From contig JBFRWG010000063.1 in assembly GCA_051439445.1 (NCBI GenBank), forward strand, positions 1 to 31,401: a stretch of 31,401 nt of DNA, given 5' to 3'. Position numbers and translations under genes: made by a program. The notes below the pieces were generated by a model that did not search any database, was not told the origin of the DNA, and saw only the letters and a list, made by a program, of their open reading frames with translations. The DNA comes from Crocosphaera sp. (GTDB lineage Bacteria; Cyanobacteriota; Cyanobacteriia; Cyanobacteriales; Microcystaceae). This document shows, one piece after another, positions 1-31,401 of the stretch. Numbering within the stretch: the stretch's first letter is position 1; each line of letters begins with the position of its first letter.

Positions 1-285
1 AACATTTTTACTTTCTTCTAACTCCATATTAGAAAAAAGAGTCCCCTCTTTAGCTAAAACATGGCGCATAAAAGGGGCGTAAGTTCCTTTTATATCAATG
101 GTTTCTTGACGACGAACTCCTCCTCCAAAACGAATAATAATAACTCTAGGTTGCTGATAAGAAAATTCTCTTTTTTTTGCTAGATATTGGAGAGATAAAG
201 AAGGATTAACTAACAGAGACGTTATTCCTACTGTACCCAGTTTGAGAGTTTGACGACGATTTACTTTATGGGTTTCTATACTCAT
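1..285 (-). CDS. 5' part of a gene for a twin-arginine (Tat) signal-bearing exported protein; the 3' end lies beyond the left edge of the window
   Basis: Not in the ORF track because there is no stop in the window. Minus-strand ATG at 285..283, open for 95 codons down to position 1: MSIETHKVNRRQTLKLGTVGITSLLVNPSLSLQYLAKKREFSYQQPRVIIIRFGGGVRRQETIDIKG... The N-R-R-Q-T-L-K motif followed by a hydrophobic stretch fits the Tat signal consensus. Mature-domain family not identified. Confidence 0.55.
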   Translation of the reverse strand, partial: MSIETHKVNRRQTLKLGTVGITSLLVNPSLSLQYLAKKREFSYQQPRVIIIRFGGGVRRQETIDIKGTYAPFMRHVLAKEGTLFSNMELEESKNV

Positions 286-401
286 GACTTTGATAGTTTT
301 AATAATATCAATTAATCAGTCACAGAATTGCAAAATTTGTAACTATTTGCTTATAATAAGATAATTATTAAATTTTTATTAAACAGGGGTAACTATTACA
401 A

Positions 402-1670
402 TTGATGCTACTATTTTCCCTATACAGCTCCCTATTGGCCAGTATAAATGATCCGCAAAGAGCCAATATAGATTACTCTGCTCATAACACGACTTTTTTA
501 GACCTATTAGCTAAAAATGACAATTTTTCCCAATTTTCTAGGCTGGATAAAAGTTTACAACTCATTAACGAGATAGAAAGTCCATTAGTCAAAGTTATGG
601 TATTAAATGACCTTGCCTTATCTTATGCTAAATTAGGTAAGCTCGATAAAGCTAGAGAAATATTAGCGCAATCTTTCCTCATTGCATCTACTTTTGAAAA
701 AATAGAATTAAAAGTTAGAGAAATGACTAATATTGCTAGTCATTATCAGAAAATCGGACAAACGGATGAATCTCTTAAAATTTTAGAAAATACTATTAAT
801 CTTGTCAATAGTATTGAAGAAAACTTATTACAGGGACAATTATTATTACATCTTTCTTTTAAATATGAAGAATTAGGGCAAAAAGAAAAAGCTAAAAGCT
901 TATTATCACAAAGTCAAACCCTCATCTCAAAAGCATCTCAACCTTTATCAGACTTTCCTTTTCAGGAAACTCCTACTCAATTTAAGTTAGGATTTACAGG
1001 AAATGTTACCTCTTTTCGTGACACTACTGGTTTTTTCGGGACTAATATTGATTACTCAAAACAATGGTCAGAGGATGATATTTTTGTAGAGGGGCAACTG
1101 TCTTTTAGTTTTGATAGTAGTCGTACAGTTAATAACTATCGACCACAAAGTTTTCTAGTTGCTGTTTACCGTAATCATTTTAATGCTGATTGGAATTTTT
1201 TTATAACTTTTTTTAATAGTGTGAATGAAAATCGATTTTCTTCTAGGAATGATGATGAGGATTTAACAGTGATTAGTGGTCTTTGGTTCGGACCATCCTT
1301 AAATTTATGGCAGGGAGGTTCTAATCAGAAGTTTTTAGACTTACAAATAGGTATGGGACCTCGTTATGAGTATGATTATATTGACTTTGAAACGAGGAAA
1401 AATGAAGTTAACCCAACTCTGGGAATTATTCTGATGGGGAAGGGTTTCTCTCTTGGAAAAGTCACGATGGATCAAAAATTTGGTTTTGTTCCAGCTTTAG
1501 ATGATTTTAACGAATATGTTATCAATTCTAATAGTAAGATTTCCTTTAGTTTAACTGAAAGGTGGTCATTTGTTAATCGTTTATTTGTGCGTTATCGTAA
1601 TCAAAGAATATTGGAAGAAAATCCTAAAGTGAATTTCTTTTTTTCTACTGGTTTAGAATATAATTTTTAA
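402..1670 (+). CDS. Two-part protein: N-terminal TPR-like helical repeats plus C-terminal predicted outer-membrane beta-barrel (possibly DUF481/YdiY-like)
   Basis: aa ~60-175 show repeated TPR-like units (LNDLALSYAKLGKLDKAREIL, MTNIASHYQKIGQTDESLKIL, LLLHLSFKYEELGQKEKAKSLL). aa ~190-422 have an alternating beta-strand pattern rich in G/N/S/Y/F/W/R and end in ...FFFSTGLEYNF; a terminal aromatic residue is typical of OM barrels. The N-terminus is only weakly signal-peptide-like. Start is TTG 402 or ATG 405. The DUF481 name is from memory only. Confidence 0.6.
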   Translation: MMLLFSLYSSLLASINDPQRANIDYSAHNTTFLDLLAKNDNFSQFSRLDKSLQLINEIESPLVKVMVLNDLALSYAKLGKLDKAREILAQSFLIASTFEKIELKVREMTNIASHYQKIGQTDESLKILENTINLVNSIEENLLQGQLLLHLSFKYEELGQKEKAKSLLSQSQTLISKASQPLSDFPFQETPTQFKLGFTGNVTSFRDTTGFFGTNIDYSKQWSEDDIFVEGQLSFSFDSSRTVNNYRPQSFLVAVYRNHFNADWNFFITFFNSVNENRFSSRNDDEDLTVISGLWFGPSLNLWQGGSNQKFLDLQIGMGPRYEYDYIDFETRKNEVNPTLGIILMGKGFSLGKVTMDQKFGFVPALDDFNEYVINSNSKISFSLTERWSFVNRLFVRYRNQRILEENPKVNFFFSTGLEYNF

Positions 1671-1702
1671 TTCCTAGTTAAAAATTCATCTTAGAGGTTC
1701 CG

Positions 1703-3796
1703 ATGAACAATTATTTATTATTTAAACAAGTCATTAAACTGATCATTATTTTCGGCTTAACTGTAAGCTTTATATTAACTAGGCCAACCCCTAGTATAGG
1801 ACAAATGTCTCTCTTTACAGCACCGACAAAAAATCCCAGAACTGAAACACCACCTTGGGATCTAAATCAGGCTTATACTTGTGGAAGATTTTGGTGTAGT
1901 AATGTTCATATTTATGATGATACTGCTAACTTCAGAAAGACTTTATTGACTCCTGAATTAACGGTAGCAGCCTTAAAAAAGCTAAATCAACCTCTAGAAA
2001 TTCCTCAAGAATTAGAGCAACGAGCAAAATTAATTGAAGGTGTTTTTAATAGCATTTTTCTGAATATTATTGAGCAAGAAAATATTAAAGAAGATAATTA
2101 TATACAAGAGGATATTCAGTTTTGGTTACCAAAAAGTTTAAAAAAATTGTTTAATTTTTCTCAAATAAAACCTTATCATCCTTGGACACCACAAGTTGAA
2201 ATTGGCATGAGAAACAATCACACAGTTATCTATACTCCCGAACAATTTGAGTTAGGCATTCCAGCACAAACAATTGTTACAGTAACTTCAATAGATGCGA
2301 AAGCCAATAGAACAACTATTGATAAATTAGCAAAAAATTGGCAAAGAGCAATTCGTTTATCTTTCAGCACTGCTTTTTGGGGATATGAATTTGATCGGAA
2401 ATATTTTGGGTTACGATGGGTTAATGCAGCTATAATTTTAGTGATTACATTGCTCATTATAGGGTTAATTGAATTTTTCCAAACCTTCATTAAAAAATAT
2501 ACTAATCATCTCAGACATGAACTGCAAAAACTGACTAAGGAAATGGCAGTTTATGGTGAAGCAATTGGTTCTAGTAATCATCGGATATCTGTTGATTTTG
2601 AGCAGGTTTCAGAGCCATTAGATAAGGAAAGGATTGAAAAACAGAAAAATCACAAAAAATTGATCAAAAAAATAAAAGTGTTTTTAAAAATTTTCATGAT
2701 TCCATATATTAGTATTAGAAAACTAATAAAAAAAAATAAGTGGCTATATTCTACGTTAAAGCATTCTCAACAAAAGCTATTTTTAAGACAGCAAACTTGG
2801 ATTAAACAAAAGAGTAATTTTAGTAAATTGCTACTCAGTATCTTGTTATTGTTACAACTATTAACGATGGCTTTTGGCTTAACAATAATAATATTTATCT
2901 TTCGCTCAACTCGCTTTTTTTCAGTCTATCTTCTAGGAGAAACAACAATTTTAATTGTCTTCTGGATTAGCTTAATTTTAGTCGATAAAATCTTAGATTT
3001 TATTGTTGATTATAGTCTTAATCGTTGGGCAAATGAAGCCCAAATTATTAATCCTGAATCTAATCGCTATACCTTACGAATTAATACTTATTCTGTTACT
3101 CTTAAACAAGGGAAAACTTTTATTATTTTGATTTTAGGATTTTATAGTAGTATCTGGTTAATAGGGTTTAATCCTTCTGTGTTAGCTGGAGCAGGAATTT
3201 TAACAGTTGCTATTGCTTTTTTGTCTCGAAATTTATTAGAAGATATGCTCAATGGTATCTTAATTTTATGGACTGATCGCTATGCTATTGGTGATGTTAT
3301 TGATGTGAATGGGATGGGAGGATTAGTTGAAAATATTAATTTATTTGTCACTTCTTTACGGAATTTAGATGGACAAGTGATTGCAATTCCTAATAGTAAA
3401 ATTTCCACAGTTATTAATCATACTAAAGATTGGTCGAGAGTTAATTTGACGATCAAAATTGCTTGGCATGAAAACATTAAAAAAGCGATAAAAATTATGA
3501 TTCAAGTCGCTCATGAAATGCAAAATGAAGCAGAATGGAGTTATAAGTTTCTGGAACCTTTAGAAGTTCTAGGGGTTGATGAAGTTTCCCATGAAGGGAT
3601 ATTAATTCATATTCTAATTAAATCTAAACCTAGTGAACATTGGTCTGTTGGTCGAGAATTTCGCTTACGAGTTAAAGAAGCATTTGACAAGGAAAATATT
3701 ACTTTGGGAATTCCCCATCATACAGTTTCTCTTATCAATAATTCTGATAAAAGTGATCAATTATTATCTTATAATGTTCCCAAAGAAGACAATTAA
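1703..3796 (+). CDS. Large MscS-family mechanosensitive ion channel with an extended N-terminal (periplasmic) domain
   Basis: C-terminal third carries the MscS core (FLSRNLLEDMLNGILILWTDRYAIGDVIDVNGMGGLVENINLFVTSLRNLDGQVIAIPNSKISTVINHTKDWSRV). Several hydrophobic TM segments precede it, and there is an N-terminal signal/anchor (LIIIFGLTVSFIL). Starts 33 nt after the upstream gene. Paralog at 14164..16293. Confidence 0.9.
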   Translation: MNNYLLFKQVIKLIIIFGLTVSFILTRPTPSIGQMSLFTAPTKNPRTETPPWDLNQAYTCGRFWCSNVHIYDDTANFRKTLLTPELTVAALKKLNQPLEIPQELEQRAKLIEGVFNSIFLNIIEQENIKEDNYIQEDIQFWLPKSLKKLFNFSQIKPYHPWTPQVEIGMRNNHTVIYTPEQFELGIPAQTIVTVTSIDAKANRTTIDKLAKNWQRAIRLSFSTAFWGYEFDRKYFGLRWVNAAIILVITLLIIGLIEFFQTFIKKYTNHLRHELQKLTKEMAVYGEAIGSSNHRISVDFEQVSEPLDKERIEKQKNHKKLIKKIKVFLKIFMIPYISIRKLIKKNKWLYSTLKHSQQKLFLRQQTWIKQKSNFSKLLLSILLLLQLLTMAFGLTIIIFIFRSTRFFSVYLLGETTILIVFWISLILVDKILDFIVDYSLNRWANEAQIINPESNRYTLRINTYSVTLKQGKTFIILILGFYSSIWLIGFNPSVLAGAGILTVAIAFLSRNLLEDMLNGILILWTDRYAIGDVIDVNGMGGLVENINLFVTSLRNLDGQVIAIPNSKISTVINHTKDWSRVNLTIKIAWHENIKKAIKIMIQVAHEMQNEAEWSYKFLEPLEVLGVDEVSHEGILIHILIKSKPSEHWSVGREFRLRVKEAFDKENITLGIPHHTVSLINNSDKSDQLLSYNVPKEDN

Positions 3797-5436
3797 ATAG
3801 CTAATAATGGCGCAGCATTTAATAACTTTTGAGTATAGGAATGTTCGGGGGATTGAAATAGCTTTTCAGTTTCATTAATTTCTACTATTTTACCTTGATT
3901 CATTACCGCAATACGATGACAGAAGAAACGCGCTACCCAAAGATCATGAGTAATAAATAAATAGGTTAAGTCAAAGTCATCTTTTAACTCTGACATTAAC
4001 TCTAAAACTTGTGCTTGTACACTCGCATCTAACATACTAACAGGTTCATCACAAATGACTAATTTAGGTTTAGTAATTAATGCTCTCGCAATGGCAACTC
4101 GTTGTTGTTGTCCTCCTGACAATGCTTTTGGATAACGGTTATAATAGTCTTCAACAGGGGTTAATTTAACTCGTTCTAGCATGGTAAATACTTCTTTTTT
4201 TGCTGTTTCTGCTGTGGCTAACTGATGAATAAATAAGGGATCGGCAATATTTTGTCCTACTGTCATTAAGGGGTTTAAACAAGCGTGAGGATCTTGGAAA
4301 ATCATCTGTAGTTGACGACGTTTTAAACGCATTTCTTTTTCAGAAAGTTGGGTTAAATCTTCTCCTAAAAAATCGATAGTTCCTGATGTCGCTTTTAACA
4401 ACTGTAAAATGGTTCGAGATAGGGTACTTTTTCCACAACCAGACTCACCGACTAACCCTAAAATTTCTCCTGAGTGTAACTCAAAGCTAACATCATCTAC
4501 TGCTTTAATTACTTCTGTTTCTTTTGAAAAAAATTGTTGAATAAAATTGCCTTCTAAGGAAAAATATTGTTTTAAATTATTGACAGTTAAAATTGGTTGT
4601 GTAGAAGTTGCATCTGCTTCCCATGTTTCTGCATTATTAATGTCATCTTCGTCTACTTGAACGTGCAAAGCTGCTTTTAATAAAGACTTGGTATATTCAT
4701 GTTGGGGATGATGCAAAATATCACCCATTTTACCCATTTCTACAATTTTACCTGCATTCATAACAGCCAAGCGATCGCAGTATTCTCCCACCATTGCTAA
4801 GTCATGGGAAATTAATAATAACCCCATCTCTTCCTCTTCACACAGACGGGTTAATTCTTGCAAGATTTCCGCAGCAACTGTAACATCTAAAGCAGTGGTG
4901 GGTTCATCAGCAATAATCATTTTTGGGTTTAATAATAATGCTAAGGCCATCGCAACCCGTTGTCGCATTCCCCCACTAAACTCATGGGGATATTGTCCCC
5001 AACGTTTGGGAGGAATTTTAACTTTTTCTAAGGTTTGAACTGCAACATTTTTTGCTTCTTTATGAGATAATTCTGAACGATGAGCTTGCAGGGTTTCTAA
5101 ACAATGGTCTCCAATGGTCATTAAGGGGTCAAGACGAGTCATGGGATCTTGGAACACTAATCCTACTACTTCCCCGCGAAACTTCCTTAAGGCTTCATGA
5201 TTTAAACTGAAAATAGAGTCTCTCTTAAACTCGATTTTTCCTTCTATTTGTGTTAAGTTTGGCAGCAATCCGAGAACAGCACGACCAATGGTGGACTTAC
5301 CACAACCAGACTCTCCCACCAAACCCAGTTTTTCTCCTTTATCTAGAGTAAAAGAAACTTCATCCACTGCCCAAGTTGTACTATGAGGGTATTGTATGCA
5401 CAACTTGTCAACACAAAATAAGGGTTGTCCGTTCAT
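3793..5436 (-). CDS. ABC transporter ATP-binding protein with two fused ATPase domains (DppD/DppF-, GsiA/YejF-like)
   Basis: Two Walker A motifs (GESGCGKST twice), two ABC signatures (FSGGMRQRV, LSGGQQQRV) and two Walker B motifs (IIADEPTTALD, VICDEPVSMLD). No permease or binding-protein gene is adjacent. Confidence 0.92.
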   Translation of the reverse strand: MNGQPLFCVDKLCIQYPHSTTWAVDEVSFTLDKGEKLGLVGESGCGKSTIGRAVLGLLPNLTQIEGKIEFKRDSIFSLNHEALRKFRGEVVGLVFQDPMTRLDPLMTIGDHCLETLQAHRSELSHKEAKNVAVQTLEKVKIPPKRWGQYPHEFSGGMRQRVAMALALLLNPKMIIADEPTTALDVTVAAEILQELTRLCEEEEMGLLLISHDLAMVGEYCDRLAVMNAGKIVEMGKMGDILHHPQHEYTKSLLKAALHVQVDEDDINNAETWEADATSTQPILTVNNLKQYFSLEGNFIQQFFSKETEVIKAVDDVSFELHSGEILGLVGESGCGKSTLSRTILQLLKATSGTIDFLGEDLTQLSEKEMRLKRRQLQMIFQDPHACLNPLMTVGQNIADPLFIHQLATAETAKKEVFTMLERVKLTPVEDYYNRYPKALSGGQQQRVAIARALITKPKLVICDEPVSMLDASVQAQVLELMSELKDDFDLTYLFITHDLWVARFFCHRIAVMNQGKIVEINETEKLFQSPEHSYTQKLLNAAPLLAI

Positions 5437-5513
5437 TTGTTAAATTTTTTATAGGTATATCAATAATTGCTAGTCTAACACTAGACAGCTAATTAAATAT
5501 GACCTAAAAATAA

Positions 5514-5609
5514 ATGATCAGAGAAATTACCTCAGAGATGCATAATATTATTAAGTCTCTAAAATTAGGCTGGTATAGAAGTTATAATAAGATTATAAAG
5601 ATTAGCTAA
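5514..5609 (+). pseudogene. Possible remnant of a HicA-type toxin gene (31 codons only)
   Basis: Hand translation gives MIREITSEMHNIIKSLKLGWYRSYNKIIKIS*. The ..(I/V)IKxLxxxGWY.. pattern resembles the N-terminus of HicA/YcfA toxins, but the conserved GSH region is missing. It lies 17 nt upstream of the hicB-like reading frame, the usual hicA-hicB order. Weak evidence. Confidence 0.3.
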
Positions 5610-5626
5610 TAATTGTTTATCCTTCT

Positions 5627-5870
5627 ATGTTGACTAAATATATCGCTACTGCAATGCAAAAGGCAACTTATGAATTATTAGAGGATGGAACTTTTTATGG
5701 AGAAATTCCTCAGTGTGAAGGAGTTTGGAGTAATGCTAATACTTTAGAAACTTGTCGGGAAGATTTGCAAGATGCACGCTTATGGTTGGATAATATTAGG
5801 GTTTCGTAATGGTCATTCTTTTCCTATTATTGACGGTATTGATCTCAATGTAATGGAAGAGGTCGCCTAA
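5627..5870 (+). pseudogene. HicB-like (UPF0150-type) antitoxin gene interrupted by a +1 frameshift
   Basis: Frame 1 (ORF track 5627..5809) reads MLTKYIATAMQKATYELLEDGTFYGEIPQCEGVWSNANTLETCREDLQDA and then runs into RLWLDNIRVS*. The +1 frame continues with the expected family C-terminus ..GWIILGFRNGHSFPIIDGIDLNVMEEVA*, with stop at 5868..5870. The frame switch must lie between about 5772 and 5786. Confidence 0.6.
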
Positions 5871-5927
5871 TATCATAGATATCAATTATACTATGTTTGT
5901 AGAATTGGTTGTTTACCGATAAAATAA

Positions 5928-6029
5928 ATGAGTATCAGCGAACTAAAAATTGAATTACCTACTGGACTGTCTCCAGAAGAAGCTAAACTATTATTAGCTA
6001 TAAAACTTTATAAAACGCATTATGAATAA
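5928..6029 (+). pseudogene. Truncated UPF0175-family antitoxin-like gene fragment (33 codons)
   Basis: Hand translation gives MSISELKIELPTGLSPEEAKLLLAIKLYKTHYE*. The IELP...LSxEE...LAIKLY pattern matches the N-terminal half of UPF0175 proteins, which normally continue ..ELGKLSxGxAAxLAG. Here similarity ends after LAIKLY and a stop follows, just before the inverted repeat at 6048..6104. Confidence 0.4.
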
Positions 6030-6047
6030 AATTACAAAACCTTGTAG

Positions 6048-6104
6048 GGTGGGCAAATTAGACACTTATCTAGACTAATTATAACCTAAAAAATATTGCC
6101 CACC
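6048..6104. repeat. Inverted repeat GGTGGGCAA ... TTGCCCACC (9-bp perfect arms, 39-nt spacer), reminiscent of small dispersed cyanobacterial palindromic repeats
   Basis: ggtgggcaa at 6048..6056 and its exact reverse complement ttgcccacc at 6096..6104. Flanking bases partly extend the pairing (tagg/ccta). It sits directly after the point where the UPF0175-like frame breaks down. Confidence 0.5.
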
Positions 6105-6190
6105 TAACCAAACCTATCTTTAATGTTACTTTTACAAACACTTTCCGATGACTGTACAGTTTACTTACTAAAAATATTTTATTTCATCAT

Positions 6191-6225
6191 ACATCAGCCC
6201 CAGTTAACTTAACTAGGGCTGATGT
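6191..6225. terminator. 35-nt near-perfect palindrome / stem-loop in the convergent spacer downstream of the HAD phosphatase gene
   Basis: acatcagccc (6191..6200) pairs perfectly with gggctgatgt (6216..6225). The inner part cagttaacttaacta is itself nearly palindromic, giving 17 bp per arm with one mismatch. There is no clear U-tract, so terminator function is uncertain. Confidence 0.35.
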
Positions 6226-6349
6226 ATTATAGGGTTTGATAATGGCTGTTTATAGTTAGGGTCTTTATATCGGCTGACCCCATTTGAAACTGTCTACATA
6301 ATTGCTTAAGTTTTGCCAAAAGTTACATTTCTTAATTATTTCTTTATAT

Positions 6350-6907
6350 TTAGTTTTTCATCTTTTTGTGGCGTTTTGTGAACTTATGTTTCGGGGACAT
6401 CAGAGAAACCCCCAATTTTTGGGAGATCCAGACCTCAATATTATGGATAGGATAGGAACGAGCAGCAACAGCAGGATCAACCATCGGATCGACAAGGATA
6501 GTAAACATTCCTAAACGGTTTCCTGCTAAAACATCGGTAAACAAGCGATCGCCTACCATAGCAACTTGAGAGATGGGCAGTTCCATAGCACGAATAGCCT
6601 TACGGAGTTTGCGTCGAGAAGGTTTCCCCGCACCAAAAATATAAGGTAACCCTAAAGAGTCAGCAATGCGACCAATGCGGTTCTCACTGATATTATTACT
6701 CACCAACCAAATAGGAAGAGGTTGTCGAATGTGATCAACCCATTGTCGTAACTCCTCAGACACATAAGCTTTTTTCAGAGGGACAAGGGTTTCATCCACA
6801 TCTAAGACTAATCCCTTAATCTGATAATAATCGAGAATTTCTCTGGTCAAACCGAGAACCGTATCGCCTAAAATTAGATCAGGCTGTAAGAGTTTTGCCT
6901 TAGACAT
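6350..6907 (-). CDS. YqeG-family HAD superfamily (subfamily IIIA) phosphatase
   Basis: DxDxT nucleophile motif in GLVLDVDETLVP, followed by WLVSNN (motif II-like) and MVGDRLFTDVLAGN (motif IV GDxxxTD). Size and motif order match YqeG-type phosphatases. Confidence 0.85.
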   Translation of the reverse strand: MSKAKLLQPDLILGDTVLGLTREILDYYQIKGLVLDVDETLVPLKKAYVSEELRQWVDHIRQPLPIWLVSNNISENRIGRIADSLGLPYIFGAGKPSRRKLRKAIRAMELPISQVAMVGDRLFTDVLAGNRLGMFTILVDPMVDPAVAARSYPIHNIEVWISQKLGVSLMSPKHKFTKRHKKMKN

Positions 6908-7102
6908 AAACTGTATTTATTACTCAAAATTGTCCATTATCGCTCTATTCCATTTTAGTTGATCCTGAGTCCCTCTCGTTTTTTACATTAATTAACTAAA
7001 ATTTATTTATCTTTATTTTTAACAACAAAAGTACATTTTGACGTTATAAAAATATACAAAAAAAAGTGGATCATTGCCAAGAAATGTAAATATACTTATG
7101 AA

Positions 7103-7131
7103 ATAACAAGGCAGGTAGTTATTGTTACAAT
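7103..7131 (+). promoter_or_regulatory. Putative sigma70-type promoter of psbA
   Basis: ATAACA (7103..7108), a 17-nt spacer, then TACAAT (7126..7131). This would give a leader of about 35-40 nt without a Shine-Dalgarno sequence, as is usual for psbA. Pattern match only. Confidence 0.3.
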
Positions 7132-7171
7132 CTGTCCTTAATTATTGTTGTGATTCCGTTATTATTTACCT

Positions 7172-8233
7172 ATGACAACCACCATACAAAGCCAAAATCC
7201 TTCCCTCTGGGAACGGTTTTGTCAGTGGATAACTAGCACTAATAACCGCTTATATATCGGCTGGTTTGGCGTGATTCTTATCCCCACATTATTAACCGCA
7301 ACCATCTGCTTTATCATCGCTTTTATCGCTGCGCCTCCCGTTGACATCGATGGTATTCGCGAACCCGTTGCCGGCTCCCTGCTCTATGGAAATAATATTA
7401 TTTCTGGTGCAGTGGTTCCTTCTTCCAATGCGATTGGGTTACACTTCTATCCCATCTGGGAAGCAGCATCCCTTGATGAATGGTTGTACAATGGCGGTCC
7501 TTATCAGTTAGTCATTTTCCATTTTCTCATTGGTGTTTTCTGCTGGATGGGAAGACAATGGGAACTATCCTATCGTTTAGGAATGCGTCCCTGGATCTGT
7601 GTTGCTTATAGCGCACCTGTATCTGCCGCTACTGCTGTATTCTTAATCTATCCCATTGGACAAGGTTCCTTCTCCGATGGAATGCCATTAGGTATCAGTG
7701 GAACCTTTAACTTTATGTTTGTGTTCCAAGCAGAACATAACATTTTGATGCACCCCTTCCATATGTTGGGTGTTGCAGGTGTCTTCGGTGGTGCTTTATT
7801 CTCTGCCATGCACGGAAGTTTAGTCACCTCCAGTTTAGTTCGTGAAACAACGGAAACCGAGTCCCAAAATTACGGTTATAAGTTTGGACAAGAAGAAGAA
7901 ACCTATAACATTGTGGCTGCTCATGGTTACTTTGGTCGTTTAATCTTCCAATATGCTTCCTTTAACAATAGTCGTGCTTTACACTTCTTCTTAGGAGCGT
8001 GGCCGGTTATTGGTATTTGGTTTACTGCCATGGGAGTCTCCACCATGGCCTTTAATCTCAATGGATTTAACTTTAATCAATCCATTTTAGATTCACAAGG
8101 TCGTGTGATTGGCACTTGGGCCGACGTTCTCAACCGTGCAGGGATTGGTATGGAAGTGATGCACGAACGCAATGCTCATAACTTCCCCTTAGACTTAGCT
8201 AGTGGTGAACAGACTTTAATTGCTAAACGTTAA
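7172..8233 (+). CDS. psbA: Photosystem II reaction-centre protein D1 (Q130 / D1:1-like form) with a short C-terminal extension
   Basis: Near-identical to canonical D1 over its whole length (…[63 protein letters not shown]…[23 protein letters not shown]…[16 protein letters not shown]). Mn4CaO5 and cofactor ligand positions are present (D170, E189, H190, H198, H332, E333, H337, D342, A344 in standard numbering). Confidence 0.98.
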
Positions 8234-8256
8234 ATCTCGAAACCCTTATCTAATTG

Positions 8257-8293
8257 AAACCCCATCTAAGAATTTTGGATGGGGTTTTGTTTT
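8257..8293 (+). terminator. Rho-independent terminator of psbA
   Basis: aaaccccatc (8257..8266) pairs perfectly with gatggggttt (8278..8287) across an 11-nt loop, followed by a T-rich tail ttttgtttt. It lies 24 nt after the psbA stop. Confidence 0.8.
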
Positions 8294-8460
8294 GGAACAA
8301 AAATCATTAGTGCTTTTGTGTTTATAGTATTGCTGTCCTTTTTCCCACAGTTCCCACACCCCACACCTCCCATCTCTAGAACGTTTTGCGCTACCATATT
8401 ACCCATAGGGTTGATGAAGCCCTAAATATTGCCCACATTAGCTAAAGAAAGGGGGCGAAC

Positions 8461-8862
8461 ATGGCTAATAGTCGTCGAGTTTCTCGTGTTTCCTCGTTAA
8501 TTAAGCGAGAAGTCTCTCAAATGATCCTGTTTGATATCAAAGATGATCGTGTTGGTGCCGGAATGGTCAGTATTACTGATGTTGATCTCTCTGGAGACTT
8601 ACAACACGCTAAAATTTTTGTCAGCATCTATGGCACAGAGGAAGCCAAAATTGAAACTATGGAGGGTTTAAAATCTTCTGAAGCTTATGTTAGAAAAGAA
8701 CTAGCACATCGTATTCGTCTCAGACGCGCCCCTGAAGTCACCTTTTTTGAGGATCATGGTATTGAAAGAGGGGATAAAATGCTCCATCTCCTTGACAAAA
8801 TTCGAGAAACGACTCCCCCAGAAAATGAGTCTTTTGATCTAGAAGATGACTACCATAATTAA
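8461..8862 (+). CDS. rbfA: Ribosome-binding factor A (30S maturation factor)
   Basis: N-terminus [32 protein letters not shown]…[23 protein letters not shown]…[29 protein letters not shown] is the typical RbfA pattern. It has an acidic C-terminal tail. Confidence 0.9.
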
Positions 8863-8867
8863 TCTTT

Positions 8868-10487
8868 GTGACTAATTTATTACCTGATTGGACTCAGTTT
8901 ACTTTAAAACAAAAGATCGGACAAATGATCGTTGTTCGCGCTTCTGGTCATTTGTTTGATCACCAAATTTCTTACCCCATCTGGGAAGCATCTAACCCTC
9001 AACTCTCCCATTGGTTAGAGACATTAAACCTCGGTGGAATTATTTTATTAGGGGGCAGTGCAGCAGAATTATCCTTAAGAACACAACAGTTACAACAATG
9101 GTCAAAAACCCCTCTCTTTATTGCAGCAGATATTGAGGAAGGTGTAGGACAAAGGTTTAGCGGAGCGACTTATTTTCCCCCACCTATGGCCTTAGGAGAA
9201 ATTGCTAAATCGGATTTACCATTAGCGATAAAATATGCGTATAAAATGGGAGAAGTTACGGCAAAAGAAGCGTTAGGAATTGGCATTAATTGGCTGTTAA
9301 GCCCCATTGTTGATGTGAATAATAACCCTGATAATCCTGTTATTAATATTCGTTCTTTTGCTGATAGTCCAGAGGTAGTTAGTGAGTTAAGTACAGCGTT
9401 TATCAAAGGGGCAAAAAATTATCCTGCTTTAACAACAGCTAAACATTTTCCAGGCCATGGTGATACTAGCAATGATTCTCATCTAGATTTACCAATTATT
9501 AATCATAATAATGAACGTTTAGAACATATAGAATTAGTACCCTTTCAAGCAGCAATTACGGCTAAGGTTGATAGTATTATGACAGCACATTTATTAATTA
9601 GTGCTTGGGATAAACATCATCCTGCTACCTTATCTAAAGCAATTTTAACAGAGAAATTAAGAGAAAAATTGGGCTTTGAGGGATTGATTGTTACTGATGC
9701 TTTAATCATGGGGGGTGTAGCTAAATTTGCTAACTCTGAAGAGATTGCCGTGAAAGCAGTAGAAGCAGGGGCAGATATTTTATTGATGCCAGATAATCCA
9801 GAAATGGCAATTAATGCAGTATATAATGCTGTTAAATCAGAGAGATTAACTGTTGCTAGAATAGACCAATCTCTCAAGAAAATTTGGCGAGCAAAACAGA
9901 AGCTATTTAATCCTACCCATCACCATATCTCCATTGAGCAATTATCTCAAAAAGAAGATAGAGAAACTGTAAAAAATATTATTAACGATTCCCTTAAATA
10001 TAGCGATACTTTGTCCTTAAAAATAAGCTCTGATAGGACAAAACGTAATCTAATTGTCGTTGATGACATTCTCAATGCTGATTTTTTACATCGACAAATG
10101 CCAGCCTTTACTATTCCTAATGTGTTGGGTTATAATTTACAATTAGTTGATCAAAATACCTTGGTTCATCTATTAGAAGATAATAGTAAAACTCTATTAC
10201 AAATTTTCGTAAGAGGTAATCCTTTTCGAGGAAGTGCAGGATTTAATGAAACCTCTAAAGATTGTTACCATAAATTACTTAAAAAGTCAATCGTTGAAGC
10301 ATTAATTATTTATGGAAGTCCCTATGTTTTGGACTGGTTTCAAAGAGAAATGAGTTTAGATATCCCTTGGGTATTTTCCTACGGACAGACAGTAGAAAGT
10401 CAGGCGATCGCTTGTCAAAAATTGTTCAATTTATCAGCATCTAAATTAACTGAAATGTCTCAAAATTTAGGAGATGTTTTTATTTGA
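8868..10487 (+). CDS. nagZ: Glycoside hydrolase family 3 protein, NagZ-like beta-N-acetylhexosaminidase with a C-terminal extension
   Basis: GH3 N-terminal domain motifs are present: IAADIEEGVGQR, SPIVDVNNNPDNPVINIRSF, KHFPGHGDTSNDSHLDLP (Asp-His dyad region) and LIVTDALIMGG. GTG start 5 nt after the rbfA stop, suggesting an operon with rbfA. Confidence 0.85.
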   Translation: MTNLLPDWTQFTLKQKIGQMIVVRASGHLFDHQISYPIWEASNPQLSHWLETLNLGGIILLGGSAAELSLRTQQLQQWSKTPLFIAADIEEGVGQRFSGATYFPPPMALGEIAKSDLPLAIKYAYKMGEVTAKEALGIGINWLLSPIVDVNNNPDNPVINIRSFADSPEVVSELSTAFIKGAKNYPALTTAKHFPGHGDTSNDSHLDLPIINHNNERLEHIELVPFQAAITAKVDSIMTAHLLISAWDKHHPATLSKAILTEKLREKLGFEGLIVTDALIMGGVAKFANSEEIAVKAVEAGADILLMPDNPEMAINAVYNAVKSERLTVARIDQSLKKIWRAKQKLFNPTHHHISIEQLSQKEDRETVKNIINDSLKYSDTLSLKISSDRTKRNLIVVDDILNADFLHRQMPAFTIPNVLGYNLQLVDQNTLVHLLEDNSKTLLQIFVRGNPFRGSAGFNETSKDCYHKLLKKSIVEALIIYGSPYVLDWFQREMSLDIPWVFSYGQTVESQAIACQKLFNLSASKLTEMSQNLGDVFI

Positions 10488-10503
10488 GTCATTTCCTAAT
10501 ATA

Positions 10504-11127
10504 TTACTTTTTTGCTTGAATAACTTGTAAGCTTCCCCCTGCATAGAGTCTTTTTTTACAGTCACTAAAACCGACATTTTTTAACTCATGAATGAGATCA
10601 GTTCCTAACAATCTCCAAGCAGTTTCTGTTTCAAATAACCACATAAATGTCGCCAAAGATGGCCAAAATAAAATATTCTTGGGTTTATGGAGATCAATAA
10701 AGGCAAAAATCCCGCCAGGTTTTAACACTCGATAGACCTCTTTAAGAATTTCTCTTAATTGTTCTGTTTCCATTTCATGCAACGCAACACTACTATGAAC
10801 TAAGTTAAATTCTTCCTCAGAAAATGGAATTTTTTCAGCCAAAGCTTCTATATAAGTTGCCTCAGGAACAATTTTTTTAGCCCTTTCAATCGCTATAGAA
10901 GAAGCATCAAGCCCCGTAACTTGTGAAGACTTTTTGACTAAAAATTGAGTGGTTTGACCACTACCACAACAGAGGTCTAAAATTTTAGTATTGGCATCAA
11001 TTTTTATCCCTTCAAGACATAAACCACGAAATCTCTTTTCTCCTCCTACTACTAAAGAACTAAAACGTGAAATGGTATTATATAACCAAGGATATTGATA
11101 ACTTAACGGTCTTAAAAAAGTTGCCAT
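10504..11127 (-). CDS. Class I SAM-dependent methyltransferase (Methyltransf_11-type)
   Basis: SAM-binding motif I ILDLCCGSGQTT, post-I acidic residue (GLDAS) and VLKPGGIFAFIDL (motif III-like). Confidence 0.85.
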   Translation of the reverse strand: MATFLRPLSYQYPWLYNTISRFSSLVVGGEKRFRGLCLEGIKIDANTKILDLCCGSGQTTQFLVKKSSQVTGLDASSIAIERAKKIVPEATYIEALAEKIPFSEEEFNLVHSSVALHEMETEQLREILKEVYRVLKPGGIFAFIDLHKPKNILFWPSLATFMWLFETETAWRLLGTDLIHELKNVGFSDCKKRLYAGGSLQVIQAKK

Positions 11128-11408
11128 TTAAAAAAATAAAAATAGTTTAACAATTGCGTCCTGCTTATTACTGTTTGTATAGTAACATAAAGCCCTTCTC
11201 TATGACAGAAAAAACAGGTTTTAAACCTCCCCTTGAAAGGGGATGAAAAGCGGTCGAGGGATGGCAAAGTATCCTCCCCATATCATAATCGACCAAGAAA
11301 AGAAAAATCTTCCTTGTCTCAAACCTCCAACTTGAGGTTAGGGTAATTCTAAATTCTGATTGCTATATCATGATAAAATAAATATAAATATTTTATTAAG
11401 GAGTTTTT

Positions 11409-11657
11409 ATGTTTGAGGGAGTTAACTTTGATTATTTACTAGAAGAAGAAGTCATTGAAGCTAAAAATCATGAAAAACTTTCCTTTCAAGAAGGATTATT
11501 TGTGAAACTTCTGGAAGGGGTTAAAGAGGATCTCATCGGTTATGGAGTCATTCAAACAGATGATAATGAACAAAAAGGAGTCATTTTACTCCGAGATCCT
11601 CATACCAATCAGCAAATTATTCTTGGTTATCTTTCCAATGAACTACAAACGATCTAA
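11409..11657 (+). CDS. Small acidic hypothetical protein (82 aa)
   Basis: Strong Shine-Dalgarno AAGGAG 5 nt upstream of the ATG. Clean ORF with no recognisable family. Convergent with the PEP-utilizing enzyme gene. Confidence 0.5.
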   Translation: MFEGVNFDYLLEEEVIEAKNHEKLSFQEGLFVKLLEGVKEDLIGYGVIQTDDNEQKGVILLRDPHTNQQIILGYLSNELQTI

Positions 11658-11696
11658 TCATTTGATTGACTAAAAGAGTGAACGAACTTCTCCGCT

Positions 11697-13988
11697 TTAA
11701 AACCTCATCTTTTCCCTAGCATAGTCTAAAATTAATCTTTTTTCTACACGGGCGATCGCCTCATAAGTAGTTTCAACAGCTTCAGGTTCAACAGAGATAT
11801 GGGTGATTCCCCATGAGACTAAATGCTCAATTATATTAGTAGAATTAACCACAATTTGACCGCAAATGGAACTGGGTATTTGTAGTCGTTTAGCTTCTAA
11901 AACTAGCTGTTTTAAAGCATTAAAAACAGCAGATTGATAAGCAGAAGAAAAATGTTCACCGTAGATTTTATTCCGTTCTATTCCTAATAATAAGGGAATT
12001 AAATCATTCGTGCCAATGGCAATCCCTTGAACCCCTGCTTTCACATAATTCGAGAGTTCAAAAATAACGGAAGGTACTTCTGCCATGATCCATACTTGAA
12101 AATCAGGAGAAGCAGTTAATTGAAACCCTTTAATTAACTCAAGGGACAAGCGAAATTCATCAACTGTTCTCACAAAAGGCAAAATAATATTAAGATTGTT
12201 ATACCCTTGTTGTTGCACTTGTAATAAAGCTTGTAATTCCAAGCAGAATAGGTTTGAATCAAGACAATACCCTGCTGTTCCTCTGCGATCTTGATCAACT
12301 GAAAACTTATCATCAAAGGTTCGGTAAAAAATAGGACAAGGGGCAAAAAAATCAGCAAATTCAGTTATTCTTTGTGTCAGTTTAGCAATGATATTTTGCT
12401 GTTGAGAATGACGAAGCCATTCCTTTAAAGGTTGAGGCGTACATAAATCTAATAACATTAATTCTGAACGAACCAAACCTAATCCATCTAAGGGTAAACC
12501 CATAACTTTTTTTAAGGAACTGGGTTGACTTAAATTAACCATTAATCTAGTCCCAATGGGATAATTAAAAGCTGTTGATCGAGATAACAAAGGTTTTTCA
12601 AGGCTCATTTTTTCTTCATTTAATGTATTCAAAGAAATAGTGCCTGTATCTCCATCAAGTAGGATAGAATCTCCTGTTTGTAACCAACTGGTTGCCCCAG
12701 GAATACTCACCACAGCAGGAATACCTAGCTCCCTGGCTAAAATAGCTGCATGACTCGTAATTCCACCTTCTTCTGTAATGATTCCTGATGCTTGTTTGAG
12801 GGAAGATAGTTGAAAGGGATGAATTTTTTGAGCAACAATAATACCCTTGGTTAACTCAGTTGAATCACTGTTGTGATCAAGGAGATGAACAATACCTTGA
12901 ATCCTTCCTGGAGATGCAGCAACCCCTTGTAACTGGGATTGGGAGCTAGCAGTGATGGTTGCTGGTTTTGTCTCTTGAAATGACAGATTATAAGGAGATT
13001 GAATTAATTGCGTGATTGCTATTTGTGGCGATGAATCTTCAGCAGAATGGTAGCATATCCATTCTAAAGAAGACCAATCCATGAAAGATTTTTGCAACTT
13101 TTTATTAATTTGAAATATTTGAGAAATACCCTCAGTATCTAAGCAGTATTCATCCTGCTGCCTAGGGCTGACTAAATAAGATTCTAAACAATTTTTATCT
13201 GTTATTTTATTATTTTTTAACCGATAGGCACAAGGCTTTTTGCCTATTTTTTTCTCAATAATATCCCCCGATAAACTATTTATTTTCCAGTAATCCGCTA
13301 AGATTTTTCCTTGAAGTAAACTATGACCTAAACCCCAGTTTCCCTGTATTTTAATAGAGTTATAATGATTAATACTCACACCAGAAGAAATTGCGTCTAC
13401 CATCGGTTGTACTAGAATTGCTAAGTTTAACTGTTCAATTTTAATACCAAGACGTTGCCAATAAAACAAACTTTTTGCATTTAGCAATTGGCTCCAAATT
13501 TCCTTAATTGCTATTTCTAAATTTTCACCAATATTCCAGCAAACTTGCGCAGGAGCTAAACCAGAAATATCTTGATTTCGTGAGAAATTTCCACTTAAAG
13601 AAGTTCGGAGAATCAATGAACTACTATCTAACTTTGCTGTTGCTTGTTCTAATAGTTCTTTCCAGTGATCAGGGAATGATAAACTTAAAATAGACTGACG
13701 ACTTTGCTGGGCAACGGACTGTAATATTCGAGGATTATCTACGTCTAAATGAAGAGATGACTCTGGAAAATCTGCTAGTAATGAATTCACATCATTCAAG
13801 TTTTCTAAAAACGCTTTAAATGTGTTTGAACTAATGACAAAACCAGGAAAAATAGGATAGCCACTTTGCAGAAGCTGGCTCAATGTCCATGCTTTTTCCC
13901 CAATAATAGGACGAATTTGGGGGTTAACCTCAGACAGCCAATAAAGCTTAATCACTGTAATAACAAAAACCCTAAATGCAACTAACAA
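11697..13988 (-). CDS. PEP-utilizing enzyme family protein (PpsA/PPDK-like three-domain architecture; often annotated as a putative PEP-binding protein)
   Basis: N-terminal PPDK_N-like region (IGEKAWTLSQLLQSGYPIFPGFVISSNTF), central swivel phosphohistidine motif (GGITSHAAILARELGIPAV) and C-terminal PEP-utilizer TIM-barrel motif (GIAIGTNDLIPLLLG). The likely true start is GTG at 13955 (VIKLYWLSE…), 11 codons inside the maximal ORF. Confidence 0.85.
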   Translation of the reverse strand: MLVAFRVFVITVIKLYWLSEVNPQIRPIIGEKAWTLSQLLQSGYPIFPGFVISSNTFKAFLENLNDVNSLLADFPESSLHLDVDNPRILQSVAQQSRQSILSLSFPDHWKELLEQATAKLDSSSLILRTSLSGNFSRNQDISGLAPAQVCWNIGENLEIAIKEIWSQLLNAKSLFYWQRLGIKIEQLNLAILVQPMVDAISSGVSINHYNSIKIQGNWGLGHSLLQGKILADYWKINSLSGDIIEKKIGKKPCAYRLKNNKITDKNCLESYLVSPRQQDEYCLDTEGISQIFQINKKLQKSFMDWSSLEWICYHSAEDSSPQIAITQLIQSPYNLSFQETKPATITASSQSQLQGVAASPGRIQGIVHLLDHNSDSTELTKGIIVAQKIHPFQLSSLKQASGIITEEGGITSHAAILARELGIPAVVSIPGATSWLQTGDSILLDGDTGTISLNTLNEEKMSLEKPLLSRSTAFNYPIGTRLMVNLSQPSSLKKVMGLPLDGLGLVRSELMLLDLCTPQPLKEWLRHSQQQNIIAKLTQRITEFADFFAPCPIFYRTFDDKFSVDQDRRGTAGYCLDSNLFCLELQALLQVQQQGYNNLNIILPFVRTVDEFRLSLELIKGFQLTASPDFQVWIMAEVPSVIFELSNYVKAGVQGIAIGTNDLIPLLLGIERNKIYGEHFSSAYQSAVFNALKQLVLEAKRLQIPSSICGQIVVNSTNIIEHLVSWGITHISVEPEAVETTYEAIARVEKRLILDYAREKMRF

Positions 13989-14163
13989 TTAAAACGTTAA
14001 ACAAACCTTTATAATCACACCCTCCATCTATTGTCATCATATCATGACAAATTAGGTAATGACAATGATATATTGAGAATTTATTGCCATTAGCGGTTAC
14101 ACTACATAACCAGTATATCCGTTTAAATTTATATTTATCTATAAACACTAATGACTTTCATCT

Positions 14164-16293
14164 ATGAATACAGCTAATTTTATGAGGAGTTTTTATCTTC
14201 TGACAGACCTTTGCAAATCAATCAAGACTCATATCAGACAACAAATACTTCCGAGACTCACTGAGGGGAAATACTTATCAATCCTATGGAACAATTGTAT
14301 GAGAGGGTTTGTCGTCCGCAGTTTTATCCTCTTCTTAACAACCCTGCTGATTAGTATCACTTGGACACCGATAACCGTAGGACAACTCCCTGTGCTTAGT
14401 GCCTCCAATAATAGCAGTATTAAAACGGAAACTCCCTGGTGGGATGTCAACAAAGCACAACGTTGTGGACGACTGTGGTGTAGTGAGGTTCATTTATTTG
14501 GAGGTTTGGACAAAATTTTTAAGGTTGCTGTTGACAATCCTGACGATGCTGCTGTTAAGGTTGAAGAAAGGGCTAGGAAGATACAAACCATTTATGATTC
14601 AATTTATGATCGGGTTCGCCAGTCTGAATTCATGCTTCAAGATCATCTTAGCACATCGACCTTTGGTGCGATTAAGAATTGGCAGAATTTATTTTTTAAT
14701 CGAGATAAGTTAGGAAAACATCCTGCTACACCAAAAATTGAAATTGGAATTAGAAATAATCAAACTGTTGTTTTTGTTCCCCGACAACTTGAGTTAGGGT
14801 TATCAGCACAAACGATTGTAACAGTTAATCGTGCTGATCAGCTTCATCAAGGGAAATTAATTGATGATATTGCGCAAGAATGGAGAGGATTAATTTCTGA
14901 TAGTATTAATCAGGCACTTTGGGCTTATGAAATTGATCAATCTTATCCCTTTGCTAGAGTAGGAATAGCCATTATTCTTGTCTTTCTTCTTGCCATTCCT
15001 TTAATTATTATAGGGGTATTTCGTCACATTTTAAAAATTTGGAATCGCTATCTTCGTCATCAATTAAGAGAATTACAAGAAGCCTTAACTATTGATGCAG
15101 AATCTTTGGCTTCTGAAGAATTCTCTACCTCAGATATTATAGATGAAACGGCTGAAAATAGACCTAGTAATCATCAAATTACTAGGCTGAATAAACAAGA
15201 AATATTAGAAGTTTTTAAAAAAATAATTCATAGGCCCAATAAAGCCTTAGCTAAAGCCAGACAAATCGTTGAAAACACGGTTCAAAATCTGAGTCATAAC
15301 TTGCCCAATTTATCATTAAAAAGACAAGGGATTATTAAACAACAGCAAAATATTGCTCAATTATTTCTAGGATTATTTTTTTGGATACAAATCTTTCTTA
15401 TTTTCTTAGCGTTGACATTAATTGTTTTACTATTTCCTGAAACTCGTCGTTATACTTATTTCTTTTTAGGACAATCTATCGCTATTCCTTTAATTTGGAT
15501 GTCCGCTAATATAGGGGATAAATTGAGTAATTTGTTAATTGATTACTCTCTTAATAAATGGGCGAGAGAAGCACAATTAATTAACCCAAACTCTAATCGT
15601 TATACCTTACGAGTTAGCACCTATTCTAATGCTCTAAAAAGTGGCTCAACCTTTCTTTTTATAGTTATTGCTACAGCAGTAACTGTTACGTTTCTAGGCA
15701 TTGATTTAACTGTATTAGCCAGTGTAGGAAGTGTGGCTTTTGTCTTTGCATTTTTATCTCGAAATGTAGTAGAAGATATGCTCAATGGGATCTTAATTCT
15801 ATGGACAGATCGTTATGCCATTGGGGATGTGATTCAAGTGGGAACTGTCTGCGGATTTGTCGAAAATATGAACATTTATATAACACAAATTAGAGGTTCA
15901 GAAGGACGTTTAGTCACCATTCCTAATAGTAAGATTTCTATTGTTGAAAATTTAACTAAAGATTGGTCAAGGGTTGAATTTAAAATAGAAATTGCTTATG
16001 ATGCTGATGTCAGAAAAGCATTAACTGTCATTAGTAAGGTAAGTGAAGAAATACAAAAGGATCCTATCTGGAAAGATAAAATTATTGAACCGCCCGCTAT
16101 TTTAGGGGTTGATAATGTTTCCCATCAAGGCATCTTAATTCAAGTTTGGATTAAAACACAAGCAATGCAACAATGGGCCATAGGACGAGAGTTTCGCTTA
16201 AGGGTAAAAGAAGCTTTTGAAATAGCAGGAATTAAATTAGGTATTCCTCATCAAGAAGTTAGATATCAAGCCTATTCTTCCATAGATAATTAA
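14164..16293 (+). CDS. Large MscS-family mechanosensitive ion channel, paralog of 1703..3796
   Basis: MscS core FLSRNVVEDMLNGILILWTDRYAIGDVIQVGTVCGFVENMNIYITQIRGSEGRLVTIPNSKISIVENLTKDWSRV. N-terminal domain motifs are shared with the first copy. By alignment to the paralog the real start is probably ATG 14299 (MRGFVVRSFILFLTTLL…), 45 codons inside the maximal ORF. Confidence 0.9.
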   Translation: MNTANFMRSFYLLTDLCKSIKTHIRQQILPRLTEGKYLSILWNNCMRGFVVRSFILFLTTLLISITWTPITVGQLPVLSASNNSSIKTETPWWDVNKAQRCGRLWCSEVHLFGGLDKIFKVAVDNPDDAAVKVEERARKIQTIYDSIYDRVRQSEFMLQDHLSTSTFGAIKNWQNLFFNRDKLGKHPATPKIEIGIRNNQTVVFVPRQLELGLSAQTIVTVNRADQLHQGKLIDDIAQEWRGLISDSINQALWAYEIDQSYPFARVGIAIILVFLLAIPLIIIGVFRHILKIWNRYLRHQLRELQEALTIDAESLASEEFSTSDIIDETAENRPSNHQITRLNKQEILEVFKKIIHRPNKALAKARQIVENTVQNLSHNLPNLSLKRQGIIKQQQNIAQLFLGLFFWIQIFLIFLALTLIVLLFPETRRYTYFFLGQSIAIPLIWMSANIGDKLSNLLIDYSLNKWAREAQLINPNSNRYTLRVSTYSNALKSGSTFLFIVIATAVTVTFLGIDLTVLASVGSVAFVFAFLSRNVVEDMLNGILILWTDRYAIGDVIQVGTVCGFVENMNIYITQIRGSEGRLVTIPNSKISIVENLTKDWSRVEFKIEIAYDADVRKALTVISKVSEEIQKDPIWKDKIIEPPAILGVDNVSHQGILIQVWIKTQAMQQWAIGREFRLRVKEAFEIAGIKLGIPHQEVRYQAYSSIDN

Positions 16294-16297
16294 TACT

Positions 16298-16654
16298 ATG
16301 ATTTTTCACATTACCACTCCCGAAACTTGGCAAAAAGCCAAACAAAATAAGGTCTATAAATGCGATTCTTTAGAAACAGAAGGCTTTATTCACTGTGCTA
16401 CTAAATCTCAAGTTTTAACCATTGCTAACACATTTTATAGTAACTATGAGCAACTAATTATTCTTATCATAAACCCTGATAAATTACTTGCCAAGCTTCA
16501 ATGGGAATCTCCTATACATCCCAATCCTAATCTTGCTGAAAATATTGATGATTCTCAGAAATTTCCTCATATCTATGGGGTTATAAATCTGGATGCTATT
16601 GAAGAAATTATCCAGTTGTGTAAAAATAAACAAGGTTTTTTTGACTCCCTATAA
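16298..16654 (+). CDS. DUF952 domain protein
   Basis: MIFHITTPETW…GFIHCATKSQV…FPHIYGVINLDAI matches the DUF952 pattern as I recall it (GFIHxS…Q… and FPHxYGxL). Starts 4 nt after the MscS paralog stop. Confidence 0.7.
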   Translation: MIFHITTPETWQKAKQNKVYKCDSLETEGFIHCATKSQVLTIANTFYSNYEQLIILIINPDKLLAKLQWESPIHPNPNLAENIDDSQKFPHIYGVINLDAIEEIIQLCKNKQGFFDSL

Positions 16655-16680
16655 CATCATTATATTTTGTTTTAAAAAAG

Positions 16681-17892
16681 ATGCTGGAACGTTTAATATC
16701 TTTATTAGGTTTAATCGGATTTGTTGCCTTCGCTTATTCTCTTTCTTCTAACCGCACTGCCATTCGTTGGACCACAGTAGCATGGGGAATAGGACTACAG
16801 TTTTTTCTCGGAATCTTTATTTTAAAAACCCCTATTGGAATAACTATTTTTCAATGGCTAGGTAACATCATAAAAACTTTTTTAGATTATTCTGATGAAG
16901 GAGCTAGATTTGTCTTTGGAGAAAGCTTTGAAGAACATTTTATTGCTTTTAAAGTATTACCAACAATTATTTTTTTTGCCTCATTTATTGCCATCTTATA
17001 CCATTACGGGATTTTACCGAAAATGGTTAATATTATTAGTAAAATAATGATGCGTACTATGAAAACATCCGGGGCTGAAACCTTAAGTTGTGCTTCTAAT
17101 ATTTTTGTCGGTTGTACAGAAGCTCCCTTAATGATTAAACCTTATATAAAATCCCTAACTTTATCAGAATTACACGCTATTATGACAGGGGGTTTTGCTA
17201 CTATCGCTGGAGGCGTAATGGCCGCATATATTGCCATGGGAATTTCTCCAACTCACTTAATTTCTGCTTCTGTAATGTCTGCTCCTGCTGCTTTAGCTAT
17301 CTCTAAAATTATGTACCCCGAAACGAATAAATCTGAAACCAGTGGGGACATTAAGATAGACCTAAAAACCCCCTATGCTAATGCCATTGATGCAGCCACA
17401 AATGGTGCCTTAGAAGGACTGAAATTAGCCTTAAATGTAGCAGCAATGTTAATTGCTATTTTAGGATTAGTTGCTTTAGGAAATGGTATTCTAGGAGCAA
17501 TAGGTCAACCCCTAGGAATACAAAACTTATCCTTAGAATTCATCTTTTCTTATTTACTATCTCCCTTAGCTTGGTTAATGGGAATACCTTGGCAAGATTG
17601 CTTACAAGTAGGAATCTTATTGGGGAAAAAAACAATTTTAAATGAATTTATTGCTTACCTAGATTTAAAAACATTAATTGAAGAAGAAACCATTTCCCAA
17701 CGCAGTCAAACCATTGCCACCTACGCATTATGTGGTTTTTCTAACTTAGGAACCATTGGTATTCAGGTTGGAGGAATCACTGCGATCGCCCCTAGTCGTC
17801 AACCAGACTTAGCTAAACTAGGACTGAGAAGCATGATTGCAGGATCATTAGCGTGTTTTATGACTGCTTGTATTGCTGGACTTTTTTTGTAA
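16681..17892 (+). CDS. nupC: NupC/NupG-family concentrative nucleoside transporter (CNT)
   Basis: Polytopic membrane protein of 403 aa. N-terminus MLERLISLLGLIGFVAFAYSLSSNRTAIRWTTVAWGIGLQFFLGIFILKT, together with …GAETLSCASNIFVGCTEAPLMIKPY… and …FSNLGTIGIQVGG…, are typical CNT/NupC signatures. Confidence 0.85.
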   Translation: MLERLISLLGLIGFVAFAYSLSSNRTAIRWTTVAWGIGLQFFLGIFILKTPIGITIFQWLGNIIKTFLDYSDEGARFVFGESFEEHFIAFKVLPTIIFFASFIAILYHYGILPKMVNIISKIMMRTMKTSGAETLSCASNIFVGCTEAPLMIKPYIKSLTLSELHAIMTGGFATIAGGVMAAYIAMGISPTHLISASVMSAPAALAISKIMYPETNKSETSGDIKIDLKTPYANAIDAATNGALEGLKLALNVAAMLIAILGLVALGNGILGAIGQPLGIQNLSLEFIFSYLLSPLAWLMGIPWQDCLQVGILLGKKTILNEFIAYLDLKTLIEEETISQRSQTIATYALCGFSNLGTIGIQVGGITAIAPSRQPDLAKLGLRSMIAGSLACFMTACIAGLFL

Positions 17893-17901
17893 TATTTCTT
17901 T

Positions 17902-17926
17902 AACTTTTAAAGATCATCTAAAAGTT
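17902..17926 (+). terminator. Weak AT-rich hairpin just downstream of the nucleoside transporter gene
   Basis: aactttta (17902..17909) pairs with taaaagtt (17919..17926) across a 9-nt loop. It starts 10 nt after the stop. All pairs but one are A-T and no U-tract follows. Confidence 0.25.
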
Positions 17927-18026
17927 TCTCAGATCACAGCCATTTTGAGTAATTTGTGCTATCTTGTTCCACAGTCGGTTTAAACCTTTAAATTTTAACT
18001 TTTGTATACTTAGAGGCGTAATATTT

Positions 18027-18443
18027 ATGGTTCAGGCTAAAGAAAATAAAAAAAGTGATCTTGCTGCTATCCCTTTCTCTGTCGCTCATAGCGGAGTTGC
18101 TGCCACGGAAATGCGTCCGTGGGGTTCCTTTACTACCCTAGAAGAAGGGCCCGGTTATAAGATCAAACGGATTGAAGTTAATCCAGGTCATCGTCTTAGC
18201 CTACAAATGCACCATCATCGTAGCGAACACTGGATTGTGGTATCTGGAACCGCTAAAGTGACTTGTGGCGACACAGAAAAGATTTTAGCGGCAAATCAGT
18301 CCACTTATGTTCCTCAATGTACCTCCCATCGTTTAGAAAACCCAGGGGTCATTAAACTAATCCTGATTGAAGTGCAAAATGGGGAATATTTAGGAGAAGA
18401 CGATATCATTCGTTTTCAGGATGACTATTCCCGTCATAAATAG
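18027..18443 (+). CDS. Stand-alone cupin protein equivalent to the C-terminal mannose-6-phosphate isomerase (type II) domain of ManC/XanB enzymes
   Basis: RPWGSFTTLEEGPGYKIKRIEVNPGHRLSLQMHHHRSEHWIVVSGTAKVTCGD…YVPQCTSHRLENPG…LIEVQNGEYLGEDDIIRFQDDYSR matches the ManC cupin region. The ORF track extends to 17964 (TTG), but ATG 18027 (MVQAKENKK) is the more plausible start. Confidence 0.8.
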   Translation: MVQAKENKKSDLAAIPFSVAHSGVAATEMRPWGSFTTLEEGPGYKIKRIEVNPGHRLSLQMHHHRSEHWIVVSGTAKVTCGDTEKILAANQSTYVPQCTSHRLENPGVIKLILIEVQNGEYLGEDDIIRFQDDYSRHK

Positions 18444-18475
18444 TTGATTCGTTATCATTCATAGCTCTCTTGTCC

Positions 18476-18533
18476 GGTGGGTTGGGCTACGGAATAAAAA
18501 CATGATGAGTTTTTACGCCCAACCCAACCCGCC
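18476..18533 (+). terminator. GC-rich long-range inverted repeat with a nested A/T hairpin, downstream of the cupin gene
   Basis: gggttgggc (18479..18487) pairs perfectly with gcccaaccc (18517..18525), extendable by ggt/aac with one mismatch. The loop contains aaaaac…gttttt. It is followed by cattttaaa. It begins 33 nt after the cupin stop. Confidence 0.4.
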
Positions 18534-18557
18534 ATTTTAAATATTTAGTTGCTCAAA

Positions 18558-18591
18558 AGCTTGCCCCGTGCCGATCAGCACGGGGCAAGCT
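18558..18591. terminator. Perfect 14-bp GC-rich stem-loop between convergent genes (likely aroF / bidirectional terminator)
   Basis: agcttgccccgtgc (18558..18571), loop cgatca, then gcacggggcaagct (18578..18591) as the exact reverse complement. It lies 55 nt downstream of the aroF stop (minus strand), and on that strand it is followed by tttgag. Confidence 0.6.
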
Positions 18592-18645
18592 AGCTTGGGA
18601 GTTAATTATTGCCTCATTGGCTCTGTGTTCGCGCCTTAACTGTCC

Positions 18646-19704
18646 TTAAGCCAAAGCAACAGCAGCTTTTGGCCAACGGTTTAAGGTTGTGCCAACGATT
18701 GATAATTCTTGCATCACACGATCAAAGTTATCCGGTGTCAAAGACTGAGGGCCATCAGATAGCGCTTTAGCGGGGTTAGGATGAACTTCAATCATTAACG
18801 AGTCCGTTCCGGCTGCGATCGCTGCTGCGGCCATAGCAGGAACATATTCTGATTTTCCGGTTCCATGACTGGGATCGATCATGATGGGTAAATGGGTCAA
18901 GGAGCGAAGCACGGGTAACACTGATAAGTCTACGGTATTACGAGTATATTTCCCGTCAAAGGTACGAATACCCCTTTCACAGAGAATCACATTGGGGTTT
19001 CCTGATGCCAAAACGTATTCAGCTGCCATCAACCATTCATCGATGGTAGCTGACATTCCTCGTTTGAGGAGAACAGGTTTATCTTGTGCGCCAACTTTTT
19101 TCAGGAGGGCAAAGTTTTGCATATTTCTCGCCCCAACTTGTACCACGTCAGCAACTTCCCCAATTTTATCTAAGTCGGCTGCATCCATGACTTCTGTGAT
19201 AATACCTAACCCACTAGCTTCTCTGGCTGCAGCTAAGAGTTCTAAAGCACTTTCGCCGTGGCCTTGGAAGGAGTAAGGAGAAGTCCGAGGTTTGTAGGCA
19301 CCTCCTCGTAAAAATTTTGCCCCTGCTGCTTTAACCCGTTTAGCGGTTTCGACGATCATTGCCTCATTTTCCACTGAGCAAGGCCCGGCTACCACAGCAA
19401 CGGGATGATGTTTACCCACTGCTACCGGTCCATCTGGGGTATTAACGATGACCTCACTGTATTCTCCGTGACGGTATTCTAAACTAGCCCGTTTGAAGGG
19501 TTTTTCTACCCGTAACACAGTTTCGATCCAAGGGCTAATTTCTTGTATTTGCAGGGGATCAAGGGAAGCCGTTTCCCCAACTAACCCGATCACGACTTTG
19601 TGTTTACCGACGATTTTCTCAGGATTCAAGCCCCAACCTTCAAATTCTTGGCCAATGCGTTGAATTTCCTCGGCAGGTGAACCAACTTTCATCACGACGA
19701 TCAT
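18646..19704 (-). CDS. aroF: 3-deoxy-7-phosphoheptulonate (DAHP) synthase, type I-beta, with an N-terminal ferredoxin-like regulatory domain
   Basis: Collinear with Thermotoga-type DAHPS as I recall it: MIVVMKVGS… N-domain, then AGPCSVE, RGGAYKPRTSPYSFQG, QVGARNMQNF, PVLLKRG, ILCERGIRTF and IDPSHGTG. Confidence 0.93.
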   Translation of the reverse strand: MIVVMKVGSPAEEIQRIGQEFEGWGLNPEKIVGKHKVVIGLVGETASLDPLQIQEISPWIETVLRVEKPFKRASLEYRHGEYSEVIVNTPDGPVAVGKHHPVAVVAGPCSVENEAMIVETAKRVKAAGAKFLRGGAYKPRTSPYSFQGHGESALELLAAAREASGLGIITEVMDAADLDKIGEVADVVQVGARNMQNFALLKKVGAQDKPVLLKRGMSATIDEWLMAAEYVLASGNPNVILCERGIRTFDGKYTRNTVDLSVLPVLRSLTHLPIMIDPSHGTGKSEYVPAMAAAAIAAGTDSLMIEVHPNPAKALSDGPQSLTPDNFDRVMQELSIVGTTLNRWPKAAVALA

Positions 19705-20422
19705 AATTTTTTCCTCTAGGGTTAATGATAGGTGCTTGTTTGGATTTTATGCGTTTTGTTTCGGTTGACGTTTAGATTAGAAACAGCAGTGGATCATCCT
19801 TGGCATTTTTCCCCTTGCCTGTACTGAACTTGTGGGAAAGAAAACAACTAATAGGTACATTTCTATGGGGTAAGCCATTCTATCTTCATGGTGACATCCT
19901 CATACCTAGTCCGCTTCCATCAGGGTTTCCCTAACTAACGACAAAGTATTGGGATATCATTCCCGTTGAGACGAGGTTTCGTCACTTATATAGAACACAT
20001 TGGTAAAAACAATGAAACATCTCCCATTGTCCCCCGACAGAACGACTAATCAGGAATTTTCGTTTCCCAGAGTACCTGGGGATTTTTATTCATTGTCTAG
20101 TTATCAAGGTGATTGAGAACTAGACACTCGGTATCTGATTTATGCAATTTTTATCGTATTTCCCAAGTTCTCGAGGTCCCGTCTTATGACTGTCTTTCAC
20201 TCTCATCTTGGATGGATACACTCCAATTCGGGCTGCAATTCACTATTCTTTCCTCACCACCACACCCATCTTATCACAAAACCTCTTACCCGTCTCTCAT
20301 CCTCGATTGAGGAACGAAAACCTCACTCCGTGATTGATTGGTAAGGATTCTTGACAGTTTTAAGGAAAGCATTATCTCCATAACTCCTTAAATTTCCCCC
20401 CACTAGCCCCAAAATATTTGAT

Positions 20423-21079
20423 TTACTGAGGAGGAGTCTCAGAAGAAGGTTCTTCAGACGGCGTTGTTTCCGTAGGAGGTGGGGATAAGTCAGGTTCTGG
20501 TTCTGTGATTTCAGGACTAGGAATGAAAAATAGTGCAAACGCAGCCACAACCAAACTAGCAATCCCTAACGTAGCAGGAACCGCTCGCTGTGCCAAGGGT
20601 TCATCTGGGGGACGATAACGACGGGAAATCGGTTGCAATTGTAGGGTTAGGTCTGGTAAGGTGCGACTATCAGCAAAAAACTGATCAATGCTTTCTACTA
20701 AATCAAATAATTGAATGGTTGTTAAGAGAATTTCTACCGATTTTTCGCTTTGGGTGCCAGGATACCAAGTTAGGCGATGAAGATGTTCATCGGCAACCCT
20801 CTCTAGATTAATTTTATCTTCTTCCGCTTGACCATAAACAGGATGGGGAATGCCACTGAGATACCCTTGAGTATATTCACTCACTGTTTTTGCCAAATTC
20901 TCCAGCAAATCACGACCCCCTTGTAATTTTTCCTCAATCCCCATAAATTGACATTGAACATTGACCAAAATGGAAAGGACAGGACGAGGATCGCTGGTAT
21001 CACTGGGAGATAGACTATTACTCAATCCTTCTAAGAGTAATGTGCAATTCGGTAAACTATATTTACGTTGAATATTCAC
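20423..21079 (-). CDS. DUF4335 domain protein (conserved cyanobacterial hypothetical) with a C-terminal TM helix and Pro/Glu/Thr-rich tail
   Basis: N-terminus (M)NIQRKYSLPNCTLLLEGLSN…PVLSILVNVQCQFMG…LQGGRDLLENL fits my memory of DUF4335. The C-terminus is LGIASLVVAAFALFFIP followed by PEITEPEPDLSPPPTETTPSEEPSSETPPQ. GTG start at 21079 overlaps the upstream stop (GTGA). Confidence 0.65.
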   Translation of the reverse strand: MNIQRKYSLPNCTLLLEGLSNSLSPSDTSDPRPVLSILVNVQCQFMGIEEKLQGGRDLLENLAKTVSEYTQGYLSGIPHPVYGQAEEDKINLERVADEHLHRLTWYPGTQSEKSVEILLTTIQLFDLVESIDQFFADSRTLPDLTLQLQPISRRYRPPDEPLAQRAVPATLGIASLVVAAFALFFIPSPEITEPEPDLSPPPTETTPSEEPSSETPPQ

Positions 21080-21684
21080 GCAACCTCCCCATCAAATAAA
21101 CTAATCCAAAACCTTTGCAAACCAGTGGTTCCTGTACAGAATAATAGCTGTTTGAGTAATAACAAAGCCAGTTCATTTAACTCTTCTTCCGATGCGAGAT
21201 AAACAGAAACCTTAGCACGACGAGGGTTCATGCGACTACGAAAATGGGCGCGAAATTGATCTAAATACTCAGCTAAAAGAAAGTGACAAGTTACTGGTAA
21301 ACCCTTCTCGCGCATTTGCTGTTCTGCCAGCAATAATTGACGAATTTGTATGGTTAAGGGTTTGACACGATAATTGGCAATGATAACCAAGGCTTTCGCT
21401 TGCTCAATCGTTAAAGTATCACGGGTGTAAGCCCGTCGCCAAGGATTACTCGAACGGAGTCGCCACAGTGCAATACGGTTTTTGATGATGTCCTGAAGAT
21501 TGAAGTGTTTCACCGTTGTTAACATCTTCTCTGAAGCCCCTAATTCCAGGGCCTCAAGAGCTAATAATAAAAGATCGATGTGTTGTTGAAGGCGAGCAGC
21601 ACATCGTTGTCCAGAAATCGTAAAATCTGGCAAAACATCTAAAACAATTGGTTTTGACTCAACAGAAGGATTGAAATCGGACAT
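21076..21684 (-). CDS. DUF3038 domain protein (conserved cyanobacterial hypothetical)
   Basis: 202-aa soluble helical protein. The …QHIDLLLLALEALELGASE… region fits my recollection of DUF3038. There is a 4-nt overlap with the downstream DUF4335 gene. Confidence 0.6.
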   Translation of the reverse strand: MSDFNPSVESKPIVLDVLPDFTISGQRCAARLQQHIDLLLLALEALELGASEKMLTTVKHFNLQDIIKNRIALWRLRSSNPWRRAYTRDTLTIEQAKALVIIANYRVKPLTIQIRQLLLAEQQMREKGLPVTCHFLLAEYLDQFRAHFRSRMNPRRAKVSVYLASEEELNELALLLLKQLLFCTGTTGLQRFWISLFDGEVA

Positions 21685-21884
21685 TGTGCTTACCGAAAAA
21701 TAGGGTTTAAAGCCTCGCCTTTTTAGGGCGACTTTAGATTATAAAGGACTTATCTAAACCATAGCACTAGATATCATATCTCAAATTCAGGATAAGGGGG
21801 CATCTCAGTAGCGAGTAGGGCTTAATATTATTAAGCCCCGACAGAAGTGGTTTTTATTGGTCAAATGAATAACAAAATGCTCAT

Positions 21885-23066
21885 TTAACTTTGAGACAAT
21901 CTTTGTACTGATTCCCCTCCTAATAAGTCATGGGCTTCTACTAGAAAATCAGGAATTTTATCCCGATGGGGACTTTGAATTAAACATTGAGATAAATCCA
22001 ATTTTTCAACATTCTCTGCATTTTGCCCAGGAAACCAATGACCGCCATTTCCCAATAAATTATATCTCTTTTTTCCATATTCGATCATGTCGTAAGCCAG
22101 GGCTAAATTCCGTAGCCATAAAATTGTTTTAATATTAATCTTTCCTGGGGTTGTGTGATGTTCAGGTAAACCATGATGCCAAGTGGTAAACCAATCTTCT
22201 CCTAATACTTTTCTGGCTTCTTCTTCTAATCGAGTCACAATAGGCTCTAGAATCGTTTGGGGATCGTCAAATAAAGAAAGAGTCTTTAAATGCTCGTCAA
22301 AATCCCTAGGATTAGCAGCCCCTAAGCTGAGGGTATGGACTTGCGGATGGGATAAACAAAAAAGATTATTAAATACCATCGGACTTAAGGGTTGACATAA
22401 TTTTACTAATTTTTCAGGAGGATCATAAAGTTTTCCTCCTTTATCAGAAGGACTGATAATAAACACACCCATATCATGTTTATGGGCTGCCTCTATAGCT
22501 GGCCAATTTGTTTGATTAATGTAGTACCAATGGAGATTAACATAATCAAAACAATCCGTTTCTATGGTCTTTTTAATAATTTCTGTAGATCCATGAGTAG
22601 AAAATCCAATAAAACGAACTTTTCCTTGTTCTTGGAATTTTCTGGCTTCATCTAAACAGCCCCCTGGACGTAAACAATAGTCTAAAATTTCATCAGTATT
22701 AATTCCGTGAATTCCTAATAAATCAACATAATCCAACTGTAAAAACTTCAAAGATTTATTAAATTGACGACGGAATTCTTTTGCATCTTCTTTAGGTGAT
22801 ACTTTGGTTTGAATAATTAATTTTTCTCTAGGAAATTTCGGCAAAACCTTGCCCAACTGCATCTCGGATGTGCCATACCCCCTAGCCGTTTCGATGTGAT
22901 TAATTCCTACTTCTAAAGCTCGGTTAATGGTAGCTTCTAAATTCCGTTGATTCTCTCGAGGAATTTGCCAATGAGGAACATCTTTCCACTTATATTGATA
23001 ACGCATTCCGCCACAGGAAAACACTGGCATCTCTAATTCTGTACGACCAAATCTTCGATATTCCAT
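21885..23066 (-). CDS. Aldo/keto reductase family oxidoreductase (long cyanobacterial type with C-terminal extension)
   Basis: MEYRRFGRTELEMPVFSCGGMR…INHIETARGYGTSE…LIIQTKV…YVDLLGIHGIN… is the typical AKR N-terminal and catalytic region (Asp/Tyr/Lys/His context). Confidence 0.85.
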   Translation of the reverse strand: MEYRRFGRTELEMPVFSCGGMRYQYKWKDVPHWQIPRENQRNLEATINRALEVGINHIETARGYGTSEMQLGKVLPKFPREKLIIQTKVSPKEDAKEFRRQFNKSLKFLQLDYVDLLGIHGINTDEILDYCLRPGGCLDEARKFQEQGKVRFIGFSTHGSTEIIKKTIETDCFDYVNLHWYYINQTNWPAIEAAHKHDMGVFIISPSDKGGKLYDPPEKLVKLCQPLSPMVFNNLFCLSHPQVHTLSLGAANPRDFDEHLKTLSLFDDPQTILEPIVTRLEEEARKVLGEDWFTTWHHGLPEHHTTPGKINIKTILWLRNLALAYDMIEYGKKRYNLLGNGGHWFPGQNAENVEKLDLSQCLIQSPHRDKIPDFLVEAHDLLGGESVQRLSQS

Positions 23067-23119
23067 AATAATTAATTGCTAATCCTTAAATAGTTGAATC
23101 TAGAATTTCGTTGATGTTT

Positions 23120-23743
23120 TTAAGCTTGAGCCGGTTGAGTAATTATTTCTAAAATACGTTGCTGATATTCATCTTTAAACAGAGAATCTACGCAAACCTG
23201 GGCCACTTTGGTGCGGGGAATACTTCCCTCAAACAGGGTATCTGCGGATGACACCAGAATTGGCTCTGAGTTATCCTCGTTCTTAAGGCCACCAGGACGG
23301 ACAATCGTGTATTTCAATCCACTATTTTCTAAATAAGTTTCCGCTTGTTTTTTCCAGTATAAAACTAACCAGAAAAGATTTAAGGGATGAAAAAATTGGG
23401 ACACACATAAAGAAGAAACAAGGACAAATTGCTCTATTCCTTGGTCTTTAGCAATATTAACTAAGTTTTTTGTCCCTTGATAGTCCACCTGATAAGGTCC
23501 GCTAGGATCAAGGCTAGGTCTGGCACCTGTAGCACACACCAATACGGTACAGTCCGCTACAGCTTTGGTTACACTGTCGAGATCCAGAACATCCCCTACT
23601 ACTAACTCGGCCTCAGGGGGTAATACTTGTTTCCCTGTCTCCAGATTACGAACCAATGCTCTAACGGCAACTTGACGATTGACCAATTCTCGGACAATTC
23701 GACGGCCCGTTTCTCCTGTTGCTCCTGCTACTAAGGCTTTCAT
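23120..23743 (-). CDS. NAD(P)H-binding atypical SDR (NmrA/Tic62-like) protein
   Basis: Rossmann motif MKALVAGATGETGRRIVRELV. The 207-aa length and …VLVSSL…RPGGL… are typical of NAD(P)-binding domain proteins. Confidence 0.8.
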   Translation of the reverse strand: MKALVAGATGETGRRIVRELVNRQVAVRALVRNLETGKQVLPPEAELVVGDVLDLDSVTKAVADCTVLVCATGARPSLDPSGPYQVDYQGTKNLVNIAKDQGIEQFVLVSSLCVSQFFHPLNLFWLVLYWKKQAETYLENSGLKYTIVRPGGLKNEDNSEPILVSSADTLFEGSIPRTKVAQVCVDSLFKDEYQQRILEIITQPAQA

Positions 23744-23889
23744 GGTTACACTCCTTGAACTTGATTTAAAATAAATGCTGTAACATTTCTTTATTGTATG
23801 AAGTTTCGTAACTTTCGTGAAATTTTAGGAGTTTGACCAGCTAAGACCAATCCCTAAATCCCTGTCAACTAACTTTTTAAGCAATCATC

Positions 23890-24636
23890 ATGCAATGTCA
23901 ATGGCTCAATAATCATCCTCAGAAGCTATCTAAGGTATCCGTTACCCATCTTGAACCTGAGCAGCTATCAGAACTCACAGAAAGCAATCCAGTGCATTTT
24001 AAGACCCAATTTGTGGGCTATATGGAAATGTATAGTGATACTGAAACAGTGGCTAATTATCTCAATGCTCATCAAGGTTGGTTTTGTCGTTGTGCTGCCC
24101 CCATGCAAACAGAACCCATTGGCGACAATGGTTATGTTTTAAGAGTGGGACGGTTTGGTTCTTTTGGTTACGAAGTTGAACCAAAATTAGCTGTTGTTAT
24201 TGAACCTCCGGTCAATGGGGTTTATTGGATGCACAGTATTCCTATTCCTAATGAACCCTATTTGGGTTATGAGGTTGATTATGAAGCTTCGATGACCATT
24301 AAAGAAATATCCCCTAAATTAGGGGATAAAGCCCTAGAAAAAGCCTTTAAAAAACACAAGTGTTCTAACATACCTCAAAAAATCACAAAAGTTGAATGGC
24401 ATTTGGCCATGGATGTGGCGGTTCAGTTTCCTCCATTTATCCGTAAGTTGCCCCTGTCTATGATTCAAAAAACAGGCGATCGCTTGTTAACTCAAATCGT
24501 TCGTCAGATTTCTCCTCGCTTAACCTACAAAGTTCAGCAAGATTTTCATAGTGGACAAAATCTCCCTATCCCTCCCAAAAGTAGCCGTCATTTGGAGAAA
24601 ATTGACCTATCCCTTCACCAGGAAGAAGCTGCATAG
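23890..24636 (+). CDS. DUF1997-like conserved cyanobacterial hypothetical protein
   Basis: YLNAHQGWF…EPIGDNGYVLRVGRFGSFGYEVEPKLAVVIEP resembles the DUF1997 core as I recall it. The start codon is uncertain because several in-frame ATGs follow. Confidence 0.5.
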   Translation: MQCQWLNNHPQKLSKVSVTHLEPEQLSELTESNPVHFKTQFVGYMEMYSDTETVANYLNAHQGWFCRCAAPMQTEPIGDNGYVLRVGRFGSFGYEVEPKLAVVIEPPVNGVYWMHSIPIPNEPYLGYEVDYEASMTIKEISPKLGDKALEKAFKKHKCSNIPQKITKVEWHLAMDVAVQFPPFIRKLPLSMIQKTGDRLLTQIVRQISPRLTYKVQQDFHSGQNLPIPPKSSRHLEKIDLSLHQEEAA

Positions 24637-24792
24637 TCTTATCAAATCACCAGAATGGGGGCTGTAACAAAAGTTTATATATTTTTGTAACATTACTTAA
24701 AAAAAAAGAAACCATCCCAGGTATTATGGACTATGGATTTTTTAACCTCGCTGTCCTTAAATATTAATCATTGGCTAAATTTAGGAGAAAAC

Positions 24793-24912
24793 ATGGAGTT
24801 ATTAGCTGCACTCAATTTAGAACCGATTTTTCAATTAACCTTTGTTGGGTTGATCGTCATTGCAGGTCCGATCGTCATTGCTCTGTTAGCGTTTCGAGGG
24901 GGTGATCTCTAA
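24793..24912 (+). CDS. psb30: Photosystem II protein Psb30 (Ycf12), 39 aa; absent from the ORF track
   Basis: Hand translation gives [39 protein letters not shown]. This matches the Ycf12 pattern …(V/I)xAQLTxxxxIxxAGPxxIxLLAxRxGNL: a single TM helix with a basic/Gly C-terminus. GGAG Shine-Dalgarno 8 nt upstream, and a terminator follows. Confidence 0.8.
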
Positions 24913-24945
24913 AGGACAGAAAAATTCAATTTTTTGTCCCTTACT

Positions 24946-24979
24946 CATACCTTCCTAGTCTTAGGGAGGTATGTTTTTG
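24946..24979 (+). terminator. Rho-independent terminator of psb30
   Basis: cataccttccta (24946..24957) pairs with tagggaggtatg (24962..24973) as 12 bp including one G-U, with a 4-nt loop, followed by TTTTTG. Confidence 0.75.
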
Positions 24980-25088
24980 AATTGAGAATTAAGAAATAAA
25001 ATTAAAGAAATTTTTAAGAGAGATTAAAGTAGTAATTATTTATAATAAATATCAAGAAATAAAGAATAATCGCCACAGGAAACTATCA

Positions 25089-25748
25089 ATGAGCAGTGAT
25101 CACAGTGCTGAATTGCCCCTTTGGGTACAAGATCGCAATACGGTCTTAGATCATGATAAAGGAGTTAAATGGCGAAATGGAGAAAAGCCAGACTATTCCC
25201 ATACAGACCAATTTTTACACAAAGAAAGCAAGTACAATCACCCCCCAGGATCATTAGAGGCGATCGCCCAAAATTTAGTGAGAACCTTTGAAATGGAAGC
25301 GTCTCATAAAACTGATCCTCAACAATGGTTATCCATTGTTGCTGATAAGTTTCAAATGAGTAGTAATGGCGGCCCTATGTATAGCGCACAAGATGTAAGT
25401 GATCAAGGCACTTATAATCTTTTTATTGATAAAACCCCAGGTTATGATCCCACCGCAGAAGATTTTCAATCCTCGTTTGAATTGTTTCATAAAGCTTTTC
25501 CCAATGGTTTCTTATGGGAACTAATTGAGGTGTTATCTGGACCGCCAAATGTGACGTTTAAATGGCGACATTGGGGAACCTTTAGCGGCCCATATAAAGA
25601 CTATCAACCCACGGGAGAAACCATTGAAATTAGGGGTATGAGTATTGCTAAAGTCACAGATAATCTAAAAATCATCTCAGTTGAGCATTATTTTGACAAT
25701 AGTACCTTTCTTAAAAAGTTGACCTCTGGTTGTCCTTTTCATCAATAG
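25089..25748 (+). CDS. SnoaL-like / NTF2-fold protein resembling plant 'pathogen-related protein' homologs
   Basis: 219-aa soluble protein. The C-terminal half, …FKWRHWGTFSGPYKDYQPTGETIEIRGMSIAKVTDNLKIISVEHYFD, has the SnoaL-like polyketide-cyclase pattern. The assignment is from memory and of modest strength. Confidence 0.5.
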   Translation: MSSDHSAELPLWVQDRNTVLDHDKGVKWRNGEKPDYSHTDQFLHKESKYNHPPGSLEAIAQNLVRTFEMEASHKTDPQQWLSIVADKFQMSSNGGPMYSAQDVSDQGTYNLFIDKTPGYDPTAEDFQSSFELFHKAFPNGFLWELIEVLSGPPNVTFKWRHWGTFSGPYKDYQPTGETIEIRGMSIAKVTDNLKIISVEHYFDNSTFLKKLTSGCPFHQ

Positions 25749-25962
25749 TTGAATGGTTTATGACAATACTGTGTAGGTTTTGCTTGGAAACCACTTGATC
25801 AAGGTAGTTGAGAATGAAGAATGTAGAGTGAGCAGAAAAATTAATTCTATATTCTACATTACTCAATATTTTTCATTCTCAATTTTTGCTGCTTCCGGCC
25901 CTTCTTTCTAGTTTAGCAAGGTAATATAATCAATATATAAGTCACAACTTTCAATACAAGAT

Positions 25963-26070
25963 ATGGTTAAAATTATTCGTCGTCAATCCCTAGGAACACG
26001 GGATGTCTATGACATTGGAGTGGCCAAAGATCATAACTTTTTACTAGAAAATGGACTAATTGCCTCTAAC
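25963..26070 (+). other. Split DnaE intein C-terminal fragment (IntC, 36 codons)
   Basis: Close match to remembered Npu/Ssp IntC (MIKIATRKYLGKQNVYDIGVERDHNFALKNGFIASN|CFN). The terminal Asn codon ends at 26070 and the Cys+1 codon tgt is at 26071..26073. Confidence 0.9.
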
Positions 26071-27321
26071 TGTTTTAATAAATCCCATTCTACTGCTTAT
26101 GCTTATGTCACTTATCAAACAGCTTATTTAAAAGCCAATTATCCTGTGGAATATATGACAGCATTACTAACAGCTAGTAGTGATAGTCAAGATAAAGTGG
26201 AAAAATATCGGGAAAACTGTCAAAAAATGGGTATTGATGTTTTACCCCCTGATATCAATCATTCTCAAAAAGATTTTACACCCATTGGTAAACAAATTTT
26301 GTTTGGTTTATCGGCAGTTAGAAACTTAGGAGAAGGTGCAATTGATACCATTTTAAAGGCCCGTGAAGAAGCAGAAGGAGCGTTTAAATCCCTAGCGGAT
26401 TTTTGCTCTTATGTTGATTTACGATCTGTTAATAAAAGGGCTTTAGAAACCTTAATTTATTCCGGCGCATTTGATTCCATTGACCCTAATCGAAAACAAC
26501 TGATTAATGATTTAGAATTAGTCATTGCCTGGTCCCAAAAACGGGCAAAAGAGAAAGAAAGTGGCCAACTCAATTTGTTTGATTTAATGAGTGGACAAAC
26601 CGAGGAAACAACCGCATCAAATACGGATTTTCAACACGCACCTCGTTCTTCCCCTGTAGAAGATTATTCATTACAAGATAAACTAAAATTAGAAAAAGAA
26701 CATCTAGGATTTTATGTTTCTGAACATCCCTTAACAGCTATCAAAAAAGCTGCAAAAATTTTATCCCCTATTAACTTAAATGAAATAGCAGAACAAAAAG
26801 CCAAAACAAAAGTAAGTGCTGTCATTATGGTTAATGAAGTTAAACAATACATAACTAAAAAAGGCGATCAGATGGCTTTTTTGGTTTTAGAAGATGGTTC
26901 AGCCCAAGTAGAAGGGGTTTGTTTTCCTGAAAGTTATAAAAGAATTCGAGAGATTTTAACAGAAGATTCTCGTCTTATTGTTTGGGGAAAAATTGACTAT
27001 CGAGATGATAAAGTACAGTTGATTGTAGATGATGCTGAACCGGTAGAAACTGTGAGAATGGTGATGGTAAATTTAAGTTTTGAACAAGCAGTCAACCAAG
27101 TTGCTTATCATAGTTTGAAGGGAATTCTTCAACAATATTCTGGGGATAAAAATCAAGGTAAAATACCGGTAATTGCCATTATTGGTAATGGACAAAATCG
27201 GCAATTAATTCGTTTAGGTCAAGATTATTGGGTACGGAATGAAACCTCTGTTATTCAAGCTCTTAAAAAAGCGAATTTTAATGCTTATCCCACCCCTTTG
27301 GTGAGTGATTTATCATCATAA
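25963..27321 (+). CDS. dnaE: DNA polymerase III alpha subunit, C-terminal half (DnaE-C), preceded by a split-intein C-fragment
   Basis: aa 1-36 [36 protein letters not shown] correspond to the DnaE IntC, followed by the +1 Cys extein [34 protein letters not shown]… The remaining 416 aa include an OB-fold region (…[40 protein letters not shown]…). Confidence 0.93.
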   Translation: [452 protein letters not shown]

Positions 27322-27352
27322 ACTGTTCATTATCAATGGTTAAAAATAACTC

Positions 27353-28459
27353 ATGAATGCTTGGTTTTCTCGCCCTCAGAAAATTTTAGTTACTTGGCTA
27401 CTAATTTTAGTCACAGGTTGGTTAACAGTTAAGACATTGAGTTACATTGGTGGCTTAATTAGTTTAATTTTAACCGCTTCTTTAATCGCTTTTTTATTGA
27501 GTTATCCTGTGCGCGCTCTTAAAAAAATTATTCCTCGTTCTTTAGCTGCTACTTTAGTTTATTTAGGCGCAATTTTACTGGTAACTTTTTTAGCAATAAC
27601 CCTTTTACCACCTGTGGTCAATCAAGGGAAACAACTAATTACTAAATTACCTAGTTTATTAGAAGAAGGACAACAACAATTGATAACATTACAAGGAGCA
27701 ATTAATACGAAAAACTTACCCATCGATCTTGAGTTTTTGACATCCCAAATATTAACTAAAATAGAGGCACAAACCAAAGATATTGCTTCTACGAGCTTTG
27801 GTTTAGTATTAGGAACCTTTAATTGGTTTATCGATTTAATTGTTGTTATCGTTATTTCTTTTTATATGTTACTGGATGGGGAAAAAATTTGGCGGGGTGT
27901 AATAAGCTTTTTTTCCCCTCAAGTTCGTGGCGTTTTAACCATTACCTTAGAAAAAAATCTACAACGATTTTTTACCGGTCAATTACTCTTAGGTTTATTT
28001 ATGGCCGTTACCCTAACCGTTGCTTTTCGACTATTAGGAATTCCCTTTTTTCTCCTCTTTGCTGTTTTTATCGGGGTGATGGAAGTTTTACCCTTTATTG
28101 GTGCAACTTTGGGAATTGGTACTGTTACTATTATTTTAACGTTTATTAATTGGTGGTTGGCAATACAAGTATTAGTTATTGCGGTTATTATTCAACAAAT
28201 TAAAGATAACTTAGTCGCCCCTCGAATCATGGGAAATCTCACGGGACTCCCTCCAGTGGTAATTTTTATTGCTTTATTACTTGGCGCAAAAATTGGCGGT
28301 TTATTAGGGGTTATTCTTGCTATTCCTTTAACCGGAGTGATCAAAGGAGTAACAGAAATTATTGGTGATCCCACTTTACCTCCCCAAACCGGTAGTCTAT
28401 TTTATAATCCCTTTTCTAAACTCCCCACAGTGGAAACAGAGATTGAGGAAAGTTTTTGA
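27353..28459 (+). CDS. AI-2E family transporter (PerM/UPF0118)
   Basis: Polytopic 368-aa membrane protein. …FYMLLDGEKIW…, …GVMEVLPFIGATLG… and …IKDNLVAPRIMG… are hallmark AI-2E/PerM segments. Confidence 0.85.
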   Translation: MNAWFSRPQKILVTWLLILVTGWLTVKTLSYIGGLISLILTASLIAFLLSYPVRALKKIIPRSLAATLVYLGAILLVTFLAITLLPPVVNQGKQLITKLPSLLEEGQQQLITLQGAINTKNLPIDLEFLTSQILTKIEAQTKDIASTSFGLVLGTFNWFIDLIVVIVISFYMLLDGEKIWRGVISFFSPQVRGVLTITLEKNLQRFFTGQLLLGLFMAVTLTVAFRLLGIPFFLLFAVFIGVMEVLPFIGATLGIGTVTIILTFINWWLAIQVLVIAVIIQQIKDNLVAPRIMGNLTGLPPVVIFIALLLGAKIGGLLGVILAIPLTGVIKGVTEIIGDPTLPPQTGSLFYNPFSKLPTVETEIEESF

Positions 28460-28645
28460 TAGTATTATCTTTAATGTCAAGCTGAAGATCCCCGTTACAC
28501 AATGTTAACGGTGGAATGAAACCTCGACCAGTATATAAACTGCAGAGCAACGATATGTTTTAGCAACTGTTTGGTCAAACTAGAAAACTTTGTGTTTAAG
28601 AACCAAGAATCCCCCATGGAGAGCGTAAACTTAACGGTGGGAGTG

Positions 28646-29200
28646 TCAATCAGAACCTCCTGGAAGAGATAAAGGGATATTTAAACCCCGATCATAGATA
28701 ATAATATCCCATTGTCCTGAACGGTTAGACTCAAAGGCAATTAAACGACCATTCCCACTAATGGTAGGATGACGCACTTCTCCTAAGATATTTTTAGTAA
28801 TGTTGTTAGCTTGTAAAGTTTGGCGATCGTAAACAAAAATATCTTGTTTTCCTTCTTGCTCGGAAACATAAACGATGTAACGTCCGTCTGCACTAATATC
28901 AGGTTGGTCTTGTACGGTTCCGGGCTGATTTAATCCCGGTAAAGGTAATAACCGACCGTTGATTTGATCATACAGCAAAACACTACGCTTTCCTTGGCGG
29001 TCAGAGGCAAAAACTAAGTATTTACCCTCGTAAGAAAAACGCGGATGTTGTTCGGAAGACCGAGTATTTAAGGTATTTCCCAACGTTTGAATCGGAGGAG
29101 TAATAAACCCTGAGTTAGTACAACCGACTAAACTAAAAACAATACTGCCACTTAAAAGCTTAGGATAACGACTCAACCCTTTAGGAAGCAACTTCACCAT
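28646..29200 (-). CDS. PD40 (TolB-like beta-propeller repeat) lipoprotein
   Basis: Three PD40 repeats (PRFSYEGKYLVFASDRQGKRSVLLYD, PDISADGRYIVYVSEQEGKQDIFVYD, PTISGNGRLIAFESNRSGQWDIIIYD). With start ATG 29200 the N-terminus MVKLLPKGLSRYPKLLSGSIVFSLVGC is a lipoprotein signal with lipobox LVGC. The maximal ORF extends to 29230. Confidence 0.8.
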   Translation of the reverse strand: MVKLLPKGLSRYPKLLSGSIVFSLVGCTNSGFITPPIQTLGNTLNTRSSEQHPRFSYEGKYLVFASDRQGKRSVLLYDQINGRLLPLPGLNQPGTVQDQPDISADGRYIVYVSEQEGKQDIFVYDRQTLQANNITKNILGEVRHPTISGNGRLIAFESNRSGQWDIIIYDRGLNIPLSLPGGSD

Positions 29201-29453
29201 CAGAGGGAAGCAAACAACAATTAACATCATTGAGGCAAACTTTACCCCATTGTAATCCCCAGCGAACCAACTCTACACGATTTTCCGTTTTGGTTTTGGT
29301 CAAAATATTGCTGATATGATTATCAACAGTACGCTTACTAATCTCAAGTTTCTGGGCAATTTCCAGATTAGTCAAACCAGTTGAAACGAGATCGAGAATT
29401 TGCATTTCTCGGCCAGATAGAGACACAGGGTTTTGAAACTTGGCACTGGTCAT
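29181..29453 (-). CDS. pedR: Small LuxR/GerE-type HTH regulator, PedR (Ssl0564)-like, with a C-terminal Cys cluster
   Basis: GerE HTH motif: LSGREMQILDLVSTGLTNLEIAQKLEISKRTVDNHISNILTKT. It is 90 aa with Cys73, Cys79 and Cys80 (KVCLNDVNCC), the positions I recall for the redox-responsive regulator PedR of Synechocystis. Confidence 0.65.
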   Translation of the reverse strand: MTSAKFQNPVSLSGREMQILDLVSTGLTNLEIAQKLEISKRTVDNHISNILTKTKTENRVELVRWGLQWGKVCLNDVNCCLLPSDGEVAS

Positions 29454-29525
29454 AGGTATTTGTTGTGATGGTACATTTACTTATGGATTTTCTCTATTGT
29501 AGTGGATAGTTGAGAGTTAGGGGAG

Positions 29526-29550
29526 AATAATTTGCAAAACGCAAATTATT
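29526..29550 (-). terminator. Perfect 10-bp hairpin downstream of the HExxH protein gene
   Basis: aataatttgc (29526..29535), loop aaaac, then gcaaattatt (29541..29550). It lies 51 nt after the minus-strand stop at 29601. The stem is A/U-rich and there is no separate U-tract. Confidence 0.4.
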
Positions 29551-29600
29551 GATTACCCGATGACTGCTGTAGACAACGAATAATCAATAATCACTGCATT

Positions 29601-30200
29601 CTATTGACGAGACGCACAAGCATTTAAAGCAGCTAAAACTTTATCAGGGTGTTTTTCCATAAGAAAAGCTTCCCCTTCATAAGGTAAAGCTCGAGGATCA
29701 TAAAGATTTAAACTTTGCCAATCAGCCGAATTTAAACTGGCTAAAATTGAGCGAAAGGTAGCTGCATCAGTCTTCATAATTGGAACAATTGATCCATTAT
29801 CTAATCCCGAAGCACAATCTTGAACAACGTGCCAACTTTCATGGGCCAAGGTTTCAATATAAAGTTTGAAATCTTGTCGATTATTTTGACACATGGTCAT
29901 TCGATTATAACCAGGTTGATAATAACCCAAAATACCCGCTTCACAACTTTCGTAACTGATAGAAATACCCAAATTTTTTAAAGCAGTAAAAAATTTTGCC
30001 TCATAAAAGTTATAGCGATTCGACTCATCTCCAGATAAATCAACACAGCGGCCACTGTTGGTGATTATATAATTACTATAGTCACAATTATCAAAATTAT
30101 GGGGACTGGTCCGAGAATAATCTTGTGCTATAGCTGCTCCACCAGCGAGAAGGAGACTACCAGAAAGAGCCGAAGTACACAGAGTAAGAGTGATTTTCAT
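29601..30200 (-). CDS. Secreted Cys-rich protein with an HExxH zinc-metallopeptidase motif (DUF4157-like?)
   Basis: Signal peptide MKITLTLCTSALSGSLLLAGGAAIAQD. Motif LAHESWHVVQD (H-E-x-x-H-V-V-Q), preceded by GYYQPGYNRM. The mature part contains six Cys residues. Confidence 0.6.
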   Translation of the reverse strand: MKITLTLCTSALSGSLLLAGGAAIAQDYSRTSPHNFDNCDYSNYIITNSGRCVDLSGDESNRYNFYEAKFFTALKNLGISISYESCEAGILGYYQPGYNRMTMCQNNRQDFKLYIETLAHESWHVVQDCASGLDNGSIVPIMKTDAATFRSILASLNSADWQSLNLYDPRALPYEGEAFLMEKHPDKVLAALNACASRQ

Positions 30201-30342
30201 GGATTATAAATACTAAAATAGGGTTTATTATCAAGTATTCCCAAATACTACTCAAAAGTTTCTATGGATCTGATGATGTTGATCACTGGGTAATTGTGAT
30301 ATCTATCACCTTGAATAAGGATTATTTTATGAATTAATAATG

Positions 30343-30380
30343 AAAAATTACCAATGAATAATTATTCACTGGTAATTTTT
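30343..30380. repeat. 38-bp near-perfect palindrome in a 590-nt divergent intergenic region
   Basis: aaaaattaccaatgaataa (30343..30361) against ttattcactggtaattttt (30362..30380): 19-nt arms with a single mismatch and no spacer. Confidence 0.7.
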
Positions 30381-30789
30381 AGGCTTGTTTTGAGTATATT
30401 AAAGTTGACAGTAAAGCGATTGCAACAGTGTTTCGTGATTCAGTGAAAAGTTATTCTCAAGATTCTCCTCGCTCTACTCAGTATTCCAAAAAGTAGGCTC
30501 TTCGGAGAGTGTGGGGTCAAATTTCTAAATCTTTAATTTTGGTTGGCAACTTTTTCCTGATTTTTTTGCACATTATAATAAACTGGTATGAATCAATACC
30601 ATTACTTGGCTATGATTCGTGTATTATTAGGATAAAATGAGAAAACTTAAAGCAAGATTATCGATAATCTTCTCCCTTGTTACCAATAATGAGATAAATT
30701 AAAATTAACTCGATAAACCTATTGCATTTCTATCAGATTGTAACAGTCAGCTTGCTTCAGGGAACCTTCAACACCAAAATTATACAACG

Positions 30790-31401
30790 ATGAGTCAAAC
30801 ATCTAATTCTCCTGGTTTTATCCCTAATGGAATAGGAAGATCCTATCTTGCTTATCATCATCAAGCAAGAAGTCATTGGCAATCTCAAGGAACATCAGAA
30901 CCTTCATTTTATTATTTTGCTTATGGATCTTGTATGTGTCCAGTGGACTTAAAACGAACCTTTGGGGAAAATACCCATAATTATGTGGTAGGAATAGGTA
31001 TTTTAGAAGGATATCGTTTAGGGTTTTATCGTCGTTCTTTACGGCGTAATTGTGGTGCATTAGATGTAGTAGTGGATGCCAATGCTAAAGTAGAAGGGGT
31101 ACTGTATCATTTACCTTGGCGATTTAGCGATCGCCTGGATGAAAGAGAGGAAGTTCCCCGCAATGGTTATCGTCGCGAGTCGGTTACAATTAAGAGTCAG
31201 GGAAAGGTTTATACTGATGTGAGAACTTATGTAGTGATAGATAAATTACCCCAAGAATTAGCCCCTAATGATTGGTATCTTAATGTTGTTTTGCGTGGTG
31301 CAGTTACTTGTGGACTCTCTGAAGAATATTGTTGGAATTTATTTAATCATATGTATCAGTTACAAATAAAGCAAAGTTATCAAGTTGACTATCATTTTTA
31401 G
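30790..31401 (+). CDS. Gamma-glutamylcyclotransferase (GGCT/AIG2-like) family protein
   Basis: YYFAYGSCMCPVDLKRTF resembles the YGS(N/L)M GGCT motif. …GYRLGFY…GALDVVVDANAKVEGVLYHLP…LDEREEVPRNGYRRESV… includes the conserved catalytic Glu context (DxxE). The stop TAG occupies the last three bases of the window. Confidence 0.7.
   Translation: MSQTSNSPGFIPNGIGRSYLAYHHQARSHWQSQGTSEPSFYYFAYGSCMCPVDLKRTFGENTHNYVVGIGILEGYRLGFYRRSLRRNCGALDVVVDANAKVEGVLYHLPWRFSDRLDEREEVPRNGYRRESVTIKSQGKVYTDVRTYVVIDKLPQELAPNDWYLNVVLRGAVTCGLSEEYCWNLFNHMYQLQIKQSYQVDYHF

Follow-up and report, generated by a model that had tools for sequence, protein, structure and literature searches.

Split DnaE inteins are striking in that an essential replicase is made through protein trans-splicing, as has been known since 1998, and they serve as standard tools in protein ligation and in gene therapy with dual vectors. 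The split DnaE intein of Synechocystis sp. PCC 6803 (Ssp DnaE) was reportedly described by Wu, Hu and Liu in that year. The 'accelerator' residues described for DnaE inteins are K70, M75, M81 and S136, and the Cwa and Csp inteins are reportedly among those tested. Capture-and-collapse association of the halves, the class 1 splicing mechanism and the rates of the Nostoc punctiforme (Npu) and Ssp inteins are treated in a review (PMC11766414, citing Wu, Hu & Liu 1998, PNAS 95:9226), in which splicing of Npu DnaE is fast, at 1.4e-2 s-1. Natural split inteins have an N-terminal fragment (IntN) of 102–111 aa and a C-terminal fragment (IntC) of 35–36 aa (PMC2664965).

We analysed a 31,401-nt stretch of a Crocosphaera sp. 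metagenome-assembled genome, MAG (contig JBFRWG010000063.1, hereafter the window), in which an earlier note had recognized half of a split polymerase gene. On sequence grounds, the open reading frame (ORF) in question is almost certainly dnaE-C, which supplies the C-terminal half of the DnaE intein that is naturally split in cyanobacteria; a DnaE-N partner would be encoded elsewhere in the genome and joined to it by trans-splicing. The locus is a well-known dnaE-C, ordinary for cyanobacteria and already known, and we agree with the earlier note that it represents established biology, the textbook split DnaE intein first seen in Synechocystis PCC 6803 (1998).

The window allele shares with Ssp DnaE (1ZDE, 1ZD7) the host protein and the insertion point (...FAEY/CFNKSH...). 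The Ssp dnaE-C likewise opens at Met1 with a 36-aa IntC that ends in Asn and is followed by Cys+1, and the Ssp halves likewise lie on separate genes. Window residues 1–41 align to chain 1zde_A (E = 9e-12), and 22 of the 36 IntC positions are identical. The penultimate IntC residue is Ser35 in the window and in 109 of the 119 listed homologues, but Ala in Ssp, and IntN spans 99–106 aa in the Crocosphaera clade versus 123 aa in Ssp (PMC11766414). Npu DnaE (2KEQ, 4KL5, 4LX3) belongs to the same family and has the same junctions, its IntC, like that of the window, ending in IASN. Its PDB entries match the window IntC with E-values of 1e-10 to 1e-9 and the identity is 23/36; the window IntC, with a net charge of +1, is less basic than that of Npu (+3, our own count). 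These identities bear out the earlier remark that the allele differs from the reference IntC sequences. The partner IntN of the Crocosphaera clade also shares ATKDHKFMT...MLPIDEIF with Npu. Npu-like fast kinetics should not be assumed for the window allele, being only suggested by shared residues.

The system of C. subtropica ATCC 51142 and Crocosphaera watsonii WH 8501 comes from the same genus as the window. In C. subtropica (ACB54071.1, ACB53425.1), DnaE-C is 87% identical to the window protein and also 452 aa long; seven IntC substitutions separate the two alleles, and the upstream neighbour is a glycosyltransferase gene versus a SnoaL-like gene in the window. In GenBank, the two halves in these relatives carry the annotations 'C-terminal intein/extein' and 'N-terminal extein/intein'. 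The window DnaE-C is 100% identical to NCBI MGK7939982.1 (Crocosphaera sp. MAG), labelled in GenBank only as 'OB-fold nucleic acid binding domain-containing protein'. The practical value of the locus is limited to annotation: the protein scores above the DnaE-C equivalog threshold. Otherwise it adds one further natural allele to Crocosphaera, the inteins of which are already catalogued, and one sequence to the natural diversity used in consensus-intein design.

The dnaE-C reading frame and its splice junction

Translation reproduces exactly the 452-aa, plus-strand ORF and the N-terminal sequence that the earlier note had reported (Table 1). A TAA at 25927–25929 closes the frame 12 codons 5' of the ATG at 25963, and reading of the sequence finds no ATG, GTG or TTG between the two; Met1 is therefore the sole possible start. 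The product matches the NCBIfam DnaE-C equivalog NF005616/PRK07373.1 at 789.9 bits (cutoff 646 bits, E = 5.5e-238), with aa 1–448 covering model positions 1–447 of 449. Two other identities were rejected: error-prone DnaE2 (NF004225, 87.1 bits versus a cutoff of 939) and contiguous Pol III alpha (NF005617, 522.9 versus 1653; NF004226, 355 versus 1002; TIGR00594, 317 versus 434). The NF005617 score falls under its cutoff because the last third alone is present, preceded by an intein fragment.

Table 1. Positions of the features at and around dnaE-C in the window
Feature	Position	Strand	Remarks
SnoaL-like gene (219 aa)	25089..25748	+	Pfam PF07366, 37 bits (cutoff 28.4); unrelated, marks the 5' boundary
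Candidate -10 hexamer TATAAT	25925..25930	+	33 nt 5' of the ATG; putative, read from the sequence
dnaE-C gene	25963..27321	+	IntC (36 aa), C-extein (416 aa) and TAA stop; 452-aa product; ORF list and translation
IntC	25963..26070	+	aa 1–36, C-terminal fragment of the split DnaE intein; ends in catalytic Asn36
Cys+1 (Cys37 of the ORF)	26071..26073 (tgt)	+	First C-extein residue; opens the conserved CFNKSH motif
C-extein	26071..27318	+	Final 416 aa of Pol III alpha, from the end of the fingers through the HhH/beta-binding region and the OB fold to the C-terminal domain
Helix-hairpin-helix (HhH) domain (aa 90–180)	26230..26502	+	Pfam PF14579 HHH_6, 107.6 bits (cutoff 25.6), full length (1–90/90)
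QLNLF (aa 202–206)	26566..26580	+	Motif of the beta-sliding-clamp-binding type, Qxx[L/M]F, found by pattern
OB-fold nucleic-acid-binding domain (aa 290–360)	26830..27042	+	Pfam PF01336, 49.9 bits (cutoff 27)
AI-2E family transporter gene	27353..28459	+	NCBIfam AI-2E-related matches; 31 nt 3' of dnaE-C

The earlier note had placed at the N-terminus a 36-aa IntC with a terminal Asn followed by Cys+1. Translation recovers both residues, Asn36 (aac, 26068–26070) directly preceding the Cys codon. Cys+1 is the nucleophile for trans-thioesterification. Comparison with intein profiles, proposed earlier as a check, gives 28.9–33.8 bits for TIGR01443 (intein_Cterm) at aa 14–37, above its cutoff of 15.6, and residues 1–43 match PDB chains of the Npu and Ssp DnaE inteins (5ol7, 1zde, 4kl5, 4lx3_B and 2keq; E-values 2.5e-12 to 6e-9). 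Pfam PF14890, which describes the complete HINT/intein domain, scores 16.1–20.7 bits, below its cutoff of 35.8, because only the last 33 of its 155 profile positions (123–155) are present, as a split intein requires. Among the matches listed, 113 of 120 homologues have an IntC of 36 aa. The window IntC keeps K3, D17, G19, H24, N25, F26 and N36, which are invariant or near-invariant in the family, and Cys+1 is invariant in 50/50 aligned homologues and in all 120 matches listed. Modelled without its partner, IntC has a pLDDT of 44–50, and it is probably disordered before partner capture.

The remaining 416 aa had been assigned to the C-terminal third of Pol III alpha, an assignment upheld by model alignments and by the HHH_6 and OB-fold domains. 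The C-extein aligns from positions 743–753 onward of the contiguous DnaE models NF005617, NF004226, NF005298 and TIGR00594; on the contiguous cyanobacterial DnaE model (NF005617/PRK07374.1, 1170 positions) it occupies 753–1163. Its residue 2 aligns to residue 756 of E. coli Pol III alpha and residue 813 of the Taq enzyme, and its length is 35% of the predicted 1190-aa spliced product (774 + 416). A phmmer search of the C-extein against the PDB gives E-values of about 1e-54. The extein model resembles Pol III alpha in its fold: Foldseek retrieves Taq Pol III alpha (4iqj_B, E = 2.8e-27) and also 2hpi, 3e0d, 7pu7 and 5fku, and the model has beta-strands at aa 283–360, in the OB-fold region. Around QLNLF, a putative clamp-binding motif by analogy with E. 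coli alpha, 50 homologues show no variation at G201 and Q202 and hardly any at N204, F206 and D207.

The partner half in relatives and the proposed assembly

DnaE-N is encoded in 11/11 Crocosphaera-clade species genomes scanned. In these 11 genomes, an N-extein of 774–775 aa ending in KFAEY is followed by CLSY(D/E)TE, an IntN of 99–106 aa in all and a stop, much as the earlier note had predicted (a dnaE-N with an IntN of about 100–125 aa beginning with CLSY(D/E)TE). The proteins score 1799–1837 bits with NF007079 (cutoff 1525) and 51–52 bits with TIGR01445, intein_Nterm (cutoff 24.5). On contiguous-DnaE models, the N-extein spans positions 1 to ~748 and the window C-extein starts at ~743–753, the one half fitting on to the other. 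Cys1 and the block-B T-x-x-H are present in every partner IntN of the relatives, and the net charge of IntN ranges from -7 to -12. The full DnaE-N sequences were obtained through the genome scan and a separate protein search; an IntN bait in the protein database returned only fragments of ≤170 aa and no full DnaE-N. All 120 top DnaE-N matches listed carry the FAEY/C junction and an IntN of 97–120 aa. Every one of the 120 closest homologues listed for either half shows the split arrangement, and no contiguous dnaE occurs among them. In C. subtropica ATCC 51142, the nearest relative with a complete genome, dnaE-N and dnaE-C lie on one chromosome, ~687 kb apart, and in seven sister MAGs accession proximity links the N half with the C half. 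Judging from these relatives, the polymerase of the window genome is probably assembled from the products of two loci.

In the assembly that we propose, a dnaE-N gene elsewhere in the genome would encode the first ~774 aa of the subunit (PHP, palm, thumb and most of the fingers) and an IntN of ~99 aa. This IntN, acidic and partly folded, would capture the disordered IntC, and both would collapse jointly into one HINT fold. The chemistry in the window allele presumably follows the established class 1 split-intein pathway: an N-to-S acyl shift at Cys1 of IntN, attack of Cys+1 on the IntN thioester to give a branched intermediate, cyclisation of Asn36 to a succinimide with release of the intein, and an S-to-N shift that would leave a peptide bond at ...KFAEY-CFNKSH.... 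The product would be an alpha subunit in one continuous chain of about 1190 aa, to which DnaE-N would supply the catalytic core and dnaE-C the HhH region, the QLNLF clamp-type motif, the OB fold and the C-terminal domain.

Alternative explanations

It is extremely unlikely that an old dnaE was split or duplicated and left this ORF behind as a fragment with no function, replication being carried out by a contiguous dnaE elsewhere in the genome. Accession proximity does not link the window MAG to a dnaE-N of its own, the same-batch DnaE-N entries MGK7878983, 7884351, 7958095 and 7962345 all being >18,000 away from MGK7939982. However, the ORF is intact and under purifying selection, which is similar in IntC and in the extein (dN/dS ~0.10 in IntC, 0.07–0.09 in the extein and 0.09 over the whole ORF). 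The catalytic and invariant residues are all retained, the NF005616 score exceeds the equivalog cutoff, and the dnaE-C locus is syntenic in relatives. Moreover, the 120 best listed DnaE-C matches are 434–478 aa long, without a contiguous form of ~1190 aa among them, and the listed DnaE-N matches are 871–1039 aa long, with an IntN and a stop.

We give hardly any credence to the idea that the intein halves no longer splice and have become a non-covalent docking pair that joins two polymerase polypeptides, even though split-intein halves bind tightly ahead of the chemistry (PMC11766414). Such docking would not account for the invariance of residues that serve the chemistry only, namely Asn36, Cys+1 and His24, together with Cys1 and the block-B T-x-x-H in the partner IntN. 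Orthologous inteins from the genus Crocosphaera, moreover, are reported by Shah et al. in 2012 to splice in vitro. The source being a MAG, one might also suspect a contiguous intein-containing dnaE broken by misassembly, a frameshift or gene calling, yet the probability of this is next to nil: the in-frame stop 12 codons upstream, the 214 nt of non-coding DNA and the SnoaL-like gene lie on the same contig, tblastn finds no DnaE-N-like sequence in any window frame, and an independent assembly (L078), as well as the finished chromosome of C. subtropica, shows the same architecture. Trans-splicing of the window DnaE-C itself is supported indirectly only, through residue conservation and dN/dS.

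Allele-specific residues and gene neighbourhood

The window DnaE-C falls in a more divergent DnaE-C subclade (P0001–P0006), and its lineage has unusual IntC residues at T12-R13-D14, A21 and E29. T12-R13-D14 are allele differences within a variable stretch of IntC, in which Asp14 is unique among the 119 homologues in the matches listed; these differences are real but trivial. An orphan DnaE-N subclade (P0222–P0224) has a less acidic IntN with K7, Q52 and a net charge of -7. We consider it very unlikely that the unusual IntC residues co-vary with this IntN to form a charge-shifted interface altering partner specificity or splicing rate; if they did, the lineage would hold a naturally semi-orthogonal DnaE intein pair with respect to other Crocosphaera DnaE inteins. 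The link between the orphan subclade and that of the window is only suggestive. Tying the two by assembly failed, as GCA_942491755.1 and GCA_049670165.1 differ from GCA_013332655.1.

Upstream of dnaE-C, the earlier note had described 214 nt of non-coding DNA and a SnoaL-like gene, and both stand: positions 25749–25962 hold no gene, and the SnoaL-like gene is supported by its Pfam match (Table 1). Its orthologue occupies the same position in the orthologous locus of the independent assembly. PHP, palm and fingers domains had been reported as absent from the window, and tblastn of Crocosphaera DnaE-N against its six frames indeed returned nothing better than E = 0.55. A consensus promoter scan found no full -35/-10 site on the plus strand upstream of dnaE-C. 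Neither promoter-like sites (9 versus 10.9 ± 4.1 in shuffles) nor terminator-like sites (5 versus 2.2 ± 1.8) stand out, and tRNA and Rfam scans across the window found nothing. The orthologous locus of the independent assembly retains both GTAATATAAT and the leader CACAACTTTCAA.ACAAGAT. The AI-2E transporter gene downstream, which lies outside the intein system and is possibly co-transcribed with dnaE-C, is a conserved neighbour in that assembly and in C. subtropica ATCC 51142 (locus L071), where the spacing is also 31 nt.

Family assignment and conservation of DnaE-C

The dnaE-C frame is closed upstream by a TAA codon (25927–25929), and ATG 25963 is the first start codon after it. Since no start codon lies between the two, the 36-residue segment truly opens DnaE-C. 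The ORF, its start sequence and its length agree with the earlier note, as does the 36-residue intein C-fragment (IntC) ending in Asn36 and followed by Cys+1.

We found that DnaE-C matches NCBIfam NF005616 (PRK07373.1), an equivalog of 449 positions built on exactly this short form, from end to end (789.9 bits, cutoff 646). The intein-model comparison proposed in the earlier note gave a positive result: residues 14–37 exceed the cutoff of TIGR01443, the intein C-terminal splicing region (28.9–33.8 bits versus 15.6). Structures of the Nostoc punctiforme (Npu) and Synechocystis sp. PCC 6803 (Ssp) DnaE inteins (5ol7, 1zde, 4kl5, 4lx3_B, 2keq and others) match residues 1–43 (E = 2.5e–12 to 6e–9). 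The Pfam whole-domain intein model stayed below threshold against DnaE-C (16–21 bits versus 35.8), and its last 33 positions alone match, as expected if only the C-terminal part of a HINT domain is present. Several contiguous Pol III alpha models align only from positions ~743–753 onward, to DnaE-C residue ~34 onward, which bears out the claim that the C-terminal third of alpha follows IntC. In the alignment, E. coli alpha residue 756 is the counterpart of C-extein residue 2, and the intein site thus corresponds to E. coli Tyr754|Gly755; by sequence, the insertion immediately precedes the conserved FNKSH motif of Pol III alpha. The AlphaFold model of DnaE-C, with a mean pLDDT of 76, can be superposed on Pol III alpha of Taq, M. 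tuberculosis and E. coli over their C-terminal third (4iqj_B, E 2.8e–27). Its first ~40 residues have pLDDT 44–50, in agreement with the disorder described for IntC without its partner (PMC11766414). Overall, the observation of the earlier note is confirmed and its interpretation supported: the dnaE-C product belongs to the family of naturally split DnaE inteins of cyanobacteria and is standard for it.

Features of the window and of DnaE-C
Feature	Position	Strand	Remarks
MscS-type channel gene	1703–3796	+	697 aa
psbA	7172–8233		
PEP-synthase-like gene	11697–13988	-	763 aa
MscS-type channel gene	14164–16293	+	709 aa
Ycf12/Psb30	24733–24912	+	59-aa ORF from upstream ATG
SnoaL ORF	25089–25748		219 aa, upstream of dnaE-C; Pfam SnoaL 37 bits, cutoff 28.4
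dnaE-C	25963–27321	+	452 aa (ORF list, translation)
Asn36 codon of DnaE-C	26068–26070	+	
Cys+1 codon of DnaE-C	26071–26073	+	
PD40-repeat ORF	28646–29230	-	194 aa
GerE-type HTH regulator ORF	29181–29453	-	90 aa
HHH_6 in DnaE-C	aa 90–180		profile match
QLNLF, clamp-type motif in DnaE-C	aa 202–206		core conserved across homologues
OB fold in DnaE-C	aa 290–360		profile match

IntC is 36 aa long in 113 of the best 120 homologues listed, among which K3, D17, G19, N25, F26, N36 and Cys+1 never vary and H24 almost never does (118/119); the window allele retains all eight. It does differ from the reference sequences, as had been noted (23/36 identical to Npu IntC, 22/36 to Ssp IntC). Its only rare residues among the listed homologues, T12 (15/119), R13 (8/119) and D14 (1/119), fall in a stretch that is variable in the family. 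With two syntenic orthologues, dN/dS is 0.10 for IntC, a noisy value from 36 codons only, versus 0.07–0.09 for the C-extein; that the values are of the same order argues against decay.

The psbA gene marks the window as cyanobacterial. DnaE-C is already in public databases, being 100% identical to MGK7939982.1 from a metagenome-assembled genome (MAG) labelled Crocosphaera sp., and is generically annotated there. The GenBank label reads only 'OB-fold nucleic acid binding domain-containing protein', despite 790 bits versus 646 for NF005616. The closest cultured relative among the matches listed, C. subtropica ATCC 51142 (87% identity), carries the name 'DNA polymerase III alpha subunit, C-terminal intein/extein'. 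The main use of the finding is better annotation. Many sister MAG entries are likewise under-annotated.

The DnaE-N partner in relatives and the predicted splicing route

In line with the earlier note, PHP, palm and fingers are absent from the window; neither they nor IntN occur even in broken form (six-frame tblastn with a Crocosphaera DnaE-N query, best E = 0.55). Partners were sought in relatives with an IntN bait that matches the chromosome of C. watsonii WH 8501 at 100% identity. In 11/11 Crocosphaera/Cyanothece-clade genomes found in the species-representative set, an N-extein of 774–775 aa ending ...DLFEQMIKFAEY is followed by CLSY(D/E)TEILTVEYG..., an IntN of 99–106 aa and a stop. These proteins score above the cutoffs of the DnaE-N equivalog NF007079 (1799–1837 bits versus 1525) and of TIGR01445 intein_Nterm. 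Their N-exteins cover positions 1 to ~748 of contiguous DnaE models and the C-extein begins at ~743–753, so that both tile a complete alpha of ~1190 aa. All of the best 120 DnaE-N matches listed have the FAEY|C junction and an IntN of 97–120 aa, and none is a contiguous dnaE.

The finished C. subtropica chromosome carries dnaE-N (4,196,830–4,199,454) and dnaE-C (4,886,091–4,887,449) on the same strand with ~687 kb between them, and in seven sister MAGs the accessions of one N half and one C half lie within single-genome range. No DnaE-N was found near MGK7939982, all same-batch DnaE-N accessions being >18,000 numbers away. A divergent 'orphan' DnaE-N subclade (P0222–P0224, 90–92% identical to other Crocosphaera DnaE-N) mirrors the divergent DnaE-C subclade of the window (P0001–P0006), and is the likely type of partner for the window protein; no shared assembly links the two subclades.

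The clade IntN carries a net charge of –7 to –12 and the window IntC +1. Following the established class 1 split-intein pathway (PMC11766414, citing Wu et al. 1998), disordered IntC would be captured by acidic IntN and the two would collapse into one HINT fold. An N–S acyl shift at Cys1 of IntN would then yield a thioester open to attack by Cys+1 (Cys37 of DnaE-C), Asn36 cyclisation would release the intein, and an S–N shift would give ...KFAEY-CFNKSH.... The catalytic core would thereby be joined to the part that dnaE-C encodes, with the HhH, clamp-motif, OB and C-terminal domains. Npu-like features are Ser35 before Asn36 in the window IntC and ATKDHKFM...M in the clade IntN. As candidate 'accelerator' residues these are, as a lead, consistent with a fast, Npu-like intein.

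The searches also returned outlying records. The IntN bait found P0121, named 'hypothetical protein OLS55_11690 [Escherichia coli]' and 100 aa long, on a contig of 4.66 Mb. It is 84% identical to Crocosphaera IntN and is most likely a DnaE intein of consensus type that was engineered and is borne by a laboratory E. coli strain, rather than a natural E. coli gene. A contig labelled 'MAG: Candidatus Gracilibacteria bacterium' (L037, JAAUUT010000053.1) has a DnaE IntN typical of cyanobacteria (77% to the bait), probably through binning contamination or mislabelling. A Xenococcaceae MAG DnaE-N (P0309) has 1039 aa, ~160 aa above all others; it ends in a normal 105-aa IntN, hence the extra length sits inside the N-extein and may represent a second insertion, or a second intein.

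Gene neighbourhood and other window genes

The locus is syntenic with its counterpart in L078, an independent assembly; both have the order DUF4335, DUF3038, aldo-keto reductase, NmrA-like, DUF1997, Ycf12, SnoaL, dnaE-C, AI-2E transporter, PD40-repeat protein and GerE-type regulator. The AI-2E transporter gene lies 31 nt 3' of dnaE-C in the window and in C. subtropica alike. On the 5' side, the 214 nt free of genes and the preceding SnoaL ORF were recovered as the earlier note had them. A perfect TATAAT (25925–25930) and the leader sequence are kept in L078; a consensus promoter scan returned no full promoter site at this TATAAT. The same intergenic region contains a weak tandem repeat (25849–25887, 17-nt unit, 2.4 copies, ATATTTTACATTACTCA), with a GAATGAAGAATG-type repeat nearby that is visible in L078 too.

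The small photosystem II gene Ycf12/Psb30 has an orthologue at the same position in L078, and its true start is probably an internal Met. The GerE-type ORF overlaps the start of the PD40-repeat ORF by 50 nt, an arrangement conserved in C. subtropica and L078. The PEP-synthase-like protein falls well short of the cutoffs of the PEP synthase equivalogs (350 versus 598, 328 versus 740) and, judged by these models, is a PEP-utilising enzyme to which they assign no specificity. The two large MscS-type mechanosensitive channel genes are paralogous, and the MscS core match is limited in both proteins to the C-terminal ~260 aa.
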